This document shows, piece by piece, positions 1-64,000 of a stretch of DNA of 64,000 nucleotides; position 1 is the first letter of the stretch, and every line of letters starts with the position of its first letter. A program made the position numbers and the translations under genes. The notes under the pieces are model-generated. The model was not told the origin of the DNA and ran no database searches. It was given only the letters and a program-made list of their open reading frames with translations. The stretch lies in assembly GCF_046119375.1 (NCBI RefSeq), contig NW_027362770.1, positions 190,836,001 through 190,900,000 on the forward strand, read 5' to 3'. Source of the DNA: Phyllobates terribilis. Lineage: Eukaryota.

Positions 1-71
1 TCACTTTTTGTATTGAAGAACTGAAATAAATTAACTTTTTGATGATATTCACATTTTACGAGATGCGCCTG
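1..71. mobile_element. Terminal inverted repeat end of a Tc1/mariner element (rest lies outside the window)
   Basis: Ends ...GAGATGCGCCTG followed by TA (72-73); bases 1-50 are the reverse complement of the Tc1 terminus at ~29979-30035. Confidence 0.75.
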
Positions 72-907
72 TACCTCTCTGCTGTCCAGAATCCCGGAGT
101 ATCAGCCATATCCTCCTTTTTCTCCTCTCGCTTCTTCAAGCTCAATGTGGACAAATCTGTACTCAATCTTTCCTCCGTCTCACGTATCCACTCTACCCTA
201 TCACAATAAATGACATCATATATTCCCCTGTGCCGGAAATTCACTGCCTTGGAGTACCCTTGACTCTGCTCAGTCCTTCAAAACCCACATACAAACTTAC
301 CACCTCCAGCTCAAAAATATTTCCAGAATCCGTCCTTTCCTCAACCCTCAATCTACTAAAATGCTTGTGCATGCCCCCATCATCTCCCGCCTCGACTACT
401 GCAACATCTTCCTCTGTGGCCTACCTGCGAACACTCTCGCACCTCTCTAGTCCGTACTTAACTCTGCTGCCTCACTAGTTCATCTCGCTCATCCCCCCTT
501 TACAAATCCCTTCATTGGCTCCCAATTCATCGATCTAAAACAGGGGTCTCAAACTCGGCTGGGTATATGGGCCGCACATGGAAAAAATTTGAATTTGGGG
601 GGCCGCATTCTTTGTTCAATGTGACATTTTTAGTGATACCATTTTTTTTTGTATACACCTTTTGAACATTTTTTCCGTGTTTATTTTTTTATGGCTTGGG
701 TCGTTATGGATGTGGCGATAATAAGCGTGCACTTTTTTGTGTTTACTTTAGTTTACATATAAAACAGCATTTTTAGTGCCCAATATTTTTTCATGCTTTA
801 TTTTTATTTTTTGGATTTTTACAATTTTGTTTCCCCCAATTGGCCACATTCAGTAATATTGTCTTACAATTAGCATCATATAGTAATAATGGCAAACATC
901 TTGTAGT

Positions 908-1640
908 AATGTTCCCCATCCAAGTCCCCATCTTGTACTAATGTGCCCCATCCAGGTCCCCATCCTGTGGCTATGTGCCCCATCCAGGTCCCCTCTTGTG
1001 GCTATGTGCCCCATCCAGGACCCCATCCTGTGGCTATGTTCCCCATCCAGGTCCCCATCTTGTGGCTATGTGCCCCATCCAGGTCCCCATCTTGAGGCTA
1101 TGTGCCCCATCCAAGTCCCCTCTTGTGGCTATGTTCCCCATCCAGGTCCCCATCTTGTGGCTATGTGCCCCATCCAGGTCCCCATCTTGAGGCTATGTGC
1201 CCCATCCAGGACCCCATCCTGTGGCTATGTGCCCCATCCAGGTCCCCTCTTGTGGCTATGTGCCCCATCCAGGTCCCCTCTTGTGGCTATGTGCCCCATC
1301 CAGGACCCCATCCTGTGGCTATGTGCCCCATCCAGGTCCCCATCTTGTGGCTATGTGCCCCATCCAGGTCCCCTCTTGTGGCTATGTGCCCCATCCAGGT
1401 CCCCATCTTGTGGCTATGTGCCCCATCCAAGTCCCCTCTTGTGGCTATGTGCCCCATCCAGGTCCCCTCTTGTGGCTATGTTCCCCATCCAGGTCCCCAT
1501 CCTGTGGCTATGTGCCCCATCCAGGTCCCCATCCTGTGGCTATGTGCCCCATCCAGGTCCCCTCTTGTGGCTATGTGCCCCATCCAGGTCCCCATCTTGT
1601 GGCTATGTGCCCCATCCTGGTCCCCTCTTGTGGCTCTGTG
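908..1640. repeat. 31-32 bp minisatellite inside the hAT MITE
   Basis: Tandem GTGGCTATGTGCCCCATCCAGGTCCCC(T/A)TCTT units, about 22 copies. Confidence 0.95.
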
Positions 1641-1751
1641 CCCCCTGTGCTGTTCTTCACACACAAAAAAAAAAAAAAATAGATGATTCTCACCTGTCCT
1701 CCGTTCCCTCGGCGTCCTTCCTGCAGATGTGGCCCGCAGGCACCACAGAGT

Positions 1752-2059
1752 CAGACCCCTTGACGATCCCGACCTGGTCCAGGAGGAGCCGCCGACAGCA
1801 GCGCTGCATTACCGCACAGAGACTGTCTCCCAGCACTGCATTTCCAATGCCAGCCGCCGGCCAATCAGAGGCCAGCAGCTGACATCTGCATATGGCAATG
1901 ACGTCATACTCGCTGCGCCGACACGCAGATATCAGCTGCTGGCCTCTGATTGGCCGGCGGCTGGCATTGGAAATGCAGTGCTGGGAGACAGTCTCTGTGC
2001 GGTAATGCAGCGCTGCTGTCGGCGGCTCCTCCTGGACCTGGTCGGGATCAAGGGGTCTG
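1752..2059. repeat. Long near-perfect inverted repeat (~135-bp arms, ~35-bp loop)
   Basis: 1752-1889 is the reverse complement of 1925-2059 with few mismatches. Confidence 0.9.
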
Positions 2060-2585
2060 TGCCTGCGGCCGCATAAAGCAGCCTCAGGGGCCGCGTGTTT
2101 GAGACCCCTGATCTAAAACAAAGCCATCCATAACCTTTCTCCTCCGTACATCTCCAAATTAATCTACCGATATCTTCAGTCTCCTCTCCTCCACACTTAT
2201 TTGTTCCTCACCCAATTGCCGCAAAGACTTCTCCCGATTATCCCCCTTCCTCTGGAATTCTTTGCTCCAACATGTCCGATTATCCACATTCGGATCCTTC
2301 AAACGTAACATGAAAACCCATCTCTACAAGAAATTTTACAACCTGCAATGACCCCGCTGCCACTGCAATCCCCCCACCCACCTTCAACCTACAGTCTCCT
2401 TCCCCATCATCCTGTAGAATATAAGCCTACAAAGGCAGGGTCCTCTTCTCTCTGTTCCAATCTATCATTGTTAGTTTACATTCTGTAAGTAACCCCTCCT
2501 CATGTACAGTACAACACTATGGAATTAACGGTGCTATATAAATAATCTCTGCTATAGAACAGATAATTCCTGAGATCAGCGGCAC

Positions 2586-2626
2586 CAGCTCTTGTGGTGA
2601 CGGTGTGGGTGGCTCTTAGAAGAGCC
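2586..2626 (-). terminator. Histone 3' stem-loop and downstream element of H2A copy 1
   Basis: Minus strand GGCTCT-TCTA-AGAGCC (2611-2626) followed by ACCCA, and AAGAGCTG (2586-2593). Confidence 0.92.
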
Positions 2627-2661
2627 TTTGGGTTGTGTGGATGATACAGGATCAGCGGCGC

Positions 2662-3780
<1,119 letters not shown>

Positions 3781-3811
3781 TCTGCTCCAAGCTCTGTACC
3801 CACAACCCAAA

Positions 3812-3853
3812 GGCTCTTCTAAGAGCCACCCACCCCGTCTACATCAGAGCTGT
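3812..3853 (+). terminator. Histone 3' stem-loop and downstream element of H2B copy 1
   Basis: GGCTCT-TCTA-AGAGCC 3812-3827 then ACCCA; CAGAGCTG about 17 nt later. Confidence 0.92.
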
Positions 3854-3894
3854 GGCTGCTTGGGTGTCCTGCAAGAAATTCCGTGCAGGAACGT

Positions 3895-5075
3895 ATTGCA
3901 AAAAAATATAGTTGACCACCAGGATGGATCCATGAAAGAGAAGTTATGCCTAACCTACATGTTAGACTTCTGAGAAGGTAAGTGCTATTATGGTTGTTGG
4001 TCATGCGTCCAATGTGATATATCTGGACTTTGCAAAGGCGTCTGACGCTGAACCACACAACAGCCAGAAGCCGGGACTCGGTCCAGTATGCAGATGGGTG
4101 AAGAACTGGTTAAGGGACAGGAAACATGTTTTAAATGGTAGATTTTCTAAGTATGATATTGCCAGAAGTGGGGACCTCGGATCTGTACTGGGAGCAGATG
4201 TGGGCGAAGCACAGAACTGTTGGGGATTTTGAATTTCCCGCTCTTTTTACTGTCCTTTTTCCACTTTCTATCATGATGTTGGTCACAAATGGTTCTGATA
4301 GTGAAGTATACCCTACATATCCTGCTGTATACCCCCTTATAATGCTATATACCATCCATATAATGTTGTATACCCTTTATATAGTGCTATAGATTCTCCA
4401 TATACTGCTGTAAATCATCATGTGCTGTATACTCCCCATATAGTGCTCCGTATACCCCCATATATACCAGATAATCAGATCTCGCAGCCCCTACATTGGA
4501 GACCACCCTATTGATCATTTACAGTCCCCACAAACCCCTGCACCATAAATGAAGTGTTTCAGGAACTCATCCCTTCTCCTGAAACACTCTGACCCCACAA
4601 TAAAGAGGTCAGATAAGGCAGATCACTGGATCACCACCTTGTTCTGCTGCTCCTCTTTATAAAGTGTGAATTCTGCCTGATGCAAAGCTTTTACCTCTAC
4701 ATCAGGTGATTCATTTAATAATCTGTTAGGTGGGGACCACAAGGATCTGGACTGGGAGCAGTAGGGGCCAAAAAGAGGTTTGGAATAATTATCTTTAATC
4801 TCTTCTTTAATGACCTTGTGAAGGAGAGTAAAGTTCCAGTCTACAGAAAAGGACTTGGGAGTTCTGGTTACAAGTTGAGCAATCAATATCAGGCAGCAGC
4901 AACAAAAGCAAATAAGATTTGAGGATGTATAAAGAGATCATTTGATCCCAATGTATTTGTGGCCTCTAGATATTTATAGAGGGGTAGCCTTTATAATATG
5001 GGATCCAGTTTGGGGCTCCACGTCTTAAAAGTATTAAAGGTGTCACCTAGATTAACATTGGCATGTTATGAAGGA
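3895..5075 (+). mobile_element. Fragmented CR1 LINE reverse transcriptase relic
   Basis: Translates to VIYLDFAKAS..., GSVLG, STEKDLGVLV and QAAATKANK-like CR1 RT motifs; interrupted by non-CR1 sequence at ~4198-4742. Confidence 0.7.
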
Positions 5076-5095
5076 CTCCTGCTGGTCACCTCTCA

Positions 5096-5423
5096 CTTAA
5101 TGAACCCATTCTCTGAGCACTGGGTCCTAGTGCCCTCTGCCTCCAGTGTTCTCCTGGTAATGGGGGAGGATGGGCTGTTAACTCTTTCAGTGCTCAGCTG
5201 CATTTTCATGTTTCTCAATGTTCAGATCTGCACTTCCTCTGATGTTACACACCCTTTGCTCCCCAGGCCAGTGGAGAAACCTGATCAATGAACTTTCAAA
5301 GACTGATCTATTTCTTGGTCTGAATCTCACATTGTTATTAATGGAGAAGCCAATCACATGTTTTTCACAGCAGGATCGGTTGCTGAGATAAATGAGCAAA
5401 GGACAAGATGGTGGGTATAAAGC
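5096..5423 (+). repeat. Dispersed ~325-bp spacer block, paralogous to 42803-43121
   Basis: Shared strings CTGGGTCCTAGTGCCCTCTG, GATGGGCTGTTAACTCTTTCAGTGCTC, GCTGAGATAAATGAGCA. Confidence 0.85.
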
Positions 5424-5573
5424 ACCATATAGATTTATACAGCACTATATGGGGGTTTATGGCACTACATGGATGAATACAGTAATTTTTATTTATATAG
5501 CGCCAACATATTCCACAGCATTTTACATTTTAGAGGGGACTTGTACAGACAATAAAACACATTACAGAATAAC

Positions 5574-6822
5574 CTGTATAAACCTATAAGAGAAATGGTG
5601 CACCCCAAAAATGCAACTCAGTGCTAGAGAATGAATTAAAAGATATATATTTTATTTAAGTATAGTTAAAAACCAAAATCACTACAAAAATATAAAAGAA
5701 AGATCAATGGGTATGAGGTGAGAGATACATGAAAGAAAGATCACAGAGGGGCATAGGGGCTCTATATATAAGGGTGCATAAGGGTCCTTTGTATTAATAG
5801 ATGCCAAAACGGCAGTATTCATGGTTTAAGCCACAAACATGCATGGACTCATAGGACAGTACCAGTGCCATGCGCACAATTCAAATAGCAACCTAGTAAA
5901 CAGTATACACATATATGTGCGCTCGCCACTTAACATGAGTCAGGCTTACCCATATGTATCCCGCTGTGATCGCGCCCCGACGTGCGTTTCACGTGGTAGG
6001 CTTCCTCGGGGGGCGGTGTGGTATGTATGAGGTCTCATGTCCATTTATATCCCCATCCTCAATCAAAATGTCCATAACAGCCATTGGTGACGGCGCACGC
6101 GAGCGAAATCCCGGCGTCCATAGGTCACTTCCAGCCATCGCGATGACGGCGCGGGTCAGGAAAGTGTTTCCTGTGATGTCATTTCCCGCGTCGCATCGTA
6201 TGGATGCCTTCGGTGATGATGGTGCTGCAGGGACCCACAGCACGTGCGCACATCCAGGTGGCCATTTTCCTTATGGGCAAAAATGAAGGGCAGAACTCAC
6301 CACTCTCTCGTCTTAAATCATTGTCCAATTAGTGGGTTGTGGAGAGTATTGGGACCGGGGGACCAAGAGAGGAGCATAGAGAGACAACAAACGGGACAGT
6401 CACAATCCGTATGGGAACAAGTAAATCTCATTAAATGGGACATCACTCAAATGCAATATGCGTCGGCATATGTGGTCCCAAGGAAGACAATCCTATATTT
6501 CTTCTGCGTTCCCAAATCTAGGACTGTGTTTATCTCCATATGCGCTCCATTTCTCACAGGATCCCATAATGGCTTATAGAGTTGAGGGTCACGTCCATCA
6601 ATAGGTAGGGTATATAAATAGAGACATCAAAGATAATCTTGTATCCAACTATAGAATGTGAAGAGTATATAAAAATCAGTTAAAAGAACAACATACAAAT
6701 TTAAAACCATTTGGAGAGAGAGGGACAAAAACACGGATTAGCTCTTATAGAAAAGGTGAGAACGATAGTTTTTCATTTAGCCCAGAGGGGGACATGGTGT
6801 CCAGAGCGAAAATCCAACGACA
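5574..6822 (-). repeat. Inverted copy of the Penelope pseudo-LTR
   Basis: Near-identical reverse complement of ~14018-15266; the ORF track gives matching peptides on opposite strands (e.g. 6244-6579 vs 14263-14598). Confidence 0.93.
5973..6015 (-). ncRNA. Minimal type I hammerhead ribozyme motif in the inverted pLTR
   Basis: Minus strand CGCCCC-CCGAGGA-A-GC-CTACCAC-GT-GAA-AC-GCAC-GT-C-GGGGCG: stem I, core with U4C, short stem II, 2-bp stem III, GUC triplet. Confidence 0.7.
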
Positions 6823-8009
6823 AAAAAAATATATATATATATCTTTTAATTCATTCTCTAGCACTGAGTTGCATTTTTGGGGTGCACCATTTCTCTTATA
6901 GGTTTATATACATTATGATGTGGTAAAATCCCCTCTTTCCCCATGTATGGGATAACATGTGAGTTAATCACCCGTTGCGTAGGTATTATGCATATATTGA
7001 CTATACTGTGTATTTTCACAGCTATTCAACCTGAACGCATGGACTATAAGGCACGTGAGAAAACGTGGCTTACCAAACTAGATGAGGTATTTGGTGAGGA
7101 ATCATGTGTGGTTTTAAAAACTGGAGAGACTGAAGACTTGATTACTAAGTTAAAACAACTTTATAATAAGAAAACATGGATATGGTGGAACAAAGCTTTT
7201 CTAGAGAGATATATTAACCCCTTAAGCCCTGCGGGTGGTTTGCACGTTAATGACCGGGCCAATTTTTACAATTCTGACCACTGTCACTTTGAGGTAATTA
7301 CTCTGGAACGCTTCAACGGATCCCCCTGATTCTGAGACTGTTTTTTCGTGACATATTGTACTTCATGATTGTGGAAAAATTTCTTCGATATCACTTGCGT
7401 TTATTTGTGAAAAAAACGGAAATTTGGCGAAAATTTTTAAAATTTTGCAATTTTCAAAATTTTAATTTTTAAGCCCTGAAATCAGAGCGATATGTCACAC
7501 AAAAGAGTTAATAAATAACATTTCCCACATGTCTACTTTACATCAGCACAATTTTGGAACCAAAATTTTTTTTTATTAGGGAGCTATAAGGGTTAAAAGT
7601 TGACCAGCGATTTCTCATTTTTCCAACAAAATTTACAAAACCATTTTTTTAGGGACCACATCACATTTGAAGTCACTTTGAGAGGTCTGTATGACAGAAA
7701 ATACCCAAAAGTGACACCATTCTAAAAACTGCACCCCTCAAGGTGCTCAAAACCACATTCAAGAACTTTATTAACCCTTCAGGTGCTTCACAGGAATTTT
7801 TTGAATGTGGAAGAAAAAAATGAACATTTAACTTTTTTCACAAAAATGTTACTTTAGACCCAATTTTTTTTATTTTCACAGGGGTAACAAGAAAAAATGG
7901 ACCCCAAAATTTGTTGTGCAATTTCCCCTGGGCACGCAGATACCCAATATTTGGGGAAAAAACACTGTTTAGGCGCAAATTTGCTTGAATAACTAGCGGA
8001 CGCCATGTT

Positions 8010-9200
8010 GTGTTTGGAGAGCCCATGTGTGCCCAAACTTTGGAGCTCCCCCACAAGTGACCCCATTTTGGAAACTAGACCCCCCAAGGCACCTTTCTAG
8101 ATGCATAGTGAGCACTTGGAACCCCCAGGTGCTTCACAAATTGATTCGTAACAATGAAAAAGTGAAAAAAAAAACACTTTTTCATTTTTATGAATCAATT
8201 TGTGAAGCACCTGAGGGTTCCAAGTGCTCACAATGCATCTAGATAGGTGCCTTGGGGGGTCTAGTTTCCAAAATGGGGTCACTTGTGGGGGAGCTCCAAT
8301 GTTTGGGCACACAGCGGCTCTCCAAACGCAACATGGTGTCACTAACAATTTGAGCCGATTTTCCGTTAAATTTGTTAGAGGACACCATGTTGCATTTAGA
8401 GAGTCCCTGTGTGCCCAAACATTGGAGCTCCCCCACAAGTGACCCCATTTTGGAAACTAGACCCCCCAAGGCACCCATCTAGATGCATAGTGAGCACTTG
8501 GAACCCCCAGGTGCTTCACAAATTGATTCGTAACAATGAAAAAGTGAAAAAAAAACACTTTTTCATTTTTATGAATCAATTTGTGAAGCACCTGAGGGTT
8601 CCAAGTGCTCACTATGCATCTAGATAGGTGCCTTGGGTGGTCTAGTTTCCAAAATGGGGTCACTTGTGGGGGAGCTCCAATATTTGGGCACACAGCGGCT
8701 CTCTAAATGCAACATGGTGTCCGCTAACAAATTTAACGCAAAATTGGCTCAAATTGTTAGCGACACCATGTTGCGTTTGGAGAGCCGCTGTGTGCCCAAA
8801 CATTGGAGCTCCCCCACAAGTGACCCCATTTTGGAAACTAGACCCCCCAAGGCACCTATCTAGATTCATAGTGAGCACTTGGAACCCCAGGTGCTTCACA
8901 AATTGATTCATAAAAATGAAAGTGTTTTTTTTTCATTGTTACGAATCAATTTGTGAAGCACCTGGGGGTTCCAAGTGCTCACTATGCATCTAGATAGGTG
9001 CCTTGGGGGGTCTAGTTTCCAAAATGGGGTCACTTGTGGGGGAGCTCCAATGTTTGGGCACACAGGGGCTCTCCAAACGCAACATGGCGTCCGCTAACAA
9101 TTTGAGCCGATTTTCCATTCAATTTGTTAGCGGACACCATGTCGCGTTTGGAGAGCCCGTGATGTGCCTAAACAGTGGAGCTCCCCCACAAGTGTCCCCA
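8010..9200. repeat. Array of alternating inverted ~130-bp modules with ~380-bp period
   Basis: GCCCAAAC recurs at 8031, 8413, 8794 and (variant) 9166, with its reverse complement between; similar ORFs appear on both strands. Confidence 0.9.
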
Positions 9201-9320
9201 TTTTGGAAACTATACCCCTCAAGGATTTTATTAAGGTGTATAGTGAACATTTTGAACCCAGAGGTACGGCACATTATTTGTTTACATTAGGTCATCATAT
9301 TGAATAAGTTGTCATTATTC

Positions 9321-9615
9321 TTGAGCGCAAGTGCTCGCTACTTGAGTTTGCATTGGGTACTCAGGTATGCACCATGTACAGCGTGTGCTCGAGTGACATG
9401 CTCGAGTCCCTGCTCCGCATGTTTCACGGTTATTAGACACCCAAAAAAAAACATGCGGGGATCGCTCGTGCATGGCAGGCAATCCCCGTAAAGTTTTTTG
9501 GCCGCGAAGCATATGGGGCAGAGACTCGAGCATGTCACTCAAATACCCACGATACTCAATGCATACCAGAGCACCCGATGCAAACTCAAGTAGCGAGCAC
9601 TTGCTCTCAACACTA
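9321..9615. mobile_element. Short MITE with TAGTGTTGAG-type termini (same terminus type as the large hAT elements)
   Basis: TTGAGCGCAAGTGCTCGCTACTTGAGTTTGCAT ... ATGCAAACTCAAGTAGCGAGCACTTGCTCTCAACACTA; left tip eroded, TSD not seen. Confidence 0.7.
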
Positions 9616-12600
9616 GTCGCCATATCGTCATCTTTTTTTCTTACTTTTGAAAAAAATCCCAACCCCAGCCCTAGCCCCAGCACAACCCTAGCCCCAGCAC
9701 AACCCTAGCCCTAACCCTAGCCCAATCCTAACCCAAGAGTTTATTTTTGACGCCGTTCCTTGTGCGGTATAAGTGATTAGACGAGTTTATTCTTCGGGTC
9801 GGTGTGATTACAGCAATGCCAGAATCATATGGGGTTTTTATGACTGACAGCTGTCACACACTAAAAGACGCATTTTTTGTAAAATCTAATTTTTGCATCG
9901 CCATATTTTGAGAGCTATAATTTTTCAAGATTTTGGCAGACAGTCATGTGACGGCTCGTTTTTTGCGGGATGACGTGACGTTGTTATTGGTGCCATTTTC
10001 AGGCACGTGACATTTTTTGATCGCTTTCTATTCCGATTTTTGGGAGGCAGAATAAACAAAAACCAACAATTCAGGAATTGTTTTTTTTTTTTTTTTATTC
10101 TGTTCCGCGTGTGGTAAAATTGATGAGGTAGCTTTATTCTTCGGGTCAGTATGTTTACAGCGGTACCACATTTGTATCATTTTTCTATGTTTTGGCGCTT
10201 ATACACAATAAAAGCTATTTTATAGAAAAAAATATTTTTTAGTATCGCTTTATTCTGAGAGCTATAACTTTTTTATTTTTCGGCTGATGGAGCTGTATGG
10301 TGGCTTGTTTTTTGCGGGACGAGATGACGTTTTCAGCGGTATCATTTTTATTTATATGCGTCATTTTGATCGCGTGTTATTCCACTTTTTGTTTGGCGGT
10401 ATGGTGATAAAGCATTGTTTTTTGCTTCGTTTTTTTTTTTTTTTTTTTTTTACCGTGTTCACTGAAGGGGTTAACTAGTGGGACAGTTTTATAGGTCAGG
10501 TTGTTCCGGACGCAGCGATACCAAATGTGTACTTTTATTGTTTTTTTTTTAATTTTTTTTATAATATTTATTGATGGGTACATTATATTTTTATTTTTGG
10601 TGTATTATTTTTTTTATTTTATAATATTTTTGCACATTTTTTTTTTTTTTTTCCCACTTTCACACAGTTTATACACTTTATTACTTTGTCCCACTCTGGG
10701 ACTTTCACTTTTTTTTTTCTGATAGCCTGCATGGCACAGGAATGGAGCACCATCCCTATGCCATGAAGGCTGTCAGAAGTGCACAGTGTGAAGATTGCTT
10801 GGAGATGCACTGTGCATGTCCAAGCAATCTTCCTGCTCTCTGGTGACCCGGATGTTGTCATGACGACATCGGGTCGTCATGGCAACACCCGGGAAGCCTT
10901 TGCAGACTGCGCTGGAAGCCGGAAGAGGAGGTGAGTATCGCCGATCACCTCCCCTTGCCCCCACAATGCCGCGATCGACTTCGATCGCAGCATCGCGGGG
11001 GTTAATGTGCTGGGAGCGGTGCAGGACCGCTCCCTGCACATAGTACCGGGTGTCAGCTGTGACAATCAGCTGACACCCGGCGGCGATCGCGCCCGCACAG
11101 CCTGTGTGCGCGCGCGATCGCCATGACGTACTAATACGGGTCTGGGTATTAAGTCCCAGGGCACAGACGCGTATTAGTACGTCAGATGTCAGTAAGGGGT
11201 TAAGGGACTGATTCCCCGAGGCCTTCGCGTGCAGGTTTTTCCTCCATTTACAATTGAAGATGAGGGGTTTAAGAAGGAGTGGGAAAACCTATCTAACTGC
11301 TCCAGGGGGTACATGGAATTATTAATCAAATCCAATATGACCACCCTGGAAATGATTGAAAGTGAAATCAACTCAATCCAGGTGACTTTGACAGAAAAAC
11401 TTGACTCTGAAGCATTGTTGAAGGTTAATAAAGATCAGGAGGGGGACTTTGTGATATGGGAAAAAGAGATTGTGAATTCTAAGTCTAAAAAATATCAAAG
11501 GGATCTCTTGGATTACGCTGAGAACCATGTTTATAGATGGAGGAACAAACAGAGGTCGAACAATGCGACCCCCAGACCCCGGACACACTCTTTCTCATCC
11601 TTATCCTCAATGGATGAGGATCCCTCTACAAGCAGCCAGTTTGGCAATACTTATAAAGAGCGGATTGGTCAGGCAAGGCAAGGATCTAATAAGGGCAAAA
11701 GCCAGAATAAACGCAAACTAACACCACCCCAGTCCAAGGAAAAGAAGCCCAAACAAAGCAATAGTTTAGAGGTAATCAACCTTTCTGAACACGTATTAAC
11801 CGATGCACAACGGGAAGTACTTAGCTTAGGTCTTACTTTTGTCCCTGATAACAACTTTGATTCTTTTTTAGCAATAAAAGACTTACAACTCTTTCTAAGA
11901 AAAGTAACTTTACGAAAACTTCATACTCGCCCGGTGAGTGGACAGGACCTGAATACCTTACAAGAGGAGGAAGCGTTAGCGGCATTGGAGGTGTTGGCAC
12001 AAGAGAGTATCCCTGCTGCTACAGGTGCCTTCCCGTCCTCGGTGTTGCCTAGATCGACCACGTTCCCCCCCCTTCTCCCTGTGCCCCCAGATAGAAATAT
12101 TTAACAAACTTGTTAATGAGGATTTTAAAAGGATTCCCAATTGGAGGAGAAATGATAATTTGACGGGGGTCCAACATAAAGCCCTCAAGGAATTGAGGGG
12201 CATGAAGGATGTGGTCATAAAACCAGCAGATAAGGGGGGCAATGTGGTGGTCTGGCCGGCTCGGAGGTACAAGAAGGAGGCCTTTAGACAGCTGAGGGAC
12301 CGTGAGGCATATACCCCTCTTACCCATAATCCCTTGAGTGACTTCTCTCAAACTCTAATTGATATTCTGGAACGAGCATTTGCACAGGGGATCATCCCCC
12401 AAAAAATATTTGATGGGTTGGTGGTACAGTGTCCGGTAGTCCCTACATTCTGTTTACTACCCAAAGTACATAAGAATGCTCTCGAACCCCCGGGACGTCC
12501 GATTGTCTCTGGCATAGGAGGGCTTTGTGACCCTGTGTGCAAATTTATTGAACACTACTTACATCCTTTGGTCGAAACCTTGCCCTCCTATGTCAGGGAC

Positions 12601-14017
12601 ACTACGGACGTCCTTAGAAAAATCGATGGTCTGTACTTGGATTCAGATATGACCCTGGTTACTGCGGATGTCGAATCTCTGAACACCAGCATTGATCATT
12701 CGGATGGATTGGAGGCAGTAGAATTCTTCCTTAGTACGAGTAACCTAGACTCGGCACTATGGCACTTTGTTTTGGAACTCCTACAATTTATTTTAACTCA
12801 TCATTTTTTTACATTCAAAGACCGCTTCTTCTTACAGAGACGAGGCACTGCGATGGGGGCGGCGTGTGCGTCGTATGCCAACCTCTTTCTGGGATATTGG
12901 GAGAGGGAGGTTGTCATTGACGGCGCGGGTGCCTCCTCCCATGCGCAGTGCTGGTACAGATATATAGACGATCTATTTATCATTTGGCAGGGGTCGGAGC
13001 CTGGGCTTCATGACTTCATCTGTGAACTCAATAAGAACAAAAGAAACATCAAACTCACTTACAAACACTCGAGGAAAGAGATTGACTTCTTGGATGTGAA
13101 AACAAGAGTGCAAAATAATGGTGCGCTCCAGACGGATGTGTACCGGAAGGAAACATCAGTAAATTCCCTCCTCCATGCAACTTCGGCACATACTGTACAT
13201 ACAATCCGTGCAGTACCAACAGGTCAATTTCTTAGAGTGAAGCGTATCTGCTCCTCAGAGGAGATCTTTGAGGCTCAGGCTTGGGACCTGTCAAACCGAT
13301 TCTTTGAACGCGGATACAGTAGGAGAGCCGTAAAACAGGGATACCATTGTGCCAAAAAAACACCTCGAGACTTGTTATTGGTGAATAAAAGTAAAAACTC
13401 CAAGAAAGATCCCCCTTTGAGATTTAGCTCAACTTTCAACAATCAATGGCCGAGAATGCGACAAATATTACAAAAACACTGGCCGATTCTCACTACAGAA
13501 CCTACTTTGAGGAGAATCCTTCCTGACCATCCATTACTTACCGCAAGGAAAAGTCGGAATTTGAGAGACATATTAGTAAGGAGCCACTATGTGGCAAATC
13601 CTCCGAACCCGTTCGGTGCTGGTGTGCAGAGATGGGGCTGTTTTCCATGCGGATCCTGCATGGCATGCAGAAACATGACTAGAGCTGCCTGTTTTTCATC
13701 TTCTGATGGGGGTAGGGACTATCGGATCACTCATTACATCTCTTGTAGTACAAGTTATGTTATTTATCGTGCCACTTGTACTTGCAACCTCCATTATGTA
13801 GGACTCACGTCCCGACAGTTCCTCATACGAGTGAGGGAGCACATCAGAGACATTAAAGCCGCGAGCACGGCTGAGGATGTCTCTGTATTAAAAACCATCC
13901 CAAAACACTTTAGGTTACACCATAAGTGCAATACTGATGAAATTAAATTTATTGGAATAGACAGAATATTATGTGGTATCAGGGGAGGTGACAAAGAAAA
14001 TCTTAGCTCAAAGAGAA

Positions 14018-15347
14018 TGTCGTTGGATTTTCGCTCTGGACACCATGTCCCCCTCTGGGCTAAATGAAAAACTATCGTTCTCACCTTTTCTATAAGAGCT
14101 AATCCGTGTTTTTGTCCCTCTCTCTCCAATTGGTTTTAAATTTGTATGTTGTTCTTTTAACTGATTTTTATATACTCTTTTCACATTCCATAGTTGGATA
14201 CAAGATTATCTTTGATGTCTCTATTTATATACCCTACCTATTGATGGACGTGACCCTCAACTCTATAAGCCATTATGGGATCCTGTGAGAAATGGAGCGC
14301 ATATGGAGATAAACACAGTCCTAGATTTGGGAACGCAGAAGAAATATAGGATTGTCTTCCTTGGGACCACATATGCCGACGCATATTGCATTTGAGTGAT
14401 GTCCCATTTAATGAGATTTACTTGTTCCCATACGGATTGTGACTGTCCCGTTTGTTGTCTCTCTATTCTCCTCTCTTGGTCCCCCGGTCCCAATACTCTC
14501 CACAACCCACTAATTGGACAATGATTTAAGACGAGAGAGTGGTGAGTTCTGCCCTTCATTTTTGCCCATAAGGAAAATGGCCACCTGGATGTGCGCACGC
14601 GCGGTGGATCCCTGCAGCACCATCATCACCGAAGGCATCCATACGATGTGACGCGGGAAATGACATCACAGGAAACACTTTCCTGACCCGCGCCGTCATC
14701 GCGATGGCCGGAAGTGACCTATGGACGCCGGGATTTCGCTCACGTGCGCCGTCACCAATGGCTGTTATGGACATTTTGATTGAGGATGGGGATATAAATG
14801 GACATGAGACCTCATACATACCACACCGCCCGCCGAGGAAGCCCACCACGCGAAACGCGCGTCGGGGCGCGATCACAGCGGGATACATATGGGTAAGCCT
14901 GACTCATGTTAAGTGGCGAGCGCACATATATGTGTATACTGTTTACTAGGTTGCTATTTGAATTGTGCGCATGGCACTGGTACTGTCCTATGAGTCCATG
15001 CATGTTTGTGGCTTAAACCATGAATACTGCCGTTTTGGCATCTATTAATACAAAGGACCCTTATGCAGTGCTTATAGAGCCCCTATGCCCCTCTGTGATC
15101 TTTCTTTCATGTATCTCTCACCTCATACCCATTGATCTTTCTTTTATATTTTTGTAGTGATTTTGGTTTTTAAATATACCTAAATAAAATATATATCTTT
15201 TAATTCATTCTCTAGCACTGAGTTGCATTTTTGGTGTGCACCATGTCTCTTATAGGTTTATATACATTATGATGTGATAAAATCCCCTTTCACCATGTAT
15301 GGGATAACATGTGAGTTAATCACCCGTTGCGTAGGTATTATGCATAT
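14018..15347 (+). repeat. Penelope 3' pseudo-LTR
   Basis: Overlaps the ORF end and is repeated (inverted and partly direct) at the 5' end of the element. Confidence 0.9.
14827..14869 (+). ncRNA. Minimal type I hammerhead ribozyme motif in the 3' pLTR
   Basis: CGCCCG-CCGAGGA-A-GC-CCACCAC-GC-GAA-AC-GCGC-GT-C-GGGGCG; palindromic ACGCGCGT stem III; predicted cleavage after C14863. Confidence 0.72.
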
Positions 15348-15689
15348 ATTACAGAATAACAATCTCATAAATCAGCAGATACCAGGAGGAGTGAGGGCCC
15401 TGCTGCTCAGAAGCTTACAATCTGAGGAAATGGGGGAAACACGAAAGGTGGAAGGTAACAATTGCTGGTATTATACGGTCAAGCATCAATGTAATAAATG
15501 GGGTAATCACATAATGCAGCATGAACCAGTCACCAACCAGTATGTGAACAAATACAGACACAGAAGTCTAAGAAGTACATGGGAGTGTGTGAGCAGATGA
15601 TGCCAGGGACCGGATTATGTATGGGGAAAAAGATAGTTAAATAAGTACATATACGTACGTATACAGCAGTACATGGGGGTAGATGGCTC

Positions 15690-17180
15690 TATATGGAGGT
15701 TAAACATCACTATTTTGGGGTACTCGGCAGGAAATGGAGGCTATATAACACTATGTAGGTATATAGCAGGATATCAAAGGTATATGGAGGGTATATAGCA
15801 CTGTAGAGGTATACATCAGGTTATAGCGGATATATAGCACTATGTGGAGGTATACAGCAGGATATAGAAGATATATAGCACTATGTGGAGGTATATAGCA
15901 CTATGTGGAGGTATACAGCAGGATATAGAGGGTATATAACACTATGTGGAGGTATATAGCACTATATGGAGGTATACAGCAGGATATAGAGGGTATATAA
16001 CACTATGTGGAGGTATACATCAGGTTATAGAAGATATATAGCACTATGTGGAGGTATACAGCAGGATATAGAGAGTATATAACACTGGAGGTATATAACA
16101 CTATGTGGAGGTATACATCAGGTTATAGAAGATATATAGCACTATGTGGAGGTATACAGCAGGATATAGAGAGTATATAACACTGGAGGTATATAACACT
16201 ATGTGGAGGTATACATCAGGTTATAGAAGATATATAGCACTATGTGGAGGTATACAGCAGGATATAGAGAGTATATAACACTGGAGGTATATAACACTAT
16301 GTGGAGGTATACAGCAGGATATAGAGAGTATATAACACTGGAGGTATATAACACTATGTGGAGGTATACATCAGGTTATAGAAGATAAATAGCACTATGT
16401 GGAGGTATACAGCAGGATATAGAGAGTATATAACACTGGAGGTATATAACACTATGTGGAGGTATACAGCAGGATATAGAGAGTATATAACACTGGAGGT
16501 ATATAACACTATGTGGAGGTATACATCAGGTTATAGAAGATATATAGCACTATGTGGAGGTATACAGCAGGATATAGAGAGTATATAACACTGGAGGTAT
16601 ATAGCACTATGTGGAGGTATACAGGATATAGAGAGTATATAACACTGGAGGTATATAGCACTATGTGGAGGTATACAGGATATAGAGAGTATATAACACT
16701 GGAGGTATATAACACTATGTGGAGGTATACAGCAGGATAGAGAGTATATAACACTGGAGGTATATAGCACTATGTGGAGGTATACAGAAGGATATGAAAA
16801 GTATACAACAGTAATGGGGGGGGGGGGGGGGGAACATTCAGTATTATTTGGTGTACACAGAATCATATAGGGAGTATACCAGCAGTATATGGAGGGTGCA
16901 GTCCAGGGGTAAAGAGCTCTATATGGGGGTTATATAGCACTATATGGATGAGGGTATAAAGATCATATGAGCAGCACGATGAGGATCTAAACACTGAATG
17001 GATTGTATGCTGCATTATATATAGGAACAAAGCACTATATGGAGGTATACAGCACTATATGGAGGGTATACAGCACTATATGGGTGGTATACAGCTCTAT
17101 ATGGAGGGTATACAGCACTATATGGGGGTATACAGCACTATATGGAGGTATACAGCTGTACATGGAGGTATACAGCACTA
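15690..17180. repeat. Complex AT-rich satellite built from TATAGCACTATGTGGAGG / TATACAGCAGGA motifs
   Basis: Near-exact ~56-bp and longer periodicities at 15830-16800; degenerate monomers at ~17030-17180. Confidence 0.9.
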
Positions 17181-17598
17181 TAGACCTGTCAGTGACCCGA
17201 GCAGCAGTCACCGGGGAGGAGTCAGCTCTGTGACCGGATGTAACATCCTCCCGATAAAAGCGGGAAAATGACAGGAAAAAGGGCGGGAAATTCAACCTCC
17301 CCAACAGTTCTGTGCTCCGCCCACATCTGAGGAGAAGCCGCAGCTCCTGCTGCTGGGGGAGGGGCTGCTGACCGCCCTGTGCCCGGATGGCTGCAGTCTG
17401 CTCTGCGGGGACTGGGAACATCGGCCACTAAAGGGTTAACACCAAGTGTCTGCGGGGAGGAGCTGATCCTGTGCTGCCTGTGGGCGGAGCCATAGCCCTA
17501 CTGAGCGCTGATTGGCTGAGCGCTGAATATGAAATCCCCGCACAACGGCTGATAGTTCCTCCCGCTCTTTGTTCTCCTCAGTGTAACACGTGGTGCAG
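17181..17598 (+). other. Paralog of the H4 upstream and downstream flanks joined without the H4 gene
   Basis: 17181-17317 aligns by eye to 43365-43528 and 17318-17595 to 44027-44279. Confidence 0.8.
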
Positions 17599-20040
17599 AG
17601 CGCTATATGGAGGGTAATAACATCATGTGGCCGTATACAGCGCTATATAGAGGGTAATAACATCATGTGGCCGTATACAGCGCTATATGGAGGGTAATAA
17701 CATCATGTGGCCGTATACAGCGCTATATGGAGGGTAATAACATCATGTGGCCGTATACAGCGCTATATGGAATGTAATAACATCGTGTGGCCGTATACAG
17801 CGCTATATGGAGGGTAATAACATCGTGTGGCCGTATACAGCGCTATATGGAGGGTAATAACATCGTGTGGCCGTATACAGCGCTATATGGAGGGTAATAA
17901 CATCGTGTGGCCGTATACAGCGCTATATGGAGGGTAATAACATCATGTGGCCGTATACAGCGCTATATGGAGGGTAATAACATGTGGCCGTATACAGCGC
18001 TATATGGAGGGTAATAACATCATGTGGCCGTATACAGCGCTATAAGGAGGGTAATAACATCATGTGGCCGTATACAGCGCTATATGGAGGGTAATAACAT
18101 CATGTGGCCGTATACAGCGCTATATGGAGGGTAATAACATCATGTGGCCGTATACAGCGCTATATGGAGGGTAATAACATCATGTGGCCGTATACAGCGC
18201 TATATGGAGGGTAATAACATCGTGTGGCCGTATACAGCGCTATATGGAGCGTAATAGCATCATGTGGCCGTATACAGCGCTATATGGAGGGTAATAACAT
18301 CATGTGGCCGTATACAGCGCTATATGGAGGGTAATAACATCATGTGGCCGTATACAGCGCTATATTGAGGGTAATAACATCGTATGGCCGTATACAGCGC
18401 TATATGGAGGGTAATAACATCGTGTGGCCGTATACAGCGCTATATGGAGCGTAATAGCATCATGTGGCCGTATACAGCGCTATATGGAGGGTAATAACAT
18501 CATGTGGCCGTATACAGCGCTATATGGAGGGTAATAACATCATGTGGCCGTATACAGCGCTATATGGAGGGTAATAACATCGTGTGGCCGTATACAGCGC
18601 TATATGGAGCGTAATAGCATCATGTGGCCGTATACAGCGCTATATGGAGGGTAATATCATGTGGCCGTATACAGCGCTATATGGAGGGTAATAACATCAT
18701 GTGGCCGTATACAGCGCTATATTGAGGGTAATAACATCGTATGGCCGTATACAGCGCTATATGGAGGGTAATAACATGTGGCCGTATACAGCGCTATATG
18801 GAGGGTAATAACATCGTATGGCCGTATACAGCGCTATATGGAGGGTAATAACATCATGTGGCTGTATACAGCGCTATATGGAGGGTAATAACATCATGTG
18901 GCCGTATACAGCGCTATATAGAGGGTAATAACATCATGTGGCCGTATACAGCGCTATATGGAGGGTAATAACATCATGTGGCCGTATACAGCGCTATATG
19001 GAGGGTAATAACATCATGTGGCCGTATACAGCGCTATATGGAATGTAATAACATCGTGTGGCCGTATACAGCGCTATATGGAGGGTAATAACATCATGTG
19101 GCCGTATACAGCGCTATATGGAGGGTAATAACATCGTGTGGCCGTATACAGCGCTATATGGAGGGTAATAACATCATGTGGCCGTATACAGCGCTATATG
19201 GAGGGTAATAACATCATGTGGCCGTATACAGCGCTATATGGACGGTAATAACATCATGTGGCCGTATACAGCGCTATATGGAGGGTAATAACATCATGTG
19301 GCCGTATACAGCGCTATATGGAGGGTAATAACATCATGTGGCCGTATACAGCGCTATATGGAGGGTAATAACATCATGTGGCCGTATACAGCGCTATATG
19401 GAGGGTAATAACATCGTGTGGCCGTATACAGCGCTATATGGAGCGTAATAGCATCATGTGGCCGTATACAGCGCTATATGGAGGGTAATAACATCATGTG
19501 GCCGTATACAGCGCTATATGGAGGGTAATAACATCATGTGGCCGTATACAGCGCTATATTGAGGGTAATAACATCGTATGGCCGTATACAGCGCTATATG
19601 GAGGGTAATAACATGTGGCCGTATACAGCGCTATATGGAGGGTAATAACATCGTATGGCCGTATACAGCGCTATATGGAGGGTAATAACATCATGTGACC
19701 GTATACAGCGCTATATGGAGGGTAATAACATCGTATGGCCGTATACAGCGCTATATGGAGGGTAATAACATCATGTGGCCGTATACAGCGCTATATGGAG
19801 GGTAATAACATCGTGTGGCCGTATATAGCGCTATATGGAGGGTAATAACATCGTGTGGCCGTATACAGCGCTATATGGAGGGTAATAACATCGTGTGGCC
19901 GTATACAGCGCTATATGGAGGGTAATAACATTGTGTGGCCGTATACAGCGCTATATGGAGGGTAATAACATCGTTTGGCCGTATACAGCGCTATATGGAG
20001 GGTAATAACATCATGTGGCCGTATACAGCGTTATATGGAG
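17599..20040. repeat. 40-bp tandem satellite, about 60 copies
   Basis: Unit AGCGCTATATGGAGGGTAATAACATCATGTGGCCGTATAC, very homogeneous. Confidence 0.97.
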
Positions 20041-20559
20041 GTATTATATATGGTTTATAGCAGTATGGATAGAGGGTATACAGCACTATATGGAGGTATT
20101 ACACTATATAGAGGAATATTGCACTATATTAACAGTATGTACAGCGCTATGGTGATATATAGCACTATAGGGTATTTAGCACTATAGAGGGGTATGTAGC
20201 AACGGGGTGGGCCACCACCCTCTTATATGAGCAGCACTTGGCACAATATACTGGAATCTCTTTGTACAGGGAGAGGCGGCATCTTATTCATGTAACAATC
20301 TGCCCCGTTCATTGTTATATACATTTGTGATTGAGGATAATGTCCCCTTTACATGTAGCTGAATAGTGGGGTCCTGGAGTTGGTTACTGGGGGCTCTTGG
20401 TAGCCCAGTCCGACACTCTATAGCACAATACACTTAATTCTGAGGACATATTCAGCACCATATAACGGTATACAGCACTTTCAAGGGTATATCTATAATA
20501 TAACCAGGGACGTGTCCTCCTGTCCGGAGCCTCTATAGACTGCACAGTCGGCCGCAGAC

Positions 20560-20854
20560 AGAAATCCACATCCCAGACGGGTGAAGAGTGGCACCGGATA
20601 TCGCGCTATGCAGGCGCCATTTTAGTAAAATAAAACACAAGTGATGCGCTGCAGGGGAGCGATGGAAAGGTGAGGAGTGTTTTTTTTATTTATTGATGGG
20701 GGGAGAATATACCAGAATGGGTAGGAGCATGTACCAGGATCGGGGAGCATGTACCTGGATTGGGGAGCATATACCAGGATGTGAGACCAGGATTGGGGAG
20801 CATATACCAATAAAATTGCTCGCCATCCAGGCGTAGAACAAGTTCAATAGCTAG
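20560..20854 (+). mobile_element. Possible non-autonomous Helitron 3' end
   Basis: Short ACCAGGAT-GGGGAGCAT repeats, weak CGCC/GGCG hairpin, terminal CTAG followed by T; 5' boundary unknown. Confidence 0.4.
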
Positions 20855-20925
20855 TAGCACTATATGTGGACAATACTGCGCTTTTTTGGTTATACAGAGG
20901 ATTTATAGCACAATATGGGGGTATA

Positions 20926-21916
20926 TGTGACACCCCAGGGGTCTGGTTGCCACAGTGATAGAGATATTACGTCTGAGAGCAGGTGGGAGGTCTCTTGGTC
21001 AGGGATCCTATGCATGCCACACCTCCTGCCCAGTCCTGGGAGGGGAAGAACTTCCCCTATATAAACCTAGGGCTGAGGCAGGGTGAGGTGTAGAGACAGA
21101 GAAGAGAAGCAGATATAGGAAAAGAACACCAGGAGCTCTGTGGGAGCAGTGCTATAAGGAGTCAGGGGCTGGCAGCTGCAGAGCTCGCCCTGACTGAGAA
21201 GCTATCACCGGACCCGGAGTCCGAGGCTGTGGGGACTAATCTTTACCCAGCAGCAGAAACCGACCGGCAGGGGATTTCAGGTTCTCTGGTCAAGAAATCC
21301 GAAGGCACGGTCACACGCGTGGGACCAGCACTGCCGTCGTGCAGCGGACGCCACAAGAAGGCCCCGAGTCACCGGCCATACGGGTGAGCACCACACGGTA
21401 CACTCAGGGACGTGGGCTACTTTTACCCGCCTCTAGCAAGGTAGCCAGAAGAGTACAATTAGTTGGGGAGGCCTACAACTCCGCCTGGCCAGGGGAAATC
21501 CCATCTGCTCAAAGACTGACCAGGCCCTGATCGCTAGCCAGTACTCCGGGAGGGTCTATCTTTATCACCAGTAAAGACCCTGAACTACACCGCATCGTCT
21601 CTGAGTGATCCTGCTTCCCCAATCAGCCACGTCGGCTGCCCTGAGGCCATACCCCTCCCGTTGGGGGTGATACTATCACGCTGCACAATCCTACCACCGG
21701 CCTCAGCGGTCTGCCCTGCAGCGGCAGCTCCTTCGCTGCATTCAACGGGTGGCGTAGTCGTCCAACATCTACCGCTAATACATCGCCGCTCAGTTTGACT
21801 CCCTGGGCACGGACCGGGTCACCGCCACGAGACTACTACCCCCATCTGATCCGGATCCGGGTAAGCTCCCCCGTGCGCGCGATGCCGCGCGAAGCAGCAG
21901 GCCCAGGGGCGCGTCA
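20926..21916 (+). repeat. 5' LTR (991 bp)
   Basis: About 10 substitutions plus 11-bp and 1-bp indels versus the 3' LTR (counted by eye); TATATAAA near 21057. Confidence 0.95.
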
Positions 21917-21921
21917 ACTTT

Positions 21922-21939
21922 TGGCGTAGTCGGCAGGAT
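21922..21939 (+). promoter_or_regulatory. Primer binding site complementary to tRNA-Ser
   Basis: TGGCGTAGTCGGCAGGAT is the reverse complement of ATCCTGCCGACTACG-CCA, the 3' end of vertebrate tRNA-Ser(AGA/TGA type). Confidence 0.9.
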
Positions 21940-22356
21940 CTCGTGCCCGCAACCACCGGGTACTGCGTGCCTGGAAAAAAAAAAAAAGACTGTTCAAACT
22001 TACCTGTGGTGAAGATTCCCGCCATCCGGCGCCATCTTCCCGCCATCGGTGGAGTTTTCCCGCCATCCGGCGCCATCTTCAGCCTTCTTCCCGCCATACG
22101 TGGAGTTTTCCCGCCATTGGACGCCATCTTGAGGACGCCGCGCGGGAAGAAGAGGGGCGTGGACTCCGAAAGCGCGCGAGAACTGAAGCCCCGCCTCACG
22201 TCCGGACGTTGCCTAAGGTCCTGGAAGGAGCCCAGCAGACGCCGACGTCACAGGAGCGCGACGGAAGGTCCTCAACCCTGACGATCCACTGCGGAGCCGC
22301 GGCCTACGGAAGAGGATCATCGCAAGGTAGGCCACGGTCCACTAGGGGGGAGAAGG

Positions 22357-23337
22357 ATGTCGGATACGGAGGAGAGCTTCACCGCTTCAACCCCCGCCAG
22401 CGCCACCGCTGTGGCGGTCATGCCTTTCACCATGCCCTATATCCCGGGGGCAGCCTGGCTACCCCAGTACTCGGGGGAGTCACATACCCTGCATGACTTT
22501 AGAGAAAAGCTGGATAGCCTCTTCCAGGTGTACCCCCTCACAGAGGAGCAAAAAGTGAGCATCCTGGTGGCCCAATTAACCGGGGCAGCCCAAAGGGAGG
22601 TAAAGTCCTGGCCACCTGGGGGGAGGACTGTCGCAGGGATACTAACCCGGCTGAGGGACACCTTTGATACCCGCACCTCAGCCGAGATCAAGCTTAGATT
22701 CTACGGGTGCAAACAGCGGGCACATGAGAGTATAAGGGACTATGCCCTGAACCTACAAGAGGCCCTGAGAGCCATTAAGCAGACCGACCCTGACGGCGTG
22801 GGAGACGAGGACAGGCTGTTGACTGAACAATTTATAGATTGTTTATATTGCAATGCCCACCGAACCCAGTTGCGGGCAATGGCCTTACAGGACCCTCATC
22901 TGGGATTTGCACAGTTCAAGGACAGAGCCATCCGGGTGCTCCGAGAACCGGCACCAGGTGGCGTTGTGACCCACAGACGCCCCACTACCACTTACCACCA
23001 GGAGGCGGCGCCCTTGTCGGCAGGGCCTGTGGGAGCTGATGCGCAGGCTTTGAACAATGACCCGGCTCCACACCTGCACCATCAGGTCCAAGAGCTAGCT
23101 AAAAGCGTTGCTGCGCTAACCCGAACTGTGCAGTCTTTACAGGTTTCCACAACAGGGAAGATCCAGCTGGCATCCGGACCGGAGGACATCCCGTGGCGTC
23201 GACCAAGGAGGACCCCACCGGCCAGAGGAAGACCCAGCGACCGATACAACGAGGACGGACGACCCATCTGCCGCCGCTGCAATCAACCCGGACATATGGC
23301 AAGGTACTGTCCTTTAAACTGGCACAACCTGGGGTAG
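22357..23337 (+). CDS. gag: Gypsy Gag (capsid-like domain plus CCHC zinc knuckle), 326 aa
   Basis: Intact ORF after the PBS; CRRCNQPGHMARYC knuckle. Confidence 0.92.
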   Translation: MSDTEESFTASTPASATAVAVMPFTMPYIPGAAWLPQYSGESHTLHDFREKLDSLFQVYPLTEEQKVSILVAQLTGAAQREVKSWPPGGRTVAGILTRLRDTFDTRTSAEIKLRFYGCKQRAHESIRDYALNLQEALRAIKQTDPDGVGDEDRLLTEQFIDCLYCNAHRTQLRAMALQDPHLGFAQFKDRAIRVLREPAPGGVVTHRRPTTTYHQEAAPLSAGPVGADAQALNNDPAPHLHHQVQELAKSVAALTRTVQSLQVSTTGKIQLASGPEDIPWRRPRRTPPARGRPSDRYNEDGRPICRRCNQPGHMARYCPLNWHNLG

Positions 23338-26255
23338 AGGGCCAACCCCCAGGAAAAAGATCACCAGGCCCATCGAACTGGCGCGACAAATATGTCGGAG
23401 GACGTCCAGTCTTACCCGTGGTACTGGATGGCATTCCTATGAGTGCCCTACTGGACACCGGGTCACAGGTCACCACCATCCCGTACGTGCTCTTCAAGCA
23501 GTACTGGAATGACTCGGATATCACCCGCTACCCTGACGACGACTTGAGTATCATCGCCAGCAATGGTCAGCCCGTGCCACAGATTGGATTTAAAGAGGTG
23601 ACCATTAAAATCGGTAGAGTCGAATTGGCAGCACAGGGACTGATCATTGTAGACATTGACAAACACGAGAGTCACCCAAAGATAACTCTAGGAACTAATG
23701 TAATTGAAAATTGTCTTGCAGAGGTGATTTTCCTTTTACAGCAGGTTGCCAAGAACGCCAGCTCCGGCCAGCAGCGAGTGCTCCAGAAAGAGATCCGGGC
23801 ACTGATGCGACGGCAACAGCTAGAACTCTCCGGTGGTGAGATTGGTAGCGTGCGAATGTGTGACCCTTTCCCTATTGCCATGCCCCCGAAAAGTGAAATG
23901 ATGATTTGGTGCCGGGCAGCTATTGGTCTGAGAGGTAGAGATTACCAGGCAATGGTAGAACCAGTTTACTCAGACAGTAGGCCCACCATTTTGACAGCAC
24001 GGGGGGTGGTCAATGTACGCCATGGGAGGGTGCCCGTTCGCATAATAAATATCGGGAAGAGGGAAGTGTACCTGCCCCGGTATGCCACGCTAGCCAAATT
24101 GTATACCATCAATCAAGATTCCATACAGTCCGTAGAACCCTTGCCTCCATCTTCCCCGGAGGAAGGTAACGGCTCTAAGAAAACAATGGGGGACTGGTGT
24201 CAGCAACTACATTTGGGTACCGACTCCACTCCCGCACACCAGAAACAAGGAGTCTATCGGGTGGTTCAAGAGTACGAGAGAGTGTTTAGTAAACACCCGT
24301 TAGACTTCGGGCGAGTCAAGGGGGTAGAACACCACATCCCCACGGGAGACCATCCTCCCATAAAAGAGAGGTATCGACCCGTACCCCCTGCCCACTACCA
24401 ACACGCCAAGGGGATGCTTAGAGACATGAAGGAGGCTGGGGTGATCAGGGATAGCTGTAGCCCCTGGGCAGCTCCACTAGTCTTAGTCAAAAAGAAAGAC
24501 AACACCATGAGGATGTGTGTAGATTACCGGAAAATCAACCGTATCACACACAAGGATGCGTACCCCTTACCAAGGATAGAGGAGTCTTTGGCTGCTTTAA
24601 GATCTGCTAACTTCTTCTCTACCTTGGATCTCACTAGTGGGTACTGGCAGGTTCCTGTAGCAGAGGCGGACCGGGAGAAGACCGCATTCACCACCCCGAT
24701 GGGACTTAGCGAGTTTACCTGCATGCCGTTCGGACTCTGCAACGCACCAGGAACCTTCCAACGATTAATGGAGTGCTGTCTGGGCCACAGAAACTTCGAG
24801 ACGGTCTTGTTGTACCTGGACGATGTCATCGTATATTCCAAGACGTATGAGGACCACCTGAAACACCTGGCGGAAGTGTTCGAAGCTCTGGCAAGCTACG
24901 GCCTAAAGGTGAAACCCTCCAAGTGTCACCTCCTGAAACCAAATGTGCAGTACCTGGGACACGTGGTGAGCGCTGATGGAGTGGCTCCCGACCCTGATAA
25001 GATCACCGCAATTAAGGAATGGCCAAGTCCCTCCAGTGTAAAGGAAGTGCGGCAGTTCCTCGGGTTGGTAGGCTATTACCGCCGATTCATCCCCGGTTTC
25101 ACCAAAAAGGCAGCTCCTATGCAGGACCTCCTGATAGGCCAGTCCCGGAAGGCCAAGAACCAGAAGCCACCCTTCAGATGGGAGAAGTTAGAAGAAGAGT
25201 CCTTCCGCCAGCTGAAGATGGCCCTCACGGGGGATGAAATCCTGGCGTACCCTGATTACAGCCAGCCCTTTATCCTCTACACCGACGCAAGTAACATCGG
25301 GCTAGGACTTTGTGAGAAAATGAACCAGGTGGTAATGGATCTTCTGAAAACGTTGCCCCTGGAAGAACGCAGTCTGTGGCCTGAGAAGCTGCCCGATCTG
25401 GTGGACCTATACAACCACATCCCGGTAGGTTCCACCAACTGTACCCCGGCTTACCTAATGAGGGCAAGGCCTGGTAAGCTACCTGTTGACCTGGAGATGG
25501 GAGTCCTGACACCCGAGGACACTTCACCGGAAGCAGACTGGGACACAGAGAGGCAGCAGCAGTACCGGAAAGTACAGGAGAGCGTGGAGCGAAGTCTCTG
25601 TCTCGCTAGGGAAAGACAAGAGAAAACTTACAACCAGTATGCTTCCGCTGTTCCCCTGGTACCCGGAGAGCAGGTCTTGAAGAGGAAGAGACGGCTCCAC
25701 AAGTTGGACGACCAGTGGGAGAAGGACCCGTACACCGTACTGCCCTCAAGCCACGACAACCCGAAGGTTTGTACCATCAGTAAAGACGGAGGAGAAACCA
25801 CAGCCATTGTATCCCGGGATCACCTGAAGAAGTGTCCCGAACAGCTACGGAACCCAGAAGGAGAGCAAGAATACCCTCGACCCGTAGAGGAAAGGGAAGA
25901 TATGGTTAGTACTGTGCTCGGAGACTTCCCTCGGTCCTGCACTCAAGTCAATGGTGCAGTTGTGGTACCCGTCCTCACGTTCCTCCAACCAGTATCCCAA
26001 GTGCCTACGGAGCAACAGGTAGAGCTGGAAGAGCAGCCGGTCCAGGAGGCAGCAGACTCCACACAAGCAGAACAGGAGGATCAACCCTCTGCTCATAGTG
26101 AGCCTGCCGTACCCCTAGTGAGCCAAAGAGCCCGTAGACAGCTGCCCAGTTTACCCTTGACAGCTCCTACACCCTGTAGTTCAGGGCCAGACAGTCAGCT
26201 CCGTAGGTCCACTAGGGCCACTAGAGGCCAGTTACCCGCACGTTGGAGGATTTGA
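23313..26255 (+). CDS. pol: Gypsy Pol (protease, RT, truncated RNase H fused to the integrase C-half), probably entered by -1 frameshift
   Basis: LLDTGSQVT, SPWAAPLVLV, CVDYRKIN, MPFGLCNAP, LYLDD; YTDASNIGLG is fused directly to LCEKMNQ. Confidence 0.9.
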   Translation, partial: FKLAQPGVEGQPPGKRSPGPSNWRDKYVGGRPVLPVVLDGIPMSALLDTGSQVTTIPYVLFKQYWNDSDITRYPDDDLSIIASNGQPVPQIGFKEVTIKIGRVELAAQGLIIVDIDKHESHPKITLGTNVIENCLAEVIFLLQQVAKNASSGQQRVLQKEIRALMRRQQLELSGGEIGSVRMCDPFPIAMPPKSEMMIWCRAAIGLRGRDYQAMVEPVYSDSRPTILTARGVVNVRHGRVPVRIINIGKREVYLPRYATLAKLYTINQDSIQSVEPLPPSSPEEGNGSKKTMGDWCQQLHLGTDSTPAHQKQGVYRVVQEYERVFSKHPLDFGRVKGVEHHIPTGDHPPIKERYRPVPPAHYQHAKGMLRDMKEAGVIRDSCSPWAAPLVLVKKKDNTMRMCVDYRKINRITHKDAYPLPRIEESLAALRSANFFSTLDLTSGYWQVPVAEADREKTAFTTPMGLSEFTCMPFGLCNAPGTFQRLMECCLGHRNFETVLLYLDDVIVYSKTYEDHLKHLAEVFEALASYGLKVKPSKCHLLKPNVQYLGHVVSADGVAPDPDKITAIKEWPSPSSVKEVRQFLGLVGYYRRFIPGFTKKAAPMQDLLIGQSRKAKNQKPPFRWEKLEEESFRQLKMALTGDEILAYPDYSQPFILYTDASNIGLGLCEKMNQVVMDLLKTLPLEERSLWPEKLPDLVDLYNHIPVGSTNCTPAYLMRARPGKLPVDLEMGVLTPEDTSPEADWDTERQQQYRKVQESVERSLCLARERQEKTYNQYASAVPLVPGEQVLKRKRRLHKLDDQWEKDPYTVLPSSHDNPKVCTISKDGGETTAIVSRDHLKKCPEQLRNPEGEQEYPRPVEEREDMVSTVLGDFPRSCTQVNGAVVVPVLTFLQPVSQVPTEQQVELEEQPVQEAADSTQAEQEDQPSAHSEPAVPLVSQRARRQLPSLPLTAPTPCSSGPDSQLRRSTRATRGQLPARWRI

Positions 26256-26606
26256 AGTGTTTAAATTGTTTTATTTGTGGTCACCTGTCTGTTACTTGTA
26301 AATAATTATGTGTTTCTAGTTATTTTTAGGAGTCCTTGGTGGATTTACCGGGAATCCTTGTACAATTGGTTGGAGCGTAACCCAGGACGGACTAAAGACT
26401 GTTAAGGACTCGGGGCAGGACAGACCCCTACCTGGTTACGTCTCCCTGTTTTTGGTGAAATGGACACCTTGTTTTTCTTCAAAACTGCACCCGGTTGCGG
26501 ACACGCCGTGACCATCTTTATGTGTTTTTCTTATTATATTATTATGGTTTATACCTTGTTATGTTTTTCCAAAAATATGTTTAGTCCCGGAGTACTAAAT
26601 TTCACT

Positions 26607-26615
26607 AGGGGGGAA
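26607..26615 (+). promoter_or_regulatory. Polypurine tract
   Basis: AGGGGGGAA immediately before the 3' LTR TG. Confidence 0.85.
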
Positions 26616-27618
26616 TGTGACACCCCAGGGGTCTGGTTGCCACAGTGATAGAGATATTACGTCTGAGAGCAGGTGGGAGGTCTCTTGGTCAGGGATCCTA
26701 TGCATGCCACACCTCCTGCCCAGTCCTGGGAGGGGAAGAACTTCCCCTATATAAACCTAGGGCTGAGGCAGGGTGAGGTGTAGAGAAGAAGTAGAGACAG
26801 AGAAGAGAAGCAGATATAGGAAAAGAACACCAGGAGCTCTGTGGGAGCAGTGCTATAAGGAGTCAGGGGCTGGCAGCTGCAGAGCTCGCCCTGACTGAGA
26901 AGCTATCACCGGACCCGGAGTCCGAGGCTGTGGGGACTAATCTTTACCCAGCAGCAGAAACCGACCGGCAGGGGATTTCAGGTTCTCTGGTCAAGAAACC
27001 CGAAGGCACGGTCACACGCGTGAGACCAGCACCGCCGTCGTGGAGCGGACGCCACAAGAAGGCCCCGAGTCACCGGCCATACGGGTGAGCACCACACGGT
27101 ACACTCAGGGACGTGGGCTACTTTTACCCGCCTCTAGCAAGGTAGCCAGAAGAGTACAATTAGTTGGGGAGGCCTACAACTCCGCCTGGCCAGGGGAAAT
27201 CCCATCTGCTCAAAGACTGACCAGGCCCCGATCGCTAGCCAGTACTCCGGGAGGGTCTATCTTTATCACCAGTAAAGACCCTGAACTACACCACATCGTC
27301 TCTGAGTGATTCCTGCTTCCCCCATCAGCCACGTCGGCTGCCCTGAGGCCATACCCCTCCCGTTGGGGGTGATACTATCACGCTGCACAATCCTACCACC
27401 GGCCTCAGCAGTCTGCCCTGCAGCGGCAGCTCCTTCGCTGCATTCAACGGGTGGCGTAGTCGTCCAACATCTACCGCTAATACATCGCCGCTCAGTTTGA
27501 CTCCCTGGGCACGGACCGGGTCACCGCCACGAGACTACTACCCCCATCTGATCCGGATCCGGGTAAGCTCCCCCGTGCGCGCGATGCCGCGCGAAGCAGC
27601 AGGCCCAGGGGCGCGTCA
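26616..27618 (+). repeat. 3' LTR (1003 bp)
   Basis: Direct repeat of 20926-21916. Confidence 0.95.
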
Positions 27619-27774
27619 TATACAACACTATGTACAGTGATAAAACACTATAGGTGGTACAGGACATGTTATAGCAGTGAAATTGTTGGATTATATGACA
27701 TATTTTAGTTTAATAATGGAAGATTGTTTCGTATGGACACTGACCCCCCATACTCTGCACACTGGACATATATA

Positions 27775-29435
27775 CAACCCCTGGCAAAAATTATGGAATC
27801 ACCGGGCTCAGAGGATATTCATTCAGTTGTTTAATGTTGTTGAAAAAAAGCAGATCACAGACATGGCACAAAGCTAAACTCATTTCAAATGGCAACTTTA
27901 TGGCTTTAAGAAACACTAAAAGAAATCAAGATAAAAAATGTGCTACTCAGTAAGGGTAATTTTTTTCAGACCAAGCAGAGGGAAAAAATTATGGAATCAC
28001 CCTGTAAATTTTCATTTCCAAAACTAACACCTGCATCAAATTAGATCTGCTCGTTAGTCTGCATCTAAAAAGGAGTCCTCACACCTTGGATAGCTGTTGC
28101 ACAAAGTGGACTGACATGAATCATGGCTCCAACACGAGAGATGTCAATTGAAACAAAGGAGAGGATTATCAAACTCTTAAAAGAAGGAAAATCAACACGC
28201 AATGCTCCAAAATATGTTGGTTGTTCACAGTCAGCTGTGTCTAAAATCTGGACCAAATACAAACAACATGGGAAAGTTGTTAAAGGCAAACATACTGGTA
28301 GACCAAGAAAGACATAAAAGCGTCAGGACCGTAAACTTAAAGCAATATGTCTCCAAAACAGGAAATGCTCAACAAAACAAATGAGGAACGAATGGGAGGA
28401 AACTGGAGTCAATGTCTGTGACCGAACTGTAAGAAACCGCCTAAAGGAAATGGGATTTACATACAGAAAAGCTAAACATAAGCCATCATTAACACCTAAA
28501 CAGAAAAAAACAAGGTTACAATGGGCTAAGGAAAAGCAATCGTGGACTGTGGATGACTGAATGAAATTCATATTTAGTGATGAATCGCGAATCTGCATTG
28601 GGCAAGGTGATGATGCTGGAACTTTTGTTTGGTGCTTTTCCAATGAGATTTATAAAGATGACTGCATGAAGAGAACATGCAAATTTCCACAGTCATTGAT
28701 GATATGGGGCTGCATGTCAGGTAAAGGCACTGGGGAGATGGCTGTCATTACATCTTCAATAAATGCCCAAGTTTACATTGATATTTTGGACAGTTTTCTT
28801 ATCCCATCAATTGAAAGGATGTTTGGGGATGATGACATCATTTTGCAAGATGATAATGCATCCTGCCATAGAGCAAAAACTGTGAAAACATTCCTTGAAA
28901 GAAGACACATAAGGTCAATGTCATGACCTGCAAATAGTCCTGATCTCAATCCAATTGAAAATCTTTGATGGTAGTTGAAGAAAATGGTCCATGACAAGGC
29001 TCCAACCTACAAAGCTGATCTGGCAACAGCAATCAGAGAAAGTTAGAGCCAGATTGATGAAGAGTACTGTTTGTCACTCATTAAGTCCATGCCTCAGAGA
29101 CTGCAAGCTGTTATTTAAGCCAGAGGTGGTGCAACAAAATACTAGTGATGTATTGGAGTGTTCTTTTGTTTTTGTCTTTCATGATTCCATAATTTTTCCT
29201 CAGAATTGATTGATTCCATATTTTTTTCCCTCTGCTTGGTCTGAAAAAAATTACCCTTACTGAGTACCACATTTTTTATCTTGATTTCTTTTAGTGTTTC
29301 TTAAAGCCATAAAGTTGTCATTTGAAATGAGTTTAGTTTTGTGCCATGTCTGTGATCTGCTTTTTTTCAACAACATTAAACAACTGAATAAACATCCTCC
29401 GAGCCCGGTGATTCCATAATTTTTGCCAGGGGTTG
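27775..29435 (+). mobile_element. Full-length Tc1-family transposon with long IR/DR-type TIRs
   Basis: TA on both sides; ~230-bp TIRs starting CAACCCCTGGCAAAAATTATGGAATCA; inner direct repeat AAAAATTATGGAATCA. Confidence 0.95.
28123..29145 (+). pseudogene. Tc1 transposase (341 codons, one frame, several nonsense codons)
   Basis: MAPTREMSIETKERIIKLLKEG...GRPRKT*; FSDESR, QDDNASCH, SPDLNPIE; ends GGATKY*. Confidence 0.92.
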
Positions 29436-29437
29436 TA

Positions 29438-29910
29438 TAACAGGTCCGGGAGCTGCAGCTTTGGCCGCCCTGAAGAAGGCTCTGGCTTCTGGAGTATACA
29501 CTGTAGAGAAGAATAACAGCGGCCTGAAGCTGGCCACCAAGGCTCAGGTCACCCAAGCTGAAGGGCAGCGACTCCCCCGAATCCTTCAAGCTGAACAAGA
29601 AACAAGGCGGCCGAAAAGAAGCCTCTATCTGGGCTAAGCCTTAGAAACAAGCAACCAAGAAAGTAGACAAATATCTGAAGAAGGCCAAGAAGGTTCCAAC
29701 CTTGGCCAAGGAGAGCATGGAAAAAAAGGCAAAGAAAGCCACCAAAAAGCCAAATGCTGCTCCGAAGCCCAAGAAGGTGAAGAAGAGTCTGGCTAAGAAG
29801 GCGGCTAAAGACAAGAAGCCTCAGCTAAGAAATAAACTGTAGCTGCCCCGACCTTCTCCCAGAAAGGCTCTTTTCAGACAGAGCCACCACTCTGTCCCGG
29901 CAGAGCTGTG
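29438..29910 (+). pseudogene. H1: 5'-truncated, frameshifted histone H1 with 3' stem-loop relic
   Basis: LAALKKALASGVYTVEKNNSGLKL globular-domain relic, Lys/Ala-rich tail, GGCTCTTTTCAGACAGAGCC 29866-29885, CAGAGCTG 29901-29908. Confidence 0.85.
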
Positions 29911-29974
29911 TGATCAGTGTCCGAGTGTCCCCCGCTGCTTCCGTCAGCAGCACCATTATAGCAGTGTACGGGGA

Positions 29975-30288
29975 TATGGAATAAATATAATCAAAAAGTT
30001 AATTTGTTTCAGTTCTTCAATACAAAAAGTGAAACTCCTATATTATATAGAGTCATTATACACAGAGTGATCTACTTCAAGTTTTTATTTCTGTTAATGT
30101 TGATGATTATGGCTTACAGCCAATGAAAGCACAAAAGTCATTATGTCAGTAAATGAGAATAATTAACAAAAAACACCTGTAAATGCTTCCTAAGCGTTTA
30201 AAAAGTCCCTTAGTGTGTTTCAGTAGGCTCCATAATCATGGGGAAGACTGCTGACTTGATAGATGTCCAGAAGACAGTCATTGACACT
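29975..30288 (+). mobile_element. Tc1 5' fragment (TIR relic plus transposase start)
   Basis: TIR matches window bases 1-50; ATG GGG AAG ACT GCT GAC TTG gives MGKTADL. Confidence 0.75.
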
Positions 30289-30294
30289 AAGTAA

Positions 30295-30528
<234 letters not shown>

Positions 30529-31249
30529 TAAGTTTCATTCCTAGATTTTAAACTAAATTGTGATTTACAACAATCATGCGCCTCCATGCCAATGAATATG
30601 AAATTCCTGCATAACTGTTGATGGTTTCTCTCGCTCTTTGTTCTCCGTGTCACACGTAGTGTCAAGGCGGCGGCTCTTGGGCTGTGAGTGAATATTTGAT
30701 ATATATTCAGCGCTATGTGTAGGGTATATAATACTATTTTGAGGGTTAACCACATCATATTGCTGTATAGAACTCTATATGGAGGAATATAGTAATAGCA
30801 AAACATTTTATATGGTTTGTTAATGCACTACATGGAATGAGGCATACAGCATTATTTGGTGGTGTACAGAACATTTTTGGGGAGAATACAGCTGTTTATA
30901 GAGGATATACAGCTCGAGTTACCATCACTATATGGGGGTTACACACCACTATCTGTAGAAGTACGGCAGTATACAGCACTATATGGATGTTGGGTATATA
31001 GTGCTATGCGGATGGAGGATAATGAGTTTACAGAACTATATAAGGTGCAAGCAGCACAGGAGTTTAGAGCAAAAGAGCACTATATGGAGGGTATATAGTT
31101 ATACAAGTGGAATATATTGCACTATACGGAGGTATGCCAAAATAGTAATTGTATATCTAACATATTAGGTGTTCTGCACTCTGATTTTATTGGAAGTTAT
31201 CAGACTTCTTTATTCACAATGGATTACATCAGGTCCATCAGTGAAAATT

Positions 31250-32580
31250 ATTAATTATTTATATAGCGCCTTTGATTCCATGGTGCTGTACATGAGAAGG
31301 GGTTACATACAAAATACAGATCACTTACAGTAACAATGATAGACTGGTACAGAGGGAGGAGGACCCTGCCCTTGCGGGCTTACATTCTACAGGATGGTGG
31401 GGAAAGAGGAAGAAGACAGTAGGTTGGGGGGTTGCAGTAGCTCCGGTGTTGTATAGGAGGTAGCGGGGTCATGGCAGGCTGTAAGCTTTCTCAAAGAGAT
31501 GGGTTTTCAAGTTTCGTCTGAAGGATCCGAGTGTGCTGGATAGTCGGACGTGTTGGGGCACAGAATTCCAGAGAATGGGGGGATATTCGGGAGAAGTCTT
31601 GGGGGCGATTGGGTGAGAGACGAATAAGTGTGGAGAGAAGGAGGTCTTGGGAGGACCGGTAACTACATGAGGGAAAATATCGGGAGATTAGTTCAGAGAT
31701 TTACGGAGGAGAAAGGTTATGGATGGCTTTGTAGGTCAGTGTTAGCAGTTTGAATTGGATACGCTGGGGAAATGGGAGCCAGTGAAGAGATTTGCAGATG
31801 GGAGAAGTGGGGGAGTAACAAGGAGAGATTTGAATTAGTCGGGCAGCAAACTTAAGAACGTATTGGAGAGGTGCGAAAGTGTTAGCAGGTAGGCGACAGG
31901 AGGATGTTGCAGTAGTCCAGGCGGAAGATGATGAGGGCATGCACAAGCATTTTAGTATTTAGGAAAATCATGGATTCTGGAAATATTTTTGAGCTGGAGG
32001 TGACAACAGGTGGAAAGAGCTTGGATGTGCGGCTTGAAGGACAGGGTAGAGTCGAGGGTTAATCCGAGGCAGCGGATGTCCGGTAAAGGGGAAAGTGTGA
32101 TGTTATTTATTGTGATAGATCGATCAGGTAGGGAAGATACATGAGATGGAGGAAAGATGATGAGTACAGTTTTGTTCACATTGAGCTTGAGGAAGCGAGA
32201 GGAGAAGGAGGATACACTCTGGGACTCTGGACAGCAGAGAGGTGACGATGGGGCCATAGAGGTAGATCTGAGTGTCATCAGCGTATAGGTGATACTGGAA
32301 GCCATGTGTATTGATAAATTGTCCTAGGCCAAAGCCTTGAGAGACTCCAACATAGAGAGGGCGGGATGAGGAGGTAGCACGGGAGACGTTAAATGTGCGG
32401 TTGGAAAGGTATGAGGAGATCCAGGATAGGGAAAGGTCTTTGACGCCAAAGGAAGAGAGGATCTGTAGTAGGAGGCAGAGGACAGGTCTAGAAGGAGGAG
32501 TATAGAGAATTTTCTGTTAGCTTTGGCTGTAAGTAGGTCTTTCGTAATTTTGGTCAAGGCAGTTTCAGTGGAATGATGGG
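31250..32580 (-). mobile_element. L2-type LINE 3' fragment
   Basis: Tail ATTTATATAGCGCC at ~31258; minus-strand RT peptides [40 protein letters not shown]. Confidence 0.85.
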
Positions 32581-33046
32581 AAAATGATTAAGAACCAGGG
32601 AGCATCAGGGTAGACACGTAATGTCTCCCCAACTAATCACGTTCCTGTGATCGTATTCTCTCATGTACAAGGTTTAATTAACTTTGAATAATGAATTTTG
32701 ATTCTCAGAAGTGCTAGGAGCTGGAGCACTGATCCGTGGATCGCTCCTGTTTCTCCAGCATTTGCTGATGGCAAATACAGATCTTTTTCCACCACTATTA
32801 GTTTTGTGAACATATATAGCACTGGATGGAGGATATACAGTACTATATGGATGGTATACAGCACTATTTGTACTTTACAACTTATGGGTGAAGGATATAA
32901 GCGCTATATAAGGAGTTTACAGCACAATACAGTATTTGGATAATTCATTTCCCCTAGTGCTGTGCGCCTTGGGGACATACAGTGATGGGATTTCTTATCA
33001 TATACATTAGCATTTTGTCAAAGATCACACCTGAGATCAGCGGCGC

Positions 33047-33087
33047 CAGCTCTTGTGTTGACGGTGTGGGTGGCTCTTAGAAGAGCC
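33047..33087 (-). terminator. Histone 3' stem-loop and downstream element of H2A copy 2
   Basis: GGCTCT-TCTA-AGAGCC (33072-33087) then ACCCA and AAGAGCTG on the minus strand. Confidence 0.92.
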
Positions 33088-33122
33088 TTTGGGTTGTGTG
33101 GATGATACAGGATCAGCGGCGC

Positions 33123-34238
<1,116 letters not shown>

Positions 34239-34269
34239 TCTGCTCCAGGCTCTACACCCACAACCCAAA

Positions 34270-34310
34270 GGCTCTTCTAAGAGCCGCCCACCCCGTCTAC
34301 ATCAGAGCTG
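34270..34310 (+). terminator. Histone 3' stem-loop and downstream element of H2B copy 2
   Basis: GGCTCT-TCTA-AGAGCC 34270-34285, CAGAGCTG downstream. Confidence 0.92.
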
Positions 34311-37169
34311 TGGCTGCTTGTCCGTGTCTTGCTCCTCTCCCTGGGGAACATGAGGCTGCACTGACTGGTACCTCATATGTTAGCAGGAGGCGCATTTTGG
34401 GTCAATACTTCCAGCCATAGAGGGCAGGAAGGGATTAGAGGAAGATAGATGGGGAGGATGAGTTATAGTGGGATGTGGAACATTGGGAAAAGTCTGATAA
34501 CAGAAGAGCAGGTGCCGGCAGCCATAGATACTCGCTCACCCTTCACTAGCAGCAGGGGTCTGATATAGAATTAAAAATTAACTTTTAACAGATTATTTTA
34601 ACACTGCAGCTAAACCAACAATTATCTAAACAGACACAAAACCTGCATATAAAGTGCAAAAGTCAATAATAAAACATAGTACAGTCTCACCAGTTGTAGT
34701 CTTCTGAAGAGGCTGTCCATATAAACCCTGTCGTGTCCTGAGCATTTCTCCAGTCCGGACAAGGACTTTACCCAAATGTGGTCTATCCTGCTTGTAATGT
34801 CTCCATACAAACCCGAGACACCACTAGCGGGATAGACCACACTTTGGTTCTGTCCTTGTCCAGACGGGAGACCTGCTCGGGGCACTACAGGGAAACTAGG
34901 GTGCCCTATAGTGTTGAGCGAGCACTAAAATGCTCGGGTGCTCGAAGCTCGGGCCGAGCTCGCCGTGATAATCGGGTGCTCGACCCGAGCAACGAGCCCT
35001 ATGTTAGTCTATGGGAGACCCGAGCATTTTTGCGGCGGCACCCCCGGCAGTCTTTTAAAAGCCTAACAAGTGCCCAAAACGATAGTGACAGTGCTCAAAT
35101 GACATGGGGACAGCATGGGGATTGCCCCTGGAAGCATTTCTGACCCCCAGGTCACTGCTGTCCACAACGTGGTCAGAGGTATTAAGCCACTTTTAAGGAC
35201 TCACAATAAAACGTTCAAAAATGAAACTGAAACTGCTTTCCAGTGAAATATGTTAAGGAAGTTTCTTTCCAGGGTAAAGGCTTGTGTATAAGGTAAAATA
35301 AATAACCCCCCCAAAAAATACTCCTCCACACTTGGGCTATGCTCACAAGTAGCTTTTTTTGTGTTTTTGCACTTTTGTATTGCTTTCAACCGTGACAAAT
35401 GCATTCACCGTGAAATGTTATTTTATCATTTTACAACCTTATCTGGCCATGTGCTGTGTGACACATGCATAAAGTGCTGAAAAGACATGGGAACAGCATG
35501 GGGAAGACCCCTGGAAGCATCTCTGACACCCAGGTCACTGCCTAAAAGTGTGCCCATCAGAAGTGATCCTTGCCGCATCAGAAGATGCAGACTTGCAACT
35601 ATCCCCGTGCAAGTTCTTGTCCCAGGGCAGTGTTCAATTGTACCACCCCCATTCCTTGCAATGCAAGCGCAAGTATGCAGCCAACCACCCACCCACCCCC
35701 AGGCTGCAATACCATACTGCTTGCTTGCACTTGAAATTGGGCCTTTTAGGCATGTGGAGGCTTAATCTGGCCACCACGTCATGGCTGCGTTGGCGGCCTG
35801 GAATCCATACTCAGTCCCCAGCCACCCGGCGGCCGGGTGTCCACACTCGGTACCCAGCCGCCCCGCGGCCATGTGTCCACACACTGTCCCCAGCCACCTG
35901 GGGGCAGCCGGGTGTCCATAAACGGTCCCCAGCCGCCCCTATTTCTCCTTTGGAACATCCCCCCCACACACTTTTCTTAGCCCGGCCTGCTTTAGGGCAG
36001 CATTGGACGAGCCCACCAGAGAACCAGACTCCTCCGGTGAGCCCTGGCTTCTCCATCAGGGGAGTTGAGAGTGCCAAGGTGAGGAGCATGATGATGATGA
36101 TAGAAGTTAGCATCTGCTTTGTTTTCTTGGAATGCAAGCGTAAAGTGCAGCCTGCCACCCACCCACCCCCAGGCTACAATACCATACTGCTTGCTTGCTT
36201 GTACTTGAAATTGTGCCTTTTAGGCATGTGGAGGCGGAATCTGGCCACCACGTCATGGCTGCGTTTGCGGCCTGGAATCCATGCTCGGTCCCCAGCCGCC
36301 CGGCGGCCAGGTGTCCACACACGGTCCCCAGCCGCCTGGGTGCAGCCGGGTGTCCATAAACGGTCCCCAGCCGCCCCTATTTCTCCTTGGAACATCCCCC
36401 CCACACACTTTTCTTAGCCCTGCCTGCTTTAGGGCAGCATTGGACGAGCCCACCAGAGAACCAGACTCCTCCGGTGGGCCCTGGCTTCTCCATCAGGGGA
36501 GTTGAGAGTGCCAAGGTGAGGAGCATGATGATGATGATGATAGAAGTTAGCATCTGCTTTGTTTTCTTGGAATGCAAGCGCATGTATGTAGTAGCGGCTA
36601 GGCCTGAGGTGGTCAGCGTTTTGGTGCATATCCTACCTACTCCGAGGATTGCTGGATGTTTTCCTGCTACTATCCCAGTTCTATGACTCCCGTTAAAACA
36701 AAGCTTCAGGTGATAAATGATGGATGAGGTAGTGGCAAAGGAGAAAGAGCAGGAGGAACAGGGACCATTCACATCAATATCAGGTCAGTCAACCACATAT
36801 GTCTTATAGGTTATGTTTCTGTAACAAAATGAGCGGTTCGGCTACACAGTTATAGGGCATACAGTGAGTGCAATGCCTACCAAAAATTTTGAGGCACTCC
36901 AATGCCCCTTGGAAATGTCATGGAGGTCAGAGGGCCTTAACTAAACCGTTTTTTTCCATTTATAGCAACTGGGTCTCCTGTACACTGTTGGCCTAAGCAG
37001 TGAATGGAAGGCTTTCCAAAAATTATGAGGAACTGCAATGCCCCTTGAAACAGACGTGGATTACAGCGTACTAAAAACCTTCTACCCATTATTGGGGAGT
37101 GGGTCTCCCTTATTTTTCGCCTTTTCATTGAAAAGCAAAAGCTGACTAAAATTAGGAGGAAATGCAATG

Positions 37170-37800
37170 CCCGTTGGAAGAGTCGTGGAGGTTAGAGGTA
37201 ATTAAAAACAACATTTCAATGCCCCTTGGAAGATCTGTAGAGTTCAGAGTGGCTTAAGAAGACGCTTTTAATGCCCCTTTGAAGAGAAGTGGAGGTCACA
37301 GTAGCTTAACAAGACGGTTTTAATGCCCCTCGGAAAAGACGTGGAGGTCCCAGTAGCTTAACAAGACGGTTTGAATGCCCCTTGGAAGAGACGTGGAGGT
37401 CACAGTAGCTTAACAAGACGCTTTTAATGCCCCTCAGAAGAGACGCGGAGGTCCCAGTAGCTTAACAAGACGCTTTTAATGCCCCTCGGAAAAGTGGTGG
37501 AGGTCCCAGTAGCTTAACAAGATGCTTTTAATACCCCTCAGAAGAGACGTGGAGGTCCCAATAGCTTAACAAGACGGTTTTAATGCCCCTCGGAAAAGTG
37601 GTGGAGGTCACAGTAGCTTAACAAGACGCTTTTAATGCCCCTCAGAAGAGACGTGGAGATCCTAGTAGCTTAACAAGACGCTTTTAATGCCCCTCGGAAA
37701 AGTGGTGAAGTTCGCAGTAGCTTAACAAGATGCTTTTAATGACCCTCGGAAAAGTGGTGGAGGTTCGCAGTAGCTTAACAAGACGCTTTTAATGCCCCCC
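37170..37800. repeat. 52-bp tandem repeat inside hAT copy 1 (~12 copies)
   Basis: GTAGCTTAACAAGACGCTTTTAATGCCCCTCGGAAAAG...GGAGGTCCCA units. Confidence 0.92.
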
Positions 37801-38090
37801 ACAAGAGCCATACAGTACAGCATCTTAAAAATATTATTCCCATTATTGGGGAGTGGGTCTCCCACAGTCTTTGCTTATGCCTTCCAAGCAAAAGCTGACA
37901 AAAATAAGGACGGAGAAACTTTCAATAATGGCAACACGGACCACGGTCACCCTGGTGGTATAGTGGTGGTGGAGGCTAAGGATAAGGAGAAGAACATAAA
38001 ACAGCCGAAATGAGGAAGCGTATACCCATGTGTGGGTGTGAAGCAGTTGCATGTGAATACACCTCCCGAAAAAATACATTGGATTTGACT

Positions 38091-41000
38091 TTATGCTACT
38101 CTGCTGTCATTTGGTGGTGATGAGAAGTCTGACCCAATCCAGCCCTTGTTCATTTTGATAAGGGTCAGCTTGTCAGCATTGTCAGTTGACAGGCGAGTGA
38201 GCTAATCAGTTATAATTCCCCCAGCGGCACTAAAAACACGCTCCGATAACACGCTAGCGGCAGGGCAGGTCAGGACCTCCAAGGCGTACAGAGCGAGTTC
38301 ATTCCAAGTGTCCAGCTTGGATACCGATTAATTAAAAGGCACAGAGGAATCACGGAGGACGCTGGTACGGTCGGCAAGGTACACCCTCACCATCTTTTGA
38401 AACTTTCCACTCCTTGTGAGAGTACCCCGCGCCTCAGGGCCTGAAAGCTGGGCTGGTCTCAGAAAACTGTCCCAGAACGTTGACAGTGTTCCCCTGCCTC
38501 TGCTGGATTGGAGCTGTGTTTCTCTTGCCTGTACGCCTTGGTTGGTCAACGAACTGTGACCTCTGCCGCTAGCGTGTTCAGATGGGAACATTTTTAACAG
38601 TTCTGCAGCATGGGGCTTCTGGTACTGCCCCATTTTTGTAGACCTCTCCACCTCAGGAATAAGAGAGTGAAAGTTCTCCTTGTAGCGGGGGTCTAAAAGT
38701 GTCACCAACCAGTAATGACTGTTACCCAACATTTTGACAACGCGATGGTCACGGTTAAGGCAGCGTAACATAAAGTCAGCCATGCGTGCCAGACTGGTAA
38801 CGGGCAAGACTTCCGTGTCCTCACCAAGATGATGACTGACCATGCTCTCCTCCTCCTCCTCCTCCCCCCTGTCCTCAGGCCACCCACGCTGAACCGACAG
38901 TATGACAGTTGTACAGGTACTACCGTCTACAGCGCATGATACAAGCTCCTGTTCTTCCTCCTCCTCCTCCTCCTCTCCCTCATTGTCCCCCAATGCACGT
39001 TGGGATGAGATGAGGCTGGGCTGTGTGTAATCGGCCGCTATGGCTTCTTGATCCCTCTCATCATACTCTGGCTGCAATGCCTCCTCTTTAATTCTCTGCA
39101 GAGAGCGTTGCAAAAGACAGACAAGTGGAATGCTGACGCTAATGATGGCGTCATCGCCACTCACCATCTTGGTGGACTCCTCAAAGTTTGTCAGGATATT
39201 ACATATGTCAGACATCCAGGTCCACTCCTGAGGTCTTATGTGTGGAGTCTGACCTGAATATCGACGGCCTTGTTGCAGCTGGTACTCCACAACTGCTCTC
39301 TTCTGCTCACAAATCCTTTGCAACATGTGGAGGGTAGAGTTCCAACGTGTGGGGACATCACGCACCAGTCGGTGTGACGGAAGCTGCAAACGCTGCTGCG
39401 ACACAGCAAGGGCGGCGGAAGCTGTAGCCGACTTGCGAAAATGATCTGACAGGCGGCGTACTTTGACGAGTAGATCTGGCAACTCTGGGTACGATTTAAG
39501 AAACCGCTGAACCACGAGGTTAAGCACATGAGCCTGGCATGGTACGTGTGTGATCTCGCCTCGCCTCAGAGCCGCCACCAGGTTACGGCCATTGTCACAC
39601 ACGACCATGCCTGGATGTAGGTTCAGCGGTCTCAGCCACAGATCTGCCTGCTCTTTCACAGCTGTCCACAACTCACAAGCAGTGTGAGGTTTCTCACCTA
39701 AGCTTAGGAGTTTCAGCACAGCCTGTTGCCGTTTGGCGGAGGCAGTACTGCAATGCTTCCAGCTTGTAACTGATGTGGTGATATCTGAGATGGAGGCTGA
39801 ACATGAGGAGGTGGAGGATGATGCGCAGGAGCTGTACACTGTGGGGGCAACTCTGACTGACATAGGGCCCGCAATCCTCGGTGTGGGGAGGATGTGTTCC
39901 GTCCCAAGGTCCAACTGGGTCCCGACTTCCACTATGTTTACCCAGTGTGCCGTCAGGGAGATGTAGCGTCCCTGGCCACAAGTACTTGTCCACGTGTCCG
40001 TTGTCAGGTGGACTCTCCCAGAAACTGCGTTGTTGAGGGCACGGCAGATGTTTTGGGACACGTGCTTGTGTAGTGCGGGGATGGCACACCGGGCAAAATA
40101 GTTTGGGCTGGGTACCGAGTACCGAGGGACGGCCACTGCCATAAGATTGCGGAATGATTCCATCTCCACCAGCCTAAAAGGCAGCATTTCCAATGCAAGC
40201 AGTCGTGAAATGTGCGAATTTAGGACTGTGGCCTGTGGGGCGTTAGCTGCGAATTTCCGCTTTCGTTCAAAGGTCTGGGATATGGACAATTGAACGCTGC
40301 GGTGGGACGTGGACGTTGATGCTGTTTCTTGAGAAACTGCCATAACAAGTGAAGACTGAGAGGAGGGGGCATCTTTGCATGCAGTATGGACAGGGGATTG
40401 CCTTGCACGCACAACAGGGGGTTCTATTGCATTCACAACAGTGGAAGAAGCATGGTGACACCCGCTGACACTGGTCGTGGACCCTGGGGTTCGCCCCACA
40501 AAGACGGCTGCTTTACTGCCATGTGCCTGATCATGCTGGTGGTGGTCAGGCTGGTAGTTTTGTCACCCCTGCTGATGCTGGCATGGCAGGTGGTACAAAT
40601 GGCCTTTTTGGGGTTATCAGCAGAGTCTTTAAAAAAATTCTAGACTCTGGAAGACCTACCGCTTGTACTGGCAACGTCCCTCGTGTTGGTGTTATGGGGA
40701 ACGGTTGCCCGCCTTCTGTCTGTGGCCACCACACTGCTTCTTCCTGCCTGTTGGAGTTCTCTGCCTCCCTCCCCCTGTGTGCTGCTGGCCTCACTCTGCA
40801 TGTCCTCCTGCCACGTTGGGTCAGTTACTAGATCATCCACCACCTCCTCCTCTTCCACTTGCGCACCACGATCCTCCTCCTCACTTCCTGGCAATTGTGT
40901 CTCGTCATCGTCCACCTCTTGTGACAAATTTCCAGCGTCAACTTCCTGTGGCCGCGGCTGTTCAAATATTTGGGCATCGCTACATGGGATCTCCTCTTCC

Positions 41001-41437
41001 ACCACTTCAAGCGGAGCAGGCGAGGGGCACAAATCTGGAAATGGACCAGTGAACAGCTCTTCAGATTGTCCAAGTGTGGGATCACTTGCTGTCTGACGAC
41101 ACTCGGCATGGTGGGAGGAAGGAGCATCAGGGTGAGGAGGAGTATGCGGTCGAGACTCACGGCTACTAAGAGTTGACCGTGTGGAAGACAGACCGGAGGT
41201 GGTGGTGCCCAGGTAACTGGAAGTATTATCTGCTATCCAATTAATAACCTGTTCACACTGATCAGTTCTCAATACTGGTGTTGTTCTGTGCTTCCCTAGT
41301 AATTCGGTCAAGAAATGGAAGCGAGACGATGTGGCTGTTGGTTGTGGCACATTTTCACCTTGGCCACGGCCCCGTCCTCTGCACGCCCCATCACCAGAAC
41401 GTTCAGTTCCACATCCCTTGCCACGCACCTTGCCCAT
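38091..41437 (-). pseudogene. hAT (Ac/ZBED-like) transposase with BED finger and C-terminal dimerization domain, with premature stops
   Basis: V*NFF...AICTTC...MIRH BED relic; LTTDTWTS, VCDNGRN, RWNSTLHML; C-terminal segment homologous to copy 2 ACPAASVLSERVFSAAG. Confidence 0.92.
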
Positions 41438-42802
41438 TGTAAATGAAGTAAAATAGCTTACACTCGCACTATCAAACGAAAAAGGGTAATAAAAAGTAGA
41501 TTAGAACCGTAGAAGAGGGAAACCACAGTTCTATTTCTCTGGCCTACACCCGACTCTTTTAAACAATCTGAACAATCAGGGAGAAAATATTACTGTTTTT
41601 CTTTACGGAAAAAATACCAAAAGCTGAATAATAGAGATTTCTTACCGTGGAACAGCAAAAACACAGTTATTGTTTACTGGGGTATACCAGACTTTTTTAA
41701 ATATATATATTTGCGGCTGAACAGTGAGCGACACACTCAAACTGTTTTTTTTTAGATAAAAATGGCCCAAAAGTGGATAATACAGAAATTTGAACTATGG
41801 AACTGCAAAACCACACTTCTGTTTGTCTAGCCTACACCAGACTATTTTCAACAGATATATTTGTGTCTGAAAAATCAGAGACACACTTTTTTTTTTTTTA
41901 TTTTTTGGGGGGGACACCAAAAGGTTAATAAGACGGGTATTTGTACAGTGTGAAGGAGGAAAAAAAAAAGAGAATTTAGATGGAAAAAAAAGGATTTTTC
42001 CTGGCCCCCGAGCCCTGGAGCTAAGTCCAGCAATTTCAGCAACAGGAGCACAGAGGACTGTAATGCAGCGTTTGCTGGTATAACCACTGCGTCTCCTATA
42101 CAGCCTGCCTGCCTGCCTGATATCTGGGATGGATATTAGTCCTGAGAAGGACTGTTTGTTTGATCTGGCAGCCTTTACAGACCCTACACTAACTATTTTG
42201 CAGGATATATCTCTCCCTAAATCAGCAGCGCTGTCCCTACACTGTCTGATCCCAGGCGACTGTGTCCAAGATGGCAGCGCCCGGTTTTAAATACTCGAGG
42301 TGACGCTGTGCGGCCAGCCAATCACTGTAATGCCCACAACCAACATGGCTGCGGCATTACAGTGACTGGCTGGCAATCCCTGCATATTCATTGGCTCTGT
42401 AAAGAGCGCCAAACATGCAGGGCGGAGACCCGAGCTCCCTCCCGAGTAACCCGGAAATGCTTGATGCTCGCCGAACATCCCGAGTAGCGTGATGCTCGGG
42501 CGAGTACCGAGCAGTGTCGAGCATGCTCGCTCAACACTAGTGCCCTCGTATCCATGCCCCCTCCTGATTATATGGACGGCCTCTTCAGAACTCTACAAGT
42601 GGTGACAGTACCATTTTTATTATTGCACTGGTTGACTTTTGCACTATATGTTTTGTATTTGTTTAGATATCTATCTGTTGGTTTAGCTGCAGTTATAAAA
42701 TTCTCTATTAAAAGTTACTTTTTATATATCGGATCCCTGGTGCTAGTGATTTACCTTGATGGGATCATTGTGCCCCTTGTGGGTTATTGCTGTTTCTATA
42801 GT

Positions 42803-43121
42803 TCACCCCTCACTCGTGGAATCCTGTTCTCTCCCAGAATACTGGGTCCTAGTGCCCTCTGTTTCCATTGTTCTGCTGCCAATAGATGGAGATGGGCTGT
42901 TAACTCTTTCAGTGCTCGGCACGTTTCCAGCACTTTCTCGCTGATCCTCCTCTGATGTTACACACCTTTTGCTCCGCAGACTGGTGAAGGCACCTGGTCA
43001 ATAAGCTCCTAAAGATTGATCGATTTCTAGATCTGAATCTGTCACTGAGAAGCCGATCACTTGTTTATTGCAGCAGAACCTGCCGCTGAGATAAATGAGC
43101 ACAATATGGAGGGTATAAAGC
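42803..43121 (+). repeat. Spacer block paralogous to 5096-5423
   Basis: See the 5096-5423 feature. Confidence 0.85.
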
Positions 43122-43468
43122 GCTTCATGGAGGAATACAGCCGTATATTAAAGGTATACAGCACTATATGGGGAAACAGTATATGGAGTTTATACAGCGC
43201 TCTATAGGGGTATACAGCAGGATATGGGGGATATATAGCAGTATATGGAGGGTATACAGCACTATATGGGGAACTGTATATGGAGTTTATACAGCGCTAT
43301 ATAGGGGTATACAGCAGGATATGGAGCTTATACATCACTGGATGGAGGAGAGTATATAACTCTATAGACCTCACAGTGAGTTATTTCCAGGTGTCACAGT
43401 GTAATTCCTCCGAGCAGGATGTCACCAGAGAGGAATCAGGGCTGTGACTATTTCCACCATCACAGTAG

Positions 43469-43999
<531 letters not shown>

Positions 44000-44011
44000 T
44001 AACAACACAAA

Positions 44012-44052
44012 GGCTCTTCTCAGAGCCGCCCACATCTTCTGAGGAGGAGCTC
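44012..44052 (+). terminator. Histone 3' stem-loop and downstream element of H4
   Basis: GGCTCT-TCTC-AGAGCC 44012-44027; GAGGAGCT downstream. Confidence 0.9.
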
Positions 44053-44770
44053 CTGCTGCTGGGGAGGGCGAGGGGCTGGAGACCCCCTGTGCTGGGGTGA
44101 CTGCAGGCTGCTGCTCCAGGGGCGGCTGGAGACATCGCAGGCGCTAATGGGTTAACACTGAGGAGCTGCCTGTGGGCGGAGCCATAGCCCTGCTGAGCGC
44201 TGATTGGCTGAGCACAGAGTGTGATTCCTGCACTGAGGCTGATCTCTTCTGCTCTGTGTTCTCGGTGTAACATGTGGTGTCAGGATGGCGGCTCTTGTCG
44301 GGCTGGGAGCTGTGACTACATATCTGATGGATGTGATTTATTCAGCACTATGTGGTGGTATATGATACTTTTTGGGGTATACAGTAGTATTTTGAGAGTA
44401 AAGCACATCATGTGGCCGTATACAGCAGTATGTGGAGGTGTCCTGCAGTGTTTGGGGCAGAGCAGCATATGAGGATTATACAGGCTCTACTGGAGGTATA
44501 CAGTATGGGGGTGAGAAGCAGATGGGTATACAGCACTAGATGAGCGGCATTACCAAGGAAACTATTGTCTTTCAAATTTTCCATCTTGTTCCCTGAATTA
44601 ACCATGTGCATAGATTATTCTCCATGTCTCCCCCAACCTTGAAGAACAAGTTCTGTCCTCTGCATGGCTGCAGGCCATCTCCATTGTGCTGTCAGGACCA
44701 CCCTGAATACTTGCAATTTCTTAGTTTACCTGTCTGTGTAAACCTGTGTTTGAGACTAAATAAGCAGAAA

Positions 44771-45644
44771 TGTTAAGGATCCGGGTGGTGGAACCTCTGT
44801 GCTGCGGTGCAAGGAGGGGTCAGACGGGCGTGACTAAGTATCTACTCGGACCGACCAAGGTCGCATGGCGGCTCAGTCGACTCAGTGAACCAGGGATGAA
44901 CCGAGCAGAGGGACCAGGTGCCACTCTGGGACCAACCTTGTATGAGAGCAGGTGACTCCCACGGGTCAGAAGGCAGGAACTGACCTATACAGCAGATGAG
45001 CACGGCAGGCAAGCTGTTGGGTGGTCCGGGTAGACAAACAGGCAGATTAGGCTGATAGTCAGGCGAGTGTTCCGGGTTGGCAGGCTGGTGGGCACAACAG
45101 GTAGCTGGCAAGTGCTTCCAGGTAAGCAGGCAGGCGGATACGGCAGGTAACAGGCAGGTGCTTCCAGGTAAGCATGCAGGCGGATACAGCAGGTAACAGG
45201 CAGGTGCTTCCAGGTAAGCAGGCGGGCGAATACAGCAGGTAACAGGCAGGTTCTTCCAGGTAAGCAGGCAGGTGAATACGGCAGGTAACAGGCAGGTGCT
45301 TCCAGGTAAGCAGGCAGGTGAATACGGCAGGTAACAGGCAAGTGCTTCCAGGTAAGTGTCTATGGGCTCTGCCTGCCTAGACTGGCGGACTGGACTGAAG
45401 ATCAGAGGAGCTCAGGGCTGAAGCAAAGAAAGTTTCACAGAGCAACAACCTTGCACGTGCACCTCCATATTGGAGGAGGTGCCTTTTATAGGGAAAGTCC
45501 TCCGGCCATTGGCCAGGGACTTTTTAGGACGGCGCGCGCGGCCCCTTTTAAGAGGGAGGGAGCGCGCGCGCCCTAAGCACAGAGCCAGGGAAGCTGCGTG
45601 CAGCAGCTGCAGGGCGGCCGGAAGAGCAGAACCGCGATGCTACA
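44771..45644 (-). mobile_element. Solo LTR (874 bp) with an internal ~46-bp tandem repeat
   Basis: TG...CA ends; 5-bp TSD AGAAA (44766-44770, 45645-45649); TATAAAAG on the minus strand near 45485; repeats at ~45100-45360. Confidence 0.85.
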
Positions 45645-45664
45645 AGAAATTTACATTGTATATA

Positions 45665-46430
45665 CAGTTATCTGCAAAATAATAGCAGTGTGTTTAATAC
45701 AATTGAGAAAAAGCTGAATCCTCATAGCATTTCTTTCCATATACAGAGGCATTGAGAGCTATACACTCAATTCCAAATGAAAACATGAACAAGATGTCAA
45801 TTTTTAAACTGAAAATGATAATAATGCCTGCCTTCTCATTTACAAACTTAGATTTTACATTTGTTTCCAGACTTCACTTTTCTGTTAATAACTGATCTTC
45901 TATTTAGTTGTATAGCCTTTATTTCTGATAACGGCTTTACATCTGTGTGGCATGGAGTCACTAACATCTGACCCAGGCTGACTGCACTACAGTCCACAGT
46001 TCTTTTGCATTCTTAGGTTTTGTATCAAAAACAGCATAACATGACATCAATCTTGTTGGTGTGGAACCAGGATGTTGCCCGCTTTCTGGTGTGCATGAGG
46101 TCGTTGTCCTGCTGAAACCCCCATTTCAAGGGCATTTCCCATTCAGCATAAAGCAACATGATCTCTTCCAGTATTTTGATATATTCAAACTGGTACATAG
46201 TGCCTGGTATGCGATAAATGGGCCCAACGCCACAGTATGAGAAACATCCCCAAACCAGTCTGGTTGCATCTCCATTTTTACAGTCTTCACAGTGTACCGT
46301 GGCTTGAATTTAGTGTTTGTGTCGTCTCACAAACTGTTTTGTACAGGGTCTAAAGGCCGTAGACCATCTTGCTCTCATTTGTCTATAGATTGACTGGCCT
46401 AATGAGAAGTGGCGCAACAATGTCTTTTTT
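45665..46430 (-). mobile_element. Tc1 transposase 3' fragment with one terminus
   Basis: TA then CAGTTATCTGCAAAATAATAGCAGTG; minus strand VWGCFSYCGVGPI and FQQDND. Confidence 0.8.
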
Positions 46431-46441
46431 GGCAAACTGTA

Positions 46442-46715
<274 letters not shown>

Positions 46716-47339
46716 TAGCGTAGCTAGCGGGGGGGGGGGGTGGCAGAGGGTGCTGCCGCCCCCAAGCCCCCGCACTCTTGAGGGCCCACCCGGAGCTACG
46801 TTATGTTTAACTCTATCAGCCTGCGCCGATACAGTTAAACTCTGCGGCAGAGCAAGGAGACATGATCTGCATTATACTGAATAGGGGTGCATTATACTAT
46901 ATGGGGGTGTATTATATTGAATGGGGGTGAACTATACTATAGGTGGGGGCATTATACTATATGGGGGTAAATTATAGTGAATGGGGGTGCATAATACTAT
47001 ATGGGGTGCATTATACTTATTGGGCTATGGGGTGCATTATGTTGTATGGGCTATAGGATGCAATTATACAGTATGAAGGTTTGTGTGGGGTCCATCCTGC
47101 TGTATGGAGAGGTGGTGGGGGTCACAGTTGGCATCACGCGGAGAGTGCGACCAATCAGCGAATCGTATTGGTGAGGAGCGGGGAGCGGAATCTTATTAGT
47201 GAGGACCGGGGAGCGCCGTTGCCTGTGGGGATACTTCCACTGCGAGAAGCCTGGAGATGAGCGACTGCTCGCAGCAGAAGTATCCCGACCCGCAGCGCCG
47301 CTCCCCGGTCCTCCCTTCACACCCTAGCCGCTGATGTCC

Positions 47340-48746
47340 CCACAGTATCCGCATGGTGTTACAAAGGTCCGGACATTTGTGTTAAAATCGCTGATTGGTC
47401 GCTGGCGCTGCCCGCGACCAATCACCGATTTGGGCGCCAAATTTAAATATTGGCTGCGACCAATCACCGATCTTGGCTCCACATTTAAACACCGCTGTAC
47501 TGATTGGTCGCGGACGCTATTTAAATGTGGCGCCAACATCGGTGATTGGTCGCGCCCAGCGTCGGCGACCAATCAGCACAGCGGTGTTTAAATGTGGAGC
47601 CAAGATCGGTGATTGGTCGCGGGCAGCGCCAGCGACCAATCAGCGATTTTTAACACAAATGTCCAATCACCGATCTTGCCGCCACATTTAAACACTGCTG
47701 TGCTAATTGGTCGCGGACGCCAGACGCGACCAATCAGCGAGCTTGGCGCCAAATTTAAACAATGCTCTGCTGATTGGTCGCGGACGCCAGACGCGTCCAA
47801 TCAGCGAGATTGGCGCCAAATTTAAACAACGCTCTGTTGATTGGTCGCGGACGCCAGACGCGTCCAATCAGCGAGATTGGCGCCAAATTTAAACAACGCT
47901 CTGCTGATTGATCGCGGTCGCTGGCCGAGATCTATCAGCAGTATTGGCGCAAAATTTAATCAACGCTCTGCTGATTGGTCGCGGCCGTCAGCCGCGACCA
48001 ATCAGCGATTTTGGGGCCAAATTTAAACCCCGCTCTGCATCGCTCTGCTGATTGGTCGCGGTCGTCGGCCGCGACCAATCAGCAGCATTGTCGCCAAATT
48101 TAAACACCTCTTTGCTGATTGGTCGCGGTCGCGACTAATCATCGATTTTGGTGCCAAATTTAAACACGCTCTCCATTCCTCACTAACACGGTCCGCTGAT
48201 TGGTCGCGGCCGCCGCCCGCGTCCAATCAGCGATTTTGGCGCCAAATTTAAACACCGCTCTGCTGATTGGTCGCGGCCGCCATCCGCGACCAATCAGCGA
48301 TTTTGGCGCCAAATTTAAACACCGCTCTGCTGATTGGTCGCGGCCGGCGACCAATCAGCGATTTTGGTGCCAAATTTAAACCCCGCTCGGTATCGCTCTG
48401 CTGATTGGTCGCGGCCGCCGACCGCGAGCAATCAGCAGTATTGGCGCCAAATTTACACACCGCTCTGCTGATTGATCGCGACTAATCAGCGATTTTGGTG
48501 CCAAATTTAAACACGCTCTCCAGTCCTCACTAACACGGTTCGCAGATTGGTCGTGGCCGCCGCCCGCGACCAATCACCGATATTGCCGCCAAATTTAAAC
48601 ACCGCTTTGCTGATTGGTCGCGGTTGCCTAAAGCGACCAATCAGCGATTTGGGCACCAAATTTAAACGCCGCTCTGCTAATTGCGCCCCGTCGGCCGCAT
48701 ACCTATTCTAGAATACCCGATGCGTTCGAATCGGGCCACCATCTAG
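47340..48746 (+). mobile_element. Non-autonomous Helitron-like element with an internal palindromic satellite
   Basis: 3' hairpin CCCGAT/ATCGGG (48716-48735), 7 nt, then CTAG (48743-48746) before T; 5' end not resolved. Confidence 0.7.
47380..48680. repeat. ~60-70 bp palindromic satellite, about 20 units
   Basis: GCTGATTGGTCGCG...CGCGACCAATCAGC hairpins separated by TTGGCGCCAAATTTAAACACCGCTCT. Confidence 0.93.
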
Positions 48747-48769
48747 TATTACAATAAGTGCCATTATAC

Positions 48770-49300
48770 ACACAAGCTCTGTATATAGTGTCAATGTACA
48801 GGTAATACAGGGATCTCCAGTGACATTATACACAGGAGCTCTGTATATAGAGTAAAGTGTACAGGTAATAAAGTGATCATCAGTGACATTATACTCATTA
48901 GCTCTGTATATAGTGTCAATGTACAGGTAATACAGTGATCACTGGTGACATTTTACACAGAAGCTCTATAGACTGTATACTATATACAGTGTAAGTGTAC
49001 CTACTGTATCCTCACTTATCCCTTGTAGACTGTGAGGCCTCGTGGGCAGGGTCCTCTCTATTCCTGTACCAGTCGATGACATGCATTGTTCAAGATTATT
49101 GTACTTGCTTTTTATGTATACCCCTTTTTCACATGTAAAACACCATGGGATAAATGGCGCTAAAATAATAAATCATAGTATAGTGTACAGGTAATACAGT
49201 GATCACCAATGACAGTATACACAGGAGCTCTGTACATAGTATACAGTCTATAGTATAAGTGTACAGGTAACACATTGACTCACCAGTGACGTCTCTAGTT
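48770..49300. repeat. Degenerate ~60-bp tandem repeat interrupted by an L2-type tail (~49010-49160)
   Basis: GTACAGGTAATACAGTGATCACCAGTGACATTATACACAGGAGCTCTGTATATAG units; GGCAGGGTCCTCT...ATGGCGCTAAAATAATAAAT tail. Confidence 0.75.
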
Positions 49301-49589
49301 GAAGTCCTTCATCTTCATTTTTCTTCTTCATCCAGCGCAGACCGCCATCACTTATTCCAGACAGGACTCGTCTCTACAGAAAATAACACAGTTATCTAGA
49401 GCACCGCTTCCAGAGAAAATTCCCCACTCCCCCCCCAACTTCTACATTACGCAGCTGAGTACAGACATGCACCCACCATTAATATACAATAACTTATTAG
49501 GCAGCCCACCATTCCAAATATAAATTGAAATCCATGACAGTGCCCCCACTAACTGTAAATAGCCAATTTCCCTACCCAATAAATATATA

Positions 49590-51288
49590 CCTTATTTTTC
49601 GGACTATAAGACGCACCGGACCATAAGACGCACCTAGGTTTTGGAGGACCAAAATAAAAAAAAATTAAGCAAAAAATGTATTCATGATGCACTTTTAAGG
49701 GGGAGGGGGTCTTCTGCTGACACTGGTATAGGGGTAATATCCCCCAATTCTGACAATATCCCCTATCATGGTATATATGCCCCCCCCCCTTCCTTTTATA
49801 CGTGGTCCCCATCCCCATCCTGGTATGCCTGGCACCCCTCATCCCTGTCCTGGTATGCATGGCACCCCTAATCCTTATCCTGGTATAAATGGCACCCCTA
49901 ATCCCTATCATGGTATGCATGGCACCCCTAATCCCTATCCTGGAATGCATGGCACCCCTAATCCCTGTCCTGGTATGCATGGCACAGCAATCCCCATCCT
50001 GGTATGCATGGCACCCCACATCCCTATCCTGATATGCATGGCACCCCTCATCCCTATCCTGATATGCATGGCACCCCTCATCCCTATCCTGATATGCATG
50101 GCACCCACTCATCCCTGTCCTTGTATGCATGGCACCCCTTCATCCCTGTCCTGGTATGCATGGCACCCCCTCATCCCTGTCCTGGTATGCATGGCACCCC
50201 CTCATCCCTGTCCTGGTATGCATGGCACCCCTCATCCCTGTCCTGGTATGCATGGCACCCCCTCATCCCTGTCCTGGTATGCATGGCACCCCTCATCCCT
50301 GTCCTGGTATGCATGGCACCCCAATCCCCATACTAGTATGCATGGCACAGCAAACCCCAATCCTGGTATGCATGGCACCCCCTCATCCCTGTCCTGGTAT
50401 GCATGGCACCCCTAATCCCCAACCTGGTATGCATGGCACCCCTAATCCCCATCCTGGTATGCAATGCACCCCTAATCCCCATCCTGGTATGCATGGCACA
50501 CCTAATCCCTATCCTGGTATGTATGGCCCCATCAGAGTTATCATGTTATGTATGGCCCCCTCATCTTTATCTTGTTATGTATGGCCCCCTCATCCTTATC
50601 CTAGTATGCATGGTCCCCCTAATCCCCATCAGGCTGCACATAAAAAAAAATAAACACTCATACTCCCCTTTCTTCTCTCTCCTCCAGCGCTGCGTCCGGT
50701 CTGCCTGCACTGATCTATCCATGTGAGTCGCGCATGGCGTCACTGCCATGCGAGGCTCACATGGAGAGATCAGCTGCCGGAAGTCACTACTCCCCACGCC
50801 ACGACTGTGTGCGCAGGGAGCAGTGACTTCACTCTCCTTCATAGCCGGCACACAGTGTAGCCACGCTGCGACTCCTGCTGCTGTCGGGCTATCGCGTGTG
50901 CCCGCTTATTAAAGGGCATGAATATTCAACCCCTCCCCACGCCAATGGGCGTGGAGAGAGGTTGAATATTCATGCCCTTTAACAGCGGGCACAGGCGATT
51001 CCGGCAGCAGAAGGAGCCACAGCGCGGATACAGTGTGTGCTGCTATTAAGGAACATGAATATTCAGTGCTCCCCACACCCCATGGGCGTGGGGAGCAGTG
51101 AATATTCATTTTCTTTGGCAGCGGGGACAGTGTAGGCTGCAGCGGGTGGCTGGTGCCTCCTGTGTCTCGCTCCCCCCACACCCCACATATATATACACCC
51201 CCCCAACATTCAGACTATAAGATGCACCCCCCATTTTCCTCCAAAATTTTGGAGGAAAAAAGTGCGTCTTATAGTCCAAAAAATACGG
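49590..51288. mobile_element. Non-autonomous Tc1/mariner-superfamily (pogo/Tc2-like) element
   Basis: TA on both sides; 27-bp TIR CC(T/G)TATTTTT(C/T)GGACTATAAGACGCAC; internal minisatellite and palindrome. Confidence 0.85.
49800..50610. repeat. 26-28 bp minisatellite
   Basis: CCCCTCATCCCTGTCCTGGTATGCATGGCA units. Confidence 0.95.
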
Positions 51289-51299
51289 TAAATTAATTA

Positions 51300-52170
51300 G
51301 CACCTGTACTCTTTCCCTCAATTCATTACCAGTCACACTCCTGCATCCTTAACGCCCCCACCCTGTACCTCTCCCTCCCTCGATTCATTATATTTACATG
51401 CGCCCCCTCTTCCCCAATTCATTATATTTACATGCCCCTCTCTGCCCCAATTCATTATGTCATGTCCTCTCTCTCCCACTCCCACCCTTTACTCATTATC
51501 AACTGCTCTCCCTCACCCTCAATTCATCATCATTTGTTCTCCCCGACCCTCAATACAGCATCATTTGCTCTCCCCCACACTCAATGTATAATTTACTCTC
51601 CCATTTGCCAGTCTGAATACATAATCATAATCCCTCCACCCTCAATTCATCGTTATTTGGTCTCCCCCACCATCAATTTATCATTCATTGCTGCCCCCAC
51701 TCCCAATTCATCATCATTTTCTGTCCCCCACCCTCAATTCATCAGTTGCTCTCACTCGCCCTCAATACAGCATCATTAGCTCTCCCCAACCTTCAATACA
51801 GCATCATTTGCTCTCTCCAGTCTCAATACATCATGATTTACTCTCCCCACCCTCAGTTCATTACCATTTGCTGTCCCCCATCCCCAAGTGTCAATTCATC
51901 ATCATTTTCCATCCCATATCCCCCACCCTCAATTCATCATTTGCTGTTCCCAGTCCCCCACCCTCAATTCATCATTTGCTGTTCCCAGTCCCCCACCCTC
52001 AATTCATCATTTGCTGTCCCCCACCCTCAATTCATCATTATTTGCGCTCCTCCGCCTCAACACATCATCTTTCACTGTCCCCTGTCCGCCACCCTCAATC
52101 CATCATTATTTGCTGTCCCTCGTCCCACACCCTCAATTCATCATCATTTGCTCCTCCTCAAGCCCATGTA
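51300..52170. repeat. Degenerate C-rich minisatellite
   Basis: CCCACCCTCAATTCATCATTTGCTG-like units, ~25-30 bp. Confidence 0.85.
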
Positions 52171-53191
52171 ATTAATTTCATTAAAAAAAAAGAAAATTAA
52201 AGTATTTCATACTTAACTCTGATACAATCCCCTGCAGGTGCAGCTTCACTTCTGGTACCCTCCTGGCGAGTGTACATGCCAGCGCATACGTGTTGACGTC
52301 ATTGCGTACGCGCCGTCACCAGCGCATCACAGAAGCGGAGGAGGGATTACCTTGGAGCTTCACGGCTGTTCCGTGGAGCTCCAGGAGGGTTCGCTGCGCC
52401 AAGTGTGCGCTGGCGATGCACACTGCACTTTTATGTCCTGGGGCCCAGTGAGCACAAGCATAAGAGGGGGCACCCGGACTGTGTCCGGCCTCTCCTCTTT
52501 ACTTCTGATCACTGGGCCACATACAACAGTAAGGGCAGTAATGCCCTGATGGCAGCCCTGGCTATGAATAATACAGAGAGATGGACAGCACTAAGCATTG
52601 GAATATAGAGATCAAAGGTGCTGACATACGGACGTTACTTTCTCTAGGGCTAATAGTCAAAACCGAAATAATGTAAGCAAACAAAAGACAAACTGATATG
52701 TATAATAATATCATGCAAGGCATGTGCCTAAGTGGCAATTACATGATTTTGCAGGAAATAATAAATAAAAAAGCTCCACCAAAACATGCAACAATCAGGA
52801 CAGCAACAAAGTTTAATCAGAAGCCTGTGCTGCAGAAGAAAGTAACTCTAGATAATGGAATAATGTAATGCAATTGCAGGCAAACACCGGGGACAACAGA
52901 TTGAGATGCTGCATAAGTCCTCTGAAAAGAAGAAATTGAGAAATGTTCTGCAGAAGCTGATCATTGTAATGAGGACTAAGGAAGGAGTCCAAAGTCTGAG
53001 TACAGGAGAAGTCAAGACGGTCACTGCTGCATCCTGAAAGTTGGATGTGTTGGGAAGGTTGGCAACAGCATGTCAGGACTGTTCTGTAGGAATATCTAAA
53101 AGCTCTAACAAAATACATTAGTAGCAGATGTAATACATAGGGCATATCGATTCCATTATTGCAGACTTGGAGGCATAGGTTAGGTTATGTA

Positions 53192-54572
53192 CAGTGGGTA
53201 CGGAAAGTATTCAGACCCCTTTAAATTTTTCACTCTTTGCTTCATGGCAGCCATTTGGTAAATTGTAAAAAGTTATTTTTTTTTTCTCATTAATGTACAC
53301 TCTGCACCTCATCTTGACTGAAAAAACTGAAATGTTGAAATTTTTGCAAATTATTTAAAAAAGGAAGACTGAAATATCACATGGTCATAAGTATTCAGAC
53401 CCTTTGCTCAGTATTGAGTAGAAGCCCCTTTTGAGATAGTACAGCCACGAGTCTTCATGGGAATGATGCAACAAGTTTTTCACACCTGGATTTGGGGATC
53501 CTCTGCCATTTTTCCTTGCAGATCCTCTCCAGTTCCGTCAGGTTGGATGGTGAACGTGGTGGACAGCCATTTTCAGGTCTCTCCAGATATGTTTAACTGG
53601 GTTTAGGTCCGAGCTCTGGCAGAGACAGTCAAGAATAGTCACAGAGTTGTTCTGAAGCCACTCCTTTTTGTTATTTTAGCTGTGTGCTTAGGGTCATTGT
53701 CTTGTGGAAAGGTGAACCTTCGGCCAAGTCTGAGGTCCAGAGCACTCTGGAAGAGGTTTTCATCCAGGATATCTCTGTACTTGGCCGCATTCATGTTTCC
53801 TTGAATTGCAACCAGTCGTCCTGTCCCTGCAACTGAAAAACACCCCCATAGCATGATGCTGCCACCACCATGTTTCACTGTTGGGATTGTAGTGGGCAGG
53901 TGATGAGCAGTGCCTGGTTTTCTCCACACATACCGCTAAGAATTATCACCAAAAAGTTCTATCTTCGTCTCATCAGACCAGAGAATCTTATTTCTCATAG
54001 TCTGTGAGTGCTTCATGTGTTTTTGAGCAAACTCTATGCAGGCTTTCATATGTCTTGCACTGAGGAGAGGCTTCCGTTGGGCCACTCTGCCATAAAGGCC
54101 CGACTGGTGGGGGGCTGCAGTGATAGTTGACTTTGTGGAACTTTCTCCCATCTCCGTACTGAATCTCTGGAGCTCAGCCACAGTGATCTTGGGGTTCTTC
54201 TTTACCTCTCTCACCAAGGCTCTTCTCCCACGGTTGCTCAGTTTGACTGGACGGCCAGGTCTAGGAAGACTTCAGTGGTCTCAAACTTCTTCCATTTAAG
54301 GATTATGGAGGCCACTGTGCTCTTAGGAACCTTGAGTAATGCAGAAATTCTTTTGTAACCTTGGCCAGATCTGTGCCTTGCCACAATTCTGTCTCTGAGC
54401 TCCTTGGGCAGTTCCTTTGAGCTCATGATTCTCATTTGGTCTGACATGCACTGTGAGCTTTGAGGTCTTATATAGACAGGTGTGTGCCTTTCCAAATCAA
54501 GTCCTATCAGTTTAATTAAACACAGCAGTACTCCAATGAAGGAGTAGAACCATCTCAAGGAGGATCACAAGG
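53192..54572 (-). mobile_element. Tc1 transposon (degenerate transposase, 3' TIR present, 5' TIR missing)
   Basis: TA-CAGTGGGTACGGAAAGTATTCAGACCCC; [49 protein letters not shown]. Confidence 0.92.
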
Positions 54573-55256
54573 AAATGGACAGATGGTGCGATCTGACACT
54601 GATGTTCCTTGAGCTTGAAGTTCACCTTTAATCTCTTTAGAAGTTATCCTGGGCTCTTTTGTTACGATTCGTATTATCCGTCTCTTTGATTTGTCATCAA
54701 TTTTCCTCCTGCGCCCACGTCCAGGGAGGTTGACCACAGTCCCATGGATCTTACATTTCTGAATAATATGCGCAACTGTAGTCACAGGAACATCAAACTG
54801 CTTGGAGATGGTCTTATAACCTTTACCTTTAACATGCTTGCCTAGAATTTTCTTTCTAATCTCCTGAGACAACTCTTTCCTTTTCTTCCTCTGGTCCATG
54901 TTGAGTGTGGTACACACCATGTCACCAAACAGCACAGTGAGTATCTGTAGCCTTATAGACAGGCCCACTGACTGATTACAAGATTGTAGACACCTGTGAT
55001 GCTAATTAGTGGACACAACTTGATTTAACATGTCCCTTTTGTCACATTATTTTCAGGGGTACCATCATTTCTGCCCAGGCCTATTTCATGAGTTTAATTT
55101 TTTTTAAATTCTGTGGAAGCCGGGTTGAAAAGCAATGACTGACTTTTCATAGATTTTTAATTTGTTATTACTTTTGTCAGATTCAAGTTATTTCTATGAC
55201 CATTGTGAGTTTTTCTTTCATTAAATGAGGGGTACCAACAATTTTGACCACGTGTG
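54573..55256 (-). mobile_element. 5' portion of a second, different Tc1 family
   Basis: Terminus CACACGTGGTCAAAATTGTTGGTACCCC next to TA (55257-55258); MDQRKKRKELSQEIRKK...GRGRRRK. Confidence 0.9.
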
Positions 55257-56029
55257 TATGTCTCGTTCACACAGACTTCTCACAGTTGCACCAGTAACAT
55301 GGGGCCTGGTTTTGTCGTGTTAAATGATGGCTCCTGGGACACTTTGGAGAAATGACCCTAATAGTGTTGAGCGAACATGCTCGACACTGCTCGGTACTCG
55401 CCCGAGCATCATGCTACTCGGGATGTTCGGCGAGCACCGAGCACTTCCGGGTTACTCGGGCGGGAGCTCGGGTCTCCGCCCTGCATGTTTGGCGCTCTTT
55501 ACAGAGCCAATGAACATGCAGGGATTGCCAGCCAGTCACTGTAATGCTGCAGCCATGTTGGTTGTGGGCATTACAGTGATTGGCTGGCCGCACAGCGTCA
55601 CCTCGAGTATTTAAAACGGGGCGCCGCCATCTTGGACACAGTCGCTCCGGATTAGACAGTGTAGGGACAGCGCTGCTGATTTAGGGAGAGATATAAACTG
55701 CGAAATAGTTAGTGTAGGGTCTGTAAAGGCTGCCAGAACAAACAAACAGTCTTTTTCAGGACTAATATCCATCCCAGATACCAGGCAGGCAGGCTGTATA
55801 GGAGACACAGTGGTTATACCAGCAAACGCTGCATTACAGTCCTGTGTGCTCCTGTTGCTGAAATTGCTGGACTTAGCACCAGGTGTCGGGGGCCAGGAAA
55901 AATCCTTTTTTTTTCATCTAAATCCTCCTTTTTTTTTCCTCCTTCACACTGTACAAATACCCGTCTTATTAACCTTTTGGTGTGTCCCCCCCCCAAAAAA
56001 AAAGCGTGTCTCTGATTTTTCAGACACAA

Positions 56030-57130
56030 ATATAACTGTTGAAAATAGTCTGGTGTAGGCTAGAGAAACAGAAGTGTTGTTTTGCATTTCCACGGTTCAA
56101 ACCTCTGTATTATCCATTTTGGGCCATTTGTATCAAAAAAAAAAAAAACAGTTTGAGTGTGTCGCTCACTGTTCAGCCGCAAATATCTCTATTTAAAAAA
56201 GTGTGGTATACCCCAGTAAACAATAACTGTGGTTTTGCTATCCCACGGTAAAAAATCTCTATTATTCAGCTTTTGGTAGTTTTTTCCGTAAAGAAAAACA
56301 GTAGTGTCTCCTGACTGTTGTGACACAAAAATATATCTGTTGAAAATAGTCTTGTGTAGGCCCGACATCCCAGTGTGGTTTCGCAGTTCCACGGGTCAAA
56401 TCGCTGTACTATCCAGTTTTGGGCCTTTGGTATCTAAAAAAAAGCAGTTTGAGTGTGTCGCTCACTGTTCAGCCGCAAATATCTCTATTTAAAAAAGTGT
56501 AGTATACCCCAGTAAACAATAACTATGGTTTTGCCATCCCACGGTAAAAAATCTCTATTATTCAGCTTTTGGTAGTTTTTTCCGTAAAGAAAAACAGTAG
56601 TGTCTCCTGACTGTTGTGACACAAAAATATATCTGTTGAAAATAGTCTTGTGTAGGCCCGACATCCCAGTGTGGTTTCGCAGTTCCACGGGTCAAATCGC
56701 TGTACTATCCAGTTTTGGGCCTTTGGTATCTAAAAGAAAAGCAGTTTGAGTGTGTCGCTCACTGTTCAGCCGCAAATATCTCTATTTAAAAAAGTGTGGT
56801 ATACCCCAGTAAACAATAACTGTGGTTTTGCCATCCCACGGTAAAAAATCTCTATTATTCAGTTTTGGTAGTTTTTTCCGTAAAGAAAAACAGTAGTGTC
56901 TCCTGACTGTTGTGACGCAAAAATATATCTGTTGAAAATAGTCTTGTGTAGGCCCGACATCCCAGTGTGGTTTCGCAGTTCCACTGGTCAAATCGCTGTA
57001 CTATCCAGTTTTGGGCCTTTGGTATCTAAAAAAAAAGCAGTTTGAGTGTGTCGCTCACTGTTCAGCCGCAAATATCTCTATTTAAAAAAGTGTGGTATAC
57101 CCCAGTAAACAATAACTGTGGTTTTCCTCT
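56030..57130. repeat. ~296-bp tandem repeat (about 4 units) upstream of the transposase in hAT copy 2
   Basis: TGAAAATAGTC at 56040, 56341, 56637, 56933. Confidence 0.93.
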
Positions 57131-57206
57131 TCCACGGTTCTAATCTACTCTTTATTACCCTTTTTCCATTGATAGTGCAAGTGTAAGCTATTTTACTTCA
57201 TTTACA

Positions 57207-60200
57207 AAGGGCAAGGCGCATGGCAAGGGACGTGGAAGTGGACGTTCTGGTGAAGGTTCGTGCAGAGAACGGGGCCGTGGCCAAGGTGAAAATGTGCCAC
57301 AACCAACAGCCACATCTTCTCGCTCCCACTTCTTGACCGAATTACTAGGGAAGCACAGAACAACACCAGTTTTGAGAACTGATCAGTGTGAACTGGTTAT
57401 TAGTTGGATAGCAGATAATACTTCCAGTTACCTGGGCACCACCACTTCCGGTCTGTCTTCCACACGGTCAACTCTTAGTAGCCGTGAGTCTCGACTGCAT
57501 ACTCCTCCTCACCCTGATGCTCCTTCCTCCCAACATGCCGAGTGTCGTCAGACAGCAAGTGATCCCACACTTGGACACTCTGAAGAGCTGTTCACTGGTC
57601 CATTTCCATATTTGGGCCCCTCGCCTGATACGCTTCAAGTGGTGGAAGAGGAGATCCCATGTTGCGATGCTCAAATATTTGAACAGCCACGGCCACAGGA
57701 AGTCGACGTTGGCAATCTGTCACAAGAGGTGGACGATGACGAGACACAATTGCCAGGAAGTGAGGAGGAGGATCGTGGTGCGCAAGTGGAAGAGGAGGAG
57801 GTGGTGGATGATCTAGTAATTGACCCAACGTGGAAGGAGGACATGCTGAGTTAGGCCAGCAGCACACAGGAGGAGGGAGGCAGAGTACCCCAACAGGCAG
57901 GAAGAAGCAATGTGGTGGCCGCAGACAGAAGGCAGGCAACCGTTCCCCGTAACACCAACACGAGGGACTCTGCTGATAACCCCAAAAAGGCCATATGTTC
58001 CCCCTGCCATGCCAGCATCAGCAGGGGTGACAAAACTACCAGCCTGACCACCACCAGCATGATCAGGCACATGGCAGCAAAGCATCCGACTTTGAGGGGC
58101 GAAACCCAGGGTCCACGACCAGTGTCAGCGGGTGTCACCACTGCTTCTTCCACTGTTGTGCGTGTAATAGAACCCCCTGTTGTGTGTGCAAGGCAATCCC
58201 CTGTCCATACTGCATGTAAAGATGCCCCCTCCTCTCAGTCTTCACTTGTTATGGCAGTTTCTCAAGAAACAGCATCAACGTCCACGTCCCACCGCAGCGT
58301 TCAATTGTCCATATCCCAGACCTCTGAATGAAAGCGGAAATTCGCAGCTAACGCCCCACAGGCCACAGTCCTAAATTCGCACATTTCACGACTGCTTGCG
58401 TTGGAAATGCTGCCTTTTAGGCTGGTGGAGACGGAATCCTTCCGCAATCTTATGGCGGTGGCCGTCCCTCGGTACTCGGTCCCCAGCCGACACTATTTTG
58501 CCCGGTGTGCCATCCCCGCACTACACAAGCACGTGTCCCAAAGCATCTGTCGTGCCCTCAACAACGCAGTTACTGGGAGTATCCACCTGACAACGGACAC
58601 GTGGACAAGTGCTTGTGGCCAGGGACTGTACATCTCTCTGACGGCACACTGGGTAAACATAGTGGAAGCCGGGACCCAGTCGGACCTTGGGACGGAACAC
58701 ATCCTCCCCACACCGAGGATTGCGGGCCCTATGTCAGTCAGAGTTGCCCCCACAGTGTACAGCTCCTGTGCATCATCCTCCTCCTCCTCCTCCTCATGTT
58801 CAGCCTCCATCTCAGATATCACCACATCAGTTACAAGCTGGAAGCATTGCAGTACTGCCTCCGCCAAGCGGCAACAGGCTGTGCTGAAACTCATAAGCTT
58901 AGGTGATAAACCTCACACTGTTTGTGAGTTGTGGACAGCTGTGAAAGAGCAGGCAGATCTGTGGCTGAGACCGCTGAACCTACATCCCGGCATGGTCGTG
59001 TGTGACAATGGCCGTAACCTGGTGGCAGCTCTGAGGCGAGGTGAGATCACACACGTACCATGCCTGGCTCATGTGCTTAACCTCGTGGTTCAGCGGTTTC
59101 TTAAATCGTACCCCGAGTTGCCAGATCTGCTCGTGAAAGTACGCCGCCTGTCAGCTCATTTTCGCAAGTCGGCTACAGCTTCCGCCGCCCTTGCTGTGTT
59201 GCAGCAGCGTTTGCAGCTTCTGGCACACCGACTGGTGTGTGATGTCCCCACACGTTGGAACTCTACCCTCCACATGTTGCAAAGGATTTGTGAGCAGAAG
59301 AGGGCAGTTGTGGAGTACCAGCTGCAACAACGCCGTCGATATTCAGGTCAGACTCCACACATAAGACCTCAGGAGTGGACTTGGATGTATGACATATGTA
59401 CCATCCTGACAAACTTTGAGGAGGCCACCAAGATGGTGAGTGGCGATGACGCCATCATTAGTGTCAGCATCCAACTTGTCTGTCTTTTGCAACGCTCTCT
59501 GCAGAGAATTAAAGAGGAGGCATTGCAGCCAGAGTATGATGAGATGGATCAAGAAGCCGTAGCGGGCGATTACACACAGCCCAGCCTCATCTCATCCCAA
59601 CGTGCATTGGGGGACAATGAGGGAGAGGAGGAGGAGGAGGAGGAAGAACAGGAGCTGCTATCATGCGTTGTAGACGGTAGTACCTGTGCAAGTGTCATAC
59701 CGTCGGTTCAGCGTGGGTGGCCTGGGGGGAGGAGGAAGAGGAGGAGGAGAGCATGGTCAGTCGTCTTCTTGGTGAGGACACGGAAATCTTGCCCGTTACC
59801 AGTCTGGCACGCATGGCTGACTTTGTTACGCTGCCTTAACCATGACCCTCGCGTTGTCAAAATGTTGGGTGACAGTCATTACTGTTTGGTGACACTTGTA
59901 GACCCCCGCTACAAGGAGAACTTTCACTCTCTTATTCCTGAGGTGGAGAGGTCTACAAAAATGGGGCAGTACCAGAAGGCCCTTGCTGCAGAACTCTTAA
60001 AAAAATTCCCATCTGAACACGCTAGCGGCAGAGGTCACAGTTCGTTGCCCAACCAAGGCGTACAGGCGAGATAGATGCAACTCCCATCCAGCAGAGGCAG
60101 GGGAACACTGTCAACGTTCTGGGACAGTTTTCTGACACCCACCCAGCTTACAGGCCCTGAGGCGCGGGGTACTCTCACACGGAGTGGAAAGTTTCAAAAG

Positions 60201-60503
60201 ATCGTGAGGTAGTACCTTGCCGACTGTACCAGCGTCCTCCGTGATTCCTCTGTGCCTTTTAATTATTGGGTATCCAAGCTGGACACTTGGAATGAACTCG
60301 CTCTGTATGCCTTGGAGGTCCTGGCCTGCCCTGCCGCTAGCGTGTTATCGGAGCGTGTTTTTAGTGCCGCTGGGGGAATTATAACTGATAAGCGCACTCG
60401 CCTGTCAACTGACAATGCTGACAAGCAGACCCTTATCAAAATGAACAAGGGCTGGATTGGGCCAGACTTCTCATCACCACCAAATGACAGCAGAGTAACA
60501 TAA
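57207..60503 (+). pseudogene. hAT transposase copy 2, with lost ATG, stops, frameshift and partial BED deletion
   Basis: ATG changed to AAG at 57207; ORF pieces 57294-57854, 57912-58331, 58401-60074, 60252-60503 (ACPAASVLSERVFSAAG). Confidence 0.92.
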
Positions 60504-60648
60504 AGTCAAATCCACTGTGTTATTTTGGGAGGTGTATTCACATGCACCGCTTCACACCCACACATGGGTATACGCTTCCTCGTTTCGGCTGTTTTATCTT
60601 CTTCTCTTTATCCTCAGCCTCCACCACCACTATACCACCAGGGTGCCA

Positions 60649-61034
60649 GCATTGCAAGTTCCTCCGTCCTTATTTTTGGCAGCTTTTGCTTGCCAGGCAT
60701 AAGCAAATACTATGGGACACCCATTCCCCAATAATGGGACTTATGTTTGTAATATGCTGTGCTGCATGGCTCTTGTAAGGGGCATTGCAAGTTGCTCCGT
60801 CCTAATTTTTGGCAGCTTTTGCTTGGAAAGCATAAGCAAATACTATGGGACACCCACTCCCCAATAATGGGACTTATGTTTGTAATATGCTGTACTGCAT
60901 GGCTCTTGTAAGGGGCATTGCAAGTTGCTCCGTCCTAATTTTTGGCAGCTTTTGCTTGCAAGGCATAAGCAAATACTATGGGACACCCACTCCCCAATAA
61001 TGGGACTTATGTTTGTAATATGCTGTACTGCATG
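60649..61034. repeat. 133-bp tandem repeat (3 units) in hAT copy 2
   Basis: GCATTGCAAGTT at 60649, 60782, 60915. Confidence 0.9.
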
Positions 61035-62054
61035 TGACGCGCCCCCTGGGCCGTGTGTACACGTGTGTGGGATACCCCGTGCCGGGTCTCTGGGGTCTGT
61101 AGTCTCCGTGGCGGTTTCCCGGTCCCGTGGCTCAGGCTGGTCAAACCAGTGGCAATCTTTCTTAGGTTTTGAGGTTAATTGTCCGACTGCGCCACCCGTG
61201 GATTGCGGTCAGGGAGTACCACCGCTGCGAGGCAGACCGCTGAGGCTGGTGTTGTGTGCGCAGCAGAGAATGGGATAACTCCCCACGGGAGGAGTATAAC
61301 CTCAGGGCAGTGAGTGTGGATGATGGGGGTGATGGTGCACGAGCGCAGCAGGAACGACTCAGAGTCTTTGCAGTGCAGTTCAGGGTCTTTACTGATGATT
61401 ATAAGGTAGACCCTCCCGCGAGTACTGGCTAGCATAAGAGGCCTGGTCAGTCTGTGAGCAAGCAGGAGTTCCCCTGGCCAGGTGGAGTTGTAGGCCTCCC
61501 CGTCTGTCTGCACTCTTCCTGGCTACCTTGCTGTAAGCGGGTAGAAGTAGCCCACGTCCCTGAGTGTACCGTGTAGTGCTCACCCGTATTGTTGGTGACT
61601 TGGGGCCTTCTGTTAGCCTCCGCTCCACGAAGGCGGTGCTGGTCCCTTGCTTGTGACTGAGCCTCCGGGCTTCTATGGCCAGAGGACCTGGAATCCCCTG
61701 CCGGCTGGTTTCTGCTGCTGGATATATAAGTCCTCACAGCCTCGGACTCCTGTGTCCGGTTCCTATTGTCTTCTGCCAGGGCGAGCTCTGCTCAGCTTCC
61801 AGCCCCTGGTCTTTAGCTCCTACCTCCTACAGAGCTCCTTGCTGTTACTTTCCCTTGCTCTCACTCTGACTCTGACTGTTCTCTGACTCACTCAACCCCG
61901 CCCCAGATCCAGTTTATAAGGGAAGAATTCTCCCCTCCCAGGACTGGGGCAGGAGGATGTTGCATGTTTAAGGGATCCTGACCAGGAAACCTCCCACTTG
62001 CTCTCCAACGTAATATCTCTATTACTGTGGTGACCAGACCCCTGGGGTGCCACA
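61035..62054 (-). mobile_element. Solo LTR related to the Gypsy element at 20926-27618
   Basis: Minus strand begins TGTGGCACCCCAGGG and ends GGGGCGCGTCA; 4-bp flanks CATG/CCTG; clearly more diverged than the two cognate LTRs are from each other. Confidence 0.9.
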
Positions 62055-64000
62055 CCTGGCTCTTGTAAGGGGCATTGCAGTTCCTCATAATTTTTGGAAA
62101 GCCTTCCATTCACTGCTTAGGCCAACAGTGCACAGGAGACCCAGTTGCTATAAATGGAAAAAAAGGTTTAGTTAATGGCCTCTGACCTCCATGTCATTTC
62201 CAAGGGGCATTGGAGTGCCTCCAAATTTTTGGTAGGCATTGCACTCACTGTATGCCCTATAACTGTGTAGCCGAACCGCTCCTTTTGTTACAGAAACATA
62301 TCCTACAAGACATATCTGGTTGACTGGCCTGATATTGATGTGAATGGTCCCTGTTCCTCCTGCTCTTTCTCCTTTGCCACTACCTCATCCATCATTTATC
62401 ACCTGAAGCTTTGTTTTAACAGGAGTCATAGAACTTGGATAGTAGCAGGAAAACATCCAGCAATCCTCGGAGGAGGTAGGATATGCGCCAAAACGCTGAC
62501 CACCTCAGGCCTAGCCGCTACTACATACATGCGCTTGCATTACAACAAAACAAAGCAGATGCTAACTTCTATCATCCTCATCATGCTCCTCACCTTGGCA
62601 CTCTCAACTCCCCTGATGGAGAAGCCAGGGCCCACCGGAGGAGTCTGATAGTCCGGTGGGCTCGGCCAATGCTGCCCTAAAGCAGGCCAGGCTAAGAAAA
62701 GTGTGGGAAAGGTTACCGGGACAAATAGGGGTGGCTGGGGACCGAGTATGGACACCCGGCCACCCCCTGGAGGCTGTGGAGCAAGCGGGGACACCCGGCC
62801 ACCAGGCGGCTGGGGACTGAGTATGGATACCAGGCCGCCGACGCAGCCATGGCGTGGTGGCCAGATTCCGCCTCCACATGCCTAAAAGGCCCAATTTAAA
62901 GTGCAAGCAAGCAGTATGGTATTGCAGCCTGGGGGTGGGTGGGTGGCAGGCTGCATACTTGCGCTTGCATTGCAAGCAATGGGAGAGGTACAATTGAACA
63001 CTGCCCTGGGACAAGGACTTGAATGGGGATAGTTGCAAGTCTGCAACGACAGGTACAAGGTGGAAGGCATCTTCGCATGTACCATGAACAGGGGTTTGGC
63101 ATGCACACACTACAGCGGAATAGGCTCTCCTTCCCACTAAATGCACTGGGGAGGGCACAGGTAATGTTTTGGTATACGCGCTTAATCTTATGTATAAGGC
63201 CCACCAGGACAAATAGGGGCGGCTGGGGACTGAGTATAGATACCTCGCTGCTAAAGCAGCCATGAGGTAGTGGCCAGCTTCGGCCTCTTCCAGACTAAAA
63301 GGCCCCATTTCAAGTGCAAGCTAGCAGTATGGAATTGCAGTCTGGGGGTGGGTGGGTGGCAGGTTGCACACTTACACTTGCATTAAAAGAAAACATAGGA
63401 GATGCTAACTTCTGTCATCATCATCATGCTCCTCACCTTGGCACTCTCAACTCCACCGATGGAGAAGTCAGGGCCCACCGGAGGAGTCTGGTCATCTGGT
63501 GGGCTCGTCCAATGCTGCCTAAAGCAGGCCGGGCTAAGAAAAGTGTGTGGGGGTATGTTCCAAGGAGAAATAGGGGCGGCTGGGGACCGAGTATGGACAC
63601 CCGGCCGCCGGGCAGCTGGGGACTGAGTATGGATTCCAGGCCGCCAACACAGCCATGACGTGGTGGCCAGATTCCGCCTCAACATGCCTAAAAGGCCCAA
63701 TTTCAAGTTCAAGCAAACAAGCAGTATGGTATTGCAGCCTGGGGGTGGGTGGGTGGCAGGCTACATACTTGCGCTTGCATTGCAAGGAATGGGGGAGGTA
63801 CAATTGAACACTGCCCTGGGACTAGAACTTGCATGGGGATAGTTGCAAGTCTGCATCTTCTGATGCGGCAAGGATCACTTATGATGGGCACACTTTTAGA
63901 CAGTGACCTGGGAGTCAGAGATGCTTCCCGGGGTCTTCCCCATGCTGTTCCCATGTCTTTTCAGCACTTTATGCATGTGTCACACAGCACATGGCCAGAT

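Follow-up and report, generated by a model that had tools for sequence, protein, structure and literature searches.

A C4 variant of the minimal type I hammerhead in several lineages of Neptune-type Penelope-like elements of a frog, with insertions beginning at the predicted cleavage site

Core position 4 of hammerhead ribozymes is near-invariantly a U. Minimal type I hammerheads occur in the pseudo-LTRs (pLTRs) of metazoan Penelope-like elements (PLEs), with the consensus CUGANGAH, an extra base after A9 and, in the available text, U3-A8 as the variant noted (Cervera and de la Pena 2014, PMC4209133); according to a review (PMC6765202), the small PLE hammerheads of Lunse et al. 2017 have a short palindromic stem III and cleave as dimers. 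The frog motif analyzed here resembles those of PMC4209133 in its place in the pLTR, the extra base 9/10.1, the G10.1-C11.1 pair, the palindromic helix III, the N-U-H cleavage site and the dimer architecture. However, it has a fixed C4, whereas all rows examined in Figure S3 of that study have U4, and its helix II comprises 2 bp compared with 3-8 bp. Beyond what the available text of PMC4209133 describes, genomic 5' ends of the frog elements point to cutting in vivo.

The same substitution is known from a viroid hammerhead cited in Perreault et al. 2011 (PMC3088659), in which the natural U4C change reduced activity in vitro but permitted infectivity. There it is a rare variant of a tertiary-stabilised ribozyme, in contrast to the minimal, dimer-type hammerheads of the frog, whose C4 is fixed in retrotransposon lineages. 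The Poseidon element PAc of the anole (Frangieh et al. 2024, PMC11167929) shares with the frog element a hammerhead near the ORF start and two internal reverse-transcription starts giving two 3' ends; its hammerhead was cut only in the presence of protein, and none of the RNA-seq reads had an end at that position. Unlike PAc, the frog element is of the Neptune type, has a C4 core and has insertions beginning at the cut site. Matches to the descriptor CYGANGA in a deep-sea RNA virome, where C or U was allowed and seen at position 4, are driven by that descriptor, do not come from retrotransposons and, in the available text, are given without lineage-level fixation (PMC13481778). In the U14C neomycin riboswitch an N3-protonated C replaces the U of a U-turn and keeps the base-phosphate hydrogen bond, but this is an engineered, non-catalytic RNA and not a hammerhead (PMC4105743, PMC6061696). 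In the literature consulted we found neither lineage-wide fixation of C4 in PLEs nor insertions starting at the cut, which does not establish their absence from print.

The hammerhead of the window copy and its host element

All positions refer to the window, i.e., the whole stretch of 64,000 nucleotides that was analyzed. It belongs to a 10.6-Gb frog assembly, and the closest named proteins come from dendrobatid and other hyloid frogs. At 14827-14869 on the plus strand, a motif match and the Rfam model RF00163 identify a minimal type I hammerhead of the C4 variant with a private G2.1-G1.1 mismatch. Its stem I arms lie at 14827-14832 and 14864-14869, G14832 facing G14864. The core C3-C4-G5-A6-G7-G8-A9 (CCGAGGA, 14833-14839, C4 being 14834) is followed by one extra A at 14840, between A9 and G10.1, so that core and extra base span 14833-14840. 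Helix II (14841-14851) has two G-C pairs, invariant in 26/26 C4 motifs, which close a 7-nt loop, and GAAA is present on its 3' side. The palindromic helix III ACGCGCGT occupies 14855-14862, C17 is 14863, and cleavage is predicted between C17 and G1.1 (14863/14864). The self-duplex of helix III, calculated at -13.3 kcal/mol, would suit a dimer and is permissive for dimer function, nothing further.

All the features named in the preliminary description, namely the type I topology, the 2-bp stem II, GAAA, the palindromic stem III and the G-G mismatch in stem I, were found at this place. The covariance-model search that it had proposed yielded RF00163 as the sole Rfam match in 14780-14920, covering the full model with three helices around the core and an open stem I; the score of 20.4 bits (E 0.0076 for the 141-base stretch, E 0.54 when 10 kb were scanned) is below the gathering score of 34. 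The core departs from the consensus CUGANGA with its U4, as C stands at 14834 and in the family, while C3-G8, G5, A6, A9, G12, A13, A14, A15.1-U16.1 and H17 are all present. The traits of minimal PLE hammerheads were likewise found, i.e., the pLTR location, the extra base after A9, G10.1-C11.1 and a palindromic 15-16 region. A model built from 26 C4 motifs, with the window copy itself among the training sequences, finds only two sites in the window, this hammerhead and 5971-6017 on the minus strand, and reversed-pattern controls gave 0-4 matches per strand compared with hundreds to thousands for the true patterns. The predicted minimum-energy folds are not the hammerhead, neither for the monomer nor for the dimer (z of the window copy -0.47). 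The motif is confirmed as a hammerhead of the minimal type I kind, and the PLE that carries it in its 3' pLTR is of the Neptune type and dead.

The closing pair 2.1-1.1 of stem I is G-G in the window copy but C-G in the family. This mismatch occurs in 1/30 similar loci, that is in the window copy alone, and contigs of four sequencing runs carry C at the position; judged by these sequences, it is private decay. Since disruption of the closing pair served as a mutant control for a PLE hammerhead (supplement legend of PMC4209133), the window hammerhead is probably inactive, and the window copy itself is an ordinary fossil.

The 3' pLTR extends over 14100-15350 (plus strand). Copies of the family have their ends near 15265-15278 or at 15350, which leads us to infer two reverse-transcription starts. 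A putative promoter is marked by a TATA box at 14793-14798, found at the same place in the compared C4 and U4 families, and the 5' ends of sister insertions indicate a transcription start zone at 14813-14827 with its mode at 14823 (both plus strand). Downstream of the hammerhead, at 14889-14897 (plus strand), a likely start codon and splice donor (ATG-G, then GTAAG) would open a phase-1 intron. In six loci (L033, L034, L035, L036, L084, L087) ATG-G and a GT(A/G)AG donor lie 24-39 nt past the cut, and splicing to a TTTTCACAG acceptor located about 430-510 nt further on would keep the frame, which makes a phase-1 intron retained in the genomic copies likely, with splicing predicted.

The RT and GIY-YIG part of the ORF (11202-14092, plus strand) has two frameshifts, near 12070 and 14000, and is 82-86% identical to the intact ORF of locus L033. 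It is interrupted by a later 4-kb insertion flanked by TTAA (7218-11199, no strand assigned), which is absent from the duplicate locus L040 and contains long inverted repeats (7977-9130) that account for spurious matches to plant miRNAs in Rfam. At 6827-7217 (plus strand) lie the short end of the 5' pLTR and the N-terminus of the ORF, with a splice acceptor at 7013-7021 but without promoter or hammerhead. An inverted arm of the same element follows at 5561-6822 on the minus strand, about 98% identical to 14018-15278, with a second hammerhead copy at 5973-6015 (minus strand) that has C4 and a perfect stem I but also C11.1 changed to T and a broken palindrome. The core CCGAGGA had been reported from two pLTR copies; C4 is indeed present in both, but the second belongs to the inverted arm, and its assignment to a tandem 5' pLTR was rejected. 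As the element has no promoter-bearing 5' pLTR, it is, to judge from its sequence, dead. Its near-identical copies on C10 (L002-L005, L007-L009), which have a single junction in common, resemble segmental duplicates.

The intact L033 element has a single ORF with RT and C-terminal GIY-YIG, with YIDD at residue 668 and YIIY/HYVG at 933/945. Homologues carry PF00078 and some PF01541, while a Pfam scan of the window ORF alone gave no match at E 0.001 and a weak one to RVT_1 at E 0.037. The pLTRs, the inverted truncated arm and an optional tail correspond to PLE architecture. A CX2-5CxxC linker, which precedes the endonuclease in Neptune and is absent in Penelope and Poseidon (PMC8557442), is matched at residue 894 of the L033 ORF. 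This linker suggests an EN+ Penelope-like element of the Neptune type; the trees comprised elements of this genome and unlabelled homologues.

Elsewhere in the window, reading frames at 2662-3843, 33123-34301 and 43469-43999 are, as recognized from their translations, presumably histones H2A, H2B and H4. From their motifs we take 22282-26255 to be an LTR-retroelement gag-pol region, and 38328-41500 and 57144-60074 to be two inverted copies of a hAT-like transposase. When sequencing runs X1, X2, X3 and X7 were compared with 14873-15349, a deep contig of a related copy was obtained that has a hammerhead without helix III; its depth was 155 vs 20 in X1, and it is possibly a highly expressed or amplified derivative.

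Position 4 in the family and in related lineages

Exact patterns of the window family gave 79 C4 and 2 U4 matches, one of the latter belonging to another family, and C4 is present in 29/30 similar loci, the exception being a U4 revertant. The full-length elements L033 and L034, which are 99.3% identical and have ORFs of 1045 aa, carry C4 in both pLTRs; further C4 elements with ORFs of 1055-1064 aa are L084 and L097. Between the window copy and L033, 41/43 bases of the motif are identical, compared with 501/666 upstream and 280/392 downstream.

A general pattern applied to the whole genome matched 1064 C4 motifs (575 + 489) and 9759 U4 motifs, with 2-4 matches for reversed controls. Among matches without C at 10.2, C4 occurs at a background of about 1% (90/8881, the other 8791 being U4), whereas with C at 10.2 there are 974 C4 and 968 U4 matches. 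Descriptors based on CUGANGA would miss about a tenth of the motif class in this genome (1064/10823). A compensatory pair C4-G7 was considered and rejected, since position 7 is A, C or U in 575 of the C4 motifs. One motif that normally has C4 also exists in a U4 version, which has been amplified in many spaced copies (G000 C307; C8:365-369 Mb), probably inside a larger duplicated unit, and in L093 and L094 C4 motifs have a 10-base palindromic helix III.

The C4 motifs flank long ORFs that are 44-65% identical to that of L033. Among 86 loci examined, the ORF end was followed by the motif in 40, and 36 were long enough for a tree. C4 makes up 19 rows of this tree and four of its deep lineages, among which two U4 lineages branch at a base that the tree leaves open; two changes at position 4 are needed, one C4 clade is marginally rejected (AU p 0.04), and a single origin of C4 does not emerge from this tree. 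Additionally, 70 loci were selected by protein search irrespective of the motif (the top 30 and 40 hand-picked from the other 120). The motif was present in 67 of the 70, with C at position 4 in 65 and T and A in one each. Position 7 varies in these motifs (40 A, 27 G), while the core positions are kept in 62-67/67, the lowest value being that of G12 (62/67), which is at a CpG, and H17 is C or T in 67/67.

In 10 ORFs of the main C4 clade, the four-fold sites sum to 4.36 changes per site, and 8/93 C-bearing and 0/12 CpG four-fold columns are invariant. C4-G5 is itself a CpG and decays toward the canonical U; C4 is nonetheless kept. As C4 is one site and some neutral C columns of the main clade are likewise invariant, its retention, with a probability of about 0.09 under neutral C, is suggestive, and the argument would be stronger if the deeper lineages share an origin. 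The stem covariation asked for in the preliminary description was also observed: in 26 C4 motifs, 91.9% of the cells are paired and 6/6 stem I pairs show changes on both sides, a covariation score reached by 0/500 shuffles, although relatedness inflates this control.

Taken together, these comparisons identify C4 as the state of the family, not as decay, and place it in at least four lineages of deep divergence. The earlier proposal that C4 was inherited from the active parent agrees with its occurrence in both pLTRs of copies with intact ORFs, with the 79 vs 2 matches and with 65/67 loci; the proposal was right about inheritance, but in speaking of two copies it underestimated the scope, which extends to several lineages and about 1000 copies.

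Outside this assembly, C4 is also kept in a contig from a run labelled organism B, a weak indication as it is a single contig. Of two metagenome scans for the motif, one returned 0 matches and the other 17, all of them without the downstream U-H-GGGG arm and taken as chance. In a comparison made by proteins alone, homologues from other frogs are placed within the C4 clades or next to them.

Insertion 5' ends at the predicted cleavage site

The preliminary description had predicted a 5' end at 14864, and genomic sister copies begin at exactly the equivalent base. Copies starting at the cut were searched with a pattern that excludes U16.1 before the 3' arm of stem I. In the window family 7/57 matches were of this kind, of which six are family copies beginning at G1.1 and one is a chance match. 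An anchor downstream of the motif gave 37 matches, 30 of which were examined. Among these 30 family copies, 5 have their 5' end at G1.1, 1 at about +7, 7 at -37 to -51 and 6 at -202 to -538, and 11 extend past -600; none starts at -1 to -36 from the cut. The cluster at -41 lies about 30 nt below the TATA box, from which we infer a cap site or transcription start. For 5 of 19 ends to fall on one base named beforehand, a uniform null gives p 1e-10, and a harsh null without the fold-back, with 4 of 13 ends within 60 bases, gives p 5e-5.

In the second C4 lineage (L085), 21/232 matches are without U16.1. They comprise 16 clean starts at G1.1, 2 internal deletions, 1 insertion, 1 fold-back and 1 repeated start. 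Inspection by eye of 30 sampled copies of this lineage placed the start at the cut in 4 and at about -22 to -45 in 12. The third C4 group (L084/L096) yielded one cut-start copy. All four Gs are kept in 19/22 cases, and C17 is absent in 12/12 cases from families with C17. Three short restarts at G1.1 stand in tandem in L306, and an internal deletion has removed the palindrome in L291 and L292.

Canonical U4 families show the same footprint, with cut starts in 1/51 and 7/202 matches (4 events in the latter); 8/8 matches, representing 5 events, are at G1.1. These two U4 families serve as positive controls for the cut-start pattern.

Cut-start copies have lost the core, and the base at position 4 of the parent is deduced from relatives. 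In the window family, the identity of L251, L252, L254 and L255 to C4 copies is 96-100%, compared with 69-90% to the one U4 copy, while L256 is equally close to a U4 copy, so that its parental base is ambiguous. In the L085 lineage, L304, L307, L320 and L331 are 99-100% identical to C4 copies; several other cases of this type are without a close relative among the sequences compared. Some 60 bases away from the cut-start copy in L254 (1400-1503), another family is represented by an inverted U4 hammerhead, an arrangement that suggests insertion into the pLTR of another element.

Since insertions start sharply at G1.1 both in the C4 lineages and in the U4 families, cleavage by C4 hammerheads in vivo is likely. 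In vivo cleavage could then be read from DNA, by insertion 5' ends that fall at the scissile bond.

Proposed mechanism and alternative explanations

Our preferred reading, to which we assign a probability of roughly 60%, is that the C4 variant is fixed in several Neptune-type lineages, that the window copy has decayed, and that C4 hammerheads likely still self-cleave after C17 in vivo. Transcription from the pLTR promoter would start about 41 nt before the cut, just above stem I, and a full-length transcript would hold two hammerheads that could pair through the palindromic helix III. Monomers would mostly fold otherwise; a common alternative is a hairpin of 5 bp that stacks on stem I, which is the predicted fold in 4/5 copies folded and whose ACGC arm occurs in 770 C4 vs 176 U4 motifs, many of the latter belonging to one amplified array. 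A fraction of the RNAs would be cut, probably with help of the protein of the element, which may refold the RNA, by analogy with the anole PLE hammerhead, which was cut only with protein. Reverse transcription from the internal starts would run to the RNA 5' end, and the resulting copies would begin at the cap (uncut RNA) or at G1.1 (cut RNA). Cutting would deprive the RNA of its cap, 24-39 nt ahead of the likely start codon, or sever the 3' priming region from the ORF, and for this reason only part of the RNA could be cut.

What C4 would do in the core may be approached by analogy. U4 contacts the phosphate between A6 and N7, and U4C considerably lowers hammerhead activity in vitro (PMC3088659). 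Every single mutant of the CUGA turn in a type III hammerhead showed low activity in the available data (PMC9901934), and an Aedes construct labelled cCgauga seems to belong to the inactive RNAs of PMC3088659, an assignment that is our reading of the label. C4 could replace U4 if it were protonated at N3. We regard it as doubtful that C4 is positively maintained in this way, with a protonated cytidine in place of U4 giving a pH- or protein-gated hammerhead that would alternate between an off hairpin and an active dimer and decap its own mRNA as feedback; the insertion ends would then be a fossil in vivo activity assay for core variants.

It is improbable that the C4 RNA is only a substrate, cut in a mixed dimer whose core comes from a U4 hammerhead, be it that of another family or of a revertant copy. 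In a dimer the core of one RNA cuts C17 of the other; U4 families have the ACGCGCGT palindrome too, some with matching stem I arms (L112, L116 and L129 for the window family, L103 for L085), and U4 motifs outnumber C4 motifs nine to one. However, two different RNAs would have to meet, while every full-length transcript already carries a pair of C4 motifs. These motifs moreover keep G5, A6, G8, A9 and G12-A14 near-invariant, which a pure substrate would not need, and U4 revertants are rare (1/67 and 1/30).

A slightly lower probability is given to the motif being kept uncleaved, as a structure or protein-binding site, with the reverse transcriptase stopping or switching template at the stem I junction. 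The competing hairpin and the excess of its arm in C4 motifs would fit such stops, the fold-backs L255 and L308 (one or two per lineage) join at the GGGG run and are explainable by its microhomology, and the anole PLE inserts in vitro without cleavage (PMC11167929). Nevertheless, stops would be expected at the foot of stem I (+6/+7), where there is one case (L259), or at C17, while the observed starts are at G1.1 with C17 excluded in all 12 cases. Insertions of canonical U4 families whose stem is different (GAGG) also begin at this base, G1.1, and at -2 to -9 there is no clear start, the five matches being three unrelated flanks and two whole palindromes.

Less probable again is that C4 cleaves slowly and that slowness is selected, because a cut at the 3' hammerhead would separate the ORF from the priming site. 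The published loss of activity of U4C in vitro would agree with this, as would the company in which C4 is found, namely the shortest helix II, with G-C at 10.1-10.2 in 974/1064, and the competing hairpin, and so would the resistance of C4 to CpG decay to U. The preliminary description had likewise considered C4 a possibly attenuated variant. This finds no support in the insertion ends: cut-site starts are no rarer in two C4 groups (21/289) than in two U4 families (5 events in 253; Fisher p 0.004), the third C4 group having one case, and cut vs cap starts are 9:19 for C4 and 0:7 for U4 (p 0.15). As the denominators include duplicated loci and the patterns differ in stringency, which biases the ratios and makes them a weak proxy, our conclusion is confined to C4 appearing not visibly weaker than U4 in vivo. 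The paired C4 and U4 families of this one genome are ready constructs for studying the tolerance of a core change that is harmful in vitro.

That C4 reflects neutral decay or a chance match is very improbable: the Rfam score below the gathering threshold, the ~1% of motifs in U4 families that carry C4 as single mutants and the degenerate window copy would fit it, but C4 is fixed in intact, near-identical full-length copies and over saturated synonymous distances, reversed-pattern controls are near zero, and neutral decay, refuted for the family, holds for the G-G mismatch only.
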